Shown: positions 1-41,510 of the stretch, in pieces
How the letters are laid out: each line of letters begins with the position of its first letter
Position numbering within the stretch: the first letter of the stretch is position 1
Sequence record: NC_047742.1
Source of the DNA: Enterobacteria phage IME_EC2
Reading direction: 5' to 3' (one strand)
DNA length: 41,510 nt
Translations under genes and position numbers: made by a program
The notes under the pieces: generated by a model
The model's input: only the letters and a program-made list of their open reading frames with translations
Database searches by the model: none
Told to the model about the DNA's origin: nothing

Positions 1-58
1 TACCCGATCGGGCCGGACTCGGACCTGGTGGCCCGGTTGAGTGAATATCTTTACCCGG

Positions 59-103
59 ATAGCACGAATTGCTAAAAGCGATTTATCAAATGTTGTTATA
101 GTT
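59..103 (+). promoter_or_regulatory. Promoter-like cassette copy 1: dyad ATAGCACGAATTGCTAAAA, 22-bp spacer, TATAGT
   Basis: Read directly; same dyad recurs 6 times, always upstream of the first ORF of a gene block and in the same orientation relative to it. Confidence 0.5.
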
Positions 104-148
104 CTTTCACCGGGCGGCAATGGGTCGCCCACTACCGGAGAGATAACG

Positions 149-397
149 ATGGCAAACTTAACAATCATGGTAAAAGGCGATCAAGAGCGCGGGCGTCAGT
201 GGTCACGTAACTTTAAAAACCTGCTCCCGGCGTTCGTGAAAACTGGCACAGTTAAGCGCTATCTCTCATGGAAAGCGCCGGAGTTAACAGGCGAGGAGCC
301 GGAACTGGAGGAGCGCGTGGACGAGTTCATGACTCGCGGCGAGTTCGAACTGAATCGCCTGATCCACCGTAACAAGATCCGCGCCGACGAGTATTAA
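149..397 (+). CDS. hypothetical protein (83 aa)
   Basis: ORF 41..397 trimmed to ATG at 149 preceded by GGAGAGA; first gene after promoter cassette copy 1. Confidence 0.55.
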   Translation: MANLTIMVKGDQERGRQWSRNFKNLLPAFVKTGTVKRYLSWKAPELTGEEPELEERVDEFMTRGEFELNRLIHRNKIRADEY

Positions 398-403
398 CAG
401 CCC

Positions 404-438
404 GGCCCCTTCGGGGGCCATCCACCCAGGAGTCGAAG
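404..438 (+). promoter_or_regulatory. GC stem-loop with UUCG tetraloop (GGCCCC-TTCG-GGGGCC) fused to ATCCACCCAGGAG Shine-Dalgarno context
   Basis: Perfect 6-bp stem read directly, no U-tract; near-identical element at 12911-12946. Confidence 0.5.
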
Positions 439-816
439 ATGTCGAAAGTCACAGTAGTAACACGCTGGCCCACAGTAGCCGACGCACAGCAGGACGCGGA
501 GCGCGTGGCCTCACTCATTCGCGCACAGTCCAGCGTCCAGTCCATGCCGATCCGCGTTAACACATACCAGCGCGAGGAGAAGCTGGGCGGCGGGTTCGGC
601 TACGTGCTGGAATGCGGTCCAGTCTCGATCGTCTGCCGTAGCATCACCCGTTACACGGCTTGTTATTCGCTGCCGGAAGGTCCACGCGGGAACCATCGCG
701 ACGAGTTCGAAGCGGTCACGGCGGAGGCTGCGATCGAGGAGATGCGGGAATTTCTGGAGAGCCGGATCAAACACGCCCGCCTCGCGCTGGCTGTCCTGTC
801 CGGTCCTGCGGGATGA
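439..816 (+). CDS. hypothetical protein (125 aa)
   Basis: ORF track; ATG 15 nt after CCCAGGAG; stop overlaps next start (ATGA). Confidence 0.6.
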   Translation: MSKVTVVTRWPTVADAQQDAERVASLIRAQSSVQSMPIRVNTYQREEKLGGGFGYVLECGPVSIVCRSITRYTACYSLPEGPRGNHRDEFEAVTAEAAIEEMREFLESRIKHARLALAVLSGPAG

Positions 817-1049
817 TCCCGGAGAAGGTCCAGCGGAAGGCCGACGAGATTCTGGCCCGCTACTACGCGAAGGAGATCGCGCCTAAGCGGTTGAAGGGGT
901 TCGGCAAGGTATCAGCGTTCAACGTGGGCTATAGCTGGCGGCTCGTGACGTGGGACGAGGGGGAGACGTGGGATCTACTGTCCCACGAGGAGTACAACAA
1001 CAAAACGCGGGGCCGTCGTCAGCGGCTCCAGGTCAAAGGCAAGAGGTAA
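813..1049 (+). CDS. hypothetical protein (78 aa, basic)
   Basis: In-frame ATG inside ORF 660..1049 overlapping upstream stop as ATGA, suggesting translational coupling. Confidence 0.5.
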   Translation: MIPEKVQRKADEILARYYAKEIAPKRLKGFGKVSAFNVGYSWRLVTWDEGETWDLLSHEEYNNKTRGRRQRLQVKGKR

Positions 1050-1054
1050 ATATT

Positions 1055-1366
1055 ATGGAACGTTTCGCACATGTTTTTGAAGCACACGATCGCCAGGTTC
1101 TGGTCCGCCGTGGCGTTGACTCGGACGAGCATCCGGCGATCAATCTGATCACTGAGATCGACGGCGCGGAGTTGTCGTTTAACCTGGTGTTCCACCCGGA
1201 CGATCAGGAGGAGGATCGAGAGTTCTCCTACGAGAAAGCGGAAGCGGCCCGCGATCGCGCATTCCTGGACGTGGACACGCTGCGCAAGGCTGCGGAGGGC
1301 TTCGCCAAACAGTTAGAAGGCGCGGAATCGCCTATGGACGCCTTACGCCTTCTTTCCGGCAAATAA
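1055..1366 (+). CDS. hypothetical protein (103 aa)
   Basis: ATG at 1055 preceded by AAGAGG; internal Met of ORF 950..1366. Confidence 0.55.
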   Translation: MERFAHVFEAHDRQVLVRRGVDSDEHPAINLITEIDGAELSFNLVFHPDDQEEDREFSYEKAEAARDRAFLDVDTLRKAAEGFAKQLEGAESPMDALRLLSGK

Positions 1367-1388
1367 CAATAAGTTAACAATCAATCAT

Positions 1389-1416
1389 AAAAGGGCCTTT
1401 GCGGCCCTTTCTTTTT
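1389..1416 (+). terminator. intrinsic terminator (AAGGGCC-TTTGC-GGCCCTT + T-run)
   Basis: GC stem followed by CTTTTTTC, directly after stop of ORF 1055..1366. Confidence 0.7.
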
Positions 1417-1464
1417 TCATTTACCCTTTTAGCGTTCACTCACTTGTTAAAAGGGATCCCTCCA

Positions 1465-1818
1465 ATGTCTGAGCATACGACGCTATGGCAATTGTTCCAG
1501 CTATACCGCGTTGAGTTGGGTTATTCATTCATCGCGGCATCGGTGGCGGTGTTCCGTCACTGGCAATTGCGCCACCCGTTCCGCGATATCGTCAGCGGCG
1601 GGGCGATCTGCGCTGCCGTCGCGTTCGGGATGAATAATATTTTATCATTCTTCGGGGTCGATCATGGTACGTGGGGTTATCTCGCTTCCGTGTTCCTGGG
1701 CTATGTTGGCGTAGAGACTGCGCTCGACTGGGCCAGCGAAAAGATCCCATTTCTTAAAAAGATCCGCGCTACTCCGGCGCACACTAACCACGAGGATCAG
1801 ACCGATGGCAAAATTTGA
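1465..1818 (+). CDS. holin, lambda S-like (class I, 3 TM segments)
   Basis: Three hydrophobic segments plus charged C-terminal tail; C-terminal region resembles lambda S; immediately upstream of endolysin with overlapping ends. Confidence 0.75.
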   Translation: MSEHTTLWQLFQLYRVELGYSFIAASVAVFRHWQLRHPFRDIVSGGAICAAVAFGMNNILSFFGVDHGTWGYLASVFLGYVGVETALDWASEKIPFLKKIRATPAHTNHEDQTDGKI

Positions 1819-2284
1819 AGTCACGCCACAGCGCAAGGCGTTTCTGGACGCGATCGCGGTAGGAGAGGGAACAGACAACGGTCGCCAGCAGACCAAAAAT
1901 CACGGCTACGACGTGATCGTGGGCGGCTCGCTGTTCTCCGACTATTCGAAGCATCCGGGGCGGCTGGTGAAGCTGCCGAAGCTCGGCATTAACTCCACGG
2001 CGGCGGGCCGCTATCAGGTGCTTAAGAAGTATGCGGAGCATTACATCGACCAGCTAAACCTCCCCGACTTCTCCCCAGCGTCACAGGACCAGATCGCCCT
2101 CCAGCAGATCAGCGAGCGTAAAGCGCTGGCGGATATTGACGCGGGCCGGATCCGCGAAGCCGTGGCAAAGGTCAATAACATCTGGGCCTCCCTGCCGGGT
2201 TCGAAGTATGGACAACGGACGGAGACGATCGACGACTTCCTGAAATATTTCCGCGCTGCTGGCGGTAAGGTAGCCGGAGAATGA
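1805..2284 (+). CDS. endolysin, lambda R-like lytic transglycosylase
   Basis: Aligns by eye along its length with lambda R (QRKAFLD, EGTDNGRQ, NHGYDVIVGG, DYSKHP, AGRYQ, NIWASLPG, YGQ). Confidence 0.9.
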   Translation: MAKFEVTPQRKAFLDAIAVGEGTDNGRQQTKNHGYDVIVGGSLFSDYSKHPGRLVKLPKLGINSTAAGRYQVLKKYAEHYIDQLNLPDFSPASQDQIALQQISERKALADIDAGRIREAVAKVNNIWASLPGSKYGQRTETIDDFLKYFRAAGGKVAGE

Positions 2285-2802
2285 TCGCCGCCCTCCGGTT
2301 GTTCCTCTCGACTCACTGGCGATCGCTGCTGCTCGTCGTTGTCGTGCTGCTGGCGCTGGGGGGATCTTTCTGGGCTGGCTCGGCCTGGACGGACCGGGGC
2401 TGGACCGCTCGCGACAATGCCAGGATCGCGAAGGAATCCACCCAGGAAGCGAACGCACAAGCCGCCGCCCGTATCATTGAACAAGGCCGGGCCATTGCCC
2501 GCGAGGAGTCCGTAAAATATGCGAACGAACAAGCCGCAAAAGCTCGCGCCGCTGCTGCTACTGCTGGCGCTTCCCTTGATCGGTTGCTCGAACGAGCCGC
2601 AAAGGAAGCCGCACGACGCGACGCCGCTGATCAGACCGCTGCCCTCGGAAGGGCGTCAGGGGAAAAGACCGCCAGAATGTACGCCGACCTGTTACGACGG
2701 ACTGGCGAAGTCGCTGGACGGTATGCTGATATAGCGGAGAAGGCGATCACCGCCGGGGAGGTATGCGAAAGGAATTACGACGCCGTGGAGCGTCAGCAAT
2801 AA
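2281..2802 (+). CDS. Rz: i-spanin (Rz-like)
   Basis: N-terminal TM anchor then Ala/Arg/Glu-rich coiled-coil-like periplasmic region; follows endolysin with ATGA overlap; contains embedded +1-frame lipoprotein ORF. Confidence 0.8.
   Translation: MIAALRLFLSTHWRSLLLVVVVLLALGGSFWAGSAWTDRGWTARDNARIAKESTQEANAQAAARIIEQGRAIAREESVKYANEQAAKARAAAATAGASLDRLLERAAKEAARRDAADQTAALGRASGEKTARMYADLLRRTGEVAGRYADIAEKAITAGEVCERNYDAVERQQ
2519..2734 (+). CDS. Rz1: o-spanin (Rz1-like lipoprotein) embedded in Rz
   Basis: Signal peptide with lipobox LIGC, proline-rich mature part, fully inside Rz in the +1 frame. Confidence 0.75.
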   Translation: MRTNKPQKLAPLLLLLALPLIGCSNEPQRKPHDATPLIRPLPSEGRQGKRPPECTPTCYDGLAKSLDGMLI

Positions 2803-2805
2803 ATC

Positions 2806-2830
2806 GGGGGCCAGTTGGCCCCCTTTTTTA
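2806..2830. terminator. intrinsic terminator between convergent genes (GGGGGCC-AGTT-GGCCCCC + T-run)
   Basis: Stem-loop with T-run on plus strand; sits at the convergence of Rz (+) and the Ig-like gene (-). Confidence 0.7.
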
Positions 2831-3616
2831 TGCCGGGTTTACCGTGACCGTACAAGCGATCGAGGTGACGGTGTTCGGCGGGACGGTGTTCGAACTGGTG
2901 GCAATACAGCGGTATTGACCAGCGTCCCCAGCCTGCGGCGTGGCAATGTTCAGCGTTGCGGCGGTTGCTCCAGTGATGCCACCTGCGCCTCCGTTGGCGA
3001 CGTTGCTCCAGGAGGTCCCGCCGTTCGTGGACTTCTGCCACTGGTAGGAGTACGGAGCGAGGCCCGTCGCCGCGTTGACCACGACCGCCAGCGAGTCCGC
3101 GACGTCTACCGTCCAGGTATCGGTCGCCGGGAGGTTGGTCGATAGGGCGATCGCCTGTTTCGTGCGCTCGCGCAAGGACTCCACCATCTGGCCCGTTGCG
3201 TCGGTTACTCTCACGAAGTAATCCCCGTTATTATTAGCCGCTGAGTAAGAGGCGATCGTGTAGCTGTCCTGATCGGCCCCCACTGGGTTGTCGGTGCTGG
3301 AGGCACGACGGAACCAGGCGAACGAGTAAGGAGCCACGCCGCCCTCCATCTCCACGGAGAACTCCTTCGAAGCGCCCCCGGTGACGTAGGTCGCGCCCGC
3401 GTCGGTTGCGTTGTTGCCCGGAAGGTTGACGGCGAACGTCAGCGCCGGGACAAGGTTCGGATCGTACTCCATGTAAAACATCCCAGTAGGATCCAGACCT
3501 TCGGGATCTGCGTCCAGCCAGATCACATCTTTCTGGGGAACCGTGACCGGATCAAGGATTCGCGTCACTTTCCACCCGAACATATCCGGGCGGTAGTACC
3601 GATGCCAAAAAGCCAT
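2828..3616 (-). CDS. Ig-like (Big/Hoc-type) domain protein
   Basis: Two Ig-like repeats (PYSFAWFRR, PYSYQWQKS, GQYRC); ORF trimmed to second ATG (MAFWH) with GAGGA upstream. Confidence 0.65.
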   Translation of the reverse strand: MAFWHRYYRPDMFGWKVTRILDPVTVPQKDVIWLDADPEGLDPTGMFYMEYDPNLVPALTFAVNLPGNNATDAGATYVTGGASKEFSVEMEGGVAPYSFAWFRRASSTDNPVGADQDSYTIASYSAANNNGDYFVRVTDATGQMVESLRERTKQAIALSTNLPATDTWTVDVADSLAVVVNAATGLAPYSYQWQKSTNGGTSWSNVANGGAGGITGATAATLNIATPQAGDAGQYRCIATSSNTVPPNTVTSIACTVTVNPA

Positions 3617-3688
3617 AATTTTGTCCTCGTGAAATTGTGCGGTATACTGCCCCGGCATTGTAGATCATCTCTGGCGTTAAAACGAAAG

Positions 3689-3718
3689 GAGCCGCTTTTT
3701 AAGCGGCCCTTTTTTTTA
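3689..3718. terminator. intrinsic terminator (GAGCCGC-TTTTTAA-GCGGCCC + T8)
   Basis: Stem-loop flanked by T-run on plus side and U-rich on minus side. Confidence 0.65.
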
Positions 3719-3817
3719 GAGTACCATCGACACGCCGAAACCGATTAAAGCCCACAGCGCGGCGCTTGCTGCGATTACGCCCCATATAACGTATTTGTGT
3801 CCGCGTAAGTTGTTCAT
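3716..3817 (-). CDS. small hydrophobic protein (33 aa, one TM)
   Basis: ATG with strong SD (AGAGGGGAA), overlaps upstream stop as ATGA; short, so uncertain. Confidence 0.45.
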   Translation of the reverse strand: MNNLRGHKYVIWGVIAASAALWALIGFGVSMVL

Positions 3818-4206
3818 GCGATTTTCCCCTCTTTCTTGAATTTTGCCAGGCGTCCGCGAATTGAAGGACGCGATTTGTTGAGCCAGTTCGCGACGTGCGC
3901 GTGAGTGAGTTCGGTCGGCACTATCACCCGGCGACCAGTGGCGATCACCAGTTCGTCCAGATCCTCGTCGGTCAGAAGTCCCTCCCAGAAGCGGACCAGC
4001 TTCCGGTCCTCCTCCGTCGTCCATTGCGTGTACGTCCGGTTATACGCCAGGGAGAGGCCCAGCTTAGAGGCCCGGACCTGCATCTGGCGGAAGTTGCGAC
4101 CGATGCGCTTCGCCAGTTCGTGCGGCGGCATGGTCGCGGCGAGGCGGGTCAGTTCCGCGTCCTGCTCGTCAGTCCACCCGATAATCTGCGCTGTTACTTT
4201 ACCCAC
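3814..4206 (-). CDS. putative DNA-binding protein with two GcrA/Myb-like WT-x-EED repeats
   Basis: GTG start with AGGAGG 7 nt upstream; GWTDEQDAEL...ASKLGLS and QWTTEEDRKL repeats resemble the GcrA N-terminal domain. Confidence 0.55.
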   Translation of the reverse strand: MGKVTAQIIGWTDEQDAELTRLAATMPPHELAKRIGRNFRQMQVRASKLGLSLAYNRTYTQWTTEEDRKLVRFWEGLLTDEDLDELVIATGRRVIVPTELTHAHVANWLNKSRPSIRGRLAKFKKEGKIA

Positions 4207-4477
4207 GAGATCCTCCTTTGAGGTGCTTCCGGTTTTTGGTTGAGTCCAGCGCCCGCTTAAGGTCGCCCTTCTCGCTTTTGGTTCCCGGCACGACTCGGAA
4301 GTGGTGCGGGTCTGGTTGGTTCAGGTACATCTCGCCGTCCGGCGTCTCGATCGATATGTCGGCGATCGCCTCCTTGCCGAACACGCGAGAGACTGCGCTG
4401 ATCATGCCGTCCAGTTCGGCGGCTTGCGCCGCCTCCCACAGTTCCCGGCGCGTTGCCTTAGTGGGCCGGGTAGCCAT
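4199..4477 (-). CDS. hypothetical protein (92 aa)
   Basis: ORF track; tightly packed in minus-strand operon. Confidence 0.5.
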   Translation of the reverse strand: MATRPTKATRRELWEAAQAAELDGMISAVSRVFGKEAIADISIETPDGEMYLNQPDPHHFRVVPGTKSEKGDLKRALDSTKNRKHLKGGSRG

Positions 4478-4685
4478 ACGCCCCCCGGATAAGTTCGCGG
4501 GCGTCGTTCTCCGCCTGGACCGCTTCGCGGGTAAGTGCTGCCTTTGCCAGTGGCCCCGCCGCGTACATCTTGAGGCGGTTGCGGAGGATCATCGCTGTCT
4601 CGATCAGGATATGCGCCTGTTTCAGTAACAGCGGGTTCACGATCTGAGCCTTGTTTGTTTTGGTGTGGAGTAATGTCTGTTTCAT
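4458..4685 (-). CDS. hypothetical protein (75 aa)
   Basis: ORF 4458..4748 trimmed to ATG (MKQTLL) with GAGGA upstream; first gene after promoter copy 2. Confidence 0.5.
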   Translation of the reverse strand: MKQTLLHTKTNKAQIVNPLLLKQAHILIETAMILRNRLKMYAAGPLAKAALTREAVQAENDARELIRGAYGYPAH

Positions 4686-4740
4686 TGCTTCGTCCTCGTG
4701 TTGGTGTGAAAGAATAATAACAAAGGATAAGCGGCATTGC

Positions 4741-4758
4741 TTTAGCAAAAAGTGCTAT
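4741..4758 (-). promoter_or_regulatory. Promoter-like dyad copy 2 (ATAGCACTTTTTGCTAAA on minus strand), -10-like TATTAT 22-23 bp downstream
   Basis: Read directly; lies between a terminator and the next minus-strand gene. Confidence 0.5.
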
Positions 4759-4762
4759 ACGC

Positions 4763-4786
4763 AAAAAAGGCCCCGGAGGGCCTTGT
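4763..4786 (-). terminator. intrinsic terminator for minus-strand operon (AAGGCCC-TCCG-GGGCCTT + U-run)
   Basis: GC hairpin followed on minus strand by TTTTTTG, directly after stop of ORF 4788..5528. Confidence 0.6.
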
Positions 4787-4787
4787 G

Positions 4788-5528
4788 TCAGAATGGAGCG
4801 TTTTCGATGTAGACCGCGACGGCGAAGCCTTCGGGCGTGGCGCTTCGGATGTTCTTCGTTCGTGTGCTGGATCCGCCCAGTCTCGACCAGCCCGGATTAT
4901 CCTTAACAGCCGGGACGCTCTGGAATGCCGGGAAGCGGAAGCCGCCACCGCACCAGATCCCCGTCTGCTTCGGGTACGCGTCCCGCGCCGGATAGATCTC
5001 CGGGTAGAGGCTATGCTGGTGATCCTCCGGCAAGTAGCCGCCGAAGTTGTAGGGGTGGAACCAGTGATCGCAAGGTCGCCACATCGTGGAGAGCCGGGAG
5101 ATCTTCGGATTCTCCAGCATCCAGGGGACCAGCGTTTTGTCCTCATAGTCGCCGTTTTCGTACCCGGCAAACGTAGCCACCTGCTCGACCATCTTCGCCA
5201 GCGCGACGGCCTTCTCCTGGAAGCGTGGATCCTTCTTGCGCTTCGCTTCCCACCATCTGGCCCCGGTACAGGTTAGATCGGTGCATTCAGCAAAGGAGGC
5301 CACGAAGATCACGCCCGGCCCGACTTCATCGGCGATTCTGAGCGCTTCTACTTCCGTGTTGTCTGCGTCGAACATCCGGCCCACACGGATCAGGTTCGGC
5401 TCGTCGGCGTCTGGGTGGATCCCTGGCTCGTGCTGCCCGTCATACATCCAGCATTCCACGCCAGCCTCCAGCCACTTGTCCACCATGATCCGGGTCAGGT
5501 TAAACAGGAAAATCGCCTTATGCTTCAC
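4788..5528 (-). CDS. hypothetical protein (246 aa) in Dam/clamp-like operon
   Basis: ORF 4788..5561 trimmed to GTG (VKHKAIF) with AGGA upstream; start is uncertain (an ATG 14 codons downstream is an alternative); no family recognised. Confidence 0.55.
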   Translation of the reverse strand: MKHKAIFLFNLTRIMVDKWLEAGVECWMYDGQHEPGIHPDADEPNLIRVGRMFDADNTEVEALRIADEVGPGVIFVASFAECTDLTCTGARWWEAKRKKDPRFQEKAVALAKMVEQVATFAGYENGDYEDKTLVPWMLENPKISRLSTMWRPCDHWFHPYNFGGYLPEDHQHSLYPEIYPARDAYPKQTGIWCGGGFRFPAFQSVPAVKDNPGWSRLGGSSTRTKNIRSATPEGFAVAVYIENAPF

Positions 5529-5751
5529 GGTTCTGATCCTTCTCGTACTCGTCGGCGTCACGCTTGATCAGCGCGTCCCACTGGTCCATATGTACCGGGT
5601 TATAGTCCTGCTCGAAAGAGAGATCGAGCGCCTCGGCGAAGTGCTCGGCCTCCTCACGGGAGGCCACCAGCTTACGCGCCATTAACTCGTCCGCGACCTT
5701 CTCCTGGAAGATGGCCCAGCGGCTATTAGTGTGACCGTCGTTATATTTCAT
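5518..5751 (-). CDS. hypothetical protein (77 aa, acidic)
   Basis: ORF track. Confidence 0.5.
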   Translation of the reverse strand: MKYNDGHTNSRWAIFQEKVADELMARKLVASREEAEHFAEALDLSFEQDYNPVHMDQWDALIKRDADEYEKDQNREA

Positions 5752-5754
5752 TGC

Positions 5755-6336
5755 TTACACTCTCGCGGGCATAATGATCAGGGTTGCCTCGCCGTCCGGC
5801 GTGGTCAGGTTCACGCGGATCGGCTCCGCTGCGCCGTTAAAGTTCAGTTTCGCAAAAGGCATCTTGATCCCGAACTTCTTCGCCAGCCTCTCGACCATTC
5901 CGAGGTAAGGCGTCGCCACGCCGATCTCGTGGACGGCCTTCGAGTTCTCGCGGGCCTTGTTCAGTAACGCGTCCACGTTCGGATAATTGGCCTCCACAAT
6001 GTCCACGGTCCCCACAGCGACGCGGGCCTTTTTGTGGTCCACTTCTTCGAGGTCCTTCGGCTTGTCTGCCGGAATGTCCAGCCAGTACACGATCCCCGCT
6101 TCGGTATCGATCACGGCGGAGAAGATCCGCCCAGTCGGTGGCGTGGAGATTGAGAGGATAATCCCCTCCTCCGGCGCGTTTACCAGCTTATGGGTACTTT
6201 CCATGCAAACATGACCGTTAGACGTGCGGATCCGGTTCCCGATGAAGTGGAGCGCGTTCAGGTAGTAGCGGACGTCCTGCTGGCCTTTGGTGAGTTGGTG
6301 AGCGCGTAAGGCGCTTACTGGTGCATAAATAATCAT
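5755..6336 (-). CDS. DnaN-like beta sliding-clamp homolog, truncated (about two domains)
   Basis: QQDVRYYLNALHF matches DnaN QDVRYYLNGMLFE (start of domain II); C-terminus EATLIIMPARV matches DnaN C-terminus AAYVVMPMRL; 193 aa versus 366 aa for E. coli DnaN. Confidence 0.55.
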   Translation of the reverse strand: MIIYAPVSALRAHQLTKGQQDVRYYLNALHFIGNRIRTSNGHVCMESTHKLVNAPEEGIILSISTPPTGRIFSAVIDTEAGIVYWLDIPADKPKDLEEVDHKKARVAVGTVDIVEANYPNVDALLNKARENSKAVHEIGVATPYLGMVERLAKKFGIKMPFAKLNFNGAAEPIRVNLTTPDGEATLIIMPARV

Positions 6337-6352
6337 CTCTGGGTCCTCTCGG

Positions 6353-6994
6353 TTAAATCATCGTTTTGCCTTCGAACATCATTTCCGCCTGGGTCAGATA
6401 TTCAGTCTTGATCGGTCCGCGCTTCTTCGGCTTGATAACGAACATCACGGACGGCTTGCTGTTTTTCTTGCCCGCGACTTCGGTCCCTGCCTTCACGAAC
6501 GCCACGCGCCCGGAGTTCTCTCCGTCGCTGGTGATGTGAATTACCAGGCTCCCGGCGTCCAGCGCCTTCTTAAACCACGCCGTGGACGCGTCGGAGTTCA
6601 GGAGGAAAACGGTCGTAACGTCGCGATCCTTCGCTTGCTGGATGGCCTTCACGATCCACGGAAGCGGCTCGGCGTAAGGAGGATTGCACCAGGCCAGCCC
6701 GCCCTCCGCGCCCCAGTCTACGCCGTCCTTGAGGGCGTCCGTTTTCTCGTCCAGATAGACGTCACAAAGCGCGTTTGCTTTCTCCGCTGCGACGTCGATC
6801 CCGAACTGCCCGAAGCGCTTCACAGCCCAGTCGAACAGCCAGCGCGGGGTCTGCCACTTCTGACGGATAGCGTCCGGCGTCTTGGACTTGTTGAAGCGGC
6901 GACCGCTAACAGTGGTCACGTCTGCCGCTGCGCGTTCCGCTTCGGTCATGCCGTCCACATGGTCGATCGTGGTGGTGTCTTTCTCGTCTTTCAT
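6353..6994 (-). CDS. phage N6-adenine DNA methyltransferase (Dam family)
   Basis: WQTPRWLFDW near N-terminus and catalytic-type motif NPPY (LAWCNPPYAE), typical of phage N6A-MTases. Confidence 0.8.
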   Translation of the reverse strand: MKDEKDTTTIDHVDGMTEAERAAADVTTVSGRRFNKSKTPDAIRQKWQTPRWLFDWAVKRFGQFGIDVAAEKANALCDVYLDEKTDALKDGVDWGAEGGLAWCNPPYAEPLPWIVKAIQQAKDRDVTTVFLLNSDASTAWFKKALDAGSLVIHITSDGENSGRVAFVKAGTEVAGKKNSKPSVMFVIKPKKRGPIKTEYLTQAEMMFEGKTMI

Positions 6995-7049
6995 CTGCTG
7001 CCCTTTTTTGGTTGGTGGTGACTAACGATAATTGATTAACTGTTTTGTG

Positions 7050-7068
7050 TTTTAGCAAAAAGTGCTAT
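7050..7068 (-). promoter_or_regulatory. Promoter-like dyad copy 3 (ATAGCACTTTTTGCTAAAA on minus strand), TATCGT 22 bp downstream
   Basis: Read directly; about 58 bp upstream of the Dam start codon. Confidence 0.5.
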
Positions 7069-7125
7069 TTATGGCTTCTCACGTTTCCCTGTAGCAACAT
7101 TAGCGCCGCTGGTATCGACGCATTA

Positions 7126-7151
7126 AGCCCCCGCGCCGGGGCTTTTTTTTT
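7126..7151 (+). terminator. terminator-like hairpin (AGCCCC-CGCGCC-GGGGCT + T9), plus-strand polarity
   Basis: Strong hairpin plus T9 on the plus strand, abutting the stop of the minus-strand primase gene; minus-strand side has only an A-run upstream. Confidence 0.5.
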
Positions 7152-7968
7152 ACCCGAACGCCCCCGCAAGATGCCCGCCGACGCATGGCCTCCCCGTCCT
7201 CTCGTAGCCGTACAGGAAAACCTCGTCCGGGTCAGTGTAGACGAACCGGATCTCCCGATCGCCATCGTAGATCGCCGACGCCTGGATCGCGTTCATAGGC
7301 CGGAACGTCAGCCAGACCTCCGCCTCCCCTCGCGCCGCCACGTTCACGGCATGGACCGGATCCGCCACCAGATACACCGGAGCGTCCGGCGCTGGGTGGA
7401 TCAGCCCTACCGCGCCCCACGTCGGGCCACCAGCGGCAAACACCACAGACCTGTCGGAGCCGATCTTCGCCACGTTGCACCACGGCCCCAGCGATCCCCC
7501 CAGTGGACGAGCGCATGGAACATACAGGAAGCCGTCGCGCATTGCGCCTTTGCTCATGACCTTTTCCACGTCCTCCGGGGTCAGCTCCCAGTCCTGCGCG
7601 GGCTTGTCCTGCTGGCGGGCATACTTGCGGGCCTCTTTGACGATCGTTTCCCGCTTCTCCGGGGTGAGTCCGCCTATCCAGTCGCCCAGGTCGTTGATCG
7701 CTTCGTTGAATGGCTGCGATCTGCTGGTCATAAACCAAAACATGCCATCACGAGCGCCACCGCACGAGCCGGAACAGTACCCGAAGCCCTCGGCCTTCTT
7801 CGTCTGCTGCTTATGGCCCCAGCGAAAGCGATCCGTCCCGCCGCATATCGGGCAAGGCTGGTGATTGCCGTTAAACGCCTTGCGGTCCCAGCCGCACAGA
7901 TCGAGGAGCGCCTGTTCCCACTTGCCGGGCATCGCGGCGAGAACGTCCTCTTTTTTATAAATTGCCAT
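7150..7968 (-). CDS. putative DNA primase (P4-type Zn-ribbon plus TOPRIM-like region)
   Basis: HQPCPICGGTDRFRW zinc-binding motif typical of phage/plasmid primases; AGGAGG SD. Confidence 0.55.
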   Translation of the reverse strand: MAIYKKEDVLAAMPGKWEQALLDLCGWDRKAFNGNHQPCPICGGTDRFRWGHKQQTKKAEGFGYCSGSCGGARDGMFWFMTSRSQPFNEAINDLGDWIGGLTPEKRETIVKEARKYARQQDKPAQDWELTPEDVEKVMSKGAMRDGFLYVPCARPLGGSLGPWCNVAKIGSDRSVVFAAGGPTWGAVGLIHPAPDAPVYLVADPVHAVNVAARGEAEVWLTFRPMNAIQASAIYDGDREIRFVYTDPDEVFLYGYERTGRPCVGGHLAGAFG

Positions 7969-8030
7969 CTTGCCCTCCTGAGTTTTCCCGGTTACTATAA
8001 ATCACGCTTTAATGATATTACAAGGAATAA

Positions 8031-10073
8031 ATGGAAATGGTCGAGACATTAGAAAGGCAGATCGCGGCCCTCGATCGCGACGCCATTCTCCGCGCCCTCG
8101 GTGATATGCCCGTAACGCCATACGATCACCAGTTCGTCGCATATGAGGCTTGCGCGAAGGCTATCCGTAAATATCCGGGGCCTGTCATTGTGGACGCCGC
8201 CGTGAGCGCCGGGAAAACCATCATGATCTCCATGCTGGCCCGCCGGATCAGGGATATGGGATTCCCCGCCATGATCCTGTCCCGCCAGGGTGAGATCATC
8301 GATCAGGACTTCGAGGAGTTGCGGAACTTCGGCGTAAACTCCTCGATCTACTGCGCCAGCTTAGGCCGCAAGTCTGCACACTTCCCGATCGTCGTCGGCT
8401 CCGAGGGTACAGTGATCGGAGGGATCCGCCCAGGCCAGCCCCTCGCCCATTACGCGCCGTTGTTCCTGCTGATCGATGAATGCCATCACGTCAACATTGA
8501 GGACCTGATCCGCTCGGAGGAGCGCGTGGTCCCGGAGTACCTGCGGGACGATAACGGGACCGTTATCCTCGACGGCTTCGGGGATCCGACCATTATCGGC
8601 GAGCATAAGGGCGAGACATACGAGGAGATGATCGAGGCGGGTCGCTCCAGTTATACGATCATCATCCGAACGTTACAGGCCCGCGCCCGGTCAGTGTACG
8701 GGAAGGAACTCCGCATTATCGGCTACACTGGGACGCCTTACAGGGGCGTGGAGTCCATCATCCAGCCAGACCTCGAACAGCCCGGATTCTGGCGTGAAAA
8801 GGTCTGCGAGATCTCGACGGAATACCTCGTCAGCGTTGGCGCTGTCGTTCCGACTCACTTCGGGATCTCCAATCTCCACTACAACCTCGACCAGTGGCGA
8901 TCGACGGGTGAGGACGGCATTAAGGAGTTCACGGACTCCGACATGGACGCCATGCAAAAGGCGATCCTGAAAGAGAAAAAGCTCACTCATGAGATCATGG
9001 CGGAGGTCTACGCCATCGCCCAGCACAGGAACGGCGTGTTAGTGACGTGTGCGGGCGTGAGACACTGCAAACAGGCGGCGGAGGCCCTTCCCCCTGGTAC
9101 GCCTTACGCCATCATTACGGACGACACGACGGGCAAGAAGCGCATGGACATTTTGCGCCGCGCCAATACCGGGGAGATCAAGTTCATTTTCCAGGTTAAC
9201 GCCCTAACGACTGGCGTTAACGTCCCGTTCTGGGACACGTCCGTGATCCTGCGGAAGATCGGCTCCCTCACGCTCCTAACCCAGCTTTTAGGCCGTGGGA
9301 TGCGAATCCTTAAGCCGTTCCACATCGCCGCCGGGGTGACGAAAGAGGATCACCTGGTTCTCGACTACGCCGGGACGCTGGACGAACTCGGATCCCTGTA
9401 CTTCTCCCCGCTGCTGGAGGCATATCAGCACAGCGCCGACGAGAGCAAAGGAGAATTAGAGTTAGACTGTCCGAAGTGTCGCAAGGCGGGCCATCCTACG
9501 CTCAACGGCAAACACGCCCGACGCTGCCGCTACGTGGACGAGAACGGCGATCGCTGCGAACACTTTTTCCAGTTCATCACCTGCGACGACTGGAAGGACG
9601 CCAGCGGGCGGAAAGTGGTCCAAAAGGGATGCGGGGCGCAAAACGACATAGTAGCCAGGATCTGCCGCTGCTGCGGGAACTCGCTCGTAGATCCGAACAA
9701 GAACTTAAGCCGGACCACGTACAGCCGCGACGACTACGCGACCGTGAGAGGGTTCAGAATTGAATTAGCGCGAGGGACTGGGGGGATCGCCTTCCGGTAC
9801 GAACTGGAGAAGGACGGGGACCAGTTTGTGGCCTGGCAAGTATTTTGGCCCGGTAGCGACTCGCCAGCGGCGAAAAAGGAATGGGTCCATAATGGCATCC
9901 TTAAGCACGTCCTGGACGGCAAAATGAGGGCCACGATCAAGAAATGCCGGACGCCCCAGCAGGTATTAGAGTTCGCCCCGTACTTCATGGCCCCGCTTAA
10001 GGTCAGCCACCGGAAGATCGGCAAGGGTAAAGACGTTATCACTAACAAAATTTTCATGAATGAGGAGTTTTAA
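8031..10073 (+). CDS. SF2 DNA helicase (DExH box) with C-terminal Cys-rich zinc-finger region
   Basis: Motif I AAVSAGKT, motif II DECHH, motif VI QLLGRGMR; C-terminal CPKC...CRY...C...CRCC. Confidence 0.8.
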   Translation: MEMVETLERQIAALDRDAILRALGDMPVTPYDHQFVAYEACAKAIRKYPGPVIVDAAVSAGKTIMISMLARRIRDMGFPAMILSRQGEIIDQDFEELRNFGVNSSIYCASLGRKSAHFPIVVGSEGTVIGGIRPGQPLAHYAPLFLLIDECHHVNIEDLIRSEERVVPEYLRDDNGTVILDGFGDPTIIGEHKGETYEEMIEAGRSSYTIIIRTLQARARSVYGKELRIIGYTGTPYRGVESIIQPDLEQPGFWREKVCEISTEYLVSVGAVVPTHFGISNLHYNLDQWRSTGEDGIKEFTDSDMDAMQKAILKEKKLTHEIMAEVYAIAQHRNGVLVTCAGVRHCKQAAEALPPGTPYAIITDDTTGKKRMDILRRANTGEIKFIFQVNALTTGVNVPFWDTSVILRKIGSLTLLTQLLGRGMRILKPFHIAAGVTKEDHLVLDYAGTLDELGSLYFSPLLEAYQHSADESKGELELDCPKCRKAGHPTLNGKHARRCRYVDENGDRCEHFFQFITCDDWKDASGRKVVQKGCGAQNDIVARICRCCGNSLVDPNKNLSRTTYSRDDYATVRGFRIELARGTGGIAFRYELEKDGDQFVAWQVFWPGSDSPAAKKEWVHNGILKHVLDGKMRATIKKCRTPQQVLEFAPYFMAPLKVSHRKIGKGKDVITNKIFMNEEF

Positions 10074-10541
10074 ATGTCCGTACTGAATAAAAAGACTGAG
10101 TTCTGGCGCGAGTTCTATCTGGACCATATCCCGACCTACTCGCCACACGAGGACGTCGAACAGCAAAACATGGCGAGCAACATCCGGGAGATCTACGGCG
10201 ATCCCCTCACTGATCCCGACGCGCTGCTGGCGTTCCACCCAGTAAACGAGAGCGGCGGCTCCAGCGATCCCCGCTACGGGGCGAAGTTGAACGCGCTCGG
10301 ACGACTGGCGGGGATCTCGGACTGGGTGATCCTTGAGCCTCGCGGTGGCTATGGCTTCGCGCTGATCGAGTTGAAGCGGAACAGCCGGAGCAAATCACGG
10401 CTTAAGCCGGAGCAAAAGGAGATCCTCGAACGGGCGCGGGCGCGTGGTGGCTGGACTGCTGTCGCGTGGGGCTGCGAGGCTGGCCTGGCTGCTCTCGAAT
10501 ATTATCTTAAATTACCCGTTGCAAACATCACGAAAGAATGA
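10074..10541 (+). CDS. VRR-NUC domain nuclease
   Basis: DWVILEP...GFALIELKR...LKPEQKEILERARARGGWTAVAW pattern of VRR-NUC PD-(D/E)xK nucleases; start overlaps helicase stop. Confidence 0.7.
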   Translation: MSVLNKKTEFWREFYLDHIPTYSPHEDVEQQNMASNIREIYGDPLTDPDALLAFHPVNESGGSSDPRYGAKLNALGRLAGISDWVILEPRGGYGFALIELKRNSRSKSRLKPEQKEILERARARGGWTAVAWGCEAGLAALEYYLKLPVANITKE

Positions 10542-10580
10542 TTTAATCTTTCTCACACCAACAACGTGAGAGAGAACAAA

Positions 10581-11624
10581 ATGGAAACAGCATTCGACCT
10601 TATCCCGGCGCTGCCATCGTTCGACGTTGGCGCGTCGCTTTTCGTTAGCGCTCGCGACGCCGATCAGTTGACTAACGAACAGTACCACGAGGACGAGATC
10701 TACATTACCGGGTCGAGCCTCTGGACCATTTACAGCAAATGCCCCGCCGCGTGGCGCTTCCAGAAGGCACAGGAAGCGAAAGCGAAAAAACTCAATTCCG
10801 CCCAGAAGCCGCTCACATTCGGGACCACTTCCCACACGATGTTACTTGAGCCGGATCGCTTCGCTCGTGAGTTCTTCCGTCTGCCTAACCCGGACGACTT
10901 CCCGGACCTGATCACCTCTGTAGCGAAGATGCAAAGCTGGTTAAAGGATCGAGGCCAGAAGGGCTACTCCAACAAAACCGCCGAAGAACTGATCGCGATG
11001 TGTCGCGCTGTCCAGGCCCCGGACGAAGTGCTCCACATCTGGCACGAGATCGAGGCGAACGCCATCAAAGAGGCGAACGGTCGCGAGATCGTCCCGGCGA
11101 AGGACTGGGACCGCGTTCACTCAATGCGCGACGTTCTGCTGGCTAACCACAATTACCGCCGGATCATTGAGACGGGGGTCCCGGAGTTGTCGCTGTTCTG
11201 TATTATCGACGGCGTTCCCGTTAAGGTCCGACTCGACCGCGTGACGGACGTCGGGGAGATTATCGACTTTAAGACGACGCAAAGCGCGGAGCCGGAGAAG
11301 TTCGGGCGACTGGCCCACGATCTCGGCTACTGGTGCAAAATGGCTTTACAACATGATTGTTTCAAGTTGGCCTACCAGCAGGATCCGAACGGTACGAAGT
11401 TACTCGTACAGGAAAAAGACGAGCCGTGGCTGGCCCTCATGAATCGCTTAACGCCGGAACAGTTGCTCGTCGGTCGCGGTCAGTACAAGACGGCGCTCCA
11501 GGTCCTCAAACACTGCCGCGAGCGTGACGTGTGGCCCGCCTATGCGAACGGGCAAGAGGAGATCGCGCTTTCTACTCCGGCATACTTACAACAACGTTAC
11601 AAAGAATATTTTAAAGAGGTGTAA
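10581..11624 (+). CDS. PD-(D/E)xK family exonuclease (recombination exonuclease-like)
   Basis: IIDFKTTQ...HDLGYWCKMALQ nuclease-type motifs; sits directly upstream of ERF and SSB; trimmed to ATG with GAGAGA SD. Confidence 0.55.
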   Translation: METAFDLIPALPSFDVGASLFVSARDADQLTNEQYHEDEIYITGSSLWTIYSKCPAAWRFQKAQEAKAKKLNSAQKPLTFGTTSHTMLLEPDRFAREFFRLPNPDDFPDLITSVAKMQSWLKDRGQKGYSNKTAEELIAMCRAVQAPDEVLHIWHEIEANAIKEANGREIVPAKDWDRVHSMRDVLLANHNYRRIIETGVPELSLFCIIDGVPVKVRLDRVTDVGEIIDFKTTQSAEPEKFGRLAHDLGYWCKMALQHDCFKLAYQQDPNGTKLLVQEKDEPWLALMNRLTPEQLLVGRGQYKTALQVLKHCRERDVWPAYANGQEEIALSTPAYLQQRYKEYFKEV

Positions 11625-11626
11625 TC

Positions 11627-12349
11627 ATGGAATTTTCAACCGATAAGAATCAGATCGTAGTCGCAATGGTTAAGGCTCGCGCCGCCATGATGTCAGAAGC
11701 GAAAAAGAACACGCAAAATAATCACCTCCATAACTGGTACGCGGATTTAGGATCCTTCCTGGCGACCGTTCGCCCTGCTCTGGAGTCGAACGGGCTGATC
11801 GTCATTCAGTCCCCACTCCCGGCGGTGGAAAAAGGCGGGATGCTCGTCCTACCGCTGGAGACGATGATCCTCCACGAGTCCGGCGAGTTCATGAGCGCCG
11901 TTATGGAGATGCCGCTGGCGTTTAACCCCAAAAGCGCCCCGGCTCACGCTGTCGGCTCGGCGATCACCTATGCCCGACGCTATCACCTGGCGGCTCTGTT
12001 CGGCATCACCCAGGCAGACGACGACGGCAACGCGACGAAGAAAACCGCCCGTCAGTGGATCGAGGACCTGAAAGGGATCGAGGACGTCGAGAAGCTGGAC
12101 GAAGCCGTGGGCCGTATTGTCCACAATCTGGCAGACGATAAGGCGAGCGTGAAGGTCGTCCGTGACTGGCACATTTCCCGCAAAGCGGAACTTCGCGCCA
12201 GCGAGTCGAAAGGATTTAATCCGGCCTCGGTTGTCCAGAAGAAAAAAGCCGCCGATAATGCCCCGGCAAAAGAACAGCCCGCCGCCCCGGTAGAACCACA
12301 GCAGGAAGCGCCAGCGGCGGACGATAAACCGAACATTGAGGAGTTCTAA
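11627..12349 (+). CDS. erf: ERF-family single-strand annealing protein
   Basis: [16 protein letters not shown] resembles the conserved ERF core; gene order exo-ERF-SSB. Confidence 0.7.
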
Positions 12350-12351
12350 AC

Positions 12352-12903
12352 ATGGCATCACGCGGCGTTAACAAGGTGATTCTGGTCGGCAATCTGGGCC
12401 AGGATCCCGAAGTGCGTTATATGCCGTCGGGTGGAGCGGTGGCGAACATTACGATCGCCACCTCTGAATCCTGGCGCGACAAGCAGACGGGCGAACAGAA
12501 AGAACAGACGGAATGGCATCGCGTCGTATTGTTCGGCAAGCTGGCGGAGGTCGCCGGGGAGTATCTGCGCAAGGGTTCACAGGTTTACATTGAGGGCCAG
12601 CTTAGGACGCGCAAATGGACGGACCAAAGCGGCGCGGAGAAGTACACGACGGAGGTCGTCGTGAACGTCGGCGGCACTATGCAAATGCTCGGCGGGAAGA
12701 AAGAGGGAGGCCAGTCTGGGGGGAATGGACCTACCCACTCCGGCGGCGGTGGCAATTCTCGCAATTCTCCGGGCCGTGGCGCGTCTAATTCGCAAAATCC
12801 GGGCAAGGGTAGCGGGTCGGGTCCTGCGTCGTCTGGAGGCGCTTCTGGGGCCTCTAATGGCGGGGAGCCTCCGATGGACTTTGACGACGATATACCGTTT
12901 TAA
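12352..12903 (+). CDS. ssb: single-stranded DNA-binding protein
   Basis: OB-fold SSB N-terminus ([36 protein letters not shown]), Gly-rich linker, acidic tail DDDIPF. Confidence 0.9.
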
Positions 12904-12910
12904 CGGGTGA

Positions 12911-12946
12911 GGCCCTTCGGGGCCGATCCTCCCAGGAGCCGACGAG
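12911..12946 (+). promoter_or_regulatory. UUCG-tetraloop hairpin (GGCCC-TTCG-GGGCC) fused to GATCCTCCCAGGAG SD context, copy 2
   Basis: Near-identical to element at 404-438; directly precedes the HNH start codon. Confidence 0.5.
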
Positions 12947-13387
12947 ATGAAACAATGCGCCATCTGTCACGAATCGAAGCCGCTGGAGGAGTTCCACAGG
13001 AACAAGAGCAAGAAGGACGGGAGGGACTCGCGCTGTCGCCAGTGTAAGAGCGGGCTTTATAAGAGTTACTACCACGGCGATCCAGCCCGAAAGGAGCGGA
13101 TCATCGAAAACGTTAAAACGTACCAGGCCGGACCGGGGCGAGAGAAGGCGAACGCCACAAAGTCCAGCTATCACACAAAACATCCAAAGAAGCGCCGCGC
13201 CCATAATCTGGTTTATAACGCGATACGGCGCGGAGAGCTAACGAGGGGGCCGTGTGAGGTCTGCGGAGCGGAGAAGGTAGTGGGACACCATGACGACTAC
13301 GATCGCCCGTTAGAGGTCCGCTGGCTCTGCGAGAGGCATCATAAAGAGTGGCATCTGGTTAACGGTGAAGCGCTTAACCCAGATTGA
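12947..13387 (+). CDS. HNH endonuclease
   Basis: N-terminal Cys cluster (CAICH...CRQCK) and C-terminal HNH-type motif (VVGHHDDYDRPLEVRWLCERHHKEWH). Confidence 0.8.
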   Translation: MKQCAICHESKPLEEFHRNKSKKDGRDSRCRQCKSGLYKSYYHGDPARKERIIENVKTYQAGPGREKANATKSSYHTKHPKKRRAHNLVYNAIRRGELTRGPCEVCGAEKVVGHHDDYDRPLEVRWLCERHHKEWHLVNGEALNPD

Positions 13388-13444
13388 TTTAGATAACGGT
13401 TTAATGAATAATCACGGAGACGTTAACCAATGAAGGAGCCGATC

Positions 13445-13663
13445 ATGGCAACATTAAAGCCCGTTTGCCTCGTGAAGCAGGTCCGAGAGGCGAAAGGCAT
13501 CCAGCAAAAAGATCTGGCGGAACGCGTAGGCATGATCGCCCACCAGTTGAGCCGATACGAGAACGGGCACGAGTTGCCACATATTACTAACCTCTGCCGA
13601 CTCGCTGCCGCCCTGGACGTGTCGATCGCAGACCTGATCGAGTATGGAGTGAATCATGATTAA
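13445..13663 (+). CDS. XRE-family HTH transcriptional regulator (Cro/CI-like)
   Basis: KGIQQKDLAERVGMIAHQLSRYENG HTH signature; second ATG chosen because AAGGAG lies 6 nt upstream (ORF track start 13430 is an alternative). Confidence 0.75.
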   Translation: MATLKPVCLVKQVREAKGIQQKDLAERVGMIAHQLSRYENGHELPHITNLCRLAAALDVSIADLIEYGVNHD

Positions 13664-13940
13664 GTCCGGCCTTAGCTTTAGCGAAGCTCTGATCGCAGTG
13701 AAGGAAGGTTATAAAATTGCCCGCGCTGGATGGAATGGCGCTAATCAATTCGTGATCAAGGCTGGCGGGTATACCGTAAACGAGCCGCGACCGGGTAGTG
13801 ATTATGCAAAGGCCGGGATCACTGGCGAATTTACGATCGCCCCGCATCTTGATCTTAAAAATGCGCAAGGCGTAATGCAACCGGGTTGGGTCCCATCACA
13901 GGGCGACCTGTTCGCCAATGACTGGACGATCTTACGCTGA
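13656..13940 (+). CDS. DUF2829-like protein (Tad2-type fold candidate)
   Basis: FSEALIAVKEGYKIARAGWNG near N-terminus and C-terminal DLFANDWTIL resemble the DUF2829 pattern; overlaps HTH stop. Confidence 0.5.
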   Translation: MIKSGLSFSEALIAVKEGYKIARAGWNGANQFVIKAGGYTVNEPRPGSDYAKAGITGEFTIAPHLDLKNAQGVMQPGWVPSQGDLFANDWTILR

Positions 13941-13967
13941 TTGTTAACGCGGAATCGAGAGAAGAAG

Positions 13968-13994
13968 AAGGGGCCAATTAAGGCCCCTTTTTTT
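13968..13994. terminator. bidirectional intrinsic terminator (GGGGCC-AATTAA-GGCCCC + T7)
   Basis: Hairpin with T-run on plus side and U-rich on minus side, at convergence of the plus-strand operon and tailspike gene. Confidence 0.7.
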
Positions 13995-16233
13995 ATGCCG
14001 GAGTTCGGAAGGAGATCGGCTTCGTTGCCGCCAGTTGAACGCCCGCCACGGTTGCCGTCACGATAGCGTCCGCAATGTCGATCCTGATCTCTGCGGTCGG
14101 GTTGCTTGGGTTGGTGCTGTACGGTGCGCGAGTGATCACCGTGTTAAGCGGAGCGCCGCCAGCCCCGGCTCCGGGGATCGTGACGCGGGTCCCCTGCGTA
14201 AGCGGGGTCTTATAAAACCAGACCTGATCCGACTTGTTGCCAGCCATCGCGTAATTTTGCGCGAGGTAGGTCTGGCCCGCTGCCGTCGCTTTAATCTGCA
14301 ATTCTGCGACCGCCGGGAGGTATGCGCCGGACGTCTCGACGGCAAAGATCTTGCCATCGTTGCGGACCAGGAGATCGCCCTCCATGAACTCGCGCCCGGT
14401 CGGGAACGCGTTACCATCCCAGATCCCTACGCCGTCCATCTGGTCAGGAGTCGGGATCAGGTAAGTATGGTTAGAGGGCTGCATTTCAGCGCCTACGCCG
14501 CCGTTAGTCCCCGAACGAGGGTACGGACGGGCGAACACGTTCGAATTAACGCAATCAATCTGGCTGTATGCGCAACGGCTCCAGCCCTGATCCGGGTACG
14601 CGCCGAAGTTAACATTATTCATGCGTAACACGGTGCGACCGCCAGCGATATAACCATTCGAAGGCGTCCCGCCGCTGGAATCATCCCCGATCGCGTCGAA
14701 GATATCGCCGGAGATATCGTTTAAATCCAGTTCGGTAGCCACGCCGAAAACGGAGAATTTAGCCACGTTGATGTTACTGAATCGGCAACGGTTGGTTGCT
14801 CCGGCCTTTTCCGTACCCACGCCAGCGTAAAAGCGCCCGGTCTTGGAATAGACGTTCCTCACGGTCATGTCCTGGCAAGGACCACGAGCGCCCACTCCGG
14901 CGTTAGTCCCCCACTCCAGCATAACCACGCGGACGTCGGAGGCCAGGGTCCCGGAGGTCACGATCGGCTCCCCGCGAACGCCATCGATCGACACGCGGCG
15001 CGAGCCATAACAGAGGACCGTCGCCAGCGTCAGGCCGGAGCCGTTAGACACGTTCTGATCCGGGTCGCCGTTGATGTTCTCGATCACGGAGTCGCGGACC
15101 ATTTCGAAGTGAACAAGCTGGCGGACGCCGACGCCCGTCACGTTGCGGATCGTGATGTTCTTCGCAAAGTTCTCGTCAGGCGTGTCGATACCATACGGAG
15201 ATTGACCAGCGACGCCGATCCCGATCCCCCAGTTGGACGGGTTGATCGGAGCCTGTCCGGTGGAGTCGATGTTCTCCAGGTAGATATTTTCGATCACGCA
15301 ACCGTCGTCATAGTGGCGCTGCACCACGTTAAGCTCGATCCCGTCGCCGCCCATGTCGTAAAACGACAAGTTACGATACAGGCCACGCGTGACGAGTTCC
15401 CCGGTCCCCTGCTGCAAGATGCCGTAAAGGCCATTGCGGAACTCGCTCTCCGTGACTTCCACAGTCGCGTTTTTCGGTAGGGCTTGCATCATTACGCTTG
15501 CGACCTTGCTCGTGGTCGGCTTGCCGTCAAACAGGCAATCCCGGATCCTTACGTCGCCGCCCCATACGCGAATACGGGCGTTTTTAATGGTCGCGCCTTT
15601 CAGCGTGGAATTGTCCATGAAAAAGTCCGGCGTACCTTTCCACGTTCCCCCCATGATGAGGATATCCGTCGCGGTCACGTTGCCGTCCAGCGTTCCCTCC
15701 CAGCCAATGGCCCAGACCGCCAGCTTTTGGGCCTGAGCCGTGTCAAACATGGTCTGGATGGCTGCGGACACGCTGGTGAATGGCGCTTTCCCGACGAACT
15801 GAAAAGGAGTGATCCAGCCCTGAATCGACTCTTTCAAAACGCCGTAATTCGTCCCCACGTACTCCCAGCCCGTCGGCGAGGTGAGAAGGTTCCACATCTG
15901 GACCGGATCATATTTGAACAGGTTCCCGAAATAGAATTGCTGGACGTCGTTCGCGTCCATCACCTTCATGGATGATTCGATCTTGGTGATCAGTTTGACT
16001 ACTTGACCGTTCCAGACCGGATAGCCGGAGACGTTGGTCCGTACTGGCTGCGGGATTGGCGTCAGCGTTCCGTCCTCGTCCTCGACAAAGACCTGGGTCT
16101 GGTTCGCTGGGTTCAGCGGGTCGGTATCTTTCACGCCTACGTAGATCTTCCCGTTGACCAGCGCCGCGAAGCGGTCCAGACGTAGGAAAGGCGTCGAAGG
16201 CATACCAATATCAGCGTATACGTCGCGGGCCAT
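13993..16233 (-). CDS. tailspike protein (P22-type N-terminal head-binding domain, distinct beta-helix receptor-binding domain)
   Basis: N-terminus ALVNGKIYVGVKDTDPLNPANQTQVFVEDEDG aligns with P22 gp9 [32 protein letters not shown]; remainder unlike P22; trimmed to ATG (MARDV) with GGAGAA SD. Confidence 0.85.
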   Translation of the reverse strand: MARDVYADIGMPSTPFLRLDRFAALVNGKIYVGVKDTDPLNPANQTQVFVEDEDGTLTPIPQPVRTNVSGYPVWNGQVVKLITKIESSMKVMDANDVQQFYFGNLFKYDPVQMWNLLTSPTGWEYVGTNYGVLKESIQGWITPFQFVGKAPFTSVSAAIQTMFDTAQAQKLAVWAIGWEGTLDGNVTATDILIMGGTWKGTPDFFMDNSTLKGATIKNARIRVWGGDVRIRDCLFDGKPTTSKVASVMMQALPKNATVEVTESEFRNGLYGILQQGTGELVTRGLYRNLSFYDMGGDGIELNVVQRHYDDGCVIENIYLENIDSTGQAPINPSNWGIGIGVAGQSPYGIDTPDENFAKNITIRNVTGVGVRQLVHFEMVRDSVIENINGDPDQNVSNGSGLTLATVLCYGSRRVSIDGVRGEPIVTSGTLASDVRVVMLEWGTNAGVGARGPCQDMTVRNVYSKTGRFYAGVGTEKAGATNRCRFSNINVAKFSVFGVATELDLNDISGDIFDAIGDDSSGGTPSNGYIAGGRTVLRMNNVNFGAYPDQGWSRCAYSQIDCVNSNVFARPYPRSGTNGGVGAEMQPSNHTYLIPTPDQMDGVGIWDGNAFPTGREFMEGDLLVRNDGKIFAVETSGAYLPAVAELQIKATAAGQTYLAQNYAMAGNKSDQVWFYKTPLTQGTRVTIPGAGAGGAPLNTVITRAPYSTNPSNPTAEIRIDIADAIVTATVAGVQLAATKPISFRTPA

Positions 16234-16272
16234 TGTGTTCTCCATGAGAAAGGGGGCTTATCGCCCCCGTTG

Positions 16273-19200
16273 TTATTGTTGCTGCTGGTCGCTTGCTGCC
16301 GCTTGCCCGCCAGTACCGGAAAGGAATCCGACGATCCCGGCGCGGTTAATGGCTGCTTTCTCCTCCGGGGTCATGGCCTCGATCAAGGCTTTCCACTCCG
16401 GCGAGTTTGCCGCCGCTTCCTCGGCCTCTCGGACGAACGTCCGGCCCGCTGGGGTCAGCTTCCCGGAACTCTGCGCGGCTGCGGCTTGTAACAGTTTATT
16501 GAAGTTTTCACCAGAAAGCACGTTGTCCGCAAGAACAGATCGCGGAACACGAGTCGCTCGCCCTGCTGCCTGAGCCGCTGCGAGCGCTGCATTACCCGCC
16601 GGGCCTAACGTGTAGAGCGCTGCGGCATGTTTACCCAGCCAGCCCGCCGCGCCGTATAGCTTCGACATAACGCCACCAGCGCCCGGATCGTCGAATCGCT
16701 TCACGAAGTCGGAGATCGATCCCGTCGTCGTGGTAAAGCGTTTCGCCCGGTCGATCCCGTTCGCCACGCGGTAGATCTGCATGAGGCGCTGGCGCTGCTG
16801 GCGCGGTAGGTGCTGCATGACGTTTCCTAACGTCCCGTTAGCCTGGGCGGTCTTGTACCAGTCCACGAAGCCGGGGATCGCGAAGGTATCGCGGGCGCTA
16901 CGTGCGCCCAGGGTACGCTCCAGCGCGTTAGCCACTACGTCGGACTTGAGGCTGTCCGGGGTTGCGGCCATCAGCTTGTCCCAGTCCCTCGCGCTGCCGC
17001 CCTTCTTGCCCAGGTTCAGGATCGCACTCTGCACTTTCCCGGTGATCGAGTTGTCGAGGTTTTTCCCCAGGACTTCGAGGGCCTGAGTCTCCAGGTCCTT
17101 ACGGCGTTTAACAAGCTGTTTCCCCACATTCCAGTCGTCCGCCGCGCCATACTGGGCCGCGACTCGCTCCTGGTCGTCAGTCAGGCGGGCATAAAGCTGT
17201 TTAAGCTGCGCCGGGACTTCATCCTTAAACGGGCCGTTTTTCTTGTTCAGCGCCTCGCCGACCTGCTTCCGAAGGGTGTCCAGTCGGGCGTAAGTCGGGA
17301 TCGTCGAAACACTCTGATCAGGGAGTCCCGTCACTGGGTCCACCTTCCCAGGCTTCGGAGCCATCCAGTCGAGCGCCTTTTTCTCTGCTGCGGAAAGGTA
17401 CTCGTCCCCGCCTAACTCGTCAGCCTTCGCCGTCAGATAATCCACGGTGCTGTCCGGCCTTACTTCGGCGTTGCGGGGGATCTTGGCGCTCACGGCGTTA
17501 TAAGCCTTTTCCGCCTCGTCGCCCAGGCCGTCGATAATGGCGCGGGTACGGGCGGCAAACGCCTGATCGATGGTCTGCGCGTTCATGCTGGTCATGCTGT
17601 CGATCAGCTCGTCGGCCTTCTCACCTAAGCGAGAGATCCCGTTAATCTGCTGAGTTTCCAGGTTGGAACTTTTCCGGCTTACAAGCTGCTGGAGCGTGGT
17701 CCTAAACTGCGTATCACGCGCATAAGCCGCCGGGGTCAGTTGATCCTCCATCCCCAGATCGCGGGCGGTTTTCATCAGCTTTTTGTCCACGTCCGCCATG
17801 TTCGCGAGGTCGATCATCTCGTCAGAAGCGCGGAGGGTTTCACCGTTCGCGCCCTGTACGGTCTGATCTGGCGTCAGTCGGAACTTGCTCGCATCACGAG
17901 CCACAGCGTCGGAGATTCCCGCCTCGGTCGCCTGGGTGGATCGGGTTGCGTCCGCTGCTGCGTCTGCTGCGCCACCTGCGGCCCCCTCGCCGCCCCTGAG
18001 CGCATTCCACAGCCTACCAGCGCCACCGATAACAGCGCGGCCCACAGCCTCGCCAGCGGGCGCTAGTGCGATATTCGTCAGCGTCTCCTCCGGGTCCCCA
18101 CGACCAGCGGCGATCGCGCCCGGCACAGCACGAGCCGCCGGAGCCGCGATCCAGTTCTGGGTCATATCGGCGAGACGGGTCGCGAAGCTGGTCGCGTCCG
18201 GCGCTTCACGAACCAGTCCGAGGAGTTCGGTCGCCGCCTGAGCCTTACGCGGGCCAGGTAGCGGCGCGAGCATATCGCCGATCAGGGTCCCGATCTGCGC
18301 GTATTTGTCAGTAGGGGCCAGACCAGGGATCCCCCCAGGCGTGATGGTTGGCGCTTGGGTGCTTTCATCCACCAGCCCGACGCCCTTCCCGGCATCGGTC
18401 ACGGCTTGGGAGATCATGTTCGCCAGGGAGATCGGCGTGTTCAGCAGGTCGATCCCCGTCTGAGCCACGCCGCGAGCGCCCTGATCCAGCGAGTGGAGGA
18501 CGGTCTGGCCTAACTTTTCCCAGTTTCGGGCGGCTTCTTCGTTTGGATCGGTTTGTCCGGGCTGATTAGCTCCGCCCTGCTCTCCGTTACCGTTCGGCGC
18601 TGCCGCCCCTTGTGCGCCATCAGATCCCGCTTGATTAAGTGCATTGCCAGCGGAGACGGCTGGGACTTGTTGATCGGCTCCGGTTGCTCCGGCTCCGTCT
18701 GCGGCTGCTGGTGCCTGGTAGTCTCCGAACTGGTCGAAAACATTACCGCCAGCGCTCGGAGATCGTGCGCTGGTTGCGTATTGAGTAGGTTCGCCGCTGC
18801 CATCGCTGCCAGCGCCTCGCCCAGTCCATTGATTAAACCGATCATCCACATATTGACGCCCCTCCGGGCCTGGGGTTGCCTGGCCCGCCAGTTGTTTGTC
18901 TACGTTGCCGGGGCCGTCGTGGTAAGCCTGGAGAGCCGTCCCCCAATCTCCGTAGCGCTGATACATGCGGGAAAGATACTGCGCCCCCGCGTCCGCTTGC
19001 ATTGCCGGATCCTGCGCCAGTTGCGCCGGGTCGTAGCCCATATCGCGGGCCGTTCCCGGCATCACCTGAGTAAGCCCCATTGCGCCCTTGCTGGAGGTCG
19101 CAGTGGGATCGCCGCTGGATTCTTTACCCATTAACTGAGTCATGAGGCCAGCAGGGATCCCCCACTTGGCCCCGGCGCTCTCCACCAGATCAGCATAACC

Positions 19201-19296
19201 TCCGCCAGTGGATCCCGCTTGCTGCGGGATCTGATTTGGGAGCGCTTCCGCACTTTCCGGCATATTCTGATCAAACTGGTCGAAGATGTTCGCCAT
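16273..19296 (-). CDS. internal virion/ejection protein (gp16 position) with N-terminal lytic transglycosylase (SLT) domain
   Basis: SLT motifs GKESSGDP...KGAMGLTQVMP...ALQAYHDGPGNV; 1007 aa, Ala/Gly-rich; last gene before tailspike. Confidence 0.7.
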   Translation of the reverse strand: MANIFDQFDQNMPESAEALPNQIPQQAGSTGGGYADLVESAGAKWGIPAGLMTQLMGKESSGDPTATSSKGAMGLTQVMPGTARDMGYDPAQLAQDPAMQADAGAQYLSRMYQRYGDWGTALQAYHDGPGNVDKQLAGQATPGPEGRQYVDDRFNQWTGRGAGSDGSGEPTQYATSARSPSAGGNVFDQFGDYQAPAAADGAGATGADQQVPAVSAGNALNQAGSDGAQGAAAPNGNGEQGGANQPGQTDPNEEAARNWEKLGQTVLHSLDQGARGVAQTGIDLLNTPISLANMISQAVTDAGKGVGLVDESTQAPTITPGGIPGLAPTDKYAQIGTLIGDMLAPLPGPRKAQAATELLGLVREAPDATSFATRLADMTQNWIAAPAARAVPGAIAAGRGDPEETLTNIALAPAGEAVGRAVIGGAGRLWNALRGGEGAAGGAADAAADATRSTQATEAGISDAVARDASKFRLTPDQTVQGANGETLRASDEMIDLANMADVDKKLMKTARDLGMEDQLTPAAYARDTQFRTTLQQLVSRKSSNLETQQINGISRLGEKADELIDSMTSMNAQTIDQAFAARTRAIIDGLGDEAEKAYNAVSAKIPRNAEVRPDSTVDYLTAKADELGGDEYLSAAEKKALDWMAPKPGKVDPVTGLPDQSVSTIPTYARLDTLRKQVGEALNKKNGPFKDEVPAQLKQLYARLTDDQERVAAQYGAADDWNVGKQLVKRRKDLETQALEVLGKNLDNSITGKVQSAILNLGKKGGSARDWDKLMAATPDSLKSDVVANALERTLGARSARDTFAIPGFVDWYKTAQANGTLGNVMQHLPRQQRQRLMQIYRVANGIDRAKRFTTTTGSISDFVKRFDDPGAGGVMSKLYGAAGWLGKHAAALYTLGPAGNAALAAAQAAGRATRVPRSVLADNVLSGENFNKLLQAAAAQSSGKLTPAGRTFVREAEEAAANSPEWKALIEAMTPEEKAAINRAGIVGFLSGTGGQAAASDQQQQ

Positions 19297-20621
19297 TTAT
19301 AGCCCCTCCGGTAGAAAACCGTATTTTTCCTGAAATTGAGCCTTAACGCTAGGGGTAGGGTTCTGCATCAGGTAATTAATCGCGGCTTGCGCGTTCTGCT
19401 GCGGAATCCCCCCAGCGCTGAGGCGTCCGACGGCTTCCTGTTTCGCGTCGTCCTGCTTGATCTCGCGACGGTAGGACTCCACGCGCCCGCCCTGCGACTT
19501 CTCGATCGCGTCCTTGCCCTTGCTGAGTGCGTTCACGTAGCGCGTCATAACGTCCTTAAGCTGCTGCTCGCTCATGGTGCGCGGGTCTGCGTTGATCAGC
19601 GCCTGAGCGGCTGCGCGGCCCTCCTGCTCGGTCACTGGACCAGTACCACGCAAAGACTGAATACCCGCGACGCGGGCCTGGTCTTTAAGCTGGTTAAACT
19701 GGTTCATGATCTCCGCCGTGGCATCGCCGCCACCAGTAACCCACGACGCGCCCCTGTTAATCGCGCCCAGGTTGCCCGTCACGTAGGCCAGATCCTTACG
19801 CTGGAGGAGTCGCTGGGCCTGATCGATCGCCGTGGTGATCGGGGCGAGTTGCGTCTCGTAGGTCTGGAGAAAATCGCGCTTCGTGTTGAGGCTGTCGGCT
19901 TGCATTTTTGCTGCTGCTGCACGTACTTCTGTCGCTCAATATCGTTCTTTTCCTGCGCGATCCTCGTGTTGAGTCGCTCGGTCTGGAGTCCGATATATTT
20001 CAGATTTCGGTCTGCCGCGTTGCTCGCTGCGGTGACGTCCTGCCCCCTGATTACGGTCTGGTTCTTCATGTACTCTTTCGCGTAGTCCAGTTGGTCCTTG
20101 CTGGTATTGCTCGCCAGGTGGAGCGCCTGGACTGAGCGCTTGAACGCTTCCGGGTCCTGCGCTGCCGCCTGGTAGGCCACCTGCGGATCGATTCCCAGCG
20201 CCTGGAGCGCCGGGGCGTTCTGCTGGACGAATTGCTGGGCCATCTTCGGCCCCTGCGAGATCGCGACGTCGGCCTGGCTTGCAAGCTGGGATCCCTGCTG
20301 GCGTCGAATATCATCCACCAGTCCGAGGCGCTTCTGGAGCGCTTCGATCTGGGTAGGGTATTTGTAGGCCAGTTCGGAGATCTTGGACGGGTCGCCCGCT
20401 GCTGCTTGCCAGTCCTGATTGAACTGGGCCATTTGCGCCTGATTAGCTTGCGCCGCCTGAGTGGCGAGGCCCTGCTGGCGGTTCGCGATCTGCTGCGCCG
20501 TGTTGTTCTGAATCTGCCCGATATTGGCGAGGGTGTTAGTCCCCGCCGCCTGGATGTTCTGGAGGTTGTTCCACAGATCGCCCGGATCTGCGCCACCGCC
20601 ACCGCCTAGTAATTGCGCCAT
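19297..20621 (-). CDS. ejection protein (gp20 position), reading frame interrupted near 19905-19912
   Basis: Two ORFs (19779..20621 and 19297..19905) overlap in different frames; both Gln/Ala-rich; the upstream ORF becomes junk-like after an A5 run where the downstream frame opens. Confidence 0.45.
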
Positions 20622-21283
20622 TAGATCATGCTCCCGAACATGCCGCCGAACATGGACGTAAACGTGTTAGCGTCCTGCGCTGCGCCTTGTGCCATTTGAT
20701 TGTTAGCCGTTGCTGCGGTATTCCACGGCAAGGCCGCTTTTTGTCCCAGGATCTGGCCCTTCTGGCCCGCGAGTGCGGTCAGTGCGTTGGTGGTCCCGGT
20801 AGCCGCTGCGGACTGAGCGCCAGCGCCAGATAAGCCGACGTTAGTCAGGCCCAAAAGCTGGTTAAACATGTCTTGCTGCTGCGCTTGCATCGCGTTCAGA
20901 TAGTTCTGGCCCAGCGTAGGCGCGATCGACGCGAGGCTGTTCTGGGTAGCCGTGGATCCGAGTCCGCCCGTCGCTTCTGCGCTGGCAAGCTGGGAACGTC
21001 GAGCCGCTTCCTCGTTCATGGCGAACTCCTGCCCGCCGTAGTAGTCGGAAAGTAGCTGCTCGCGGTCAATCGGCTGGCCCGCGATCGCAGTCAGGCCGGG
21101 GATAGCGTTCGTCCCTGCCTCACGGAACGGGCTTAACCATTCCGCTTGTTGCGCCTGGAGTTCGCGCTGGTAGTCCATCTGTTTATCGGTCGCTTTCTGC
21201 TGCTGCTTGAGCGCCTTCCTCGTACCGATCCCGCCTAAAACGGACGAGACGGCCCCACCGATCCCGCTAATTGCTCCGCCCAT
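20621..21283 (-). CDS. ejection protein (gp7 position), Gly/Ala/Gln-rich
   Basis: Gly-rich N-terminus and Q/A-rich body; assigned by position in P22 gene order. Confidence 0.5.
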   Translation of the reverse strand: MGGAISGIGGAVSSVLGGIGTRKALKQQQKATDKQMDYQRELQAQQAEWLSPFREAGTNAIPGLTAIAGQPIDREQLLSDYYGGQEFAMNEEAARRSQLASAEATGGLGSTATQNSLASIAPTLGQNYLNAMQAQQQDMFNQLLGLTNVGLSGAGAQSAAATGTTNALTALAGQKGQILGQKAALPWNTAATANNQMAQGAAQDANTFTSMFGGMFGSMI

Positions 21284-21668
21284 TTGGTCCTCTCCTCAAG
21301 AAAATAATTTCCGCCTCTCTGCCGTCCACCAATTGTACAAGCTGGGGAGGGCTTTCAACAAATCCGACTTTTCGGACCACGTTCCGGGCGTGTTTGTGAC
21401 TCATAAGGACCGGAACGCGGATCGCATAGTGGCCCCAGTGGTAGAGAAAAGCCAGACAAGCCTCGCGTGACCGTCTGCGCCTGGGTGGATCCATCGCCAT
21501 ATGACCATCGATCCCGCCTTCATCGTTCGCCATGATGGCAAACACGCAACAACGATCCCACAGGAAATATTTTGCGACGGCCTGGCGAGGCCACTCCGGC
21601 AAGCCCCAGGCGTGGAGGAGGTCCACGCCGGAGTCTGGCACGAGTTCGATCATCTCTTTTTGTTCCAT
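21267..21668 (-). CDS. hypothetical protein (133 aa) in gp14 position
   Basis: ORF track; no confident family; weak GNAT-like C-terminal resemblance not relied on. Confidence 0.45.
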   Translation of the reverse strand: MEQKEMIELVPDSGVDLLHAWGLPEWPRQAVAKYFLWDRCCVFAIMANDEGGIDGHMAMDPPRRRRSREACLAFLYHWGHYAIRVPVLMSHKHARNVVRKVGFVESPPQLVQLVDGREAEIIFLRRGPNGRSN

Positions 21669-21677
21669 GCGGTCCCC

Positions 21678-22448
21678 TTACTGCGTCGCGATTAGTTTGA
21701 TCTGGGTAGCAGTGAACGCGGAGCCGTTCGCCTGGATCGTCATGTTGATCCCTGGGCTGGTAATGTCGTCCCCCTCCTCCACGGAGAAAAAGGTGTTGAA
21801 CAATAAGTTATCCGTAGGGGTTGCCGGGTTGCGACTCACCACGAGAGTGTCGGGGACGACGGTCCCGAAAGTGATCTCCATCGACCTGTTAGTGGCCCCG
21901 CTCGCGAACGATCCCACCAGGCTGATTTTGAGTTTAAGATCCTTGTTCTTATTCAGCGCCACGAGTCGCCCGGTCGCCATGTTGAAGAACGGGGCCAGAC
22001 TGCCGGACGTCGGGGTGAGGGCGGCGAGGAGCGTCAGGAGGTTGGAGGGCGTCGTGGGGATGTTAAGCGAGATCCCGCTGTAGACGACCTCGGATTTCTG
22101 GCGGGTCATGTACACGCGCCAGTCCTCCAGATCCTCGATCCGCGTCTCCAGATCGATCACCTTGTCCAGCAGGTAGTCCACATCGTCCTCTAACAGCGTG
22201 AGGCGGTTCTCTGCGCTGTCGAGTCGCTGATCGTGGAGGGCCAGCGTCACGTCCTGCTGGTCGTTTCGGATGCGCTGGGCCTCGGCGATCTCCTTCGCCT
22301 CGTCTGCGGTGGACTCCGCTCCGTCTGCGACGTCCCCCGTCTCCTTCGTGACTCCGTTCAGCCTCACCAGCCAGTCCCGGAAAGCGATCGACGTTCCCGG
22401 CGGTAGGCTGCTGGTGTTTAGCTGCTGAATCTTCTGTTTAACTGGCAT
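21678..22448 (-). CDS. tail needle protein (gp26 position) with coiled-coil N-terminal half and C-terminal knob
   Basis: Heptad-like coiled-coil region (LEDDVDYLLDKVIDLETRIEDLED) followed by a beta-rich C-terminal domain. Confidence 0.55.
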   Translation of the reverse strand: MPVKQKIQQLNTSSLPPGTSIAFRDWLVRLNGVTKETGDVADGAESTADEAKEIAEAQRIRNDQQDVTLALHDQRLDSAENRLTLLEDDVDYLLDKVIDLETRIEDLEDWRVYMTRQKSEVVYSGISLNIPTTPSNLLTLLAALTPTSGSLAPFFNMATGRLVALNKNKDLKLKISLVGSFASGATNRSMEITFGTVVPDTLVVSRNPATPTDNLLFNTFFSVEEGDDITSPGINMTIQANGSAFTATQIKLIATQ

Positions 22449-22463
22449 GATCCCCCCAGTGGA

Positions 22464-23903
22464 TTAGGTCACACGGACACGCGCCCGCGAGAGAGTCGCC
22501 GGGGTTGCGCCTACGGTGCGGATTTTAAAGCCGATAGCGGAACGGACGCGGCCTACTACGCGTAAGATAACGTTCTGTAGCCACTGGTACGGGGTATTGT
22601 AGGCGATGCTTTTCTCCTGCCCGTACACGATCCCGTCCTCGGTCGCGGAGAGCCAGATCCGGCTCGCTACTGAGTCGCCCCCGGTGCTGGCATCCATGCG
22701 GAAGTCTGCAAGGATCGCATTCTCGGCCCACAGTAGCGGCGTATACAGGACGATCTCCTGGTCCTCGCCATACTGGGCCGACGTGGTGTTATCCATTTTC
22801 CCCAGATACGGATCCAGCTTGTCGCCACAGGTGATCACGCGGCCCTCGTTCACGAAGTCCACGGCGCGGTAAGGTCCGATCCCGTTGATGCCCGTCTTAA
22901 TGTACGACCAGACCGGGACGCCCTGCGCCTGGCTTACTGGGTGATCGTAAACCAGCGTTTTGTCCGGCAAGTGGACGATCAGAAGTTTGTGAGTCTCAAA
23001 ACTGAGCGACTCCAGACGGACGTCGGCGAGGTCTGCCACGTCATAGTCCGCCAGAATCTTCTTGATCTCCGCGCTGGCGATCTCGTTCCACGTACCGCCG
23101 CCGGGGTTCATCATGGCGATCGTTAAATCGCCGGAGAATGGCGACGTAAGAAAGGCGAAAGTCTCCATATATTCGCAGACACTTTCACGCCCGATCGTCC
23201 CGGCTTCGACGGTGTAGGACGGCTGGCTGGCGTAGACGTTCTGATCGTCCCCGGTCAGGCCGAAGAACTCGATCGAGGCGGTCCCAAAACAAACGACATA
23301 ATCACGCCACGCCCTGATCGCCACAATGCCGTCCGGCATGGTTTCGGCGCGGTAGGCCGGGGCGGTCTTGTCCGGCTTCGTCTCGTCCAGCAGGTCGGAG
23401 ATCCAGAAGGTGTCCGAGTTCTTCGTGGAGAAGATAAAGCGCTGGCGGAGGTGGCACACGTCGTTAATGTCGCCCCAGTCATACGTCGGATCATCTTCCC
23501 CGGTCCAGTTGGAGAAGCTGTTCCGGCTCCCGTCGTAGCCGATCATGATCATGGCGTTCTGGGACACAATGGCGACGCGGTTCCGGCTATGAGCCATAGG
23601 AGTACGGTCCACGCCGGAGATGGTCGCCACGGACTCCCCGGAGAGGTACAGCTGATCACCCATCACGCGGTAAGTCGCATTTTTGACCGTGTTCCAGTCT
23701 GCGCCGCGAGAGACGCCCGCCACGTCCTTGTCCTTCACGATCCCCGGCATCATGCGCATGTAGCCGTTGCCGCCCTTAATGGTGCGGGCGACCGCCAGCA
23801 TGTTCTCCGGTAGCCGGGTTGACCAGTCGAGCGTCGTCGATCGGCGACCATCGCCATATAACAGCGGGATCGTGATCTCCTGCCCGCGTTCTGGGTTGCG
23901 CAT
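22464..23903 (-). CDS. tail accessory factor (gp10 position)
   Basis: 479 aa versus about 472 aa for P22 gp10; assigned by position and size only. Confidence 0.5.
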   Translation of the reverse strand: MRNPERGQEITIPLLYGDGRRSTTLDWSTRLPENMLAVARTIKGGNGYMRMMPGIVKDKDVAGVSRGADWNTVKNATYRVMGDQLYLSGESVATISGVDRTPMAHSRNRVAIVSQNAMIMIGYDGSRNSFSNWTGEDDPTYDWGDINDVCHLRQRFIFSTKNSDTFWISDLLDETKPDKTAPAYRAETMPDGIVAIRAWRDYVVCFGTASIEFFGLTGDDQNVYASQPSYTVEAGTIGRESVCEYMETFAFLTSPFSGDLTIAMMNPGGGTWNEIASAEIKKILADYDVADLADVRLESLSFETHKLLIVHLPDKTLVYDHPVSQAQGVPVWSYIKTGINGIGPYRAVDFVNEGRVITCGDKLDPYLGKMDNTTSAQYGEDQEIVLYTPLLWAENAILADFRMDASTGGDSVASRIWLSATEDGIVYGQEKSIAYNTPYQWLQNVILRVVGRVRSAIGFKIRTVGATPATLSRARVRVT

Positions 23904-23983
23904 CAGTAGCCCCCTTTAGCCTTAGCTGGTTTCTTCGGCTTCTTGCTGCCCTGCGGCTTCTTTTTGCCTTTGGTCGGTTTCAT
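23903..23983 (-). CDS. possible small Lys-rich protein (26 aa, MKPTKGKKKPQGSKKPKKPAKAKGGY)
   Basis: ATG overlaps upstream stop (ATGA) and its stop overlaps the downstream ATG (TGATG); GGGAG SD; below ORF-track size cut-off. Confidence 0.3.
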   Translation of the reverse strand: MKPTKGKKKPQGSKKPKKPAKAKGGY

Positions 23984-24435
23984 TTGTCGCTCCCGTCATA
24001 GTAGAAACGGTCCTCCGGGAAGAACGGACGATTACCCGCCCCCGTAGGCATATCGTTACGCTGTTTCAGGCTTGGGACCGTGTAGAACTGGATCTTAATA
24101 ATGTCCCATTGCTCCTTTAAAACTGCGTTCATTTCAGGCGTTAAATCGCGCTGCATATCCAGGAGGATCCGCTGGGCCAGCTTGAGGGCGATCCCCTCTT
24201 TGGTCCACAGGTCCAGCCCGGAGTCCTCGTTCCCGTCCGGTACGCCGTCGGCGTTGGTCGTGAAGATGTAGGGTAAGGCCACGCCGTCCTGAATCACCGT
24301 AGCCATTAATCCCTCCAGATCCTCCAGCGCGTCGGCTAACTGCTGGGGATCTGGCATCATGAGAACAGCAGACGACGCCAGCCCGCCACGGCGTAACGCC
24401 AGGTTAACGATCTGGATCTTCTGCAAAGTCGCCAT
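23980..24435 (-). CDS. head completion / tail accessory protein (gp4-like)
   Basis: Aligns by eye with P22 gp4 (ALRRGG.ASSA, DLEGLMA..QDG, MPTGAGN versus MPTGSGN). Confidence 0.65.
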   Translation of the reverse strand: MATLQKIQIVNLALRRGGLASSAVLMMPDPQQLADALEDLEGLMATVIQDGVALPYIFTTNADGVPDGNEDSGLDLWTKEGIALKLAQRILLDMQRDLTPEMNAVLKEQWDIIKIQFYTVPSLKQRNDMPTGAGNRPFFPEDRFYYDGSDK

Positions 24436-24437
24436 AA

Positions 24438-24968
24438 TTATTTCTTAGCCTTCTTGTCGGTCGGAACTTTCGCGCCGTCTACCTTCTCGCCGTCTTTCGG
24501 CTTGGATTCGTCGGCCTTCGCTTCCTGGGTGGATTCCTGAGCCTCTGCGCCGCTCTCTGGCTCGTTCTTCACTTCTTCGGCCTTCGGTGCGTCTTTCGAC
24601 TCGGAGGCCGTAGCGGTCGATTCTGGGGCCTTATTTTGGGCCTCTGCGTCCTGCTTCTCTTTCAGGCGGGCGGCTTCTTCGTCGTCTGCCTCCTGCTTGT
24701 CCTTTTTGGCCTCCTTCTCCGCTGCCTCGGCGATCGCGGCATCCAGCGCCGGGAGTTTGTTCGGATGATCCACCCAGAAGCCAGACTCAAGACGCTCGGC
24801 GGCTTCTTGCTCCGGGAAGATGGCGCGGACGTAGGGGCCGTCAGTGTGCGGGCGGCGCATGGTTTCCAGTCCGGCGATGCGTTCACGTCCCAGAATAGCG
24901 GGGCGGGAGTAAAGCATTACGGTTAAAACTGCGGCGATGGCGGTTTTTGAATAGGAGCGCTGGTTCAT
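24438..24968 (-). CDS. membrane-anchored protein with Lys/Glu/Ala-rich low-complexity C-terminal tail
   Basis: N-terminal hydrophobic segment (TAIAAVLTVMLY) then long charged KE-rich region; AGAGGA SD; lies between the coat terminator and the gp4-like gene. Confidence 0.5.
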   Translation of the reverse strand: MNQRSYSKTAIAAVLTVMLYSRPAILGRERIAGLETMRRPHTDGPYVRAIFPEQEAAERLESGFWVDHPNKLPALDAAIAEAAEKEAKKDKQEADDEEAARLKEKQDAEAQNKAPESTATASESKDAPKAEEVKNEPESGAEAQESTQEAKADESKPKDGEKVDGAKVPTDKKAKK

Positions 24969-25012
24969 TGTAAATCCTCTTTGTGTGATGTTTCCCGGCT
25001 AGTATATGCCAT

Positions 25013-25038
25013 AAAAAAAGAGGAGCCAATGGCTCCCC
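25013..25038 (-). terminator. intrinsic terminator after coat gene (GGAGCC-AAT-GGCTCC + U7)
   Basis: Hairpin followed on minus strand by CTTTTTTTAT, directly after the coat stop. Confidence 0.75.
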
Positions 25039-25057
25039 TTTTGTATTGCTGCGCGTC

Positions 25058-26317
25058 TTACTGCTGGTTAGGCAGTACCAGGCCCACGTATTCCGGCACG
25101 AGGACGGAGCAACCGTAAAGCGTGGTGTAACGGCAGGTGGTCACGCCCGCGATGTGATCGAACGCGTAGGACATGATCAGAGTCGCGCCCTGTTTGGTGG
25201 TGGCTCGCATTACTTGCGGACCTTGACCAGTAGGGAACGCCAGATTACCGAACATCAGTTCCACGGAGCCGTCGGCCCACAGGATGTTAGCATTAGATGC
25301 CGTGTTGTTGATAACGGTCAGTTCCGCGCCGTTGGCGGCGTTCGCGTCCACGTTCGCGTAAGGGCGAGACGGCAGATCGGCGTTGTCCGGCGGCAGGATC
25401 TGAGGGGTGATCGTGATGTTGTTACCAGACACTCCCAGGACGCGGAACACTTGAGGGGTGTCCGTGGTGTCCTTGCTGATCATATGGACCATGTTCACGC
25501 CCGCGATGGTGAAGGCATCACCAGCGACCAGGCCGTGGGCTGCGGACACGGTGATCACGCCCTGGCGGTTATCGACCGGGAGATCGTTCGCGTCTTTCGC
25601 TTCGACTTTGTGAGCCGGAGCCGCTGCCAGGGTGATCGCTGCTGCGGAGCCAGCGCCCAGACGTGCGGAAATATCCGTCTCAAAGGACATGAAGCGAGCC
25701 ACGTCCGGGATCTGCGCCTTTTCGTATGCGGTCAGGGTTGCGCCCTGAGCATATGCGCGGGATCCGAGTTCTTTCGCCAGGAACTTGTTAGAGAACGAGT
25801 TCCAGAAGGCTTTTTTATTCGTACCCTGCGGGATGCCGATCGCGGTCATTTGTGCGCCGATCTGCGCTGCTGCGTCCCACAGGTCGCCGCCTAGCGTTCC
25901 GGTGCTGTTGTCGCCAGTGGTGGCGACGTGGGTCGCGTAACGCGCTGCGGTAGCGATCAGATCGGAGTCGATCTTCGCGGCTACGCGCTGGCCCGCTGCT
26001 CGGCCCATCTCTTTACGCTGCTCTGGGTCGCGCATTTCGCGAGCGTCCAGCTTAAAGAGAACGTTCTGAGGTTCTTTGAACACGGAAGGGACGAGGCGCT
26101 GGACGATATCGGTCCCGGCTTGTCCGGTCAGATCCAGACCTTCGATGATATCAGCGTGGTAACGCTGCGGACGGTGGATCACGTCCCCGGCGCGTTGCAT
26201 CGTCTGATCACCGGGGCGGAACTTCGCCGCGTTCTTCGACACGACGCAAGACGCCTCGAAGCTCTCCACATATTCCTCGAAAGCAATTTCGAGATCCTTC
26301 GCTAACTGGTTAGCCAT
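25058..26317 (-). CDS. major capsid (coat) protein, P22 gp5-like
   Basis: Aligns by eye with P22 coat (MQRAGDVIHRP versus MQRSSNTIWMP; YANVDANA...ILWADGSVEL versus YANVNTSL...NVFWADDAIRI); followed by strong terminator. Confidence 0.9.
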   Translation of the reverse strand: MANQLAKDLEIAFEEYVESFEASCVVSKNAAKFRPGDQTMQRAGDVIHRPQRYHADIIEGLDLTGQAGTDIVQRLVPSVFKEPQNVLFKLDAREMRDPEQRKEMGRAAGQRVAAKIDSDLIATAARYATHVATTGDNSTGTLGGDLWDAAAQIGAQMTAIGIPQGTNKKAFWNSFSNKFLAKELGSRAYAQGATLTAYEKAQIPDVARFMSFETDISARLGAGSAAAITLAAAPAHKVEAKDANDLPVDNRQGVITVSAAHGLVAGDAFTIAGVNMVHMISKDTTDTPQVFRVLGVSGNNITITPQILPPDNADLPSRPYANVDANAANGAELTVINNTASNANILWADGSVELMFGNLAFPTGQGPQVMRATTKQGATLIMSYAFDHIAGVTTCRYTTLYGCSVLVPEYVGLVLPNQQ

Positions 26318-26351
26318 TATCCTATCTCCACCGATGAGTGATTAATTTAGT

Positions 26352-27347
26352 TTACTTCTTTTCCCGCTTCTCTTTCGCCGCGAAGTATGCCGTATAATCC
26401 CCGGTTTCTTCGGCCTTCTTGCGAAGGGCTTCGAGTTGGCCCACGTTAGCGACTCCATTCTGGCCCTTAACGTCCGGCGTTTTGTTAAGCTGCTGCTTCG
26501 CCTTCGGTGCGGATCCCGCTCGGCTTTCAATATCGCGGATAAGATAGCCCAGCGCAATGTGATCGTTATTGTAAGCGTCCTCGACCTGTTTACGCAAATC
26601 AGCATTGCGTCCCAGTGCCATCACGAGCGCCGTCGGGTTCTGGCTGGTGATCATCAGGCCCGCCTGGAGTGGCTCCGGCAGTTCTGCGATCGCCGCTTCG
26701 GCCTTCTCAAATCCTGCGTACTTCTTGATCGCCTTTGCGCGTTCCGTCTGGTAGCGCGTCTGGCCTTCCTGGAATTTCTTCCCGAACGCTTCGCGCTTCG
26801 CTTCCTGCGCCGCCTGGTGCTGCTGGAAAGCTGCCTTATCCTCGGTCCACTTGTCCAGCGCTTCGGCGTACTTCTCCGGGTCCCAGTCGATCCCCTCGTC
26901 GCCCATTTCCGGCTTACGCGGCATGTCGGCGGGGATTTCCTGCGGATCCTTCTTCTGGGTGGATCCCTTAATCTGTTTTTTCTGCTCGCGAAGTTGAGCG
27001 CGGAGACGTTTCACCAGTTCGGTGTCGCCTTCCTGGTCGTCCTCGTCGGTCGGTTCAACGGTCACGGCTTTACCATCGAACAGGAACTCCTCCTCCTGAT
27101 CGTCGTCCTCGCCGTTCTCGCCTTCCTTCGTCTTAGGCTCGCCGTTTTCGTCCAGGTCCTGCTCGTCCGGGTCGGTGTCCGCGTTGCCGGGATCCTTCTC
27201 GTCCGGGTCGGTGTCTGGATTGTCGTCGGCGTTGTCGCCCTGCTGCCCTTGTTGAGCCTCATACGCCGCTGCGCCGCCGTCGCCGCCTCCCTGAGATCCG
27301 TCGTCGTGCTCTGCGTAATATTTCAAAAACATATTTCGGAATTTCAT
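26352..27347 (-). CDS. scaffolding protein (gp8 position)
   Basis: Immediately upstream of coat; highly acidic low-complexity N-terminal half and helical charged C-terminal half. Confidence 0.6.
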   Translation of the reverse strand: MKFRNMFLKYYAEHDDGSQGGGDGGAAAYEAQQGQQGDNADDNPDTDPDEKDPGNADTDPDEQDLDENGEPKTKEGENGEDDDQEEEFLFDGKAVTVEPTDEDDQEGDTELVKRLRAQLREQKKQIKGSTQKKDPQEIPADMPRKPEMGDEGIDWDPEKYAEALDKWTEDKAAFQQHQAAQEAKREAFGKKFQEGQTRYQTERAKAIKKYAGFEKAEAAIAELPEPLQAGLMITSQNPTALVMALGRNADLRKQVEDAYNNDHIALGYLIRDIESRAGSAPKAKQQLNKTPDVKGQNGVANVGQLEALRKKAEETGDYTAYFAAKEKREKK

Positions 27348-27473
27348 TGTAGATCCTCGTTTGTTGCATACGCGATGTTTTCGCCCATCGGTGGCGGGTG
27401 TAAGTTTAAGCGAGGACGGCGGGAAAATGCAAACAGGGGAGATCGCGATTAACGATCCCCCCAGTGTGGCGGG

Positions 27474-27740
27474 TTATTTCGTGGCGGCTCTTACGACCTG
27501 CTGGGAGAGGTAGAGCGCCTCGTGATGCGGTGGAACCGAAGCGGGGATCACGTAGTACAGCGCGACGTCTCCCCCGTCCTTCTCGAAGCCGTGGATCCTC
27601 TCACTGGCTACGATTCGCCAGCGGTTCCCCTCTGGCCCGGTCAGGAAGCCGTCCAGGTCGTGGAGTTCCGTCTCCACCTGGGCCAGCTTCGCGAGGGATG
27701 CGACTCCCCCGCTCGGAAAGGCTAAATAGTGATGTTTCAT
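27474..27740 (-). CDS. hypothetical protein (88 aa)
   Basis: ORF track; ATGA overlap with upstream gene. Confidence 0.5.
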   Translation of the reverse strand: MKHHYLAFPSGGVASLAKLAQVETELHDLDGFLTGPEGNRWRIVASERIHGFEKDGGDVALYYVIPASVPPHHEALYLSQQVVRAATK

Positions 27741-28173
27741 ACGATCTCGGCGTCCTCCACGTCGTCGTCTTTGCGCGGGTTGACTTCTTTCGCGCTGTCG
27801 GCTGCTGCCACGTAGTCGCCCTCGATCGGGCCTTTGTAGGTCAGTTGTTTGATGCTCGCGATATCGGCGAGGAGTTTCTGTTCCTGCATGTAGAAGTTAG
27901 CGCGGAGTGACTGGAGGCCAGTCTCCAGCAGTGGGAGAGCCAGTTCCGCGATGCGCTCGGCGGTCGGCTCGGTGTAGACGATCTCGATCTCACGAGTTTC
28001 TAACAGGACCATAGCCGGGTCCGTGTTGTCCTTGATGTGCTTCTCCACGCTGTACAGGTCGCCCAGGTCGTGGTCGGAGACGTAAGTCTCCCCGCGCTTG
28101 TAGAAGCTGGAGCGTGTACCGTCCGCGACGCACAGGCAAATGAATTGTTTTTGATGTAAGTTTTAGTAGTCAT
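27737..28173 (-). CDS. hypothetical protein, apparent frame change near 28140 (A5 run)
   Basis: ATG at 28173 with SD opens a frame (MTTKTYIKN) that turns junk-like; the -1 frame is protein-like and continues into ORF 27737..28048, which has no good start of its own. Confidence 0.4.
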
Positions 28174-28248
28174 TTTGTAGTCTCTCTGGTCAGTGGCGGG
28201 GACCATTCCCCGCCGACACAATCAATATAACATTTGATAATCTGGGCG

Positions 28249-28267
28249 TTTTAGCAATTCGTGCTAT
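28249..28267 (-). promoter_or_regulatory. Promoter-like dyad copy 4 (ATAGCACGAATTGCTAAAA on minus strand), TATATT 22 bp downstream
   Basis: Read directly; followed by conserved leader hairpin GGCGGGG-AATGGT-CCCCGCC and SD. Confidence 0.5.
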
Positions 28268-28680
28268 TTGGCGCGAGCGCCGATCATGGCTTGCCAGGTA
28301 AACACGACCGTATCGGAAAGAAGCTCGTCCACGCCTTCCTCCGCCATCTGCTCGTAAAGTCCATCGAGAGCGCCGGGGATCTGTTCCCAAAGGGCTTTAC
28401 GTCCGGCCTCGATCTGCTCCGCCGTCGGCTGGAGTTCCACCTCGATCGGAGCGGGTTCGACCTCTCCCGCCTTCACCTGCGGCTCCGCGTTGGTCATGAG
28501 TTCCGAAGCGCGAGCGCCGACCAGCGCCAGCGCCAGGCCATACGCCGCCAGATCCTCCTCGGTCGGCTGCTGGATGAAGCGAGCCGCCAGACGCGCCTCG
28601 TGTGCCTTCACTTTGTCGAGGATCCCCATCTCGTCGGCCTGAGCCAGAAGAACGGCGCGGATTACTTTTTCCTGGTTCAT
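28264..28680 (-). CDS. hypothetical protein (138 aa, acidic)
   Basis: ORF track. Confidence 0.5.
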   Translation of the reverse strand: MNQEKVIRAVLLAQADEMGILDKVKAHEARLAARFIQQPTEEDLAAYGLALALVGARASELMTNAEPQVKAGEVEPAPIEVELQPTAEQIEAGRKALWEQIPGALDGLYEQMAEEGVDELLSDTVVFTWQAMIGARAK

Positions 28681-28898
28681 GCGTAAGCCCCTTCGAATTG
28701 TGCGATCGACATTGGCGAGTAATACAGATTTAACTCGTACCCACAGATCCGCCCGTCTGGGCCGTTGATCGGCTCGCGGACTTTGACCTCCACGCGGCGC
28801 TCGTTGTCCGGGAACTCCGTCACGCTCACGATGTTACGGACCGGGAGGAGATACTTTTCCCCGGCGGCGTCTTTGACTGCTATCAGTGATCGGGCCAT
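28677..28898 (-). CDS. hypothetical protein (73 aa)
   Basis: ORF track; ATGA overlap with next gene. Confidence 0.5.
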   Translation of the reverse strand: MARSLIAVKDAAGEKYLLPVRNIVSVTEFPDNERRVEVKVREPINGPDGRICGYELNLYYSPMSIAQFEGAYA

Positions 28899-28993
28899 TC
28901 AAAACTCCTTTGTAATGGTTTAGTGATGTGTCGAGGCAAAGAATAGCCCGGACTTGCCGGGCTTGTCTTTAGCTTTTCGTGCGGTCCGACCAG

Positions 28994-31231
28994 TTACAGG
29001 CCAGCGAGTCCTAACTGGCGATCGGCGGACTGCTGCGCCTGGCGTTCTGCCATCTCGCGAGCGTTCCGATCCTCCTGCTGGTTGTGGCCTTGCCCCTGAG
29101 CCTTGAGGAACAGATCCGCCTGTTTGTGGGCGTCGCTGTTCTGCTGGCTCACGTACTTCTGGAGGACGGCGATCGCGTTCATTAGCTGATCCTGCGGGAT
29201 AGCCGCCGCCTCTGCCATCGTCTTGACCGTCTGCGCCTGTTTCAGATTGCCGTCGGACGCGGTGCTCTGCGCCTTGAGTTGCAATTCTAAGCGCTTGTTC
29301 TCCTGCTCCATCACTGCGGCCTGTCCCTGCTGCGCTACGCCCTGAGCGGCTACCATCTCCGGGTTTTCCTGCTGCTGGGCCGCTTGCTGGGCCTGTTGAA
29401 CAAGGGCTTTTTCTTCGTCCGTCTGCGGCTTAATGATGCCATTCAGGAGAAGCTGGCGGCGGCTGTACTCTTTGAAGTCCTGCAAGCCTTCGCCGTCCAT
29501 GTTCATGATGATCAGGCCCATGACTACGGCGGCGTTCGGGTCGCCTGGTGCCATCGACTGGAGGAGCGTCGTCAGGCTGCGGACGGTTGCGGTCCGTTTG
29601 GTGCTGCTGGACTCACCCACATCGGCCTCGACCTCATATTTCCCGCGTTTCAGGTCGTTAATCGCGATCGCCTCGTCCGTGTCGCGGTCGATCACTTTCC
29701 CGGTCATTAACACGAGATCGTCGGTCCCGTCCTCGTTCTTGATTCGGACGTAGTTCTCCGAGCCGTAGACCTTGCGGGCCGCGCTGAGGTAAACACGCCC
29801 GCAATGGCGGAGGGTTTTCCCCAGGTTGTCCATGTAGAGAGCGCCCTGTCCGTCCATACGGGCGAAAATGGCCTCCACGGTTTCGGTCGCAAGGTTCGAC
29901 GGAAGGGCCTCGACCTGGGAGGATCCGACGATCTGCTGGATAGTGCTCCCGGTGTACTGAAGGACCGCCGCCAGCGCTGGAGAGAGCGGAGTCGATGGCG
30001 TGTAACCCAGTGGCCCGGCTTGCTGCACGACCTCACCAGCGGCATTACGGAGCGATTTCGCGGGCAAGTATGCCGGGCGTTTCGTGTTACGTTCCCCCCA
30101 GGCGTCCGCCAGCTTGCCGGGAATCATGTCGATATCCATGATCGGGATGTTATCGCCGCCAGACTGCGCGGCCTGGTCCGCCATCATGGACACGATCAGG
30201 TTTTCCAGACGTTGCGCGTCGAGGGCCTGGGTCGCGTGACCGCTTACGCGCTCCATGTTGTCGATAAACGAGCGGCGGGCGTTGAACACGAAGATCGGGA
30301 TCCATTCGAACGGGATCAGCTTCGGCTCCTCGATCCATTCACCGCCGGACATAAGGCCGCAATAGACCTTACGGCGTTTCACTTTGCGGTCCTTCTGGCG
30401 CTCCCAGCCTCCGGCCTTAAGCTCGTCCTCGATCTGCTCGATCTCGTCCTCGTCGTACACCTCCACGTCCCCGGTGAGTGGGTTCTTATAGGAGATCACG
30501 GTGGTGTCCTCGATCTTCACCTCGTAGTAACGCGCCAGGTAGATCGCGTCCTTCGTGGCCCAGTCGAATTGTTTCCCGGTGTCCATCGCCAGCAGGTCCT
30601 CCGGGGCGAGCGCGTCGGGATATTTCTCCTCGTACTTGTCCGGGGTCATGCTGAATAGCTCCGCCATCCACATGGCATCCGAACGATCGTACATTTTGGA
30701 GTCCTGATCGATAAACAGGCACGAGGCCGGATCATAGATCGGATAAAAGACAATATGCCGGGCCTCGTTGTCCGGGTCGAACTCGTCCTCCAGTTCGGTG
30801 TCCATGCGGAAAGCGCCCATTCCGCCCGTCACGCCGTCGTCGTAGGTATTGTCCACGGACTCCGGCCCGTTCGACTCCTGGAAGTCGGCGCGGAACTTGC
30901 CGTTTAACTTGTCCGCCAGTTCTTCGGAGGCCTGGGTGTCCTTCGGGCGGAAAGTAACATTGATGCGGTTCAGTCGGTAGTCGGTGATAATGCGATCCAC
31001 CTCGCGCCCGACCTTGTTAAGCTCGAATCGAGGGTATTTCTGGAATCGTTCATCATCCATCGCAAAGCCGGAGTTCGTCGATCCTTCCCATTGTGCGCCC
31101 GGAATGCGGACGAAACGGGCCGTTTCGATCATCTTCTTACGACTGGACTCCTCGCTCCCGATCGCGGCGCTTAACTTATTACGTGCGCATTCCTGCCAGT
31201 TCTGCGCCTTCTTCGTTGCTCGTGCCATCAT
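28994..31231 (-). CDS. portal protein, P22 gp1-like
   Basis: Aligns by eye with P22 portal (YYEV, VKRRKVY versus IKRRRVY, PEMVAAQGVAQQGQAAV versus PAMVQAQGVLLQGQAEL); Gln-rich C-terminal barrel region. Confidence 0.9.
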   Translation of the reverse strand: MMARATKKAQNWQECARNKLSAAIGSEESSRKKMIETARFVRIPGAQWEGSTNSGFAMDDERFQKYPRFELNKVGREVDRIITDYRLNRINVTFRPKDTQASEELADKLNGKFRADFQESNGPESVDNTYDDGVTGGMGAFRMDTELEDEFDPDNEARHIVFYPIYDPASCLFIDQDSKMYDRSDAMWMAELFSMTPDKYEEKYPDALAPEDLLAMDTGKQFDWATKDAIYLARYYEVKIEDTTVISYKNPLTGDVEVYDEDEIEQIEDELKAGGWERQKDRKVKRRKVYCGLMSGGEWIEEPKLIPFEWIPIFVFNARRSFIDNMERVSGHATQALDAQRLENLIVSMMADQAAQSGGDNIPIMDIDMIPGKLADAWGERNTKRPAYLPAKSLRNAAGEVVQQAGPLGYTPSTPLSPALAAVLQYTGSTIQQIVGSSQVEALPSNLATETVEAIFARMDGQGALYMDNLGKTLRHCGRVYLSAARKVYGSENYVRIKNEDGTDDLVLMTGKVIDRDTDEAIAINDLKRGKYEVEADVGESSSTKRTATVRSLTTLLQSMAPGDPNAAVVMGLIIMNMDGEGLQDFKEYSRRQLLLNGIIKPQTDEEKALVQQAQQAAQQQENPEMVAAQGVAQQGQAAVMEQENKRLELQLKAQSTASDGNLKQAQTVKTMAEAAAIPQDQLMNAIAVLQKYVSQQNSDAHKQADLFLKAQGQGHNQQEDRNAREMAERQAQQSADRQLGLAGL

Positions 31232-31246
31232 AATCTCCGGTATGGG

Positions 31247-32869
31247 TTAGCGGTTGCTCGGCACATTATAGCCGGAATAATCTTCATCTTTCGAGCGCTC
31301 CGGCGGTTGCATCAGCATACACAATACATCAGCCATGCCCGGAGACTTCATTTTCAGCTTAGTGCGCATCTGCGGCTTAGGCATACGCGCAAATTTCCCG
31401 TTGGTGTTGTAAATACGCGGAATGCGGCACACTTCGGCGCGGAGTTTGGCCATATGCTCCCCGATCCCCTCGCTGTCCAGGCTGATCAGGTCGTCCGGGT
31501 TGTGATAGACGCCCTTCACCACGGCCTCGTAAGTCCTTTCGAAGCGCTTCCGTAACAGGTAGATATCCTGGGAGCCACGGTTCGCGAAAGCGTCGATATT
31601 CTTCTGAATGTTGTCGCCCTTCGCCTTGTTGTTGAGCCAGTGATCCAGCTCCACAGGGTTGTCCGGGAACTTCACGCCGTCCCCGGCGTTGTAGCCATCT
31701 ACGAGGACGTTCGTCCCGGCGTATGAGTCCGTAACCTGGCGGCGGAGGCCAGCGCCCAGTCCGGCGCGGTCCCACACGAACGCCTCGATCCCGTGGTCCT
31801 TCGCCGTGTTGATCGCCTTGTCTACGGAGTCGTTCGCGTCCCCTTCGAACCATTCCTCCATATGGGTGACGACGGAGCCGAAGCGCTCGCCATATGCCTT
31901 GTTATCCGCCCCGACGTCCGCCGGGTCGAGTGCGCCGATCCTCATGCCGGACGGCTTGAATCCGAGTTTCTTGTGGGCGTCGATCGCCGCGTCGAACCAT
32001 TCCGCCGGGATAATCGCATCCGGTACGGAGTCGTTAAACATCCCGCCCCATACGTGATCAAACAGCGCTTTCGAGAGGGTTACGCGGTCGAACTCCATCT
32101 CCGATCGAAGCTCTGGGGGGAACCACGGATTATCTTCCCAGTTCACGCGGATAATCAGGTGGAGATCGTCCTCGTAAATGCCGTCCCGCTGGAGATCCTC
32201 CCAGAATGGAATGAGAAAACGCTGAGAAAACGCATCCTCCGAGGAGCCGGGGTTCGCGGTGAATAGCATCATGCCGCCCGTTTCGCGCATGGTCGGCGTA
32301 AGCTGGCGGAGAGACTCGGCGGAAAAGGTCTGCGCCTCCTCGCCCCAGAAGCGACGGAAGCCGAACGCGGACTTAACGCCCGCCGGGTCCCTGGCCATCC
32401 CCTTAAATCGGATGATCGCGCCGTTGGAGTGGCGGATCTCCTTCTCCAGTACCTCGAAGCCGTCCAGCCCGTAAGCCTCGATCCGGTTGACGAGGAGCGG
32501 GTGGACTGAATCCTTGATCGATGCCTGATACTCACGGAGACACATCGCGCTCGCTGCCTCGTCGTGGGCGTCCGCGTCGATGATCCCGCCGACGGTGAGC
32601 GACTTCCCGGAGCCACGGCCCCCGACCAGGATAATAAAGCGCTTAGGACGGAGGAGGATCGGGGTCAGACACTCCGCGATCGTAATGTCGTGCGGCTCGG
32701 AGGTGTAGATCCACTCTCCGTTAACCTTCTTCATGTTGTAGCAGTGCTTGGCGCTGGTCCCGTCCGGCTCATAGACGCCATAGACCAGCCCGCCGTCTCG
32801 TGCGACGTAAGCGGCCCGCCCCTCCAGGCGAGCCAGTCGATCGAGGTTATCCTTTCGATTTTTTGCCAT
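31247..32869 (-). CDS. terL: terminase large subunit
   Basis: Walker A VGGRGSGKS; position directly upstream of portal; N-terminal 45 aa may be an extension (start uncertain). Confidence 0.85.
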   Translation of the reverse strand: MAKNRKDNLDRLARLEGRAAYVARDGGLVYGVYEPDGTSAKHCYNMKKVNGEWIYTSEPHDITIAECLTPILLRPKRFIILVGGRGSGKSLTVGGIIDADAHDEAASAMCLREYQASIKDSVHPLLVNRIEAYGLDGFEVLEKEIRHSNGAIIRFKGMARDPAGVKSAFGFRRFWGEEAQTFSAESLRQLTPTMRETGGMMLFTANPGSSEDAFSQRFLIPFWEDLQRDGIYEDDLHLIIRVNWEDNPWFPPELRSEMEFDRVTLSKALFDHVWGGMFNDSVPDAIIPAEWFDAAIDAHKKLGFKPSGMRIGALDPADVGADNKAYGERFGSVVTHMEEWFEGDANDSVDKAINTAKDHGIEAFVWDRAGLGAGLRRQVTDSYAGTNVLVDGYNAGDGVKFPDNPVELDHWLNNKAKGDNIQKNIDAFANRGSQDIYLLRKRFERTYEAVVKGVYHNPDDLISLDSEGIGEHMAKLRAEVCRIPRIYNTNGKFARMPKPQMRTKLKMKSPGMADVLCMLMQPPERSKDEDYSGYNVPSNR

Positions 32870-33278
32870 AGCCCAGATCCCCGAAGGTCTGCTCCATCAT
32901 GTTAAACAGCCAGCCCACGAAGTACGCCTCCGGCTCGTCGTTGTTCGGGTCCCACTCGATCCCCAGCGTGTCGCCGATGTAGTTCTTAACGTGGACGATC
33001 TCGTGTGCGATCGTGGTCCGCCAGTATTGGCCCCGGCGGACGCCCACGAACACCAGCTTAACGTCGGCGGCGTGGTACTCAATGGCGACGCCCTGCTGGA
33101 TCTCCTTCTCCCGGCTCCAGTCGGGGAAGCATTCGCCCAGCTTCGCCACCATCTCCTCGTCCTGCGGGTCAAAGCACACGATAAAGTAAGGGTAAGGGGA
33201 CGCCGTGAACCATTTCAGGCCCAGCGCCTCCAGTCTGCCGTAAGTGTCCGGCGGTAGCTTATTCTTTTGATTCGCCAT
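32847..33278 (-). CDS. HExxH-motif protein (putative zinc metallopeptidase-like), 143 aa
   Basis: TIAHEIVHVKNY contains HExxH; GGAGG SD; overlaps both flanking terminase genes by about 20 nt. Confidence 0.5.
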   Translation of the reverse strand: MANQKNKLPPDTYGRLEALGLKWFTASPYPYFIVCFDPQDEEMVAKLGECFPDWSREKEIQQGVAIEYHAADVKLVFVGVRRGQYWRTTIAHEIVHVKNYIGDTLGIEWDPNNDEPEAYFVGWLFNMMEQTFGDLGYGKKSKG

Positions 33279-33810
33279 TCAGTCGGGCCTCCAGTGCGTC
33301 CAGACGTTTGACCATCTCGGACATTTCGAACACTTCCGCGCCGTGGCGGATCATCTTCACCATTGCCTCCGCCGCGTCGAACGGTAGCTCCCCATTCGCC
33401 ACCAGGTCCTCGATCTCGGTGATGCGCTCGGACGGGGTTGATCCGGTCAGTTCAAAGCAATAGGTCGGGCTGGTGGGCTTCGTGTAGGGAATGAGTCGGC
33501 TCATGATATCGCGCATCATTCCGCCGTCTACGAGGGCCATCTGGATCGCCCGCTGGATAAACATTTCCTCCGTGAGCGGGACCTCCACATATTCGTCCAC
33601 CATGATCGGCTCGCCCGTTTCGCTGTTCAGCTTCACCTCGCCAGTGTCGGGATCGATATCCTCAATTCTGCGCCCGGTCGCTTCCTTAACGCGTACTTTT
33701 CGGAGGGCTTCGAGGAGTAAGGTCCGGTTCTGCTTGGCCCTCCCGCGTCGCTCTGGCTGGTTGTCTTTGGAGAACTTGTTCCCCTTTTTTAAATTCTGCT
33801 CGTTAGCCAC
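33259..33810 (-). CDS. terS: terminase small subunit (by position)
   Basis: Basic N-terminus, acidic C-terminus; directly upstream of terL; GTG start with GGAGGA SD; no sequence match to P22 gp3 recognised. Confidence 0.5.
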   Translation of the reverse strand: MANEQNLKKGNKFSKDNQPERRGRAKQNRTLLLEALRKVRVKEATGRRIEDIDPDTGEVKLNSETGEPIMVDEYVEVPLTEEMFIQRAIQMALVDGGMMRDIMSRLIPYTKPTSPTYCFELTGSTPSERITEIEDLVANGELPFDAAEAMVKMIRHGAEVFEMSEMVKRLDALEARLNGESKE

Positions 33811-33814
33811 AAAA

Positions 33815-33860
33815 AATCCTCCGGTTATCGCCTGAGTGTCACAGGGTTACGCGGAGGATT
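33815..33860 (-). promoter_or_regulatory. SD-sequestering stem-loop upstream of terS (AAUCCUCCG ... CGGAGGAUU followed by U6)
   Basis: 9-bp inverted repeat whose 3' arm contains the terS GGAGGA SD; U-run between hairpin and GTG start. Confidence 0.45.
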
Positions 33861-33882
33861 ATCGGCGGTTACGGAAGCGTGA

Positions 33883-34173
33883 TCAAGTCCGCTTAAACGA
33901 GAGATCCGGGCATAGGTGCATATTCTCGGCGGTGATAGGCCAGGGGCTTACGGGATGGTTAAACGCCTGGACGTCGCGCTTTTTGGCGATGTAGCCCCGG
34001 CTCTTGCCCTTCGGCTCCGTCAGGCTGGCGCACATGATGCAAGCGCCGTTTGACGTGTACCGGGTGAAGTTGCCCGCGTGGATCTTGCACTCCGGGCCGC
34101 GATACAGTTTAGCCTTTATCAGCCGGGCCTCCGCCTTGCTGCGGGCGACGGTGCGCCCCTTGTCGATCGCCAT
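33883..34173 (-). CDS. Cys-containing small protein (96 aa, C-x2-H ... C-x2-C)
   Basis: ORF track; possible zinc ribbon. Confidence 0.45.
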   Translation of the reverse strand: MAIDKGRTVARSKAEARLIKAKLYRGPECKIHAGNFTRYTSNGACIMCASLTEPKGKSRGYIAKKRDVQAFNHPVSPWPITAENMHLCPDLSFKRT

Positions 34174-34643
34174 CAGTCACAGCCCCCGGACGAGTAGCTG
34201 GAGGAGTCGCTCCCGCTGTCGTAGCTGCTGCTGGACTCATAGCCGGAGGAGTGGCTGGTGTGGCGGCTGCTGTCGTCGCACACGCTGGAGACGCTGCTCG
34301 CTTCATACTGGCGGTGGCTGCTGCTGTCCCAGTCGTTCAGCGGGTTAAGAGGCGACACTGGGGAGATCGGGTTTAACGGGTTGAGGATGTGCATCGGGTC
34401 CGACGTCGGATCCTGCTGCGTACCGCGAGCCGCCGGGCGTTTGTCCTGCGCCATAGCGCGGGCCATTGCTGCGGCGTGGCTCTTGTTCGCCATGCTGCGC
34501 GGTGCGGTCAGTGTCCGATATCCCAGGACCTCGCCTACGGTCTTGTTACGGCACACGCTACAGATAAACTCTTTCTCCTCGGTCCATCCTCTCGGCTCCG
34601 TCGCGCCACAGGTGCGGCATTCTTTCGTTCTGGTGATTGACAT
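34173..34643 (-). CDS. zinc-ribbon protein with Ser-rich low-complexity C-terminal tail
   Basis: CRTC-x16-CSVC motif; LNPLNPISPVSPLNPLN and Ser-rich tail; trimmed to ATG (MSITRT). Confidence 0.5.
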   Translation of the reverse strand: MSITRTKECRTCGATEPRGWTEEKEFICSVCRNKTVGEVLGYRTLTAPRSMANKSHAAAMARAMAQDKRPAARGTQQDPTSDPMHILNPLNPISPVSPLNPLNDWDSSSHRQYEASSVSSVCDDSSRHTSHSSGYESSSSYDSGSDSSSYSSGGCD

Positions 34644-34709
34644 TGTTCGATCTCTCTCGTTGGGTGGAATTGGCCCCAGCATATCGCCGGGGCGCACATC
34701 ATGCAAGCG

Positions 34710-34892
34710 TTATCTAATGAAGGTATCGAAGAACCACAGCAGACCACAGACGCACAGGAACAGCGTCACGCCTCGCCATGCCAGATCGAGCCAGTCGATC
34801 GAGGTGTCCGGCTCTGCTGGTTTTATTACCCAGCCCGCCGCGATCTCGCGCTTCGTTGCTTCGAATTGTGCCAGCGTTACCGGGGGACGCAT
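34710..34892 (-). CDS. possible small membrane protein (60 aa)
   Basis: C-terminal hydrophobic segment LFLCVCGLLWFF; start uncertain, no clear SD. Confidence 0.3.
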   Translation of the reverse strand: MRPPVTLAQFEATKREIAAGWVIKPAEPDTSIDWLDLAWRGVTLFLCVCGLLWFFDTFIR

Positions 34893-34933
34893 GACGAAAA
34901 AGGGGGCGTTCCGATCCCCCCAGTCGCTGGCCC

Positions 34934-35893
34934 TCACTTTACGCGGCGATACTTCTCGACGTCGGACCATTCGACCACGCCAGCCTCCAGGATGTTCTCC
35001 CCGCCGCCATAGGTGCGGATCTCCACCACTTGATCGTCAGGGAGATCGTTCGGCTTGTACTGCCATTCCCACACGATCCAGTCCCCGACGGGTTGCCAGT
35101 CCTTCGACTGCTCGCCAGTCTGCGGACGGTCCAGCAGGGCGTCCAGCAGTTTCCCCGCCGTGTCGGCCCCGAAGCGCGTCCCGGTGAGTTGCTCGATCAG
35201 TTTGCGGCACTTCTCGGCGTTGCGAGCGTGCCAGCGGAGGCTCTGCTCCGTGTCCTGCTTGCTGCGGTTCTCCGACCACACGATCCGCTCGTGGTCCGTC
35301 TCGCAGTTGGTGATCTTCTCCTGCTGGCTATGCCACCAGACCAGATCGCGGAGTGCTCCGGTCCCCATCCTGAATACGTTCCAGTTATACGGGAGGCGCT
35401 TGTCGTCGCACTCCTTCACGTAGCGCTCCAGCAGTTCCACGCGCTGCTCTGCGTCCACTGCTGCGCGACGGTTGCGATCGCTGTCGTCTGCCTTCTTGAC
35501 CAGCTCGCGGGCCTTCTGCTCGGTCCATGCGATATGTTTCGGGTTGCCATCGATCGGGCGGAAGTGGGTCGGCACGTCCAGCGCGTCCAGGATGCCGCGA
35601 AGGTTCACGTAATACCCGTTCAGCTTCTCGTCCGCGTCGATCAGCGTCTGGATCCTTGCTTCCAGCGCCCGCTCGTGGGACTTGTCGCGCCACTTCTCGG
35701 ACTCCTTGAAAACGCGTTCCAGCGCGTCGTCGGAGAGGAGCGGAAGGTGGCACGGAGCCAGGTCCGGCTCGGCCTTAAAGCCCTGTTGAATCGCGTCCGT
35801 AACGTCGGCGATCCAGTTGGCCCGGTACTGGATGCGCTGGCGGGCTTCGGTGGAGTTGAGCGCGTAGGCCACGCCCTTGTCGTGTGAGTTCAT
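34934..35893 (-). CDS. hypothetical protein (319 aa)
   Basis: ORF track; long, diverse composition; no family recognised. Confidence 0.6.
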   Translation of the reverse strand: MNSHDKGVAYALNSTEARQRIQYRANWIADVTDAIQQGFKAEPDLAPCHLPLLSDDALERVFKESEKWRDKSHERALEARIQTLIDADEKLNGYYVNLRGILDALDVPTHFRPIDGNPKHIAWTEQKARELVKKADDSDRNRRAAVDAEQRVELLERYVKECDDKRLPYNWNVFRMGTGALRDLVWWHSQQEKITNCETDHERIVWSENRSKQDTEQSLRWHARNAEKCRKLIEQLTGTRFGADTAGKLLDALLDRPQTGEQSKDWQPVGDWIVWEWQYKPNDLPDDQVVEIRTYGGGENILEAGVVEWSDVEKYRRVK

Positions 35894-35939
35894 GCTGTAG
35901 ATCCTCTGGTTGGTTGCCCCGTTGCCGGGGCTGGTGGAG

Positions 35940-36140
35940 TTAAAAGCCGTCGTAGTAGCCAGGCAGTGCGCGGAGAGCCGCTTCGTCGTCGATCAGGTCC
36001 CACTCGGTCGGCTCAATGTCTGCCGCCTCTGCCATCTCGTGGGCGATGATACCAGCCACCAGCGGGGAGACGTTGCCCGTCGCTTTCTGGCGCTCGATCT
36101 CTGCCTGAATATCTGCGAGTGTATCGGATAATGATTTCAT
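35940..36140 (-). CDS. hypothetical protein (66 aa, acidic)
   Basis: ATG with GGGAGA SD; first gene after promoter cassette copy 5. Confidence 0.55.
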   Translation of the reverse strand: MKSLSDTLADIQAEIERQKATGNVSPLVAGIIAHEMAEAADIEPTEWDLIDDEAALRALPGYYDGF

Positions 36141-36211
36141 GATGTTCTCCCGGTCAGTGGCGGGACCATTTCCCGCCGTCAGAAGAACTATAACAACATT
36201 TGATAAGTGCG

Positions 36212-36230
36212 TTTTAGCAATTCGTGCTAT
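36212..36230 (-). promoter_or_regulatory. Promoter-like dyad copy 5 (ATAGCACGAATTGCTAAAA on minus strand), TATAGT 22 bp downstream
   Basis: Read directly; flanking about 90 bp nearly identical to copy 1 (inverted) and copy 4. Confidence 0.5.
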
Positions 36231-36499
36231 TCGATGCCGTCATAACGCCCGGCCTTGAACAGTGTCCCGTTTCGCCAGTCGTTCCACGCGAAGTAGGGCC
36301 AGATCACCAGCGTAACAGCCAGCACGAGGACCGCCAGCAATGCCACGATGAAGGCGACGAGAGGGATCAGGGAGGGAGGGATGGCCCTCACCTCCTCCGC
36401 CATCTTGCGGCCCAGGTAGGCCGCTGCTCCCGCCCTGCATTCCATGATGATATAAGCGACGCCCAGCATCAGGAAAGAGGCGATCAGTTCGTAGATCAT
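36227..36499 (-). CDS. small membrane protein (90 aa, 2-3 TM)
   Basis: Hydrophobic segments IASFLMLGVAYIIM and LIPLVAFIVALLAVLVLAVTLVIW. Confidence 0.55.
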   Translation of the reverse strand: MIYELIASFLMLGVAYIIMECRAGAAAYLGRKMAEEVRAIPPSLIPLVAFIVALLAVLVLAVTLVIWPYFAWNDWRNGTLFKAGRYDGIE

Positions 36500-36856
36500 T
36501 CAGTACATCCCATTAGTGAGTAAGTATAAACGACGGTTCCGCATGGAGCGGACCATCTGCGAGGATCCCCAGCCACCAGGCACACGGAACATCAGCCCGG
36601 AGCCAGCGGCCCGGCAATAAAGGCGGTTGCGGTCGCGGAAGTCGCGAAGCTGTCGCCCGGTCTGCGTCCCCTTCGGGTCCACCAGCAGACAAAACACTGG
36701 CGGCTCGCCGTAGCGATCCCGGAGGTCGGCGAGGTGCTTCTCCACCATCTCCGCCACGGCGTTCTCCGCTGCCTCCTTCGCGCAATCATCGCACATCCCG
36801 CCCTCCCTTCCCGACGGGATCGGGAGGTGGCAACGTTTGCAGTAATCAAAGACCAT
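36500..36856 (-). CDS. Cys-rich protein (118 aa; CKRCH ... CDDC)
   Basis: ORF track; possible zinc finger; two overlapping alternative-frame ORFs judged spurious. Confidence 0.5.
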   Translation of the reverse strand: MVFDYCKRCHLPIPSGREGGMCDDCAKEAAENAVAEMVEKHLADLRDRYGEPPVFCLLVDPKGTQTGRQLRDFRDRNRLYCRAAGSGLMFRVPGGWGSSQMVRSMRNRRLYLLTNGMY

Positions 36857-37127
36857 CAGATAATCCCTCGCTCATGTTGTCGGCGACCTGCTGCATGTAG
36901 ATCGCGTAAAGGTTCTGGCCTATCGCCAGGATATCCTCCGGGCGGAGGATGGCCCGCGCCGTGTGGACGTTGGAGAGCGCCGCCACCAGGACGTCGCGCT
37001 GTACGTGGTTAAGCCGGAGTTCGCCCCACGCCGGGGAGTCTGCCCGGTGGATCACCTGCTCGATCTTGAGGTGGTCGAACCACACGAGGATCTCGCGCTC
37101 GTCTGGCTTTTCGGTTGCGTCTGTCAT
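36846..37127 (-). CDS. hypothetical protein (93 aa)
   Basis: ORF track. Confidence 0.5.
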   Translation of the reverse strand: MTDATEKPDEREILVWFDHLKIEQVIHRADSPAWGELRLNHVQRDVLVAALSNVHTARAILRPEDILAIGQNLYAIYMQQVADNMSEGLSDGL

Positions 37128-37170
37128 TGGATCCTCCCAGGATGCCCGGCTCTCGACCGGGCGGTGGTTG

Positions 37171-37389
37171 TCAGATGTTCGCGGCGATGAATGCCAGGAC
37201 TTCGCGGAGGTGCTTCTCGTCGCGGATAGTGGCTGGCAATTCCTCTTTCACGCTGCTGTCGAGGTAGATATTGCCATTCCATGTATAAGAGCCGTTAGGG
37301 TTGACCAGATAGGAGAACATCCACTCACAATCATTGTCAGCTTCCCACACGCACAGCAGGATCTTTCCGTCGTCGTTGATATCTTCCAT
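37171..37389 (-). CDS. hypothetical protein (72 aa)
   Basis: ORF track; preferred over overlapping low-complexity ORF 37248..37511. Confidence 0.5.
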   Translation of the reverse strand: MEDINDDGKILLCVWEADNDCEWMFSYLVNPNGSYTWNGNIYLDSSVKEELPATIRDEKHLREVLAFIAANI

Positions 37390-37518
37390 CGTAACGTCCA
37401 GGCCGCGCTTAACTGCGTATTTTTGGTGGTTGCGTTGACTGCTGTCATGGTCTTGCCCTCTGAGTTGGTGGGCGTCTCGTCGCCCGGTGAAAACATATTA
37501 TCAATTATCACCGGGGAC

Positions 37519-37537
37519 GTTTTAGCAATTCGTGCTA
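37519..37537 (-). promoter_or_regulatory. Promoter-like dyad copy 6 (ATAGCACGAATTGCTAAAA on minus strand), TAATAT 22 bp downstream
   Basis: Read directly; overlaps the stop of the upstream small ORF. Confidence 0.5.
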
Positions 37538-37717
37538 TTTATCCTTTCTCATTCGACGGAGTGATCGGACCAGATCGACGACGGCCCAGCCAGACGCCAG
37601 CAGGAACGGCGCGAGGACCGCCAGCTTTTCCCAGTTGGTCAGGATCGCGTCGGTCCCTCTGGTCATGCCGATCCAGGCTATCACCAGGACCTCGTAAGCG
37701 AAGGCGAGCCAGATCAT
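37535..37717 (-). CDS. small membrane protein (60 aa)
   Basis: Two hydrophobic segments; ORF track. Confidence 0.45.
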   Translation of the reverse strand: MIWLAFAYEVLVIAWIGMTRGTDAILTNWEKLAVLAPFLLASGWAVVDLVRSLRRMRKDK

Positions 37718-37947
37718 TTCCCCAGCCTCACCTTGCGGACGATCGTAGCTGCGGTGTCGTAGGCGTCGCGCTGCCGGGGTGAGACGCTGCTCTCCCGGAG
37801 TTCGACCAGACCACGCTCCAGGACTTCCAGCGCGGCCCAGCGCCCGGACAAGTCCATGATCACCTCCTCGGCGTCGCGGTCGATCTTGCCTGGCGGGTGT
37901 CCCTCCGCCATCAGCTTGATCTCCTCGGTGGTCATTGGCTTACGCAT
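37714..37947 (-). CDS. hypothetical protein (77 aa)
   Basis: ORF track; ATGA overlap. Confidence 0.5.
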   Translation of the reverse strand: MRKPMTTEEIKLMAEGHPPGKIDRDAEEVIMDLSGRWAALEVLERGLVELRESSVSPRQRDAYDTAATIVRKVRLGK

Positions 37948-38236
37948 CAGCGCCCCCTTTCGGTCCCAGCTCCTGGTCGATAAAGTCCTGCGCCATGCGG
38001 TCGGCGTCCTCTGCGTTCGCGTTCTGGATGGCCTCCAGTTGCTTCTTGCGGTGGTCGTGGAGGAAGCTCTCGACGGCCTGGTGTGCGAGCGCCGTCGCCT
38101 GGTTGTGGGTGTAGCCCTTGCGCTTAAACTGGGCGTAAGCGTTATCGAGCAACGTCTGGCGCTGGTGTGGGCCTACATACATACGCGAGATATCCGCGAC
38201 GCCTGATTTCTGCCCTGCATTGTCTTTCATCATCAT
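37940..38236 (-). CDS. hypothetical protein (98 aa)
   Basis: ORF track. Confidence 0.5.
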   Translation of the reverse strand: MMMKDNAGQKSGVADISRMYVGPHQRQTLLDNAYAQFKRKGYTHNQATALAHQAVESFLHDHRKKQLEAIQNANAEDADRMAQDFIDQELGPKGGADA

Positions 38237-38266
38237 CTCCTCGTTTCCTCGTCGTCGTGACGGGCC

Positions 38267-38455
38267 TCACATCAGGCCCAGCATGTTAAACACGATCGCC
38301 GCCAGTCCGACCACGATCGCGCCGATGGTTGTCGCCACCATCAGGAAGTAATTCCACAATCCGAACCGTTCGATCCAGTGGTTCGATCGTGCTGGTTCAA
38401 CCTGTCCGACTGCTGTCCGTCGGGGGAATAAAATCACGTTGTTATCGTCGCTCAT
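38267..38455 (-). CDS. small membrane protein (62 aa)
   Basis: C-terminal TM segment LMVATTIGAIVVGLAAIVF. Confidence 0.45.
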   Translation of the reverse strand: MSDDNNVILFPRRTAVGQVEPARSNHWIERFGLWNYFLMVATTIGAIVVGLAAIVFNMLGLM

Positions 38456-38640
38456 TTCGCATCACTTATCAATGATTATTTAAGCGGGGATTTTTCGGGG
38501 GTGGCCCCCGATTTTTACCCCCTGATTTCCGCATTAACGATTTGCCATAAACCTGTTAACACTTCTCTTGTAACTTCATGAATCTGTTATGTTAATTTTC
38601 AGTTCATAGTTAACGTTGTTTAGACTTTCCGGCATATGTT

Positions 38641-38692
38641 GTTAACGTTACGCGTTTATCCCTCTCTCTATAAGAGAGGGGATAACGTTAAC
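38641..38692. repeat. 52-bp imperfect palindrome (GTTAACGTTA ... TAACGTTAAC outer arms) in AT-rich iteron-like region
   Basis: Outer 10-bp arms are exact reverse complements; inner arms TATCCCTCTCTC / GAGAGGGGATA nearly so; further GTTAAC(GTT) copies nearby. Confidence 0.6.
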
Positions 38693-38848
38693 GGAACACA
38701 ACGCCCCGTTAAAAGTCACTCAGATCGTCGGATCCTTCGGTCGGTTTCCAGTCGGTCGGGAGTGGCTTCTGATCCCGGATTCCACCCAGGAGCGGAGCCG
38801 CTTCGGTTGAGGCGGTCAGCGTTTCGTCCCCTGCCATTTTGATGATCA

Positions 38849-40396
38849 TCATTTTTTGGTCGCATGTTCGAAGGCGTGGAAAAAGTCCGTCCGCTTAATC
38901 GGCGGCTCTGCGAAGTTGCGGAAGTGATCGGATAACATGCCTTTGGTCAGCTTCGGCAAGCGGTAGCCCTTGTCCTTGCGCTGCTGCGAGTATTCCACGA
39001 CGTAGGCCAGCAGTCGGATCGCCTGTTCCTCCTTCTTGCTGCGCTTGCGCGTGTCCTCCGGCTTCTCGCCCTCGTCCTTCTCGGCTGGCACTGCCTCCAG
39101 CGCGTTAATGACGACCAGCGTCCCCAGGTTGTCGCCGATCTCCCACGCCGCCGGGTTGGCCTTCGCCTCCGGGCGTACAGGCTGCATCCTCGCCAGCGCC
39201 TCGCGCTTCATCTTCACCAGGTCAGGCGGTAACTTCGCGGACTTCGTGCGCATGGCTCGCGCCGGGAGAAGCGCACAGCCTTTGGCCTTCGTGTGCTCAA
39301 TCACAAAAAGCTCTTTGTCCTTGCACTTCTTCACCATGATCTCGAATCCGGCGTTTGCCCTGAGCGTTGACGCGCCACGAGCGCCGCGCTCGGTGTCCTT
39401 CCCGGTGTGGTGGATGATCATCACGGCACAGTTAAGCCATTCAGCCAGTAACGCCGCGTTACGCATCAGGATCGCCGCCACGTTGTTGTCGTTCTCGTTG
39501 AAGTCGGTCCCGCCCTCCCAGCGGTCCGGCTCGTCGCCCTTGCCTGGGATCATGCGCTCGCCCACTTTCTGGCCCGCGCTGTTGGCGCTGTAGGTATCGA
39601 TCACGATCAGGGAAAGCGGGTTCAGGCCGAAGAATGGGGACGCCTTGATGGTTGCCGCGAACGTCTGGAGTTCGCTCTCGCGGTGTAGTGGGACCTGCTG
39701 GGACAATACCCAAAAGTTGGGTAACGGCTCGTTCTTGTTCTGCGTGTACTTCCATCCCGCGTAACGTTCACGGACGCCGCTCGCATCCTCCGGCGCGAAG
39801 TACATCACGGATCCCTGTCGGACTGGCAAGCCGCCGAAGTCGATCCCGGTGGCGACACAAATCGCCATTTGTAACGCTGCGAACGTTTTCTTTGCGCCGG
39901 ACTCGCCGACCAGGAAGCCCACGGAGCGCTCCGGGATCAGCGACTGGATCACATAGTTAACGGGCTTGATCTCGTTCGACTTGTTCAGGCTGGCGATCAG
40001 CGGGTCGTCCATTGCCTCGACCGCCAGCGCCTCGTCGATCTTCTTGCGCTGCTTCTCGCGCTGCTTCGCGAGGAGTTCCTGGCGACGTGCTTCGTCCTTC
40101 TCCTCGTCGGTGAGGTCTGACGTCTTGACGATCGTCGGCTTGTCGTTGCGGACGGTTGCCGTCCACTCTGCGGCCTCGTGCTCGTCGAAGTCGAAGAACG
40201 CCCCGGCATCCTGGGCGGATTCTGCTTCTCTCGCCGCGTACAGGCTGGCCTGTTCCTCGTAGAACTCCATAGGAGCCTCTGGCACGTCGTCAGCAGGTGG
40301 AGGCGTTACCGGGCCGGAGAACTCGCCCCGGACCATCTCGATCAGCTCCTCCTCGCTGCGCTCTGGTGTCGGCATTACTTCATCATAATCAGTCAT
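38849..40396 (-). CDS. RepA-like RecA-fold AAA ATPase (putative replicative helicase)
   Basis: Walker A GESGAKKT, Walker B-like LIVIDTYS, IIHHTGKD; acidic disordered N-terminal region. Confidence 0.7.
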   Translation of the reverse strand: MTDYDEVMPTPERSEEELIEMVRGEFSGPVTPPPADDVPEAPMEFYEEQASLYAAREAESAQDAGAFFDFDEHEAAEWTATVRNDKPTIVKTSDLTDEEKDEARRQELLAKQREKQRKKIDEALAVEAMDDPLIASLNKSNEIKPVNYVIQSLIPERSVGFLVGESGAKKTFAALQMAICVATGIDFGGLPVRQGSVMYFAPEDASGVRERYAGWKYTQNKNEPLPNFWVLSQQVPLHRESELQTFAATIKASPFFGLNPLSLIVIDTYSANSAGQKVGERMIPGKGDEPDRWEGGTDFNENDNNVAAILMRNAALLAEWLNCAVMIIHHTGKDTERGARGASTLRANAGFEIMVKKCKDKELFVIEHTKAKGCALLPARAMRTKSAKLPPDLVKMKREALARMQPVRPEAKANPAAWEIGDNLGTLVVINALEAVPAEKDEGEKPEDTRKRSKKEEQAIRLLAYVVEYSQQRKDKGYRLPKLTKGMLSDHFRNFAEPPIKRTDFFHAFEHATKK

Positions 40397-40536
40397 TGTC
40401 TTTTCCCTGCTGCGTTAATAAAGTGTTCATAACTTAACAGTGATTCATAACGCCGTCAATCCGCACCAGTAAAGAAAACTCTTTACATCACTGTTACGTC
40501 ATGTATGCTTAAAGACGAACAACAACGGAGGCGAAC

Positions 40537-40980
40537 GTGGACTTATTCAAACAGAAGCGAACTACGGCCCCGGCTACCGCCGGAGCGCCGCGCAAGACGG
40601 CGGCGGAGAAGCGCCAGGAGATACTCGACAAGATAGCGCCCACTGATCTGTCGGTGCTGGACGCTATCGACAAGGGGCTGATCGATCCGTTTGTACCCAC
40701 GGACGAGACTCGGAAGGCGTTCTCCATGCTCAAGCCGTCGGAGCAATTGTTCGCCGCGTTCTTCGAATGCCCCGGCGTTGACCAGCGGAAGCTCTCCGCG
40801 CTCTGCCGTCACACGGCAAAGATGGAACGCGCCGGACTGCTGCGTGATCTGCGCGTTGACCGTTCGAAGCTGGCCCCGCCAGTGTCGGATCCGATGGAGT
40901 TCCCCCCAGGCGTCGAGATTGGCCCGGAGTTGGCCCTCGCTGCCTTACAATGTAAACAAGCCATGAGGAAAGAGAGATGA
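40537..40980 (+). CDS. hypothetical protein (147 aa)
   Basis: GTG start with GGAGG SD; divergent from the AAA ATPase gene. Confidence 0.5.
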   Translation: MDLFKQKRTTAPATAGAPRKTAAEKRQEILDKIAPTDLSVLDAIDKGLIDPFVPTDETRKAFSMLKPSEQLFAAFFECPGVDQRKLSALCRHTAKMERAGLLRDLRVDRSKLAPPVSDPMEFPPGVEIGPELALAALQCKQAMRKER

Positions 40981-41510
40981 TCAGATATATCGCAGTAGGT
41001 GAGCCGGAATTTAATTGCGAGTGGTTCCTGAGTATCGCCGCGATCAATTCGTTCAGCCTGGACGAAAAGACCGGACGCGCCCGGCTCCACTACACGCTCC
41101 CCGACACGGAGGAGGGAACGATGGAGGATTGTCTGAGCGTGGAGCCGTTCGAAAAGGTTCGCCCGCTGCTGCTGGGTCTGCCGCCTGATCCGCTTATCCT
41201 GGATCTGAGTAAGGCCGAACAGGACAAGATCCGCCGGACGTTAAACGCCACCCAGCAGACGCTCGACGAACTCCAGCCACGGCTCCAGCCTGGCCCTACT
41301 GTCGGCCTCGACTCGGACGTGTGGGCCGTGGTCAAACTGCTGGAGTCTCGCGAGTGGGCCGAACACTGCACGACGACCGAACTCGGCGGACGACTGGAGG
41401 CTGAGATCACGAAGCTGATCGGGCATGATAACGCGGCGACGAACAAGCTCCAGCGGGCGGAGCAATTGCTGGCTGAGATCCATCACGCGGTAAACAACGA
41501 CGGCGGGCTG
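40977..41510 (+). CDS. hypothetical protein, 3' partial (runs off window end)
   Basis: ATG overlapping upstream stop (ATGA); 178 codons open to the last base; absent from ORF track because no stop is reached. Confidence 0.5.
   Translation, partial: MIRYIAVGEPEFNCEWFLSIAAINSFSLDEKTGRARLHYTLPDTEEGTMEDCLSVEPFEKVRPLLLGLPPDPLILDLSKAEQDKIRRTLNATQQTLDELQPRLQPGPTVGLDSDVWAVVKLLESREWAEHCTTTELGGRLEAEITKLIGHDNAATNKLQRAEQLLAEIHHAVNNDGGL

Follow-up and report, generated by a model that had tools for sequence, protein, structure and literature searches.

A predicted Tad2-family sponge gene in a variable anti-signalling slot of Murrayvirus IME_EC2

The DNA analysed here, referred to as the window, is the complete 41,510-bp genome of Murrayvirus IME_EC2. 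On its plus strand lies a replication/recombination block (8031-13940) of eight genes in the order helicase, VRR-NUC, exonuclease, ERF, SSB, HNH-like endonuclease, XRE and tad2, and the genes upstream of 8031 are encoded on the opposite strand. The features at the right end of this block are as follows:

13384..13412, plus strand: sigma-70-like promoter candidate (TTGATT, 17-nt spacer, AATAAT), located by consensus scan in the 57-nt gap between the endonuclease and XRE genes
13422..13427, no strand assigned: GTTAAC palindrome lying roughly +1 to +8 relative to the candidate promoter, invariant in 8 genomes
13445..13663, plus strand: XRE-family HTH gene of 72 aa, a conserved core gene and the left border of the slot (PF01381, RBS, 13 genomes)
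13656..13663, plus strand: 8-nt overlap ATGATTAA, the left cargo junction, with the tad2 ATG set within the XRE codons His-Asp-stop (..CAT GAT TAA)
13656..13940, plus strand: tad2-like gene of 94 aa, its product a predicted homotetrameric sponge for nucleotide-derived immune signals (PF11195, phmmer, AF2, Foldseek)
13940..13962, plus strand: conserved 3' element ATTGTTAACGCGGAATCGAGAGA, the right cargo junction, between the cargo stop and the terminator (alignment)
13968..13994, no strand assigned: bidirectional intrinsic terminator with GGGGCC (13970-13975) and GGCCCC (13982-13987) around the loop AATTAA (terminator scan)
13993..16245, minus strand: convergent, colanidase-like tailspike gene of 750 aa, the right border of the slot (ORF list)

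The tad2-like ORF extends from an ATG at 13656 to a TGA at 13938-13940 and encodes a protein of 94 aa (MIKSGLSFSEALIAVKEGYKIARAGWNGANQF...QGDLFANDWTILR). A preliminary description of this DNA had proposed a DUF2829 protein of this length that overlaps the stop of an XRE-type HTH gene and closes a plus-strand operon, and each of these points was borne out: both motifs that it quoted are present, the overlap spans 8 nt with a genuine HTH gene, and tad2 is the eighth of the eight genes in the block. The profile search that it had suggested gave a significant full-length match to PF11195 (Tad2-like/DUF2829; E=2.3e-22), covering profile positions 2-73 of 73 with 79.7 bits against a Pfam gathering cut-off of 25 bits, and phrog_1048 and phrog_872 matched at E ~1e-25 and ~1e-23. 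In a phmmer search of the PDB the best chains were ModTad2 (1.5e-10), HgmTad2/AcrIIA7 (3.4e-10) and SPO1 Tad2 (8e-10), and at E<1e-8 only Tad2-family chains were picked up. The protein is 100% identical to IME_EC2_24, which bears the UniRef name "Thoeris anti-defense 2-like"; judged by its sequence it is an uncharacterised member of the known Tad2 family, and the family label predates the present analysis.

Compared with its orthologues in four unrelated phages, tad2 displays a pN of 0.14-0.20 and a pS of 0.83-0.95 and is thus under purifying selection. The statement is qualitative, because every usable orthologue has reached saturation at synonymous sites and the copy in sortsyn is identical at the DNA level, which leaves no basis for a dN/dS value. 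This selection, together with the 361 phage records matched by tblastn with the Tad2 protein, argues that the gene is not a chance ORF. An ORF of 97 aa on the opposite strand (13587-13880) was taken as the shadow ORF of a high-GC gene. With a GC3 of 54%, tad2 stands apart from its neighbours (66-77%), in keeping with its status as a cargo. The tad2 DNA found no match in 5,426 complete E. coli genomes, so, judged by DNA, this Tad2 lineage is not widespread among E. coli prophages. TmoTad2, a protein of Tatumella (Enterobacterales) that inhibits type II Thoeris, was absent among the named homologues.

The XRE protein matches PF01381 (HTH_3, E=5.8e-14), its nearest PDB relatives being generic XRE, C.BclI and SinR proteins. 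Its start is more likely the ATG at 13445, giving 72 aa, than the ATG at 13430; the RBS AAGGAG lies at 13433-13438, 5' of the former, and the GenBank annotation of sortsyn_4 and KMB41 agrees with 13445. A GGAG at 13646-13649 precedes the tad2 ATG by 6 nt, and the position of this ATG inside the final XRE codons implies translational coupling of the two genes. Upstream of XRE, 8 Murrayvirus and Sortsnevirus genomes agree exactly in the -35 TTGA, the -10 AATAAT and the ATAATCACGGAGACGTTAAC that comes next, although their adjoining coding DNA is only 79-88% identical, and the candidate promoter would drive a bicistronic XRE-tad2 transcript. At the other end, the terminator is flanked by an A-rich run upstream and a T7 run (13988-13994) downstream, folds as RNA at -22.8 kcal/mol (z=-3.2, a stability matched by none of the shuffled sequences) and has a stem conserved in 12 genomes. 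It is common to tad2 and the convergent tailspike gene, the stop codon of which (13993-13995) falls in the T-run; in KMB41, Lumpael and Sortsne the counterpart gene carries the annotation tailspike/colanidase. The 'early' expression that had been ascribed to the operon is plausible for tad2, but many close Tad2 orthologues reside in late structural operons and early expression is therefore no rule of the family.

Structure prediction, also proposed in the preliminary description, gave an AF2 monomer model (pLDDT 95.6, pTM 0.83) with the Tad2 fold of an N-terminal helix (8-16), an antiparallel sheet (strands 20-23, 32-36, 64-68, 74-76 and 90-93) and short loop helices (49-52 and 82-86). Foldseek against the PDB returned 24 significant matches (E<=0.001), every one of them a Tad2 structure, with the first non-Tad2 entry at E=1.7. 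The top match was ModTad2 with His-ADPR (9eib; TM 0.76/0.82), and apo ModTad2 (8v3e) superposed with a TMt of 0.90 and an rmsd of 1.5 A. The ligand contacts W25, N26, W73, S76 and D79 of SPO1 Tad2 (10.1101/2023.05.01.538930) correspond to W26, N27, W78, S81 and D84 in the 94-aa protein, and these five residues are invariant across 44 members of its clade. The position of SPO1 T78, which hydrogen-bonds adenine, and of HgmTad2 T92 is occupied by G83, a glycine nearly invariant in the clade, so that no solved Tad2 pocket is quite the same as this one.

Among characterised proteins, the best structural and phmmer match is ModTad2/MoTad2 (PDB 9EIB, 8V3E), which is encoded by a Myroides odoratus prophage and soaks up His-ADPR (type II Thoeris) as well as cUMP/cCMP (Pycsar). 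The two share a length of ~90 aa, a short insertion with extra flanking strands and the motifs W-N-G, W.PS and D..A.DW, whereas their identity is 39%, the pocket reads SQGD here and SVSD in ModTad2, and the 94-aa protein has an extra Pro before GW (QPGW) and five extra N-terminal residues. SPO1 Tad2 (gp34.65; PDB 8SME/8SMF/8SMG), the founding 3'cADPR sponge against type I Thoeris, has the same family, fold and five ligand contacts but is 36% identical, carries the adenine-contacting threonine in place of G83 and fits the model more poorly (TMq 0.63-0.72, rmsd 4-6 A); where it has the water-coordinating D67 and H71, the 94-aa protein has Q71 and Q75. The pocket of HgmTad2/AcrIIA7 (PDB 8KBI-8KBM), which binds gcADPR plus cGG/cGAMP, is conserved at W21, N22, W87, S90 and D93, but T92 is replaced by Gly and the 41-residue insertion (32-72) that binds cyclic dinucleotides there is reduced to ~26 residues. 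Tad2_68 (41% identity) shares LKNAQG, GWNG..QF and a Gly immediately ahead of the pocket Asp (SIGD, here SQGD), yet it is still distant and its insertion region is unrelated in sequence.

To place the gene in its genomic setting, the slot was surveyed in 13 related genomes by tblastn against GenBank phages, anchored on the conserved XRE gene; an IMG/VR scan anchored on the XRE protein gave 4 loci only and was less informative. The cargo found between XRE and the terminator was:

Tad2: the present window (IME_EC2) and sortsyn
Sequestin (PF21825): Lumpael and sortregn (E ~1e-17)
N-terminal domain of no known family plus Sequestin: Kc237
Acb4 (PF13876) plus Sequestin: L009 (PDB 9e4w match at 4e-5)
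Acb2-like (PF24729): Sortsne and IME279 (PDB 8h2j match at 1e-4)
RyR (PF02026): sortkaff
No cargo: KMB41, ST231, Kc166B and C130_2

The slot thus holds one or more of five sponge families or nothing among the 13 genomes, with both junctions conserved. With unrelated cargos between conserved flanks, it is an anti-defence (anti-signalling) hotspot. At the left junction Lumpael has the same overlap design with another cargo (CAT GAC TGA, giving ATGACTGA), and in the empty-slot phages the XRE gene ends in CAC GAT TAA, without the ATG. At the right junction the 3' element is kept in 9 of the 12 aligned genomes, the empty KMB41 included, and follows Tad2, Sequestin, Acb2-like, RyR and N-domain-plus-Sequestin cargos alike. 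Sequestin and Acb4 are validated sponges (PMC12265669) and a Thoeris sponge with an RyR domain has been reported (10.64898/2026.06.04.730250); the presence of other signal-sponge families at the tad2 position of sister phages supports a sponge role for the Tad2 gene. The slot behaves like the anti-signalling hotspot of N4-like phages (10.64898/2026.06.04.730250), a fixed locus by SSB/recombination genes with Tad2, Acb4, Sequestin and RyR-type sponges. It differs in belonging to ~41-kb Murrayvirus, Sortsnevirus and related podoviruses, in being a single-gene slot with sharp junctions (the XRE stop codon, and the conserved 3' element with the terminator) and in also carrying Acb2-like cargo. It is conceivable, and we put it forward tentatively, that the slot of Murrayvirus, Sortsnevirus and related podoviruses is a dedicated, promoter-equipped socket for interchangeable sponges, the dosage of which XRE would tune in an Aca-like manner. 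Cargo would then be swapped where the conserved 3' end of XRE and the ATTGTTAA..ATCGAGAGA/terminator element recombine.

The preliminary description had likened the gene pair to a regulator-associated anti-defence arrangement. The physical part of this comparison stands, as the genes are adjacent, overlap by 8 nt and have a candidate promoter and a terminator in common, but the XRE gene is not specific to Tad2. It is present in 13/13 genomes whatever the cargo, empty slots included, and close Tad2 orthologues (74-83% identity) elsewhere follow a major capsid gene, precede a terminase gene or come behind WYL and HNH genes; no HTH neighbour was found beside the orthologues in Bas87, EF2-1, L012-L014 and L015-L017. 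The pairing is therefore a property of the slot of this phage lineage and not of Tad2, and by its distribution in these sequences XRE is a conserved core gene rather than a Tad2-specific partner. With a conserved candidate promoter of its own and translational coupling, XRE may still set the expression of the cargo.

A stronger version, in which XRE is a dedicated Aca-like autorepressor that limits the cargo and forms one anti-defence unit with tad2, appears rather unlikely to us. It draws on the coupling of the genes behind a promoter-like site invariant across two genera, and on the DNA of XRE and tad2 being 100% identical between IME_EC2 and sortsyn where the adjoining endonuclease gene is ~10% different. 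The GTTAAC palindrome at about +1 is a possible operator of the XRE protein, and it forms one arm, CGTTAACCA, of an inverted repeat whose other arm, TGGTTAACG, lies at 13356-13364, 56 nt upstream. However, GTTAAC is spread genome-wide (17 in the window against 4.7 +/- 2.2 expected, four of them clustered at 38555-38692), which better fits a general phage regulator. The retention of XRE in the four empty-slot genomes and the orthologues lacking any HTH neighbour also weigh against a dedicated unit. Typical acr-aca operons have the regulator downstream of the anti-defence gene, whereas XRE lies upstream of its cargo.

Setting the regulator aside, we estimate a probability of roughly 80% that the gene encodes a Tad2-family sponge, likeliest against Thoeris signals, and is an exchangeable cargo of the anti-signalling slot. 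The sponge function that the preliminary description had given for the family is, as a prediction from sequence and model, supported by the PF11195 match, the Tad2-only fold, the conserved pocket residues and the cargos of the sister phages. If it follows the solved Tad2 proteins, the product (~10.5 kDa) would form a homotetramer from a pair of V-shaped dimers, whose two inter-dimer pockets, built of W26/N27 and W78/S81/D84, would sequester ADP-ribose-derived signals of host TIR proteins, most likely 3'cADPR (type I) and/or His-ADPR (type II) of Thoeris. The Thoeris effector would then stay silent and the phage would replicate. In this scheme tad2, at the end of the replication/recombination block, is probably co-transcribed with XRE from the conserved sigma-70-like promoter and translated by coupling through the ATGATTAA overlap, the transcript presumably ending at the hairpin in common with the tailspike gene. 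To our knowledge E. coli K-12, the isolation host of sortsyn, has none of the targeted defence systems, so any benefit of Tad2 would depend on the host.

The assignment of Thoeris type I and/or II signals as the likeliest targets draws on the 18 tested Tad2 sequences and controls that we extracted from Table S2 of 10.1101/2025.08.24.671296. Most of the active proteins among those 18 homologues and 3 controls act against Thoeris I and/or II. The spectrum nevertheless varies from one tested homologue to the next, with Thoeris I, II or IV, CBASS or Pycsar blocked in differing combinations (PMC12393519), and family membership therefore does not give specificity. The closest of them, Tad2_68 at 41% identity, has a Gly at the position of G83 and inhibits Thoeris types I and II. 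Nearest-neighbour transfer of specificity was nevertheless dropped, since the 94-aa protein is 31-41% identical to the tested homologues throughout and its best matches differ from each other in activity. Tad2 orthologues close to the present protein are fused to Sequestin, a 3'cADPR sponge, in P0017 and P0048, which suggests that this clade could cover a signal other than 3'cADPR; the G83 clade may even recognise a signal bound by no tested Tad2.

These fusions, as a sign of complementary specificities, also bear on the view that the Tad2 fold here serves a ligand outside Thoeris I and II, such as the CBASS/Pycsar signals cGAMP, cUA, cCMP or cUMP or the type IV signal N7-cADPR, possibly in a second intra-dimer pocket. 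MoTad2, the best structural match, binds cUMP/cCMP in such a second pocket as well (PMC12393519), the extra strands 39-41 and 59-61 of the AF2 model flank helix 49-52 in a way that resembles the pocket-opening insertion of ModTad2, and E. coli is among the carriers of CBASS and Pycsar, some of the systems assayed in PMC12393519 coming from E. albertii and E. coli E831. We nonetheless judge it improbable: ~26 residues are inserted between beta2 and the core, against 35-41 in the cyclic-dinucleotide binders HgmTad2 and SptTad2, the invariant canonical ADPR-type residues argue for use of that pocket, and CBASS or Pycsar was inhibited by a minority of tested Tad2 proteins.

There is very little likelihood that the protein is inactive or otherwise used and leaves the defences of its natural hosts unaffected; Tad2_69, 78 and 84 inhibited none of seven tested systems and the gene is dispensable, being absent from sister phages, but strong purifying selection, invariant pocket residues and the horizontal spread of the clade among unrelated phages speak for a function. 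An AcrIIA7-type (DUF2829) anti-CRISPR that inhibits Cas9, suggested by the DUF2829 membership of AcrIIA7 (HgmTad2; phmmer match above) and by the label 'anti-CRISPR protein' on homologues in some phage records, was rejected as next to impossible on host and slot context, as we know of no type II-A CRISPR-Cas9 in the E. coli, Salmonella and Klebsiella hosts, all other slot cargos are signal sponges, identity to AcrIIA7 is 27-30% only and Yirmiya et al. hold DUF2829 proteins to be anti-Thoeris and not anti-CRISPR.

The sponge gene by itself is expected, as it was already labelled a Tad2 homologue in coliphage, and the genomic context is what adds value. The enterobacterial Tad2 clade with the SQGD motif (~88-94 aa) is well populated and 31-41% identical to every characterised Tad2, so that a ligand for one member would extend to many phage genes. 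The slot phages form a natural near-isogenic set whose common site carries Tad2, Sequestin, Acb2-like, RyR, Acb4-Sequestin or nothing; such a set suits measuring the worth of each sponge on Thoeris, CBASS and Pycsar hosts and bears on the choice of therapeutic coliphages. Being sharply bounded, the slot also offers a genomic anchor for finding new sponge families in metagenomes, and if the socket reading is true, it could trap such families. A candidate is the N-terminal domain of the Kc237 cargo (52 aa), which gave 1 match in a word-indexed protein search and 38 records in a phage tblastn; this domain of ~45 aa, with the pattern DGxxGYxVxYxDGYxSWSPKxxFExxY, forms a fusion with Sequestin in Kc237 and, in other phages, with Tad2.

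The 94-aa ORF at 13656-13940 (+), carrying both motifs quoted in the preliminary description, was confirmed from the sequence of this complete phage genome of 41,510 bp. Its product has the same sequence as IME_EC2_24 of Enterobacteria phage IME_EC2 (100% identity). Among the GenBank phages in the collection, Escherichia phage sortsyn (genus Murrayvirus, species Murrayvirus EC2) comes closest, with 96% identity over the region. An end-to-end match to Pfam PF11195 (Tad2-like, formerly DUF2829), with E=2.3e-22 and a score of 79.7 bits where the cut-off is 25, bore out the proposed DUF2829 signature. Strong matches among PDB sequences were Tad2 proteins only: ModTad2 (1.5e-10), HgmTad2/AcrIIA7 (3.4e-10), SPO1 Tad2 (8e-10) and SptTad2 (2.6e-9). 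An AlphaFold2 monomer model, built with an alignment of 44 homologues as input, reached a mean pLDDT of 95.6, and the suggested structural likeness to Tad2 held, as all 24 of 24 significant Foldseek matches in PDB were Tad2 structures and the next match had E=1.7. The best structural match was ModTad2, both apo (8V3E; TMt 0.90, rmsd 1.5 Å) and in complex with His-ADPR (9EIB; TM 0.76/0.82), whereas SPO1 Tad2 fitted worse (rmsd 4-6 Å).

In SPO1 Tad2, 3'cADPR is held by W25, N26, W73, S76 and D79 (10.1101/2023.05.01.538930), for which the HgmTad2 equivalents are W21, N22, S90 and D93 (10.1101/2023.11.15.567273). These pocket residues correspond to W26, N27, W78, S81 and D84 of the present protein, all invariant in the clade alignment. 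The adenine-contacting threonine of SPO1 (T78) and Hgm (T92) is instead replaced by Gly83, which is nearly invariant across the clade. Since sequence, fold and pocket residues all agree, the product belongs to the Tad2 family. It is an uncharacterised representative of this well-known family, and its UniRef entry is already named 'Thoeris anti-defense 2-like'. Comparison with orthologues from unrelated phages (n=4) gave pN of 0.14-0.20 against a saturated synonymous divergence of 0.83-0.95, indicating that the protein is under purifying selection. A 97-aa TTG-initiated ORF antisense to tad2, at 13587-13880 (-), is taken to be a shadow ORF of the GC-rich coding region.

The systems inhibited by individual Tad2 homologues range over Thoeris I, II and IV, CBASS and Pycsar; in MoTad2, His-ADPR occupies the canonical pocket and cUMP another one (PMC12393519). 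We compared the protein with all tested Tad2 sequences from Table S2 of that study and found 31-41% identity to each. The closest was Tad2_68 (41%), which inhibits Thoeris I and II and has, like the present protein, a glycine before the pocket aspartate, while MoTad2 (39%) inhibits type II Thoeris and Pycsar. HgmTad2 and SptTad2 bind cyclic dinucleotides via a beta2-to-core insertion of 35-41 residues, in contrast to the short one of about 26 residues here. We put the probability that the protein is a signal sponge of some kind at about 0.8, and lean towards its ligands including a Thoeris type I and/or II signal. That it serves mainly another signal appears rather unlikely. In the close clade members P0017 and P0048, Tad2 is fused to Sequestin, a hint that proteins of this clade may target some signal different from 3'cADPR, although redundancy is also possible.

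The reading of a signal sponge was also considered in its genomic context. Anchoring on the XRE protein, we read the XRE-to-tailspike interval in 13 distinct genomes, leaving out the further XRE relative Stutzerimonas phage STP9. In sister phages the slot position is the equivalent of window 13664-13940.

Contents of the slot between the XRE and tailspike genes
This phage and sortsyn: Tad2 (PF11195)
Lumpael, L006:3263-3460, and sortregn, L019:1712-1909: Sequestin (PF21825), 65 aa, E about 1e-17
Kosakonia phage Kc237, L020:1706-2065: ~55-aa N-terminal domain without a Pfam family, plus Sequestin
IMG/VR contig, L009:3212-3682: Acb4 (PF13876) and Sequestin (PF21825) fusion (PDB 9E4W, 4e-5)
Sortsne, L007:3252-3497, and IME279, IME279-like locus L011:3203-3442: Acb2-like (PF24729; PDB 8H2J, 1e-4)
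sortkaff, L021:1742-2077: RyR-domain protein (PF02026), E=7.5e-12
KMB41, ST231, Kc166B and C130_2: empty

The Sequestin family (PF21825) comprises 3'cADPR sponges and PF13876 is Acb4 (PMC12265669), and a report of June 2026 describes a RyR-like Thoeris sponge (10.64898/2026.06.04.730250). Every occupied slot in this survey therefore holds a member of a signal-sponge family, which lends independent contextual support to the function of the tad2-like gene. GenBank labels the sister-phage slot genes 'hypothetical protein', except sortkaff_42 ('putative RyR domain-containing protein'). An 'anti-signalling hotspot' with Tad2, Acb4, Sequestin and a RyR sponge has already been described in N4-like phages (10.64898/2026.06.04.730250); the present slot adds a new one from another phage group, smaller (one gene) and with unusually exact borders.

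The small domain preceding Sequestin in Kc237 (L020:1706-1870), with the motif DGxxGYxVxYxDGYxSWSPKxxFExxY, is also N-terminal to Tad2 in the homologues P0076 and P0079 and is listed for P0080. Its counterpart in phrog_872 is the N-terminal half. No Pfam family covers it, and tblastn matched it in 38 phage records, in some cases under genes annotated DUF2829 or 'anti-CRISPR'. Following the fusion argument of PMC12265669, the domain is a candidate for another sponge or a partner domain.

The slot junctions were sharp across the compared genomes. As the preliminary description had it, tad2 overlaps the XRE stop, its ATG being formed within the XRE codons CAT GAT TAA (overlap ATGATTAA), with GGAG 6 nt upstream. 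The left junction of Lumpael is built alike with other cargo (CAT GAC TGA giving ATGACTGA), and empty-slot phages have CAC GAT TAA. The element ATTGTTAA..ATCGAGAGA before the terminator was kept in 9/12 genomes, independent of cargo. GC3 of tad2 is 54% against 66-77% in neighbouring genes, and XRE plus tad2 (504 nt) are 100% identical in DNA to sortsyn (compared over window 12947-13940 and L001:4048-5041), both consistent with recent exchange of the cassette. By contrast, 42 differences in 441 nt (about 10%) separate the neighbouring HNH-like endonuclease genes, and this mosaic identity suggests recent recombination taking in the slot.

The gene is, as proposed, the last of its plus-strand block, being the eighth and final gene of the replication/recombination block at 8031-13940. 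For the upstream XRE gene (PF01381, E=5.8e-14) the most likely start is ATG 13445, with AAGGAG ahead of it at 13433-13438, as annotated in sortsyn and KMB41.

Signals flanking the XRE-tad2 unit
13384-13412 (+): sigma-70-like candidate promoter, TTGATT-17-AATAAT, from consensus and conservation, within the 57-nt gap upstream of the XRE gene
3' of the conserved element ATTGTTAACGCGGAATCGAGAGA, itself directly 3' of the tad2 stop: GC hairpin GGGGCC-AATTAA-GGCCCC with flanking A- and T-runs, fold -22.8 kcal/mol, z=-3.2

Eight genomes from 2 genera share an invariant -35 core, -10 hexamer and following 20 nt (ATAATCACGGAGACGTTAAC), although identity in coding DNA is only 79-88%. The convergent tailspike gene has its stop codon within the hairpin T-run.

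A likeness to regulator-associated anti-defence genes had been pointed out; the adjacency stands, but as a pairing specific to Tad2 it does not hold. XRE belongs to the conserved core genes and is retained when the slot is empty, and no HTH neighbour was found beside close Tad2 orthologues (74-83% identity) in Bas87, EF2-1, three metagenomic contigs and three other contigs. The orthologue follows the major capsid gene in EF2-1 and the three metagenomic contigs and directly precedes the terminase large subunit gene in the three others; in Bas87 it closes a gene block, behind genes for WYL-domain and HNH proteins. Because the XRE gene stays in empty slots and these orthologues lack an HTH neighbour, the pairing characterises the slot of this lineage rather than Tad2.

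Regulation of the XRE-tad2 unit by the XRE protein is nevertheless conceivable. A candidate operator, assigned like the promoter from consensus and conservation, is the invariant GTTAAC near +1 of the candidate promoter, which has its inverted-repeat partner 56 nt further upstream. The motif is, however, 3.6-fold enriched genome-wide (17 copies against 4.7 +/- 2.2 expected). Four copies (38555, 38609, 38641 and 38687) cluster in an AT-rich non-coding stretch at 38555-38692, and further sites lie at 13358, 13422, 13943, 9195 and 9216. This pattern fits a general phage regulator better than a unit-specific one. The region 38450-38720, which also has an inverted repeat at 38653-38687 and TAACGTTAAC/GTTAACGTTA arms, might serve as a regulatory hub, as an origin or as the XRE operator set.

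The protein upstream of the XRE gene (12947-13387; 146 aa) is Cys-rich and HNH/endonuclease VII-like (phrog_2340, E=8.6e-44), its N-terminal 52 aa matching more weakly the Lar-like restriction-alleviation phrog_5558 (6e-8). All relatives keep it. In C130_2 its place before the XRE homologue is taken by a DUF4406/nucleoside 2-deoxyribosyltransferase-like gene (L023:1118-1504; PF14359, E=4.6e-21); the C130_2 XRE gene (L023:1501-1716) is without annotation in MH363708. The unrelated, kuravirus-like phage Bas87 has an HNH endonuclease two genes before its Tad2 orthologue, and the product of the gene directly upstream (Bas87_0022, L003:2690-2992) is a WYL-domain protein of 100 aa (PF13280, E=3.6e-6). 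In defence contexts WYL domains act as regulators that sense ligands, and a phage-borne WYL gene adjoining a sponge gene is curious.

What the first reader, a model, noticed from the sequence alone, without database searches (positions are those of the whole stretch)
13993..16233. Mosaic tailspike: P22-type head-binding domain joined to an unrelated beta-helix receptor-binding domain
The first ~110 aa align with the P22 gp9 head-binding domain, but the rest is unlike P22 and has features of a pectate-lyase-like beta helix (repetitive Gly/Asn/Val-rich strands). This indicates domain swapping that sets receptor (probably polysaccharide) specificity.
Basis: partly seen in the sequence, partly recalled or inferred. 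Interest (0 to 1): 0.4.

Follow-up and report, generated by a model that had tools for sequence, protein, structure and literature searches.

The report
P22-anchored colanic-acid-degrading phage tailspike
This gene encodes the tailspike of a P22-like E. coli phage: a P22-type tail-attachment domain fused to a beta-helix enzyme of the known phage family that degrades colanic acid slime, an ordinary and already catalogued example of module shuffling.

Summary
Window 13993-16233, on the minus strand, is one 746-aa ORF. Residues 1-116 are a P22-type head-binding domain (Pfam PF09008, E 4e-34; 48.5% identical to P22 gp9). The rest has no significant similarity to P22 gp9.

The C-terminal 630 aa belong to the phage colanidase family:
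- PHROG 6117 "colanic acid degradation", E 2e-247.
- Phi92 gp150 (PDB 6E0V): sequence E 6e-68; Foldseek E 2e-40, TM 0.84.
- 46% identity to the NST1 colanic acid-degrading enzyme.

The window is about 98% identical in DNA to Escherichia phage sortsyn (Murrayvirus). Its tailspike is 99.5% identical to sortsyn_2, which GenBank labels "hypothetical protein". Relatives carry the label "tailspike colanidase".

The same catalytic module sits behind at least four other N-terminal anchors, in T7-like phages, large myoviruses and others. A second, finer mosaic lies inside the beta-helix. Residues 1-215 follow Murrayvirus relatives, and about 216-676 follow the C130_2/Lidtsur type (max chi-square, 0 of 1000 permutations).

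This is textbook tailspike modularity in an already deposited phage, so interest is low.

The parts
13993..16233 (-). Tailspike CDS, 746 aa plus stop codon. An alternative in-frame ATG at 16245 would add 4 aa.
   Evidence: ORF list. GGAG at 16243-16240 lies 6 nt before the ATG at 16233. 99.5% identical in protein to sortsyn_2, QHR72867.1.
15886..16233 (-). aa 1-116: P22-type head-binding (tail-hub attachment) domain.
   Evidence: Pfam PF09008, E 4e-34. PDB sequence hits to Sf6 gp14, P22 gp9 and HK620 N-domains. Foldseek hit 1lkt_A: TM 0.89, rmsd 1.0 A, 47% identity. tblastn finds it in 178 phage records, mostly P22-like.
15814..15885 (-). aa 117-140: flexible linker or neck between the anchor and the enzymatic body. 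This is the older module junction; homology to tailspikes with other anchors begins here.
   Evidence: pLDDT below 50 for aa 118-138. BLASTP homology to Lidtsur and NST1 (T7-type anchor) starts at aa 117. tblastn hits to Bonnellvirus tailspikes start at aa 121-126 of the 750-aa reading.
14524..15813 (-). aa 141-570: N-terminal cap helix (aa 155-168) and right-handed parallel beta-helix body of the colanidase. It includes the family-invariant core, G-D297-G-I-E300-L-N302-V-V and N-W-G-I-G-I-G (aa 334-340), plus Q372/H375/E377.
   Evidence: PHROG 6117, E 2e-247. Phi92 gp150 (6e0v): phmmer E 6e-68; Foldseek E 2e-40, TMt 0.84. Invariant columns across 41 homologues and across NST1 and gp150. Sub-threshold WcaM match at aa 212-419, E 1e-20.
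13996..14523 (-). aa 571-746: C-terminal part of the colanidase module, rich in Ala/Gly/Thr/Pro with mixed strands. It aligns with the C-terminal end of the Phi92 gp150 crystal structure.
   Evidence: The phmmer alignment to 6e0v runs to query aa 748 of 750 and chain residue 622 of 626. Model pLDDT is mostly 86-97. Composition.
15334..15591 (-). aa 215-300: zone of the intragenic recombination joint. Upstream the protein follows Murrayvirus relatives (ST231, KMB41). Downstream it follows the C130_2 (Hungariovirus) and Lidtsur (Bonnellvirus) type.
   Evidence: Sliding identity. Per-segment identity in alignment A1. Max chi-square breakpoint at aa 215/216: 88:3 against 39:108 informative sites, 0 of 1000 permutations. 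DNA homology to Lumpael and IME279 ends at about aa 187-192.
16252..16268 (-). GC-rich hairpin followed by TTT, between the upstream ejection-protein gene and the tailspike start. Terminator-like, and conserved in all relatives.
   Evidence: Terminator scan. Sequence. Hairpin present, with different stem and loop sequences, in sortsyn, ST231, KMB41, Lumpael, IME279, Skarpretter and C130_2.
13968..13989 (.). Hairpin with an A-run on one side and a T-run on the other, immediately after the tailspike stop codon. It is a likely bidirectional terminator shared by the convergent late (-) and early (+) transcription units.
   Evidence: Terminator scan. Sequence. Conserved in all relatives. A 27-nt exact inverted match in Lumpael.

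Best explanation
The gene encodes the single tailspike of a lytic P22-like podovirus of the genus Murrayvirus, nearly identical to Escherichia phage sortsyn. By analogy with P22 and Sf6, the N-terminal 116 residues form the trimeric head-binding dome. That dome docks the spike on the tail hub built from gp4- and gp10-like proteins, which are encoded in the same window.

A flexible linker follows. The remaining ~600 residues form a right-handed parallel beta-helix enzyme of the phage colanidase family. This enzyme binds colanic acid, the Rcs-regulated exopolysaccharide of E. coli and other Enterobacteriaceae, and cuts its backbone. The virion can thereby adsorb to the slime layer and work through it towards the outer membrane. 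There the needle (gp26-like, with an Sf6-type knob) and the ejection proteins take over.

Shown here: domain composition, homology, predicted fold, genomic context and mosaic history.
Inferred: trimeric state, enzymatic activity, colanic acid as substrate, and a catalytic role for the invariant acidic residues D297, E300 and E377.
For: Domain composition:
- Head_binding, E 4e-34.
- PHROG 6117 "colanic acid degradation", E 2e-247, covering profile positions 57-709 of 711.
- PDB 6e0v, titled "colanidase tailspike protein gp150 of Phage Phi92": phmmer E 6e-68 over aa 118-748; Foldseek E 2e-40, TMt 0.84, using an AF2 model of pLDDT 86.

Bracketing by characterised enzymes: the query is 46% identical to the NST1 colanic acid-degrading protein (HM214492) and 32% to Phi92 gp150. 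NST1 and gp150 are only 30% identical to each other.
- NST1 is described as a well-characterised colanidase (Firozi et al. 2010, as cited in PMC4179555).
- gp150 is reported to hydrolyse the beta-1,4 Glc-Fuc linkage of colanic acid (PMC13450770, citing Xu et al. 2025).

Other support:
- Polar residues are invariant across 41 homologues and in both characterised enzymes.
- The closest phage was isolated on E. coli K-12 MG1655. From general knowledge, that strain has no O-antigen or K capsule, which leaves colanic acid as its main exopolysaccharide.
- P22-type docking partners are present in the window: gp4 (PF11650), gp10 (PF11134), needle with Sf6-type knob (PF16532), gp7 and portal.
- The gene sits last in the late operon, directly after the ejection-protein genes.
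- Relatives are annotated "tailspike colanidase", with Head_binding and wcaM superfamily notes.
Against: No experiment exists for this protein or for any Murrayvirus tailspike.

Identity to the characterised enzymes is only 32-46%. Beta-helix depolymerases can change substrate at such distances.

The catalytic residues of the family are not, to my knowledge, experimentally defined.

From general knowledge, wild-type K-12 makes little colanic acid at 37 C. The tailspike's contribution to infecting the isolation host is therefore unclear.

The local Pfam copy has no model for the C-domain. PF27800 appears only in the precomputed annotations of homologues.
Confidence: 0.85

Rival explanations
1. 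The beta-helix domain is a depolymerase or binder for a different surface glycan (an O-antigen, a K capsule, enterobacterial common antigen or another exopolysaccharide). On this view the colanidase family label is carried over wrongly by homology.
For: Only 32-46% identity to the characterised enzymes. Within the family, tailspikes of phages from Klebsiella, Kosakonia, Salmonella, Cronobacter and even Stutzerimonas diverge to 27-55%. Segments aa 461-680 are the least conserved and could form a different binding groove. KMB41, with a 68% identical spike, infected only 5% of tested UPEC strains, which is narrower than expected for a receptor as widespread as colanic acid.
Against: The two biochemically characterised members are more distant from each other (30%) than either is from this protein, and both act on colanic acid. 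The isolation host, K-12 MG1655, lacks O-antigen and K capsule (general knowledge). The family-invariant core is intact. The domain is homologous to WcaM of the colanic acid operon.
Confidence: 0.1
2. The protein is a non-catalytic adhesin. It keeps the colanidase fold and binds the polysaccharide but no longer cleaves it.
For: No activity data exist. Catalytically inactive tailspikes are known in other phage groups (general knowledge).
Against: Every invariant polar or acidic position of the family is retained: Q275, D297, E300, N302, Q372, H375, E377, N460, N565. The most conserved block, aa 286-345, is 80-93% identical to the C130_2 and Lidtsur spikes.
Confidence: 0.04
3. It is a full-length orthologue of the P22 gp9 endorhamnosidase that has diverged beyond recognition, rather than a mosaic.
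For: Both proteins have an N-terminal head-binding domain followed by a right-handed beta-helix. Foldseek lists full-length P22 and Sf6 tailspikes with E 1e-13 to 1e-16.
Against: Those structural hits have TM scores of only 0.2-0.3 and rest on the N-domain. The C-parts show no sequence similarity (best E 0.035). The same C-part is 46-63% identical to spikes of T7-like phages that lack the P22 domain entirely. The N- and C-parts occur in largely separate sets of phage records.
Confidence: 0.01

Closest known systems
Escherichia phage sortsyn gene sortsyn_2 (QHR72867.1, MN850623; Murrayvirus EC2)
   Same: 99.5% identical protein, with 5 substitutions in 746 aa. Same neighbours and same flanking hairpins. 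Surrounding DNA is 94-98% identical.
   Different: GenBank labels it only "hypothetical protein". The five differences are T426Q, V684I, P695A, A727G and A746V.
"Tailspike colanidase" of other P22-like podoviruses: Murrayvirus ST231, KMB41 and Lumpael; Sortsnevirus Sortsne and IME279; Skarpretter; C130_2
   Same: Same two-module architecture (PF09008 plus the colanidase domain PF27800). Same position, after the SLT-domain ejection protein and convergent with the early genes.
   Different: Overall identity is only 37-68%, and the pattern is segmental. ST231 and KMB41 are 90-97% identical in aa 1-165 but 37-62% in aa 300-480. C130_2 shows the reverse pattern.
Phage NST1 colanic acid-degrading enzyme and the Bonnellvirus (J8-65, Lidtsur) tailspike colanidases
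   Same: Homologous over the whole enzymatic body, aa 117-746 (46% to NST1, 63% to Lidtsur). The family-invariant residues are shared. Experimental link to colanic acid degradation.
   Different: Their N-terminal ~160 aa are a T7-type tail-fibre anchor (PF03906) instead of the P22 head-binding domain.
Phage Phi92 gp150 colanidase tailspike (PDB 6E0V)
   Same: Same fold for aa 118-746 (Foldseek E 2e-40, TMt 0.84) and 32% sequence identity. Reported as a colanic acid hydrolase.
   Different: It belongs to a large myovirus with a multivalent baseplate, and it has a different ~200-aa N-terminal anchor.
P22 gp9, Sf6 gp14 and HK620 tailspikes
   Same: Homologous head-binding domain (47-55% identity; TM up to 0.89). 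Same overall plan of anchor, linker and beta-helix. Same virion partners.
   Different: Their receptor-binding domains are O-antigen endoglycosidases with no detectable sequence similarity to this one.
Bacterial WcaM (last gene product of the colanic acid wca operon)
   Same: Significant local homology: aa 212-419 against WcaM 108-308, E 1e-20. Several phage records are even annotated as WcaM.
   Different: The score of 73.6 bits is far below the equivalog cut-off of 808. WcaM is a 464-aa protein with no virion anchor. This protein is a homologue of WcaM, not a WcaM.

Membership tests
P22-like tailspikes (Pfam PF09008 Head_binding N-domain) | N-terminal ~110-aa head-binding domain, detectable by sequence | tested here: met
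   PF09008: E 4e-34, 117.7 bits against a cut-off of 24, profile positions 10-112 of 113. 48.5% identical to P22 gp9 residues 13-113.
P22-like tailspikes (Pfam PF09008 Head_binding N-domain) | Head-binding domain fold | tested here: met
   The AF2 model superposes on 1lkt_A with TM 0.89 and rmsd 1.0 A, and on Sf6 7sg7_A with TM 0.76.
P22-like tailspikes (Pfam PF09008 Head_binding N-domain) | Encoded in a P22-type virion module that supplies the docking site (gp4, gp10, gp26, portal) | tested here: met
   PF11650 P22_Tail-4, PF11134 Phage_stabilise (gp10), PF16532 needle knob, PF25688 gp7 and PF16510 portal all match ORFs of the same strand block.
P22-like tailspikes (Pfam PF09008 Head_binding N-domain) | Homotrimer; six trimers per virion | not testable with these tools
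   Only a monomer was predicted. The trimeric state is inferred from P22, Sf6 and gp150 structures.
Phage colanidase / colanic acid depolymerase family (PHROG 6117, PF27800, Phi92 gp150, NST1 enzyme) | Full-length sequence homology of the enzymatic body | tested here: met
   PHROG 6117, E 2e-247. gp150, E 6e-68 over aa 118-748. NST1, 46% over aa 117-742. Homologues carry precomputed PF27800.
Phage colanidase / colanic acid depolymerase family (PHROG 6117, PF27800, Phi92 gp150, NST1 enzyme) | Right-handed parallel beta-helix fold matching 6E0V | tested here: met
   Foldseek: E 2.1e-40, TMt 0.84, 645 aligned columns. Model pLDDT 86.
Phage colanidase / colanic acid depolymerase family (PHROG 6117, PF27800, Phi92 gp150, NST1 enzyme) | Family-invariant polar and acidic residues retained (candidate active site) | tested here: met
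   Q275, D297, E300, N302, Q372, H375, E377, N460 and N565 are invariant in 41 sequences. They are also present in NST1 and gp150. Their catalytic role is inferred, not demonstrated.
Phage colanidase / colanic acid depolymerase family (PHROG 6117, PF27800, Phi92 gp150, NST1 enzyme) | Cleaves colanic acid | not testable with these tools
   This requires an enzyme assay. It is inferred from NST1, J8-65 and gp150.
WcaM (NCBIfam NF007517 / TIGR04004 equivalog) | Score above the equivalog cut-off over the full 464-position profile | tested here: not met
   73.6 bits against a cut-off of 808. Only profile positions 108-308 match.
Pectate lyase / generic Beta_helix Pfam families | Sequence match to a pectate-lyase or Beta_helix profile | tested here: not met
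   At E <= 1 the only Pfam hit is Head_binding. The resemblance is at the level of fold class (for example AlgE4 2pyg, TMt 0.56). One distant bacterial homologue carries PF13229.

The most novel reading that the evidence does not exclude
Besides the old anchor/enzyme junction at aa ~117-140, this tailspike carries a recent recombination joint inside the beta-helix, at aa ~215-300. This joint lies at or just before the invariant GDGIELNVV catalytic core. On this reading, P22-like podoviruses (Murrayvirus, Hungariovirus) and T7-like Bonnellvirus phages exchange the distal, substrate-contacting two thirds of the colanidase, using the conserved core as a homology anchor. That exchange could tune the enzyme to chemically different colanic acids (acetylation or pyruvylation variants of different Enterobacteriaceae), or to a different glycan.
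Probability: 0.3. Interest if true: 0.3.

Novelty: already known. Interest (0 to 1): 0.14.

Why it matters
The result corrects a "hypothetical protein" label on a deposited phage, sortsyn_2. It names the likely primary receptor of Murrayvirus phages as colanic acid.

It is also a clean, quantifiable teaching example of receptor-binding-protein modularity. One enzymatic module sits behind at least five different virion anchors, and there is an extra joint inside the enzyme. Such maps are useful for engineering chimeric tailspikes and for choosing depolymerases against mucoid or biofilm-forming Enterobacteriaceae.

It opens no new biological question.

Tried and rejected
- The local Pfam copy gives no family for the C-terminal 630 aa. 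The relevant model, PF27800, appears only in the precomputed annotations of homologues. PHROGs, PDB and NCBIfam were used instead.
- Full-length orthology to P22 gp9 was tested and rejected.
- Membership in WcaM was tested and rejected: 73.6 bits against a cut-off of 808.
- I tried to fetch the Murrayvirus type phage IME_EC2 (NC_047742, KF591601) to see whether its spike differs from sortsyn's. It is not in the collection.
- I tried to read Firozi et al. 2010 (PMC3465957) for the NST1 enzymology. It is not held, so that work is cited only through PMC4179555.
- I could not place D297, E300 and E377 on the 3D model, because model coordinates are not exposed to the scripting tool.
- The first ATG (16245) was considered as the start and judged less likely than 16233. 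Its ATGGAG doubles as the Shine-Dalgarno for the second ATG. The intervening residues are not conserved among relatives (MENT, MEIQ, MEIT, MERI).
- The promoter scan around the gene gave no more sites than shuffled controls.
Full report
**What is at the coordinates**

Window 13993-16245 holds one long ORF on the minus strand. Two in-frame ATGs are available, at 16245 and 16233. The second is preceded by GGAG at 16243-16240 with a 6-nt spacer. It corresponds to the annotated start in phage sortsyn and in IME279. The four residues between the two ATGs are not conserved among relatives. All residue numbers below refer to the 746-aa protein unless stated otherwise.

**Identity of the window**

The 20 kb around the gene match Escherichia phage sortsyn (MN850623, genus Murrayvirus, isolated on E. 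coli K-12 MG1655 from Danish wastewater) at 98% DNA identity where the record is contiguous. The tailspike is 99.5% identical to sortsyn_2, with five substitutions. GenBank labels that protein "hypothetical protein".

Other Murrayvirus genomes (ST231, KMB41, Lumpael) are 84-86% identical in the flanks. The genus is described in the literature as podoviruses of about 42 kb with more than 59% GC (PMC7552041; PMC11162368). The window's composition agrees with that description.

**N-terminal module**

- Pfam Head_binding (PF09008) matches with E 4e-34 over 103 of its 113 positions.
- PDB sequence hits to Sf6 gp14, P22 gp9 and HK620 cover only aa ~12-117.
- BLASTP against P22 gp9 gives 48.5% identity for aa 12-112 against 13-113.
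- The AlphaFold2 model was built from a 41-sequence alignment and has mean pLDDT 86 and pTM 0.73. It superposes on the P22 head-binding crystal structure 1lkt_A with TM 0.89 and rmsd 1.0 A.
- The proteins this domain docks on in P22 and Sf6 are encoded on the same strand upstream: gp4-like, gp10-like, a needle with an Sf6-type knob, gp7-like, an SLT-domain ejection protein and a P22-type portal.

**C-terminal module**

Against the P22 gp9 body there is no similarity: best BLASTP E is 0.035 over 52 residues. Instead the module matches the colanidase family:
- PHROG 6117 "colanic acid degradation", E 2e-247, nearly end to end.
- Phi92 gp150: phmmer E 6e-68 for aa 118-748 of the 750-aa reading.
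- Foldseek's best hit for the model is 6e0v_A, "colanidase tailspike protein gp150 of Phage Phi92": E 2e-40, TM 0.84 normalised on the target, 645 columns.

The model shows a cap helix (aa 155-168) followed by short strands from aa ~172 to ~570. This is the signature of a right-handed parallel beta-helix. A further well-predicted region runs to the C-terminus.

"Pectate-lyase-like" is right for the fold class only. No pectate-lyase or Beta_helix Pfam profile matches.

**Substrate inference**

Two members of the family have experimental support.
- The NST1 enzyme is described as a well-characterised colanidase (Firozi et al. 2010, cited in PMC4179555). Phage J8-65, whose spike is 87% identical to it, makes expanding halos on mucoid E. 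coli and lowers high-molecular-weight colanic acid (PMC4179555).
- Phi92 gp150 is reported to hydrolyse the beta-1,4 glucose-fucose linkage of colanic acid (PMC13450770, citing Xu et al. 2025).

NST1 and gp150 are 30% identical to each other. The window protein is 46% identical to NST1 and 32% to gp150, so it lies inside the span over which the substrate is known to be conserved.

A set of polar residues is invariant in 41 homologues and in both characterised enzymes: Q275, D297, E300, N302, Q372, H375, E377, N460 and N565. The block around D297/E300 (GGDGIELNVV) and the NWGIGIG motif are the best conserved parts. I propose D297, E300 and E377 as catalytic candidates. This is inference only.

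The module is also a distant homologue of WcaM from the host's own colanic acid operon: E 1e-20 but 73.6 bits against an equivalog cut-off of 808. It is related to WcaM but is not a WcaM. The "colanic acid biosynthesis protein" label on ST231 is therefore a mis-transfer.

**Evidence for module shuffling**

tblastn with the two halves separately shows largely separate distributions.
- The N-domain is in 178 phage records. These are mostly P22-like phages of Salmonella, Escherichia and Shigella, plus APSE and Sodalis phages.
- The C-domain is in 253 records. These are dominated by T7-like Bonnellvirus, Phapecoctavirus, Justusliebigvirus, jumbo 121Q-like phages and others.

In the large protein database the colanidase domain (PF27800) is found behind several anchors: PF09008 (P22 anchor), PF03906 (T7 tail-fibre anchor), PF18668 with or without PF26208 (myovirus spike N-domains), PF08400, and with no phage anchor in a bacterial chromosome.

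Homology to spikes with other anchors begins at aa ~117. This coincides with the low-confidence linker at aa 118-138 and marks the older junction.

**A second, finer mosaic**

Per-segment identities are incongruent.
- Murrayvirus spikes ST231 and KMB41 are 90-97% identical over aa 1-165 and about 80% up to aa 300. They fall to 37-62% over aa 300-480.
- C130_2 (Hungariovirus, a P22-type-anchored spike) is 37-57% identical over aa 1-120 but 77-93% over aa 286-465.
- Lidtsur (a T7-like phage) behaves like C130_2 from aa ~225 onward.

A max chi-square scan of informative sites (query matching ST231 only against C130_2 only) places the break at aa 215/216. The counts are 88:3 on the left and 39:108 on the right, with 0 of 1000 permutations reaching the observed value. 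A weaker second break lies near aa 676-682, reached by 2 of 1000 permutations.

DNA homology to Lumpael and IME279 also stops at about aa 187-192. So in this phage group the recent exchange boundary lies inside the first turns of the beta-helix, not at the hinge. DNA identity to C130_2 and Lidtsur in the shared segment is only about 66-83%. Those phages are therefore not the direct donors.

**Gene boundaries**

GC-rich hairpins bracket the gene. One lies at 16252-16268, just before the ribosome-binding site. The other lies at 13968-13989, just after the stop codon, with an A-run on one side and a T-run on the other. Both are present, with differing stems and loops, in all seven relatives examined.

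They are most simply read as transcription terminators, the downstream one serving the convergent late and early units. Whether they also favour cassette exchange is speculation.

**Mechanism proposed**

Trimers of the protein attach by the head-binding dome to the gp4/gp10 hub. The beta-helix bodies bind and hydrolyse colanic acid, letting the virion reach the outer membrane. The needle and ejection proteins then complete infection.

- Shown: composition, homology, predicted fold, context and mosaic history.
- Inferred: oligomeric state, activity, substrate and catalytic residues.

I put 0.85 on this explanation. The main rival is another glycan as substrate, at about 0.1.

**Verdict**

It is not new. 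The protein is already in GenBank at 99.5% identity. The same two-module architecture is explicitly annotated in relatives, for example Skarpretter: [quoted passage not shown]. Tailspike module exchange among P22-like phages is textbook knowledge.

The only increments are a functional name for a "hypothetical protein" and the documented intragenic joint. Interest is low.

Noticed in passing
window 13656-13940 (+): A 94-aa ORF convergent with the tailspike gene matches Pfam PF11195, Tad2-like (Thoeris anti-defence 2), with E 2e-22. It is sortsyn_3, labelled "hypothetical protein" in GenBank. Window 13665-13967 has no counterpart in ST231 or KMB41.
   Followed up: partly
window 13656-13967; L004 5927-6166; L003 5961-6158; L002 and L006 (empty slot): The slot between the XRE-type HTH gene and the 3' end of the tailspike gene is a small variable hotspot. 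It holds a Tad2-like gene here, an Acb2/Tad1-hairpin protein (PF24729, E 7e-15) in IME279, and a crAss001_48-related protein in Lumpael. ST231 and KMB41 have nothing there. It looks like an anti-defence gene slot next to the host-range cassette.
   Followed up: partly
window 16273-19296 (-): The 1007-aa gene directly upstream of the tailspike has an N-terminal SLT lytic transglycosylase domain (E 6e-23) and long Ala/Gly/Gln-rich low-complexity stretches. It is an ejection protein with a built-in cell-wall hydrolase. Against sortsyn, a ~260-nt segment (window 17298-17558) does not align.
   Followed up: no
window 12947-13387 (+): A 146-aa Cys/His-rich ORF (CAICH...CRQCK...HHDDYD...HH) has no Pfam hit at E <= 0.001. 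It is conserved in sortsyn, ST231, KMB41 and IME279, and is annotated "endonuclease" only in KMB41. It is probably an HNH-type nuclease.
   Followed up: no
whole window: GC content is 53-64% throughout, well above the ~51% of E. coli (general knowledge). The literature notes this for Murrayvirus, Sortsnevirus and Skarprettervirus. The tailspike family reaches Kosakonia, Klebsiella and even a Stutzerimonas phage (55% identical full-length spike). This suggests the lineage circulates in hosts of higher GC than E. coli.
   Followed up: no
L002 3501-5723 (Phage ST231) and other records: Several database records label this tailspike family "colanic acid biosynthesis protein WcaM". The NCBIfam WcaM equivalog score is 73.6 bits against a cut-off of 808. 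These are annotation errors that arise from a real but distant homology.
   Followed up: yes

Follow-up and report, generated by a model that had tools for sequence, protein, structure and literature searches.

The window analysed here is a 41,510-nt stretch of DNA from Enterobacteria phage IME_EC2 (NC_047742.1), a podovirus of the genus Murrayvirus with a P22-like virion module. A complete coding sequence of 1007 aa plus stop occupies positions 16273..19296 on the minus strand, and a Shine-Dalgarno sequence (GGAGG) lies 8 nt 5' of its ATG. The ORF list and the translation thus bore out the 1007-aa ORF of the original prediction and placed it on the minus strand; a plus-strand reading of the same interval was ruled out because its translation is full of stops. 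The protein was 100% identical to the deposited IME_EC2 'transglycosylase / DNA transfer protein', which is listed publicly as 'transglycosylase' (AGZ17817.1) and as 'DNA transfer protein' (YP_009784225.1). The protein itself is ordinary, and the repeated motif described below, which alone is new beyond the public annotation, is modestly interesting. The features of the locus are as follows:

13993-16245: tailspike colanidase gene
16273..19296, minus strand: gp16-like coding sequence, 1007 aa
16276..18510, minus strand: aa 263-1007, P22 gp16-like body (BLASTP, phrog_770 and AF2)
18511..18816, minus strand: aa 161-262, disordered linker rich in Gly, Ala, Gln, Asn and Pro, carrying motif copy 2 (pLDDT 23-40)
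18721..18744, minus strand: aa 185-192, motif copy 2 (NVFDQFGD), within the disordered linker
18817..19200, minus strand: aa 33-160, folded lytic-transglycosylase domain (AF2 pLDDT ~90)
18880-19188, minus strand: aa 37-139, Pfam SLT match (PF01464, E=6e-23)
aa 142-154 of the same protein: conserved family-specific extension PGPEGRQYVDDRF, directly after the SLT match
19120..19122, minus strand: codon of the predicted catalytic glutamate E59 in an E-S motif, from alignment to Slt70 and T7 gp16
aa 1-32 of the same protein: disordered leader carrying motif copy 1 (pLDDT 33-37 over aa 1-30)
19267..19290, minus strand: aa 3-10, motif copy 1 (NIFDQFDQ), at the extreme N-terminus in the predicted disordered leader
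19297..20621, minus strand: gp20-like (tube) ejection gene (phrog_2534/917, gp20 family)
19300-19383, minus strand: C-terminal tail of the gp20-like protein (..AINYLMQNPTPSVKAQFQEKYGFLPEGL), abutting the gp16-like start codon in the same reading frame
20621-21283: gp7-like gene (phrog_598, P22 gp7 family)

The gp16-like gene is the third of a gp7-gp20-gp16 ejection operon, located between needle/gp14-like genes and the tailspike. The order gp7-like, gp20-like, gp16-like, tailspike is that of P22, so the 'gp16 position' assigned earlier was correct, and the maps of orthologous genomes showed the same P22-like order of ejection genes. The protein matched the phrog_770 profile over aa 139-958 (profile positions 3-667 of 668, E=1.5e-118), a family of which P22 gp16 is the archetype (2.3e-266). 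BLASTP aligned aa 263-405 with aa 65-196 of P22 gp16 (E=2e-4). The family match and the gene order therefore indicate an ejection protein of the P22 gp16 type with a T7 gp16-like lytic module at its N-terminus. P22 gp16 shares the family and the gene slot, but it is only 609 aa long, lacks both an SLT domain and an N-x-F-x-Q-F motif, starts with MKVTANGKTFNFPDGTS, and has no identity detectable by BLAST outside the one segment. For the P22-type relatives, a precomputed Pfam match to PF26808 was found.

The SLT motifs claimed by the original prediction were confirmed by Pfam, with a score of 81.1 bits against a gathering cutoff of 21.3 bits for the PF01464 match. E59-S60 aligned with E478-S479 of E. 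coli Slt70 and with E37-S38 of T7 gp16, in which E37 has been named as catalytic (PMC8954989). The further motifs GLTQVM (aa 74-79) and AYHDGPGN (aa 124-131) were also present, and E59, Q77-V78, A124, Y125, G128 and N131 were invariant in 48 homologues. The original prediction had named the absence of the catalytic-glutamate context from such alignments as the observation that would speak against it; this context was found, with E-S, GLxQ(V/I)M and AYxxGxG all invariant. Sequence matches of the domain in the PDB were Slt70, MltC and MltE, and a Foldseek search with the AF2 model returned MltD, Slt, MltE, MltF and the N-terminal part of T7 gp16 (7k5c_B) at probability 1.00, with E-values of ~1e-2 that are inflated by the 1007-aa length of the query. 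All PDB fold matches were lytic transglycosylases with the lysozyme-like alpha-helical fold. Every NCBIfam equivalog scored far under its cutoff for this domain. The bacterial family-1 enzymes Slt70, MltC, MltD and MltE/EmtA have the catalytic fold and motifs in common with the phage domain, but they are housekeeping periplasmic or lipoprotein enzymes, whereas the IME_EC2 domain is a 125-aa module of a 1007-aa virion protein.

Lytic transglycosylases carried in virions have been textbook knowledge since T7 gp16, whose lytic activity is required under some conditions only. The IME_EC2 protein is very probably an ejection protein with a functional lytic-transglycosylase domain. From its phrog_770 membership and syntenic slot, we infer by homology to T7 gp16 and P22 gp16 (PMC8954989) that local peptidoglycan cutting after injection would be its expected function. 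A recent review described lytic function as absent from P22-like phages; the present protein indicates that an ejection protein of the P22 gp16 family can bear a T7-style lytic module.

The relationship to T7 gp16 (internal virion protein D; PDB 7K5C and 7EYB) is confined to the N-terminal part. Both proteins start with a family-1 lytic transglycosylase containing the same catalytic glutamate (E37 in T7, E59 here), and the T7 N-terminus MDKYDKNVP aligned with DQFDQNMP of the IME_EC2 protein. The PDB profile search matched T7 gp16 over its residues 9-138 only, and the T7 gp16 family profile (phrog_342) was matched only by aa 32-264 (profile positions 13-227 of 1235). The two are thus related over the first ~150-260 residues, whereas the other ~750 residues of the IME_EC2 protein represent a different family; judged by these sequence comparisons, the protein is outside the T7 gp16 family and has the N-terminal module alone in common with it.

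After the lytic domain, the IME_EC2 protein has an extended disordered segment with an aromatic motif, which may be analogous to the segment of T7 gp16 that binds the tube protein gp15. In T7 gp16, a loop and a tip after the domain contact gp15, through K204 and D209 among others, both of which are part of KPFAKDFW in the tip. T7-like phages share an aromatic consensus for this segment, N-x-P-F-[AGS]-x-x-[FY]-W, a comparison based on phage records; the search of a large protein database with aa 1-260 of T7 gp16 returned 9 fragments. Unlike the IME_EC2 protein, T7 gp16 has no evident two-copy repeat. Using hhalign, motif copy 2 was aligned with LETFGG of T7, for which no confidence was reported and whose spacing is unlike that of KPFAKDFW, and any likeness of the motif segment to the T7 'tape' is, from the sequences, statistically not established.

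The body of the protein consists of the region alignable with P22 gp16, a low-confidence Ala/Gly-rich part (aa 313-501), a confidently predicted all-helical part (aa 502-870) and a C-terminal helical part in the AF2 model. PDB profile and Foldseek searches matched the SLT domain only, so that no solved relative of the body was found. Putative transmembrane or membrane-active segments near the C-terminus have been claimed for all gp16-like proteins (PMC8954989). In a Kyte-Doolittle scan, the protein showed no strongly hydrophobic segment; the maxima of 1.07 (aa 409-427) and 0.87 (aa 890-908) fell in weakly hydrophobic Ala/Gly-rich stretches. The full-length monomer model was uninformative on membrane insertion. 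In a comparison with phage sortsyn, an apparent recombination boundary at aa ~285 was rejected as an artefact, because the sortsyn record is linearised inside the gene; the true divergent patches were at aa ~560-760 and ~860-910.

The motif NIFDQFDQ was found at residues 3-10, exactly as first described. Its repeat NVFDQFGD is equally real, but it occupies aa 185-192, to which the earlier 'around residue 180' was an approximation. In the IME_EC2 protein the two copies flank the SLT domain, and both lie in otherwise unconserved regions with pLDDT below 40; the linker around copy 2 (aa 161-262) consists to 75% of G, A, Q, N, P, S and T. A blind search for the best self-similar 7-mers in the non-SLT N-terminal parts returned exactly this pair, and of 300 composition-preserving shuffles only one reached its score. 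Across all six frames of the 41.5-kb window, the only two occurrences of the pattern N-x-F-[ADEGS]-[QK]-[FY] were those in the gp16-like protein. Furthermore, the pair was the top internal 7-mer repeat outside the SLT domain in most homologue lineages, with a consensus of N-Phi-F-[DA]-[QK]-[FY] for both copies. The motif is also ancient: the two positions were kept from 88% down to ~35% overall identity amid an unalignable linker, and for copy 1 the form MAN[IVFMP]F.. persisted even at ~35% identity. P0058 has an SLT module, but the internal 7-mer search returned no such repeat in it. Other linker repeats, TAGAGGA and RTGYQPP, were seen in some homologues.

The two copies also varied together. 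By lineage, the pairs of copy 1 and copy 2 were NIF/NVF, NVF/NVF, NFF/NFF, NMFAQF/NMFGDF, NMFAKY/NMFGQY, NPFAQF/NPFAQF and GPWEKYQ/GPWTKYQ, and in one lineage the spacing from F to F was one residue longer in both copies (NFAATFG/KFASQFG). The similarity of the copies was 30.0 within a protein and 10.2 between proteins, and none of 20000 permutations reached the observed value. An early gene conversion, after which the copies drifted apart at synonymous sites, could also account for such co-variation. A long DNA repeat or a recent duplication was rejected, because the IME_EC2 copies share 11 nt only (TTCGACCAGTT) and differ at synonymous sites.

The motif might have no specific partner at all. 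It could be the leftover of a duplication whose copies gene conversion has kept alike, or it could pack as a latch on the SLT domain or body of the same protein. The copies of Skarpretter share 19 identical nucleotides, and slippage can create repeats in low-complexity linkers, as TAGAGGA and RTGYQPP illustrate. However, the conservation of two positions in a linker that cannot otherwise be aligned speaks against a remnant, as do the synonymous differences between the copies' codons in three genomes (IME_EC2, KMB41 and IME279). In IME279, a parallel change to F is encoded by TTC in one copy and by TTT in the other, and such differences make selection on the peptide more likely than recent DNA copying. 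As for a latch, the full-length AF2 monomer docked neither copy on the SLT domain or the body (pLDDT below 40). We therefore regard a partnerless repeat as unlikely, and the motif is probably functional and under selection as a peptide.

Alternatively, the motifs may bind something in the host envelope, for instance peptidoglycan, Tol-Pal, TonB or a porin, and so bring the enzyme into the periplasm or place it there, in the manner of colicin binding boxes. The arrangement of aromatic motifs in Gly/Ala/Gln/Asn-rich disordered arms beside a periplasm-acting enzyme is suggestive in this respect, since colicin T-domains have a similar layout of short binding boxes in disordered translocation domains. 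Nevertheless, phages sharing E. coli K-12 as host differ clearly in the variant that they have (NIF/NVF, NFF or NFAATF, the last with altered spacing), and a fixed pocket would not predict a lineage-specific, coordinated change in both copies. In addition, inspection by eye revealed none of the known TolB, TolA or TonB boxes. The diversity of variants on the same host fits a phage partner that co-evolves with the motif better than a fixed target in the host, for which we see little probability.

The neighbouring gp20-like protein is a candidate for such a phage partner. In this record a 1-base deletion near 19912, located by alignment, breaks its gene in two, and a homology search with the C-terminal gp20 ORF returned nothing. 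Across 154 loci, the type of the gp16 N-terminal module and the type of the gp20 C-terminal tail paired 1:1 in six types. P0058, which combines a P22-like N-terminal peptide with an SLT domain, was considered to have a P22-type gp20 tail, which was rejected: its tail ends in ..AVSWGSLK and represents a seventh type. In the Sf101 type, gp20 tails (72-95% identity) and N-modules (71-94%) were conserved together, whereas the gp16 bodies dropped to 24-32%. Because the encoding DNA of tail and module abuts, this perfect co-inheritance could be due to physical linkage alone.

Among the SLT-bearing gp16 homologues of P22-like (Lederbergvirus) phages and prophages, gp13 of Shigella phage Sf101 resembles the IME_EC2 protein in having an SLT domain, a disordered linker with two motif copies and a gp16 body. 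It differs in that its SLT domain begins at residue 1 without a leader, and its copies (DPNNPFAQLE and DPNNPFAQIE) are in tandem, 24 aa apart and both after the SLT domain. The Sf101 body is of the true P22 type, and the proteins are 32-35% identical overall. The adjacent gp20 of Sf101 ends in ..YGYLP.., similar to the ..YGFLPEGL of IME_EC2. The motifs might also be protease recognition sites that free the SLT enzyme from the ejection protein, as the copies flank the domain in IME_EC2 and a note in the P22 record states that a host protease processes P22 gp7. This flanking is not conserved, however, because both Sf101-type copies follow the SLT domain and Serratia-type proteins have two copies before it, and the P22-like module contains no prohead protease gene. 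Cleavage sites are thus highly improbable.

P22 hybrids carrying Sf6 gene 16 alone or Sf6 gene 20 alone were dead, and those carrying both were viable (PMC10883804); gp16 and gp20 must therefore interact in cognate pairs. Moreover, P22 gp20 cannot dispense with its C-terminal 33 aa (PMC10883804). These results also bear on a role of the motifs as head-incorporation signals, in which case their partner would be scaffolding protein, portal or coat while the procapsid assembles, and they would have no function after ejection. Ejection proteins need to be recruited into procapsids, short peptides at disordered termini are typical recruitment tags, and copy 1 was reported always at the extreme N-terminus. 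Yet a foreign gp16 (22-26% identical) assembles into P22 particles and fails without its cognate gp20 (PMC10883804), which gives the type-specific parts a role after assembly. P22 gp16 also lacks the motif despite a related coat and portal module, and the motif type follows the type of the gp20 tail. A packaging signal accordingly has a low probability.

We propose a docking and ejection account that, taken as a whole, has about an even chance of being correct. The gp16-like protein would be the largest of three internal ejection proteins packaged in the head, and would be expelled through the tail at infection; with the gp7-like and gp20-like proteins, it would help to form the DNA conduit across the envelope. 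The body (~aa 263-1007) would be a divergent P22 gp16, and in place of the N-terminal peptide of the P22 type it would carry a module of the leader with copy 1, the SLT domain and the linker with copy 2. The SLT domain, whose active site is intact, would most likely cleave glycan strands locally, allowing the conduit to cross the murein layer, as has been shown for T7 gp16. The motif copies would act as short linear docking peptides that fold upon binding the oligomeric gp20-like periplasmic tube at equivalent gp20-like sites, probably in the C-terminal region or tail. The enzyme 'wing' would thereby be held against the tube, in a way comparable to T7, where the loop and tip of gp16-N (the 'molecular tape') bind two adjacent gp15 subunits. 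The identity of the binding partner is more tentative than the account itself, and the co-inheritance of tail and module makes the gp20-like protein a plausible candidate with somewhat less than an even chance.

AF2 was run on an in-frame gp20-C/gp16-N read-through, a linker-less fusion with monomeric gp20 without an MSA and with homologues on the gp16 side only, and neither motif was confidently docked. In this run, which with such an input was a weak test of docking, pLDDT fell from 58 to 39-41 across copy 1 and was ~30 at copy 2.

More speculatively, what holds P22-like ejectosomes together may be a set of exchangeable 'adapter cassettes' across the boundary of genes 20 and 16, each comprising a gp20 tail and the matching gp16 N-module, with at least six or seven types. 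In the SLT-bearing types, a co-evolving pair of aromatic motifs, placed in tandem or on opposite sides of the enzyme, would dock the lytic 'wing' on the gp20 oligomer at two equivalent sites. This generalisation is possible but rather doubtful; if true, the cassettes would explain at the molecular level why gp16 and gp20 have to be cognate in P22/Sf6 hybrids, and would be an evolutionary counterpart of the T7 gp16 molecular tape. The strict association of the motif pair with the gp20 tail provides a mutable handle on gp16/gp20 recognition in the assembly of P22-type conduits, and, if docking holds, the targets for mutation would be four aromatic residues and one C-terminal tail. The motif peptides of the docking model are MANIFDQFDQNMP and GGNVFDQFGDYQ.

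The 1007-aa gp16-like ejection protein is encoded on the minus strand by a single long ORF with an ATG start and GGAGG upstream; the plus-strand reading of 16273-19296 was meaningless and was discarded. A protein 100% identical to this one is already on record for Enterobacteria phage IME_EC2 under the names 'transglycosylase' (AGZ17817.1) and 'DNA transfer protein' (YP_009784225.1). The high-GC podovirus group Murrayvirus, of which IME_EC2 is the type species, has Sortsnevirus and Skarprettervirus as relatives (PMC7552041). The window and its close relatives have a P22-like gene order (coat, gp4-like adaptor, gp10-like, needle, gp14-position ORF, gp7-like, gp20-like, gp16-like and colanidase tailspike), which includes the following genes.

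Genes around the gp16-like gene
13993-16245, colanidase tailspike gene, next after the gp16-like gene
16273-19296, minus strand, gp16-like ejection protein gene
19297-20621, minus strand, gp20-like gene (phrog_2534/917)
20621-21283, gp7-like gene (phrog_598)

The gp20-like ejection-protein gene, termed essential, is split in the IME_EC2 record: two ORFs that overlap, 19779-20621 (280 aa) and 19297-19905 (202 aa), result from one absent base near 19912 (CAGCAGC-AGCAAAAA) compared with KMB41, IME279 and phage sortsyn (~99% identical), each of which carries a single ORF of ~440 aa. The split is probably a sequencing error but could be a real frameshift. Elsewhere in the window, a short, isolated stretch of 36 nt within the SSB gene (12865-12900) is 97% identical to the SSB region of the unrelated large Salmonella phages PVPSE1 and SSE121.

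The original prediction attributed SLT motifs to this protein, together with local peptidoglycan cutting during DNA delivery. The Pfam SLT domain was found at aa 37-139 (E=6e-23; 81 bits, cutoff 21). E59-S60 aligned with the catalytic E478-S479 of Slt70, and E59 with E37 of T7 gp16; moreover, E59, GLTQVM and AYHDGPGN were invariant in 48 homologues with identity down to 26%. AlphaFold2 modeled aa 33-160 with pLDDT ~90, and the structural neighbours of the model in PDB were lytic transglycosylases only, including T7 gp16-N (7k5c_B). The lytic domain was thus confirmed, and homology supports the view that the protein may be ejected to cut peptidoglycan locally, which is already public annotation. 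Databases likewise annotate the SLT-bearing gp16 relatives of these phages. The published statement that the lytic function is absent from P22-like phages is not general, since it is contradicted by IME_EC2 and related phages and also by Sf101 and similar true members of Lederbergvirus.

PHROG 770, of which P22 gp16 is the archetype (2.3e-266), matched aa 139-958 over nearly its whole profile (3-667/668, E=1.5e-118), and BLAST aligned aa 263-405 with aa 65-196 of P22 gp16. Membership in the T7 gp16 family was rejected, since the match to phrog_342 extended no further than residue ~260 (aa 32-264, profile positions 13-227 of 1235), in agreement with the PDB profile search. By these profile matches, the protein is a P22 gp16 family member with a T7-gp16-like N-terminal lytic module; P22 gp16 itself has 609 aa, lacks the SLT domain and begins with MKVTANGKTFNFPDGTS. 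P22-type relatives among the homologues P0057-P0120 carry a precomputed Pfam family, PF26808, which is not on record for this protein. According to AlphaFold2, a disordered linker (aa 162-300, pLDDT ~25) and a low-confidence Ala/Gly-rich stretch (aa 313-501) precede a confident all-helical domain (aa 502-870), for which the structural search returned no PDB neighbour. No segment of the protein was hydrophobic enough for a transmembrane helix. Identity to the sortsyn gp16-like gene was 99-100% over aa 1-558, 50-78% at aa ~560-760 (~17000-17620) and 80% at aa ~860-910 (~16570-16720), then 99-100% again; the two low-identity patches represent intragenic mosaicism within the helical body domain. 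In Escherichia phage Sortsne (NC_048178, 9001-12048), RefSeq breaks the orthologous gene up into a gap with no annotation, two hypothetical proteins of small size and a 'DNA transfer protein' of 738 aa, yet tblastn aligned aa 1-992 as one piece; the fault probably lies in the annotation or the sequence of the Sortsne record.

A motif present twice in the N-terminal region had also been proposed. Both copies were found: NIFDQFDQ spans aa 3-10 and NVFDQFGD spans aa 185-192, the latter starting slightly downstream of the predicted residue 180. In a blind search of the non-SLT N-terminal sequence, the best self-similar 7-mer was exactly ANIFDQF/GNVFDQF, a score reached by 1 of 300 shuffles, and six-frame translation found the pattern nowhere else in the window. 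The sequences of homologues with 88% to ~30% identity were inspected by reading, and in nearly all lineages no internal repeat scored above the motif pair.

Motif copies in homologue lineages (copy 1, copy 2)
IME_EC2 group: NIFDQF or NVFDQF, NVFDQF
IME279 group: NFFDQF, NFFDQF
Skarpretter group: NVFDQF, NVFDQF
C130_2 group: NFAATFG, KFASQFG, both with one additional residue between the aromatics
Metagenomic clade: NMFAQF, NMFGDF
Metagenomic clade: NMFAKY, NMFGQY
Metagenomic clade: NMFAEY, NLFAEY
Metagenomic clade: NPFAQF, NPFAQF
Sf101-type prophages: DPNNPFAQLE, DPNNPFAQIE, both C-terminal to SLT
Serratia-type prophages: GPWEKYQ, GPWTKYQ, both N-terminal to SLT, with an extra QPWAQQ after SLT

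Protease sites are disfavoured, because the copies fail to flank the SLT domain in some lineages. The leader and linker around the copies were otherwise unalignable among homologues and predicted to be disordered. The mean BLOSUM score between copies was 30.0 within a protein versus 10.2 between proteins, a difference reached by none of 20000 permutations. The copies might be a remnant maintained by conversion, or an intramolecular latch, and occasional gene conversion may have acted in Skarpretter, whose copies share 19 identical nt. However, the copies differ synonymously in IME_EC2, KMB41 and IME279, and the two IME279 copies use different codons, TTC and TTT, for their lineage-specific Phe, which argues for selection on the peptide over recent DNA copying. 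In our view the motif is genuine and under selection, a short linear motif that each chain carries at least twice; it is the only new element beyond public annotation.

In 158 viral loci with SLT-type or P22-type gp16 relatives (IMG/VR, L015-L172), the first part of the gp16-like gene and the terminal part of the gp20-like gene lying upstream of it were read. Only 0-1 nt separates the two genes, and in 154 of the 154 loci with both ends found, each gp16 N-terminal module type was paired 1:1 with one gp20 tail type.

gp16 N-terminal module and gp20 tail types
MKVTANGKTFTFPDG (P22 type, no SLT): ..SYTSKSGIQFTVE
MAKAWKDVI.. (no SLT): ..SLWGD
SLT + 2x DPNNPFAQ (Sf101 type): ..IDYLKQHPELSxDFINRYGYLP..
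MAN[IVF]FDQF + SLT + GN[VF]FDQFG (window type): ..AINYLMQNPTPSVKxQFxEKYGFLPEGL
2x GPWxKYQ + SLT (Serratia type): ..GGYTFLGGDPSNPNSWRKN
NMFAKY type: ..DWAEAFPGTQPPQPGDF

The homologue P0058 represents one more type, and P22 itself fits (..SKSGIQFTVE with MKVTANGKTFTFPDG). The gp20-like tails fall into discrete types, often behind a variable Q/N/S/P-rich linker; in the P22 type, a tail of ~12 residues is conserved behind low-complexity linkers of several unrelated kinds. In the Sf101 type, tail (72-95% identity) and N-module (71-94%) were kept together while gp16 bodies fell to 24-32%. Tail and module thus seem to behave like a cassette across the gene boundary, although abutting DNA is hard to split by recombination, whatever its function. 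Independent genetic evidence is available: P22 carrying Sf6 gene 16 or gene 20 alone is non-viable and with both is viable, and P22 gp20 requires its final 33 aa (PMC10883804). A head-incorporation tag is a rival role for the motif; Sf6 gp16 was still packaged in the non-viable P22 hybrid (PMC10883804).

Of the candidate roles for the motif, the most likely, though less likely than not, is docking of the lytic N-terminal module to the gp20-like tube. A host-envelope binding box is an alternative, but phages all plating on E. coli K-12 carry different variants, and a phage-encoded, co-evolving partner therefore fits better than a constant host target. Since the gp16-like start follows the gp20-like stop directly and in the same frame (..YGFLPEGL*MANIFDQF..), docking was modeled in an AlphaFold2 single-chain run of a read-through of the gp20 C-terminal 194 aa and gp16 aa 1-290, using an alignment built from gp16-side homologues; the gp20 homologue search gave no matches. 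The gp20 part formed a confident helical domain (pLDDT 75-93). The motifs gained no confidence (pLDDT from 58 to 39-41 over copy 1, ~30 at copy 2); as the gp20 fragment was a monomer, lacked an MSA and was joined by a linker of zero length, the run counts neither for nor against binding. The protein is of a known kind in a variant architecture, and docking provides a testable hypothesis on the gp16-gp20 interface.

In T7 gp16, the segment after the lytic domain is a ~50-residue loop and tip, the 'molecular tape' (aa 157-228), which spans two adjacent gp15 subunits and drives folding of the gp15 C-terminal domains (PMC8954989; bioRxiv 10.1101/2021.01.04.424714). Its contact residues K204 and D209 fall within KPFAKDFW, an element kept in T7-like phages, K1F included, as N-x-P-F-[AGS]-x-x-[FY]-W. 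The T7 N-terminus MDKYDKNVP aligned with DQFDQNMP of the IME_EC2 protein, both inside a significant BLAST alignment and by hhalign, which paired copy 2 with T7 LETFGG, not KPFAKDFW, with no confidence given there. These resemblances may serve as leads, not as proof of homology. In the K1F gene 16 product (L013), the SLT domain is replaced by a different N-terminal domain with NNPGNIR, and the post-domain 'tape' segment, including PNESFGEMFY, is kept; the tape is therefore separable from the enzyme in T7-like phages.

Follow-up and report, generated by a model that had tools for sequence, protein, structure and literature searches.

The closest described counterpart of the locus considered here is the ejection apparatus of phage P22, whose gp7, gp20 and gp16 are packaged in the capsid, ejected, and build a conduit across the cell envelope (PMC8402733, in excerpt). 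Once released, P22 gp20 forms a dodecameric channel through which DNA is delivered: its N-terminal part (residues 1-255) forms the outer-membrane pore and the periplasmic barrel, the latter corresponding to residues 186-255, and its C-terminal domain (residues 256-435) forms a plinth on the cytoplasmic membrane that contacts gp16 in models (bioRxiv 10.64898/2026.09.03.749273). Particles of P22 mutants in gene 7, 20 or 16 are non-viable (bioRxiv 10.64898/2026.09.03.749273), and the non-viability of particles with a defective gene 20 is also described in excerpts of PMC8954989. Packaging in the virion and ejection to form a trans-envelope channel are known for P22 only.

IME-EC2 is a lytic phage from hospital sewage with a genome of 41,510 bp, determined on the Ion Torrent PGM from 785,489 reads (Li et al. 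2014, PMC3896407). The window analysed here is the whole 41,510-nt IME_EC2 genome NC_047742.1; all coordinates are positions in it, and the genes of the gp20 region lie on the minus strand. The features on which the argument depends are the following:

19297..20621, minus strand: whole gene for an ejection (DNA transfer) protein of the P22 gp20 type; its deposited length of 1325 nt becomes 1326 nt (441 aa) with one A added
19779..20621, minus strand: upstream ORF of 280 aa; residues 1-239 are gp20-like, residues 240-280 and the stop are out-of-frame read-through
19297..19905, minus strand: downstream ORF of 202 aa, corresponding to residues 240-441 of the intact product
19905..19909, minus strand: A5 homopolymer (T5 on the plus strand), the frame-break site, one base missing for a continuous frame
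19779..19904, minus strand: overlap of both ORFs, about 127 nt, where the upstream frame is a junk-like tail
20621..21283, minus strand: P22 gp7-like ejection protein, 220 aa, intact (PF25688 P22_gp7, 71.2 bits; identical to AGZ17820.1)
16273..19296, minus strand: gp16-position protein, 1007 aa, intact, with an N-terminal SLT lytic transglycosylase domain (PF01464, 81.1 bits)
21678..22448, further upstream: Sf6-type needle knob gene (PF16532)

Residues 30-205 of the upstream ORF match Pfam PF16928 (Inj_translocase, P22 injectosome DNA/protein translocase) with 52.8 bits against a cut-off of 29.7, and the same family is precomputed for 42 of 42 homologues. The gp20-like gene is placed between the gp7-type and gp16-position genes and downstream of the tail needle; a 'phage stabilisation' gene was also found by Pfam search further upstream of the gp7-like gene. 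IME_EC2 and P22 thus share the succession of needle, small ORF, gp7-like, gp20-like and large gp16-position protein, and since this is the P22 order 7-20-16, the designation as a gp20-position ejection protein is right. The protein downstream, at the gp16 position, is a difference from the P22-type system, being 1007 aa long with an SLT domain; its homologues in relatives are annotated as transglycosylase or DNA transfer protein. Once the frame is restored (see below), the IME_EC2 protein is ~24-26% identical to the gene 20 products of P22-like phages over residues 71-438 and ~30 aa shorter than P22 gp20 (471 aa). A phmmer search of the repaired protein against PDB sequences gave nothing at E up to 0.01, and the break was therefore mapped through the published domain boundaries of P22 gp20; at ~25% identity this mapping is approximate.

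Unlike P22 gp20 and the Murrayvirus orthologues (sortsyn_61, Lumpael gp44 and KMB41 WPJ70614), the deposited IME_EC2 gene is broken into ORFs of 280 and 202 aa. The coding strand reads CAGCAGCAGCAAAAATGCAAGCC at the junction. The upstream frame crosses it as TAC GTG CAG CAG CAG CAA AAA TGC AAG CCG and the downstream frame as A ATG CAA GCC GAC AGC, so that the step from the upstream to the downstream frame at the A5 run is -1. Past the run, the upstream frame continues for about 42 residues of low complexity, rich in R, S and P (KCKPTASTRSAIFSRPTRRNSPRSPRRSIRPSDSSSVRIWPT), up to a stop at 19779-19781; this tail has no counterpart in any homologue, either by tblastn against the sortsyn proteins or in the protein search that returned the 42 homologues. 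The tblastn alignment of the upstream ORF to sortsyn_61 stops at aa 241, and the downstream ORF is 99.5% identical to sortsyn_61 aa 239-441 (tblastn). As deposited, the locus has no single continuous ORF of about 440-470 aa. Inserting one A in the run is enough to give an uninterrupted, stop-free ORF of 441 aa, the product of which is 98.4% identical to sortsyn_61. We attribute the missing single ORF to a sequence error and not to biology, for reasons developed below.

The comparison with relatives points in one direction. A megablast search with 19000-21300 returned 12 phage records, all within or near the genus Murrayvirus, the best being Escherichia phage sortsyn (98.3% identity), which together with IME_EC2 makes up the species Murrayvirus EC2. 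The gp20-like gene measures 1325 nt in IME_EC2 and 1326 nt, as a single CDS for 441 aa, in each of sortsyn, Lumpael, KMB41 and ST231. Its alignment to sortsyn contains exactly one gap, where IME_EC2 has CAGC-AAAAATG and sortsyn CAGCAAAAAATG. Thus, the difference is a single-base indel within a homopolymer, and the closest relatives differ from IME_EC2 in the length of the run at this very place. The closest protein cluster comprises sortsyn_61, two Logan-assembled proteins of 441 aa (P0065 and P0066) and one protein from an ENA metagenome scaffold (L010). The break site is A6 in sortsyn and in the ENA scaffold, and A6 is implied by the intact proteins P0065 and P0066; sortsyn_61, P0065 and P0066, all intact at 441 aa, read QQQQKMQADS. 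The scaffold, an independent assembly, is 99.2% identical to IME_EC2 over 4450 nt, with this A as the sole gap. At the same position Lumpael, KMB41 and ST231 are without an A run (CAGAAGGCG or GCGAAGCTA).

Wider searches agree with this picture. Of 42 homologues retrieved from 5.8 billion proteins, 30 reach 68% identity or more, and each of these has a length of 438-441 aa. The short ones are only the 280-aa product of IME_EC2 and two proteins of 252 and 272 aa, one of them labelled 'partial' by its source and the other lying on a contig of 1,759 bp. When the repaired protein was compared by tblastn with 50,697 phage records, each match spanning residue 239 was one in-frame piece, P22-like gene 20 included. 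An exact-sequence look-up of both ORFs among 153 billion gene positions found the split ORFs on no other contig, and a look-up with the coat protein for further close relatives brought up nothing beyond sortsyn and a 2.7-kb scaffold. The downstream half differs from sortsyn by 4 codons only (3 synonymous, 1 non-synonymous), which is too few to show selection or relaxation.

An earlier note on this DNA, made without database searches, had proposed that the two ORFs are halves of one gp20-position ejection gene, separated by a -1 change of frame at the A5 run, the upstream frame becoming junk-like immediately after. All of this was confirmed: the PF16928 match, the gene order and the single ORF of relatives identify the halves, the coordinates, motif and direction of the change are correct, and the R/S/P-rich tail is without a match in relatives. 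The comparison with intact homologues that it proposed has now been carried out and gives a single ORF of 438-441 aa in relatives. Its expected size of about 470 aa does not hold for this genus, where the intact protein has 441 aa; 471 aa is the length of P22 gp20.

The origin of the deposited sequence bears directly on the question. The 280-aa ORF is exactly AGZ17819.1 / YP_009784227.1, a 'prophage DNA injection protein' that forms a singleton protein cluster with IME_EC2 as its only member, and the needle-knob protein is likewise an exact IME_EC2 entry. Each of the two 30-nt terminal reads of Table S4 in PMC3896407 occurs exactly once in the IME_EC2 sequence: the reverse read at 38180-38209 (printed position 38179) and the forward read at 37910-37939 (printed position 37880), an offset of 30 nt that equals the read length. 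We treat the offset of 37910 from 37880 as the coordinate convention of that paper and not as a discrepancy. Taken together, the exact protein entries, the genome length and the terminal-read matches establish that the deposited sequence is that PGM assembly. The sequence therefore comes from a platform prone to homopolymer-length errors; in excerpts of PMC5556038 and PMC6084394, indels are the dominant class of PGM errors. The public record annotates the downstream half as a protein of 161 aa (AGZ17818.1) with a GTG start at 19782, directly after the upstream stop. AGZ17818.1 carries the same product name as AGZ17819.1, and its GTG start hides 41 genuine gp20 residues. As to the layout of the record, it is circularly permuted: the sortsyn_28 homologue at 40977-41510 continues at 1-72, being split because the start of the record is arbitrary. 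A terminal redundancy of about 300 bp and a packaging start near 37.9-38.2 kb are given in PMC3896407.

The gp20 break is not isolated in the window. Whole-genome alignment with sortsyn shows 9 isolated homopolymer length differences, the run being shorter in IME_EC2 in 7 of the 9, and a tblastn search of the 62 sortsyn proteins against IME_EC2 reveals four genes that change frame, all of them at coding-strand A runs that are shorter by a single A:

19905 (break, approximate), minus strand: gp20 homologue, A5 in IME_EC2 against A6 in sortsyn
27737-28206, break about 28153, minus strand: sortsyn_51 homologue (156 aa in sortsyn), A5 against A6, ACATCAAAAACAATTC
37171-37450, break about 37425, minus strand: sortsyn_35 homologue (92 aa), A5 against A6, ACCACCAAAAATACGC
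38849-40396, break about 38858, minus strand: sortsyn_30 homologue (562 aa), primase/helicase-like, A6 against A7, ACCAAAAAATGATGA

The sortsyn_30 homologue, labelled 'putative primase/helicase' in Lumpael (gp14), is cut to 515 aa in IME_EC2, its final 47 residues being in another frame down to about 38712. The sortsyn_51 homologue is split near residue 20, leaving as its longest ORF 103 aa from a GTG, and the sortsyn_35 homologue has lost its first 8 codons, the longest ORF being 72 aa from an internal ATG. The same lesion thus recurs at about 28153, 37425 and 38858, each time in a gene that relatives have intact. Both Lumpael and KMB41 carry sortsyn_30 and sortsyn_35 unbroken and at full length, the sortsyn_35 proteins of sortsyn and Lumpael are 100% identical, and the KMB41 homologue of sortsyn_51 is also intact, aligning across the break in a single frame (sortsyn_51 has no match in Lumpael). 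The differences are concentrated in the longer A/T runs. Among the sortsyn runs with clean flanks, length differs in 5 of 15 A/T runs of at least 6, in none of 34 A/T runs of 5 and in none of 41 G/C runs of at least 5. Outside homopolymers, the comparison with sortsyn shows no indel that breaks a CDS.

The alignment with sortsyn also shows differences of other kinds. A deletion of 2 nt lies at about 37466, in the intergenic sequence just upstream of the sortsyn_35 homologue. Intergenic run differences are found at about 2830 (T6/T7, IME_EC2 given before sortsyn), 3717 (T8/T7), 7143 (T9/T8), 13995 (T7/T8) and 33817 (A6/A7); several are in terminator-like contexts, a GC stem followed by a T run, and none touches a CDS. 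These could be further PGM miscalls or real variation. Identity to sortsyn falls sharply, or the alignment is lost, in mosaic patches at 2835-3660, 16306-16620, 34700-35110 and 36713-37129. Among the sequences affected are the homologue of a Hoc-like decoration protein (60% aa identity), the C-terminus of the SLT/gp16-position protein and part of the early genes, in which nothing corresponds to sortsyn_36; the patches have the appearance of ordinary modular exchange among Murrayviruses.

The data strongly suggest that the frame break in the gp20 homologue is a property of the deposited sequence and not of the phage. The phage DNA would carry A6 at 19905-19909, recorded as A5 in the Ion Torrent PGM consensus, and the true gene would be one ORF of 1326 nt encoding a 441-aa homologue of P22 gp20. 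That the phage DNA has the base and only the sequence file lacks it is what we infer from (i), a difference of one base only, (ii), its homopolymer context, (iii), the intactness of the homologues, (iv), the sequencing platform and, (v), the recurrence of the lesion. As in other undercall artefacts of the Ion Torrent or 454 type, a single base is deleted in an A/T run, several such deletions occur in one assembly and conserved ORFs are broken; the present example differs in its rather short runs (true length 6-7) and its deep coverage, and is otherwise an ordinary case. Sequencing error was already the leading suspicion of the earlier note, and it is borne out by the PGM assembly, by the A6 of the four closest relatives and by three further A-run undercalls. 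The same note had counted the gp20 break as the second homopolymer-associated one of the window: the break itself stands and the count does not, at least four single-A deletions breaking a CDS relative to the closest relative. It had also left room for a pseudogene or for slippage, both of which are now unlikely on the same three grounds.

The most serious competitor of an undercall is a real one-base deletion in the sequenced stock, a frameshift mutant or pseudogene that may have arisen during laboratory propagation, with the N-terminal 239 residues sufficing for function or the two halves acting separately. Homopolymers are natural hotspots of real replication-slippage mutation, A runs among them, and the homopolymer context alone can therefore not tell error from mutation. 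Moreover, coverage was very deep, with 785,489 reads over 41.5 kb, and random errors should have been eliminated by it, so that an artefact requires a systematic undercall; this is typical of PGM flow-space homopolymers. With P22 gp20 as the guide (barrel 186-255, plinth 256-435), the break is also close to a boundary between domains, and an ATG sits exactly at the break. Against this, a real deletion would mean that a single plaque-forming phage had acquired four frameshifts independently, one of which truncates the primase/helicase-like gene and two of which lie in genes that are expected to be essential. In addition, the look-up among 153 billion gene positions shows the split in no other assembly, P22 gene 20 mutants are non-viable, the plinth formed by the P22 C-terminal domain lies against the cytoplasmic membrane and, in models, touches gp16, and the platform accounts for the pattern more simply. 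We thus consider a real deletion very unlikely. In its boldest form, for which we see only a slim chance, the A5 allele would truly be in the stock and the phage infectious with a split gp20, with halves that are separately made or assembled or that rare slippage rescues. By analogy with P22, the outer-membrane and periplasmic barrel would then be represented by the N-terminal 239 residues and the plinth by the C-terminal 202, and this, if true, would show the two modules of the ejection channel protein to be functional in trans. A naturally split gene is however difficult to reconcile with the junction itself: the Met that the ATG at 19905 encodes lies inside the intact protein and is not shared by Lumpael, KMB41 and ST231, the ATG is not preceded by a Shine-Dalgarno motif, and the upstream ORF extends 127 nt beyond it, which makes termination-reinitiation coupling unavailable.

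A systematic undercall must also be weighed against recoding, that is a -1 ribosomal frameshift or transcriptional slippage at the A5 (CAGCAAAAAUGC) that would produce full-length gp20, perhaps along with a truncated form. The locus does resemble the programmed -1 frameshift of the lambda G/GT type in having overlapping 0 and -1 ORFs that meet at an A run within a cluster of virion-protein genes; the direction is the common one, and a tRNA-Lys on AAA could re-pair one base back on A_AAA_A. The likeness ends there, as IME_EC2 has no heptamer, stimulatory structure or conserved site, and no relative has two frames. The zero-frame sequence G CAA AAA U contains no X XXY YYZ heptamer, and since the zero frame is CAG CAA AAA UGC, only a single-tRNA slip would be available. 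An A5 is far shorter than the runs that give efficient transcriptional slippage. The downstream 107 nt fold no better than shuffled sequences (MFE -18.7 kcal/mol against a shuffle mean of -20.6, z = +0.60; 144 of 200 shuffles at least as good). Finally, the site is not conserved, the closest four sequences having A6 in a single frame and the distant relatives lacking the A run, and the two-frame architecture occurs in no homologue. The distant relatives without an A run, the missing slippery heptamer and the missing structure leave a programmed frameshift unsupported; we rejected it on the heptamer, the downstream fold and conservation, and give recoding at this site next to no credence. It is just as hard to credit the converse error, in which the A5 and the two genes are true and sortsyn and the others were over-called. 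Beyond the formal symmetry of a pairwise comparison nothing speaks for it, and it is refuted by at least 30 intact single-ORF homologues, assembled independently in different laboratories and on different platforms, most of which have no A run at the site.

An undercalled A run thus being by far the best account of the data, the region 19297-20621 should be read as one intact 441-aa homologue of gp20. No new biology is implied and the finding is ordinary. Its main value is the correction of an annotation: the IME_EC2 record is the exemplar of the species Murrayvirus EC2, and the two adjacent 'prophage DNA injection protein' CDSs that it lists, of 280 and 161 aa, should be a single 441-aa gp20 homologue. 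At least three other genes of the record are truncated in the same way, and such artefacts are inherited by comparative genomics, pseudogene counts, recoding surveys and protein clustering, for example as the singleton cluster formed by the 280-aa product.

Follow-up and report, generated by a model that had tools for sequence, protein, structure and literature searches.

Between the portal and scaffold genes of Enterobacteria phage IME_EC2 lies a slot of four small genes, which we interpret, with a probability of roughly 0.6, as a long-standing moron-type hyperplastic site in the head-gene row, carrying non-structural accessory genes in two expression units. The slot would belong to one clade of P22-like podophages, with the second unit (genes C and D) as its conserved core. 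The non-structural status of the genes, and any functions assigned to them below, are putative.

Genes and flanks of the slot

IME_EC2 belongs to Murrayvirus, and the window analysed here is its entire genome (NC_047742.1; 41,510 nt). It contains a P22-like head module in which portal, scaffold and coat genes follow each other in the P22-type order, and the slot genes A, B, C and D are all on the minus strand (Table 1). The window proteins bear the names IME_EC2_37, _38 and _39. A preliminary description, made from the sequence letters, had stated that the scaffold gene directly follows the portal gene in P22 and that small ORFs intervene at this junction in IME_EC2. Both statements hold: the gap in P22 is 13 nt, and the four ORFs of IME_EC2 encode 73, 138, about 145 (split in the record) and 88 residues.

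Table 1. Features of the portal-to-scaffold region of IME_EC2, listed from the portal gene towards the coat gene.
Feature	Position	Strand	Description
Portal gene	28994-31231	-	PF16510 P22_portal, E 3.5e-156; phrog_156; upstream border of slot
Portal 3' flank	28945-28984	-	Decayed dyad, GC hairpin and ATTCTTTGCC
Gene A	28677-28898	-	73 aa; strong AAGGAG ribosome-binding site
Gene B	28264-28680	-	138 aa; acidic (pI 4.4), all-helical, two domains
Predicted promoter cassette	28195-28268	-	Dyad operator, extended -10, 5' GC hairpin
Gene C	27737-28173	-	About 145 aa if repaired; split at A5 run 28148-28152
Gene D	27474-27740	-	88 aa; start overlaps C stop (ATGA)
Predicted intrinsic terminator closing C-D	27426-27462	-	Hairpin 27436-27462, U-tract down to about 27426
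Conserved scaffold leader	27348-27425	-	Downstream border of slot
Scaffold gene	26352-27347	-	phrog_648
Coat gene	25058-26317	-	PF11651

The four genes had also been described as lacking a recognisable family, and this was confirmed with Pfam, PHROGs, NCBIfam, PADLOC and PDB sequences, the sole exception being B, which matches phrog_35278, a family of unknown function. When A-D and ten slot proteins of relatives were compared with Pfam, PHROGs, NCBIfam and PADLOC, only PHROGs of unknown function were recovered. PDB sequence and profile searches of the slot proteins returned noise only, including λ Cro (E 0.3-1.7) and Alba (E 0.013) for B, and a designed 'Scone-E' repeat protein for D, where no single stretch passed. 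Fold searches for B and C gave no functional analogue, and no Rfam match above noise was obtained over positions 27200-29100. Gene A had no match in Pfam, PHROG, NCBIfam, PADLOC or PDB, and its homologues are confined to 7 phage records (100-47% identity).

The portal 3' flank contains a decayed dyad, CCGCACGAAAAGCTA, at 28970-28984, with 4 mismatches to TAGCACNNNTTGCTAAA by manual count, and 3' of it a GC hairpin at 28945-28963 (dG -19, z -4.0). The flank is homologous to the intact dyad promoter located immediately before C in C130_2 and Skarpretter, and the equivalent region of sortsyn gave no dyad match at <=2 substitutions. The first unit, A and B, situated behind the portal gene, a weak hairpin and a decayed promoter, would probably be expressed by read-through of the portal transcript, and its gene content turns over among relatives.

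Occupation of the slot among relatives

The portal-to-scaffold gap measures 1141-1938 nt, with differing ORF sets, in 10 of 10 sequenced relatives, and a slot of 1.1-1.9 kb was also present in six IMG/VR loci of the same clade. In these six loci 2137-2500 nt separate the portal stop from the coat start, as compared with the next portal group (53-55% identity), where this interval spans 986-1008 nt in each of 73 loci. The latter have a scaffold-sized interval only, against 2.1-2.7 kb in the IME_EC2 clade. The slot is filled throughout a clade of several genera, comprising Murrayvirus, Sortsnevirus, Hungariovirus, Skarprettervirus and Kc166B, and the synteny check with P22 and relatives proposed in the preliminary description confirmed that the slot genes are extra relative to P22-type modules.

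The G+C content varies between 0.52 and 0.66 within the slot and is about 0.59 in the flanks. No foreign signature was seen in slot G+C, and a recent foreign origin was dropped since the base composition matches that of the flanks. Protein C is 57-60% identical between relatives, similar to the 59-66% of portal and coat, suggesting a similar rate of divergence. Of the accessory insertion originally proposed, the accessory character stands, since for each of A, B and C there are close relatives in which the gene is lacking or has given way to another. That the insertion is recent or private, on the other hand, is contradicted by the filled slot in every clade member, by a G+C equal to that of the flanks and by the divergence of C at the portal/coat rate. 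As far as the sequences tell, occupation of the slot is old and clade-wide, neither recent nor private to IME_EC2.

The front genes A and B vary among relatives, and a unit consisting of promoter, C, D/Y and terminator recurs. Gene A is swapped for unrelated ORFs in Sortsne and IME279, and gene B of Lumpael (gp54) has an exchanged N-terminal domain attached to the C-terminal domain known from IME_EC2 (residues ~62-136). Gene C is missing in Lumpael, sortregn, ST231, Sortsne and Kc237. Gene D, which has nine close homologues, belongs to the Y family as one of its short members, as indicated by an hhalign comparison of the D and Y profiles (probability 96%, E 4e-9, 81 columns) and by a BLAST chain. 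A member of the D/Y family is located directly before the scaffold gene in 13 of the 14 relatives with readable gene content, and there is no BLAST match between D/Y of IME_EC2 and of Skarpretter, though the portals are 64% identical.

The location of the genes between portal and scaffold raises the question whether A-D are small virion or head-assembly proteins (internal, ejected, or accessory to portal or scaffold), whose place in the head operon would reflect joint synthesis with the head proteins. The divergence rate of C, close to that of portal and coat, would fit such a role, as would the constant position of D/Y, always abutting the scaffold leader. Structural roles of the same genes in close relatives had been named as the finding that would speak against cargo, and the one instance encountered is the label 'internal virion protein' on A and B homologues in Kc237. 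However, the Kc237 paper contains neither proteomics nor that phrase. Viable close relatives miss or replace A, B and C individually, and P22 and the 73 related loci make the same head type with the slot empty. Furthermore, family, PDB and fold searches revealed no likeness to virion or ejection proteins, true ejection-protein homologues are encoded elsewhere in the genome, the predicted C-D promoter is not of the head type, and a predicted terminator separates C-D from the scaffold gene. Taken together, a virion role for A-D appears unlikely.

Expression signals of the C-D unit

The fourth copy of a dyad promoter had been reported within the slot, and a dyad operator was indeed found at 28252-28266 (TAGCACGAATTGCTA), fourth along the window. 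It is accompanied by the extended -10 sequence TGTTATATT at 28224-28232 and by a 5' GC hairpin at 28195-28214 (dG -20, z -2.5), and the transcript of the C-D unit is predicted to start around 28216. The motif TAGCA-N5-TGCTA occurs in 6 copies in the window versus 0.41 expected, a number reached in 0 of 100 shuffles. The slot cassette is moreover one of three copies of a 70-nt repeat family, the others being located at 36162-36231 (79%) and 37470-37539 (61%). In 11 of 11 oriented sites from 4 genomes a -10-like hexamer, mostly TATAGT, follows TTGCTA after exactly 22-23 nt, and the intervening spacers are unrelated in sequence despite the constant spacing.

This distance rules out TTGCTA as a -35 element. 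A boxB-type RNA hairpin was likewise ruled out, since the loop varies (CGAAT versus CTTTT) and the half-sites are fixed. The slot promoter was not detected in a generic sigma-70 scan because it has no -35 element. Of 10 loci with C, 8 have a dyad promoter in front of this gene, the exceptions being IME279 and Kc166B with C but no dyad, and the slots of all three C-less loci are without one.

A terminator-like hairpin had been placed at 27407-27452, and the hairpin found overlaps this position with a shift of about 10-20 nt (Table 1). Its stem of 11 bp, with 7 GC pairs, is followed by UGUUUGCAUUUU (dG -22.1 kcal/mol, z -3.7), and a hairpin at this position is retained in 7 phages from 4 genera. 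In the scaffold leader downstream, the motifs CTTAMACTTAC, CGCCACCGATGGGCG and ACATCGCGTATGCAAC are kept across genera, and a small hairpin exhibits two-sided changes at 2 pairs.

The promoter and terminator predictions rest on consensus, from which promoter activity and timing of the C-D unit are likewise predicted. Host RNA polymerase would recognise the extended -10 in the absence of a -35 element, with the 15-bp dyad operator centred near -43. Since the dyad is common to five other sites in the genome, C-D and these sites would all respond to a single dimeric phage regulator, for which HTH proteins of the phage, such as the XRE-type ORF at 13430-13663, are candidates. The transcript would begin at the stabilising 5' hairpin and end at the strong terminator before the scaffold leader, and the repeated 70-nt promoter/hairpin cassette is probably a recombination handle by which such units are moved.

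Reading frame of gene C

In the record, the ATG at 28173 opens 9 codons, after which the frame breaks in the A5 run, and the remainder of the gene (27737-28150) is in another frame. All C-bearing relatives have A6 at this position and an intact C ORF of 144-161 aa. Compared with sortsyn, the IME_EC2 record is 1 nt short in homopolymers around 19910, 28149, 37425 and 38858, in blocks that are 98-99% identical, and a further 1-nt homopolymer shortfall was found at 33811 in a block with 94% identity. The shortfall at 19910 splits a 441-aa ejection protein into two ORFs. The P22 counterpart of this ejection-protein gene is essential. Since a homopolymer difference of the same kind splits that gene, the frameshift in C is probably a sequencing error in the record, which very probably holds homopolymer errors splitting at least two genes. 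Programmed -1 frameshifting at A5 was ruled out on the basis of the in-frame A6 in relatives, a poor heptamer and the other homopolymer shortfalls.

Alternatively, the C gene of IME_EC2 could be a true pseudogene, and the slot in this phage decaying, largely neutral DNA. The A5 of the record against A6 in all relatives can be read in this way, as can the decayed portal-proximal dyad and the conserved tip of C (see below), already gone through a 45-nt deletion. Against this stand the like shortfall in the gene with an essential P22 counterpart and the intact state of A, B and D, with 83-100% identity to their sortsyn counterparts. The repaired C gene, furthermore, has a dN/dS of 0.09-0.21 versus the closest alleles, the value being 0.09 versus the nearest. 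A pseudogene is consequently very improbable; judged from sequence comparison, the tip-less C allele of IME_EC2 and sortsyn is still under purifying selection.

Protein C and its SSB-like tip

In protein C (pI 4.65), a beta domain carrying an invariant CxC is combined with a helix of 41 residues and a disordered, acidic tail, and the AF2 model has a beta sheet and a long helix with pLDDT ~90 at residues 1-110. The family, with the invariant motif TYKGPxEGD-AAAD, forms only 17 clusters at 90% identity, and 5 representatives remain when the threshold is 50%. A deep profile search recovered only these 5 representatives among 1.84 billion proteins, and 3 IMG/VR loci have C. No known fold was matched by C, and a BFVD search returned the Skarpretter homologue. 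Weak BFVD matches to phi29 p6-like or 'dsDNA-binding protein' entries (E 0.15-0.6) are noted as a lead only.

Among 16 aligned family members 12 terminate in IPF or VPF, and DVPF, DFPF and DSPF are the last residues of three remote members, the linkers before them differing in both length and sequence. The C tails of C130_2 and IME279 provide the endings ...DFDPDIPF and ...KPLDIPF. An acidic tail with the D-I-P-F end is thus present in most relatives, and the window allele is without it, the tip having been lost from IME_EC2 and sortsyn C through the 45-nt deletion. The SSB of IME_EC2 itself ends in DFDDDIPF. When the C profile was aligned with the phage SSB by hhalign, only the 5 terminal residues aligned, and C and four relatives had no Pfam match, the OB-fold/SSB domain (PF00436) included. 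Membership of C in the SSB family was ruled out, since there is no Pfam match and the AF2 model is not an OB fold.

C may be a small acidic oligomer-type protein that docks onto host enzymes recognising the SSB tail, and either recruits or sequesters them. We tentatively suggest, at somewhat less than even odds, that the C family is a novel-bodied, non-OB carrier of a functional SSB tip, entering the host SSB network as decoy or recruiter. The gene of such a carrier would be part of a cassette within the head operon that has its own regulation, with IME_EC2 and sortsyn as natural tip-less variants. As C of IME_EC2 has no D-I-P-F tip, tip docking as stated does not apply to this phage. The literature searched contained no description of a non-OB protein carrying an SSB tip in this manner.

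The acidity of B and C also bears on the possibility that the slot is anti-defence cargo, at least one of A-D inhibiting host immunity, for instance with acidic B or C as DNA mimic or decoy. The front of the slot shows rapid turnover of unrelated small ORFs, the divergence of D/Y is much more rapid than that of the head genes, and host nucleases or sensors might in principle be blunted by a decoy of the SSB tail. However, C evolves slowly and is inherited vertically with the head module, which is unusual for genes in an arms race. Neither a DNA mimic nor an inhibitor emerged as an analogue from the fold searches, and no described inhibitor was matched in the libraries searched, where the zero matches in PADLOC are uninformative because PADLOC covers defence systems and not anti-defence proteins. 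We consider this alternative unlikely. Of the moron or anti-defence cargo named in the preliminary description, the moron layout is borne out by the predicted promoter and terminator of C-D, and nothing was found in favour of anti-defence.

Implications

A comparison of 16 P22-like phages and prophages had indicated that the head clusters accept inserted genes at one site only (PMC2629481), and the present clade reveals a second, stably occupied variable site in P22-type head clusters, the portal/scaffold junction. Since a conserved terminator and scaffold leader follow the slot, the arrangement is also relevant to the control of scaffold and coat expression. From the dyad promoters, a regulon of six promoters is predicted for these lytic coliphages, a group that has received little study. 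Should the tip of C prove functional, the protein would offer a compact natural means to probe or block the bacterial SSB hub, a drug target.

Comparison with known systems

Add-ons of this sort are familiar from phages, and one protein family of the slot, C, is unusual. By the moron definition that we applied (PMC2629481), the slot resembles morons in that it has the appearance of an insertion in a morphogenetic operon, differs in length and gene content among relatives and separates genes that are adjacent in related phages. Part of it (C-D, not A-B) has sequence signals for its own promoter and terminator, and the slot may modulate read-through into the next late gene. The 'ant moron' of P22 is located between genes 16 and 9, and no morons were found elsewhere in the morphogenetic cluster of P22-like phages (PMC2629481); in contrast, the site described here is the portal/scaffold junction. 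Unlike in classical morons, the base composition equals that of the flanks, and the C-D/Y unit is conserved across genera rather than sporadic. Since the slot phages were isolated as lytic and plaque-forming, expression from a prophage is not expected, which also differs from morons.

PeSLs are composite promoter/stem-loop cassettes of T4-like phages (PMC2839356, PMC4122927). The cassette of the slot is similarly a short, repeated promoter and stem-loop bordering variable genes; its presence tracks gene C, and it is a plausible substrate for homologous recombination that would shuffle gene units. Its sequence is, however, unrelated to PeSLs, which makes the analogy functional only, and it has a dyad operator and only six copies per genome.

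ExoI, RecQ, PriA, the chi subunit and many other proteins dock on the C-terminal tip of bacterial SSB (...DDDIPF; PMC5872125). The acidic disordered tail of the C family likewise ends in D-[IVF]-P-F-COOH, with a conserved tip and a drifting linker, and the SSB of the phage bears a host-type tip like that of the host SSB. In contrast to SSB, C has a body other than an OB fold, partner binding is hypothetical, and the IME_EC2/sortsyn allele is tip-less.

The Mu promoter Pm, activated by Mor, and the Mu late promoters, activated by C of Mu, are activator-dependent and have a dyad near -43 and no -35 element, and they serve here as a lead only. The dyad promoters similarly combine a good -10, no -35 at 17-bp spacing and a dyad ~43 bp upstream of the predicted start. 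The sequences are dissimilar, however, and many of the copies here, unlike the Mu promoters, carry a TGn extended -10, so that they could fire without an activator, in which case the dyad would be a repressor site.

Gene content of the portal-scaffold slot

IME_EC2, the type species of Murrayvirus, whose complete genome makes up the window, belongs to a group of phages isolated as lytic podoviruses, and its closest record in the phage collection is the Escherichia phage sortsyn (97% identity over the region). As the preliminary description proposed, small genes lie between the portal and scaffold genes; there are four, denoted A to D and all on the minus strand, at a position (the slot) where the corresponding genes of P22 follow each other directly, only 13 nt apart. 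The earlier statement that they lack a recognisable family also holds, since neither A-D nor ten further slot proteins of relatives matched any family of known function.

Coordinates of head genes, slot genes, dyad copies and associated features in IME_EC2
Feature	Position	Strand	Remarks
Dyad copy	60-74	plus	before small ORFs and lysis cassette
49-nt direct repeat	391-439, 12897-12945		76% identical
Dyad copy	4743-4757	minus	before small ORFs and Hoc-like gene
Dyad copy	7053-7067	minus	before Dam methylase and RusA row
SSB gene	12352-12903	plus	PF00436
XRE-type HTH ORF	13430-13663
Coat gene, P22-type	25058-26317	minus	PF11651
Scaffold gene	26352-27347	minus	phrog_648
Scaffold leader	27348-27425	minus
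Gene D, 88 aa	27474-27740	minus
Gene C	27737-28173	minus	frame broken in record
GC hairpin	28195-28214		in 70-nt repeat
Dyad copy, slot	28252-28266	minus	before C
Gene B, 138 aa	28264-28680	minus
Gene A, 73 aa	28677-28898	minus
Decayed dyad half-sites	28970-28984		portal flank
Portal gene, P22-type	28994-31231	minus	PF16510, E 3.5e-156
Large terminase gene	31247-32869	minus	directly upstream of portal
70-nt repeat, further copies	36162-36231, 37470-37539
Dyad copies	36215-36229, 37523-37537	minus	each before small-gene set, left arm

The slot content was compared by all-against-all BLASTP of the slot proteins and by phage-wide tblastn. Gene A was limited to Murrayvirus, Kc237 and KMB41, and was swapped for unrelated ORFs in Sortsne, IME279 and Kc166B. 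Gene B occurred in Murrayvirus and Sortsnevirus; Lumpael has retained its C-terminal domain alone, joined to a different N-terminal domain matching another PHROG. The most widely recognisable slot gene was C, carried by sortsyn, KMB41, IME279, sortkaff, Kc166B, C130_2, Stutzerimonas phage STP9 and Skarpretter, and missing in Lumpael, sortregn, ST231, Sortsne and Kc237. Gene D belongs, as a short version, to a rapidly diverging family, Y (profile-profile probability 96%, E 4e-9), which provides the final gene ahead of scaffold in all genomes examined except IME279.

The large terminase/portal junction (31232-31246) is a second variable slot, of 15 nt in IME_EC2. It holds a 546-nt ORF in sortsyn (L017, 28705-29328), and, in C130_2 and Skarpretter, two or three small genes in reverse orientation that have a dyad promoter to themselves (L006/L007, about 1700-2165).

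Age and spread of the slot

Extra genes between portal and scaffold were present in every sequenced relative, with portal-to-scaffold gaps of 1644 nt in sortsyn, 1242 nt in Lumpael, 1520 nt in Sortsne, 1257 nt in Kc237, 1938 nt in IME279, 1153 nt in C130_2 (Hungariovirus), 1141 nt in Skarpretter, 1828 nt in Kc166B and 1725 nt in a metagenomic Murrayvirus. The interval between the portal stop and the coat start was also measured in 80 IMG/VR loci with related portals. It was 2137-2500 nt in six loci of the same clade (portals at least 61% identical) and 2677 nt in IME_EC2, compared with 986-1008 nt, i.e. the scaffold gene alone, in each of the 73 loci in the next group (portals 53-55% identical). 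Since the slot is filled throughout the clade and empty in the next portal group, it is a derived feature common to one clade of several genera, and the synteny comparison thus contradicts an insertion that is private to IME_EC2 or recent. No difference in G+C content was found between the slot and its flanks.

Morons are understood here as accessory gene groups between genes that are adjacent in relatives, and among 16 P22-like phages and prophages those of the morphogenetic cluster were found only before the tailspike gene (PMC2629481, Casjens laboratory). Given that single site, the portal-scaffold slot is a second one and genuinely departs from the canonical arrangement. With a probability of about 60% we regard it as an old, hyperplastic moron-type site holding non-structural accessory genes; the accessory, moron-like character suggested in the preliminary description was thereby retained, while recent insertion or anti-defence cargo was not borne out. 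An anti-defence function would fit the rapid divergence of Y and the turnover among the front genes, but it appears unlikely, as no positive evidence was found in the libraries searched and C behaves as vertically inherited. Between IME_EC2 and Kc166B/C130_2 the identity was 57-60% for C, 59-61% for portal and 60-66% for coat, with Y barely detectable or undetectable.

Dyad promoters and expression units

The dyad TAGCA-N5-TGCTA, the presumed operator of predicted promoters, occurs six times in the window against 0.41 expected, a number that no shuffle reached. Sites were oriented in four genomes (IME_EC2, Lumpael, C130_2 and Skarpretter; n=11), and all 11 read TAGCAC-N3-TTGCTAAA followed, exactly 22-23 nt downstream, by a -10-like hexamer (TATAGT, TATATT, TAATAT, TATTAT, TATTCT or TATCGT). 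In many the -10 is of the extended type (TGn), the spacers show no further relationship, and the dyad centre lies near -43 relative to the predicted start. TTGCTA was rejected as a -35 element, its distance to the -10 being too great. The geometry fits a host-polymerase promoter under a dimeric DNA-binding protein, activator or repressor. Being of the same design, the six predicted promoters would form a six-promoter regulon, and the XRE-type HTH ORF is one candidate for its regulator. None of the other five copies in the window stands before core head and tail genes.

The slot copy, correctly described earlier as the fourth along the window, lies within a 70-nt repeat that includes a GC hairpin at the predicted transcript start. 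A dyad promoter was found directly 5' of C in eight of ten C-bearing loci, and none was present in the slot of any of the three C-less loci. The dyad of C130_2 and that of Skarpretter overlap the portal 3' end, with C immediately downstream. At the portal flank of IME_EC2 the homologous hairpin is kept and both dyad half-sites have decayed; here a paralogous cassette stands before C, downstream of A and B.

The terminator-like hairpin, previously placed at 27407-27452, is real but is located at 27436-27462, with a U-tract to about 27426, and is kept 3' of D/Y in seven phages of four genera. With its own predicted promoter, genes and terminator, C-D thus has a full moron layout, and the C-D/Y unit would be regulated jointly with the other dyad operons of the phage. 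A-B has no promoter of its own, and read-through from the portal gene is the simplest explanation for its transcription.

A structural role of A-D would agree with the position of the slot and with C and Y being conserved; a database label in Kc237 also points to it but is unsupported. We nevertheless consider it improbable, given that the Kc237 paper is without proteomics, that A, B and C are dispensable in relatives, that the slot is absent from phages building the same head type, and that C-D is predicted to be separately regulated.

Next after the terminator hairpin follows the scaffold leader, which across four genera is more conserved than many coding regions. Among its elements are CTTAMACTTAC, ACATCGCGTATGCAAC and a small CGCC...GGCG hairpin in which 2 pairs show two-sided changes; the 13-nt core motif has no second copy in the genome, and the 11-nt motif recurs only with one mismatch. 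The leader may serve to control expression of the scaffold gene specifically. Elsewhere, the 49-nt direct repeat contains a GGCCCCTTCGGGG(G)CC hairpin; two plus-strand gene rows appear to share it as a terminator module at their ends.

Protein C and the SSB tip

The C family is very small, with 17 clusters at 90% identity and only five representatives in a set of 1.84 billion proteins. A variable acidic linker followed by an IPF or VPF end was observed in 12 of 16 aligned members (e.g. ...KPLDIPF, ...PDLDIPF and ...DFDPDIPF), and the endings of three remote members are DVPF, DFPF and DSPF. Judged by sequence, the IPF/VPF ending is the C-terminal tip of SSB, i.e. its docking peptide. The SSB of the phage itself has an ending which we take to be that of E. 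coli SSB, suggesting that the phage relies on host SSB-partner proteins. The profiles of C and the phage SSB aligned over the five terminal residues only, and a search for an SSB domain in C found none. Because a fixed tip on a drifting linker is the pattern of a docking peptide, we infer that the partners of C are SSB-tail-binding proteins; in most relatives it would act via its own tail. A literature search found no paper on an SSB-tip protein like C.

The C allele of IME_EC2

Compared with a tip-bearing metagenomic relative, C of IME_EC2 and sortsyn exhibits a clean 45-nt deletion, which takes out LPPNDNDKPLDIPF and leaves the end of C fused with the start of D. The tip-less 3' module also occurs on a C130_2-like 5' half in another metagenomic phage (L012, SRR31913103, 783-1217), where about the last 47 codons encode protein identical to the IME_EC2 allele, a mosaic that indicates recombination inside the gene.

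The ORF of about 140 amino acids in the preliminary description corresponds to C but is not open in the record: nine codons are followed by a break in an A5 run (28148-28152), and GenBank annotates only a 103-aa GTG-started remnant. The A5 run is confined to the IME_EC2 record, with A6 in sortsyn and two metagenomic relatives (one with 97% protein identity), and IME_EC2 is one base short of sortsyn in homopolymers at several other places. A T5/T6 difference near 19905-19910 splits a 441-aa ejection protein, a P22 gp20-type homologue and a single ORF in sortsyn, into two minus-strand ORFs (19779-20621 and 19297-19905). Since the gp20-type protein is essential in P22, such a lesion is unlikely in a plaque-forming phage, and the split is probably a sequencing error. 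The repaired C gave dN/dS values of 0.09-0.21 against its closest alleles. Taken together, the unique A5 run, the other homopolymer shortfalls and the dN/dS values make it quite likely that the frameshift arose in sequencing and that the C produced by IME_EC2 is a tip-less protein of 145 aa.

Further single-base homopolymer differences from sortsyn lie at about 2830, 13988, 33811, 37425 and 38858, and the window is the longer at 3717 and 7151. Those at 37425 and 38858 fall in a 99% identical block and the remaining ones in 94-95% blocks; that at 38858 is located in the last codons of a 515-aa primase/helicase-like ORF (38849-40396).

Comparison with known systems

We infer the activity and timing of the dyad promoters, and all slot-protein functions, from the features described. 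The SSB-tip family is one unusual lead, and the tip is gone from the C allele of IME_EC2 itself. The slot adds another case to a familiar class of features, in an unusual location. In principle, the repeated cassettes of promoter and stem-loop are comparable to the PeSL cassettes of T4-like phages, which shuffle genes (PMC4122927).

What the first reader, a model, noticed from the sequence alone, without database searches (positions are those of the whole stretch)
27990..28173. Frame change at an A-run inside an accessory gene
An ATG at 28173 with a good SD opens a frame that becomes Ser/Thr/Arg-rich junk after about 9 codons, while the -1 frame is protein-like and continues to 27737. The switch coincides with ATCAAAAACAA. 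There is no canonical X-XXY-YYZ heptamer, so a homopolymer indel or a recent mutation is more likely than programmed frameshifting.
Basis: seen in the sequence. Interest (0 to 1): 0.4.

Follow-up and report, generated by a model that had tools for sequence, protein, structure and literature searches.

The report
Sequencing-error frameshift in phage gene
The frame change is really in this deposited phage genome, but it is almost certainly a one-base homopolymer miscall from Ion Torrent sequencing: adding one A restores a 145-residue gene that is intact in every relative.

Summary
The window is Enterobacteria phage IME_EC2 (41,510 bp, genus Murrayvirus). On the minus strand, ATG 28173 opens a frame that matches homologues for only 9 codons. 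It then runs as junk to a stop at 28000. The -1 frame matches homologues from the A-run (28148..28152) to the stop at 27737.

The closest phage, sortsyn, is identical around the site except that it has A6 where the window has A5. That gives sortsyn one continuous ORF. Five independent close relatives have AAAAAA or AAGCAA at this position. All 20 database homologues, 9 distinct phage records and one additional viral contig carry a single unbroken ORF. The N-terminal 42 residues upstream of the annotated GTG start (IME_EC2_38, 103 aa) are conserved.

Three other genes in the same window are broken in the same way, by a T/A run one base shorter than in relatives. One is a P22 gp20-like injection protein. 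The IME-EC2 genome was sequenced on an Ion Torrent PGM, whose typical error is homopolymer indels.

Best explanation: an assembly or base-calling artefact (about 0.87). A real mutation in a dispensable accessory gene is possible (about 0.1). Programmed frameshifting is very unlikely. The protein's function is unknown.

The parts
28148..28152 (-). A5 run (ATC AAAAA CAA) where the reading frame changes. Relatives have six bases here (AAAAAA or AAGCAA).
27737..28173 (-). The whole gene as it should read: 437 nt in the window, 438 nt (145 codons plus stop) after adding one A. It is an orthologue of sortsyn_51 (QHR72916.1).
   Evidence: the repaired protein is 145 aa and 132/145 identical to sortsyn
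28000..28173 (-). Frame-0 ORF from the true ATG. Nine genuine codons are followed by 48 out-of-frame Ser/Thr/Arg-rich codons and a stop at 28002..28000.
27737..28048 (-). The 103-aa GTG ORF deposited as IME_EC2_38 (P0007). It is a truncated call that lacks the conserved N-terminal 42 residues. No Shine-Dalgarno-like sequence precedes the GTG.
   Evidence: sequence read
28049..28162 (-). -1 frame stretch upstream of the GTG with no ATG/GTG/TTG start. It encodes conserved residues, including the invariant C13, C15, R27 and G28.
28181..28187 (-). AGAGAGA Shine-Dalgarno-like sequence, 7 nt upstream of ATG 28173.
   Evidence: the same GAGAGA/GGGAGA-to-ATG arrangement occurs in two other copies of the upstream module
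28195..28214 (-). GC-rich hairpin (GGCGGGGA-ATGG-TCCCCGCC) in the presumed 5' leader. It is part of a module repeated three times in the genome.
28224..28267 (-). Conserved promoter-like part of the module: ATAGCACGAATTGCTAAAA ... TG-T-TATATT (extended -10-like). It overlaps the stop codon of the upstream gene (28264..28266).
   Evidence: The promoter function is inferred. The sigma-70 scan did not list it because it has no -35 match.

Best explanation
The frame change is a one-base undercall of a homopolymer (A6 read as A5 at 28148..28152, minus strand) in the Ion Torrent-derived assembly of phage IME_EC2. In the real phage the gene most likely reads ATG 28173 ... ATC AAA AAA CAA TTC ... to the stop at 27737. 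That encodes one 145-residue protein, MTTKTYIKKQFICLCVADG...DAEIV.

The deposited annotation (IME_EC2_38, 103 aa from GTG 28048) is a by-product of the error.

The protein belongs to a small, uncharacterised phage family. Where present, its gene sits between the portal and scaffold genes of P22-like head modules. The predicted architecture is an N-terminal beta domain, then a long helix, then an acidic disordered tail.

Shown: the indel, its exact position, its uniqueness among relatives, the three sister lesions, and the sequencing platform. Inferred: that the error lies in the sequence and not in the phage.
For: - Site: sortsyn is identical around the site except A6 versus A5, and has one ORF.
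- Close relatives: five independent ones (sortsyn, an ENA scaffold, and three groups of Logan/ENA contigs) have AAAAAA or AAGCAA, never five bases.
- Wider family: 20 of 20 database homologues are full length at 144-161 aa. All 9 distinct phage records give a single full-length tblastn piece. So do 3 IMG/VR loci, two of which appear to be the same genomes as two of those phage records.
- The N-terminal part lost by the frameshift is conserved (invariant C13, C15, R27, G28). In the AlphaFold model it forms the first strands of a confident beta domain (pLDDT about 90).
- ATG 28173 is the true start. It lies at the end of a promoter/hairpin/SD module present three times in the genome, each copy ending at an ATG.
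- Same lesion elsewhere in the window, always one base short in a T/A run and always breaking a gene that is intact in at least 2 relatives:
  - 19905..19909 splits a 441-aa P22 gp20-like Inj_translocase gene (repaired: 434/441 identical to sortsyn).
  - 37420..37424 breaks a 92-aa gene after codon 9 (the repaired translation reads the same as sortsyn's).
  - 38852..38857 truncates a 562-aa AAA_25 protein to 515 aa (repaired: 561/562 identical).
  - Sources.
- Length dependence: among runs with conserved flanks, 5 of 15 A/T runs of 6 or more differ in length from sortsyn. None of the 80 runs of length 5 or of G/C differ.
- Platform: IME-EC2 (41,510 bp) was sequenced on an Ion Torrent PGM (PMC3896407). 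Indels in homopolymers dominate that platform's errors (PMC4342091).
- Established knowledge: P22 ejection protein gp20 is needed for infectivity, so a truly split gp20 homologue in a plaque-forming isolate is unlikely.
Against: - No reads are available, so the error is inferred and not seen.
- Real replication slippage also favours homopolymers and is length-dependent.
- The gene is accessory, since several Murrayvirus genomes lack it, so a true knockout would probably be tolerated.
- Read depth was high according to the source paper. A consensus error therefore needs a systematic miscall, not a random one. That is typical of Ion Torrent but is not proven here.
Confidence: 0.87

Rival explanations
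1. A real, recent one-base deletion in the phage. The accessory gene is a fresh pseudogene in IME_EC2, producing a 57-residue out-of-frame peptide and little or no C-terminal product.
For: - The gene is dispensable at genus level. It is absent from the corresponding slot in Lumpael, sortregn and ST231, and tblastn finds no match in Sortsne.
- A-runs are natural slippage hot spots.
- The rest of the gene shows no further decay (97% identity to P0001). That fits either a very recent event or an artefact.
Against: - Three other genes carry the same kind of lesion, among them a gp20-like injection protein and the AAA_25 replication protein. Four simultaneous real frameshifts in a viable isolate are implausible.
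- The platform is prone to exactly this error.
Confidence: 0.1
2. Recoding: the full-length protein is made from the A5 template by programmed -1 (or +2) ribosomal frameshifting, or by transcriptional slippage on the A-run.
For: - The shift site is an A-run near the 5' end of the gene. The sequence C AAA AAC partly resembles the shift-prone A AAA AAG (established knowledge of dnaX and IS elements).
- The downstream RNA folds slightly better than shuffles (z = -1.83).
Against: - There is no X XXY YYZ heptamer.
- Five A's are well below the run length usually needed for efficient transcriptional slippage (about 8-9 or more; established knowledge).
- The two-frame arrangement is not conserved in any of about 30 relatives. 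These have the same downstream sequence in a single frame.
- The fold z-score is not significant, and there is no Rfam match.
Confidence: 0.02
3. Two genuine separate genes, as in the deposited annotation: a short upstream ORF and a 103-aa protein starting at GTG 28048.
For: The GenBank record annotates the 103-aa ORF (P0007).
Against: - The 38 codons upstream of the GTG in the same frame are conserved as protein in all homologues yet contain no start codon.
- No SD precedes the GTG.
- The frame-0 tail has no homologue, whereas all relatives encode one protein.
Confidence: 0.01

Closest known systems
Escherichia phage sortsyn gene sortsyn_51 (QHR72916.1), Murrayvirus EC2 species
   Same: Orthologous gene in the same position (portal, two small genes, this gene, a small gene, scaffold, coat). 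The gene-region DNA alignment shows 95% mean column identity. The protein is 91% identical after repair. The sequence around the A-run is identical.
   Different: sortsyn has A6 and one continuous ORF, whereas the window has A5. The sortsyn annotation starts 11 codons further upstream, at an ATG inside the leader hairpin. The homologue alignment and the repeated leader module favour the MTTKT start.
Ion Torrent / pyrosequencing homopolymer-length miscalls in finished phage genomes
   Same: A single-base shortfall in an A/T run of 6-7. Several such lesions occur in one assembly, each splitting or truncating a conserved gene. The platform is documented for this genome.
   Different: Nothing distinguishes it, but the reads themselves could not be inspected.
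Programmed -1 frameshift sites on A-rich heptamers (E. coli dnaX A AAA AAG; IS element transposases)
   Same: An A-run at the frame junction, with the -1 frame carrying the conserved downstream sequence.
   Different: The heptamer is incomplete (C AAA AAC). There is no conserved stimulator. The shift is not conserved in homologues. The zero-frame product would be a meaningless 57-mer, not a functional short isoform.
P22-like head-gene module (portal gp1, scaffold gp8, coat gp5)
   Same: The flanking genes match Pfam P22_portal and P22_CoatProtein in relatives, and downstream genes match P22_Tail-4, P22_gp7 and Inj_translocase.
   Different: P22 itself has no genes between portal and scaffold (own knowledge). 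This lineage carries a variable cassette of 2-4 small genes there, including the gene studied.

Membership tests
Sequencing homopolymer-indel artefact | The indel lies inside a homopolymer, and adding or removing one base restores a full-length conserved ORF. | tested here: met
   A5 versus A6. The repaired ORF is 145 aa, the same length as the orthologues, and 132/145 identical to sortsyn.
Sequencing homopolymer-indel artefact | The same assembly shows further lesions of the same type in conserved or essential genes. | tested here: met
   Three more, at 19905..19909, 37420..37424 and 38852..38857. All are one base short and all restore full-length proteins when repaired.
Sequencing homopolymer-indel artefact | The data come from a platform with homopolymer-length errors. 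| tested here: met
   PMC3896407 states that IME-EC2 was sequenced on an Ion Torrent PGM. PMC4342091 reports that indels in homopolymers dominate PGM errors.
Sequencing homopolymer-indel artefact | Reads or independent resequencing show the longer run. | not testable with these tools
   No read data were accessible.
Programmed -1 ribosomal frameshift | A slippery heptamer X XXY YYZ in the zero frame at the junction. | tested here: not met
   The sequence is C AAA AAC. No canonical heptamer occurs anywhere in 28173..28000.
Programmed -1 ribosomal frameshift | A stimulatory RNA structure a few nucleotides downstream. | tested here: inconclusive
   The MFE is -33 kcal/mol, z = -1.83, and 7 of 200 shuffles fold as well. 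The same sequence is read in a single frame in relatives.
Programmed -1 ribosomal frameshift | The two-frame architecture is conserved among homologues. | tested here: not met
   All homologues are single ORFs.
Transcriptional slippage / phase-variable repeat tract | A long homopolymer (about 8-9 or more), with tract length varying between on and off states among strains. | tested here: not met
   The run is 5 (6 in relatives). Two relatives interrupt it as AAGCAA. No relative is out of frame.
sortsyn_51-like small phage protein family (unnamed; no Pfam/PHROG/NCBIfam model) | Full-length sequence similarity, including the N-terminal CxC motif and the C-terminal LADIASI.QLTYKGP.EGD..AAAD block. 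| tested here: met
   E = 1e-86 to 1e-37 over 92-100% of the repaired protein. The invariant columns are listed. No curated family matches.

The most novel reading that the evidence does not exclude
The A5 run is real. On this reading IME_EC2 carries four genes, among them its gp20-like injection protein and an AAA_25 replication protein, each interrupted at short A-runs. The full-length proteins would be made by unusually efficient slippage (transcriptional or ribosomal) on runs of only 5-6 A. That would be a recoding strategy not seen in its sister phages.
Probability: 0.02. Interest if true: 0.55.

Novelty: not a real feature. Interest (0 to 1): 0.07.

Why it matters
The finding matters mainly as curation. 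The public IME_EC2 record, exemplar of the species Murrayvirus EC2, probably carries at least four frameshift errors. These mis-annotate a small conserved gene (IME_EC2_38), split the gp20-like injection protein, break a 92-aa gene, and truncate the AAA_25 replication protein. Anyone using this genome for pan-genome, pseudogene or recoding surveys would be misled.

There is no new biology in the frame change itself. The gene family it hits is uncharacterised but conserved next to the portal gene in three phage genera. Many members carry an SSB-like ...DIPF C-terminal tip, which is a separate small lead.

Tried and rejected
- Function of the repaired protein: Pfam, PHROGs, NCBIfam and PADLOC gave no match. 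A profile search of PDB sequences gave no match.
- A profile search of 1.84 billion cluster representatives found only 5 clusters, so the family is small and no annotated relative emerged.
- An AlphaFold model of the 97%-identical P0001 (mean pLDDT 78) was compared with three libraries.
  - PDB by Foldseek: best E = 0.1.
  - BFVD: the only convincing hit is an uncharacterised Skarpretter protein. Weak phi29 p6-like 'dsDNA-binding' hits at E = 0.16-0.9 were not accepted.
  - No fold assignment resulted.
- Exact-pattern scans for the A5 or A6 junction in IMG/VR and JGI metagenome contigs found nothing.
- Megablast against complete E. coli genomes and against plasmids found no copy, so no prophage or plasmid copy was found.
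- Rfam gave nothing relevant in 27300..29000.
- The sigma-70 scan did not list a promoter upstream of the gene. The promoter-like reading of the repeated module rests on its conservation and its extended -10-like TGTTATATT only.
- Considered and rejected: initiation at GTG 28048 as the true start; programmed frameshifting; a phase-variable tract.

Full report
**Identity of the window**

The 103-aa ORF at 27737..28048 (minus strand) is an exact database entry, 'hypothetical protein IME_EC2_38 [Enterobacteria phage IME_EC2]'. It lies on a contig of 41,510 bp, the length of the window. The nearest deposited genome is Escherichia phage sortsyn (species Murrayvirus EC2). It is 93-99% identical over the whole window.

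On the minus strand the local gene order is:
- portal (28994..31231)
- two small genes (28677..28898 and 28264..28680)
- the gene in question
- an 88-aa gene (27474..27740)
- scaffold (26352..27347)
- coat (25058..26317)

ATG 28173 is preceded by AGAGAGA, 7 nt upstream. Frame 0 reads MTTKTYIKN and then 48 Ser/Thr/Arg-rich codons to a stop at 28000. The -1 frame is open from 28162 to 27737. It has no ATG, GTG or TTG before GTG 28048.

The window has ATC-AAAAA-CAA and sortsyn has ATC-AAAAAA-CAA. With six A's, sortsyn encodes one protein...MTTKTYIKKQFICLCVADGTRSSFYKRGETYVSDHDLGDLYSVEKH.... Inserting one base in the window gives a 145-aa protein of the same length as the orthologues, 132/145 identical to sortsyn.

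**Is the split conserved?**

It is not.
- A database search with the repaired protein found 20 homologues besides the truncated IME_EC2 entry. All are 144-161 aa and cover 92-100% of the query.
- Their alignment shows that the part lost from the deposited annotation (residues 1-42) is conserved, with invariant M1, C13, C15, R27 and G28.
- DNA of five independent close relatives reads AAAAAA or AAGCAA at the site, always six bases.
- tblastn against 50,697 phage records found 9 distinct phages in Murrayvirus, Hungariovirus, Skarprettervirus and others. Each has one unbroken full-length match.
- Three IMG/VR loci behave the same way.
- No copy with five bases was found in any collection.

**The start codon**

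The roughly 95 nt upstream of ATG 28173 form a module that occurs three times in the genome: at 55..165 (+), 28165..28270 (-) and 36125..36235 (-). The module contains:
- a conserved ATAGCACGAATTGCTAAAA block
- an extended -10-like TGTTATA(T/G)T
- a GC hairpin whose arms differ between the three copies while the stem-forming potential is kept
- ACTGACC
- GAGAGA
- an ATG at a fixed distance

Together with the homologue N-termini, they identify ATG 28173 as the true start. GTG 28048 has no Shine-Dalgarno sequence.

**Artefact or mutation?**

A whole-genome comparison with sortsyn listed every indel. In the well-aligned parts, four isolated one-base gaps fall inside genes. In all four the window is one base short in a T run on the plus strand, which is an A run in the gene.

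| Run in window (plus strand) | Window vs sortsyn | Effect | After repair |
|---|---|---|---|
| 19905..19909 | T5 vs T6 | Splits a 441-aa gene into ORFs 19779..20621 and 19297..19905. The first carries Pfam Inj_translocase, the P22 injectosome protein. | 441 aa, 434/441 identical |
| 28148..28152 | T5 vs T6 | The present case | 145 aa, 132/145 identical |
| 37420..37424 | T5 vs T6 | Breaks a 92-aa gene nine codons after its ATG at 37448 | Translation reads the same as sortsyn's |
| 38852..38857 | T6 vs T7 | Truncates a 562-aa AAA_25 protein to 515 aa | 561/562 identical |

A second relative, an ENA metagenome contig, agrees with sortsyn on length at every one of these sites. It encodes the 441-, 92- and 562-aa proteins intact.

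The effect depends on run length. Among runs with conserved flanks, 5 of 15 A/T runs of six or more differ in length between the two genomes. None of the 80 runs of length five or of G/C differ.

The paper that reports this genome states that IME-EC2 (41,510 bp) was sequenced on an Ion Torrent PGM (PMC3896407). On that platform indels dominate the errors and nearly all lie in homopolymers (PMC4342091).

P22 gp20 is required for infectivity (established knowledge). A plaque-forming isolate with a truly split homologue, plus three other frameshifts, is therefore improbable. I put the artefact at about 0.87 and a real recent deletion in this dispensable gene at about 0.1.

**Programmed recoding**

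- No X XXY YYZ heptamer exists in frame 0 in the overlap region.
- For the product to keep the conserved Cys13 and Cys15, the shift must occur before codon 13, so only C AAA AAC is available.
- Five A's are too few for efficient transcriptional slippage (established knowledge).
- The 97 nt downstream fold only marginally better than shuffles (z = -1.83), and they are read in a single frame in all relatives.
- Rfam gives nothing relevant.

I put recoding at about 0.02.

**What the gene is**

No curated family matches, and there is no PDB sequence match. An exhaustive profile search finds only five 50%-identity clusters.

The AlphaFold model of the 97%-identical P0001 has:
- a confident beta domain, strands 3-17, 30-33 and 54-68 (pLDDT about 90)
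- a 40-residue helix (72-112)
- a disordered acidic tail

The frameshift therefore removes the first long strand of the domain.

Fold searches gave no convincing match apart from an uncharacterised Skarpretter protein. Weak resemblances to phi29 p6-type DNA-binding proteins (E above 0.1) are not evidence.

The gene keeps its place directly after the portal gene and before the scaffold gene in three genera. It is missing from that slot in several Murrayvirus genomes. It is therefore an accessory gene of the head-gene region with unknown function.

**Verdict**

The finding is ordinary: a homopolymer miscall in an Ion Torrent assembly, one of at least four in this record. It is useful as a correction to the public annotation and not as biology.

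Noticed in passing
window 19905..19909 (ORFs 19779..20621 and 19297..19905, minus strand): A T5 run that is one base shorter than in sortsyn splits the 441-aa P22 gp20-like injection protein (Pfam Inj_translocase) into two overlapping ORFs. Adding one base restores 441 aa, 434/441 identical to sortsyn. It is probably the same kind of sequencing error.
   Followed up: yes
window 37420..37424 (gene from ATG 37448, minus strand): T5 versus T6 in sortsyn breaks a 92-aa conserved gene (the sortsyn_35 orthologue) nine codons after its start. The repaired protein reads the same as sortsyn's.
   Followed up: yes
window 38852..38857 (ORF 38849..40396, minus strand): T6 versus T7 in sortsyn and in an ENA contig truncates the AAA_25 (helicase/primase-like) protein from 562 to 515 aa. 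The repaired protein is 561/562 identical to sortsyn.
   Followed up: yes
window 55..165 (+), 28165..28270 (-), 36125..36235 (-): A roughly 95-nt module is repeated three times, each copy ending at an ATG. It has a conserved ATAGCACGAATTGCTAAAA block, an extended -10-like TGTTATA(T/G)T, a GC hairpin whose arms differ between copies while keeping the stem, then ACTGACC and GAGAGA. It is probably a phage promoter plus 5' leader. One copy sits inside the head-gene cluster, just upstream of the studied gene.
   Followed up: partly
homologues P0004-P0006 and P0009-P0021 (e.g. L008:10001-10477); window 12352..12903 (+): Most homologues of the studied protein carry an extra acidic C-terminal extension ending ...LDIPF or ...GIPF. 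This resembles the SSB C-terminal tip. The phage's own SSB ends [16 protein letters not shown]2, sortsyn, P0001, P0002 and P0008 lack this tail. It could mean that family members dock onto SSB-tip-binding proteins. This was not tested.
   Followed up: partly
window 2824..2829, 3710..3717, 7143..7151, 13988..13994, 33811..33816: Intergenic T/A runs, mostly terminator tails, also differ by one base from sortsyn, in both directions. One of them (33811..33816) has the same length in another relative (L010). At least some of these differences may therefore be natural variation and not errors.
   Followed up: partly
L001:2242-2712 (sortsyn_51 annotation): The sortsyn record starts this gene 11 codons upstream, at an ATG inside the leader hairpin (MVPATDQRDYK-MTTKT...). 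The homologue alignment and the repeated leader module favour the MTTKT start.
   Followed up: partly
window 27474..28898 compared with L002, L003, L004: The slot between the portal and scaffold genes is a variable cassette. Murrayvirus genomes carry different sets of 2-4 small genes there. P22 itself has none (own knowledge).
   Followed up: partly
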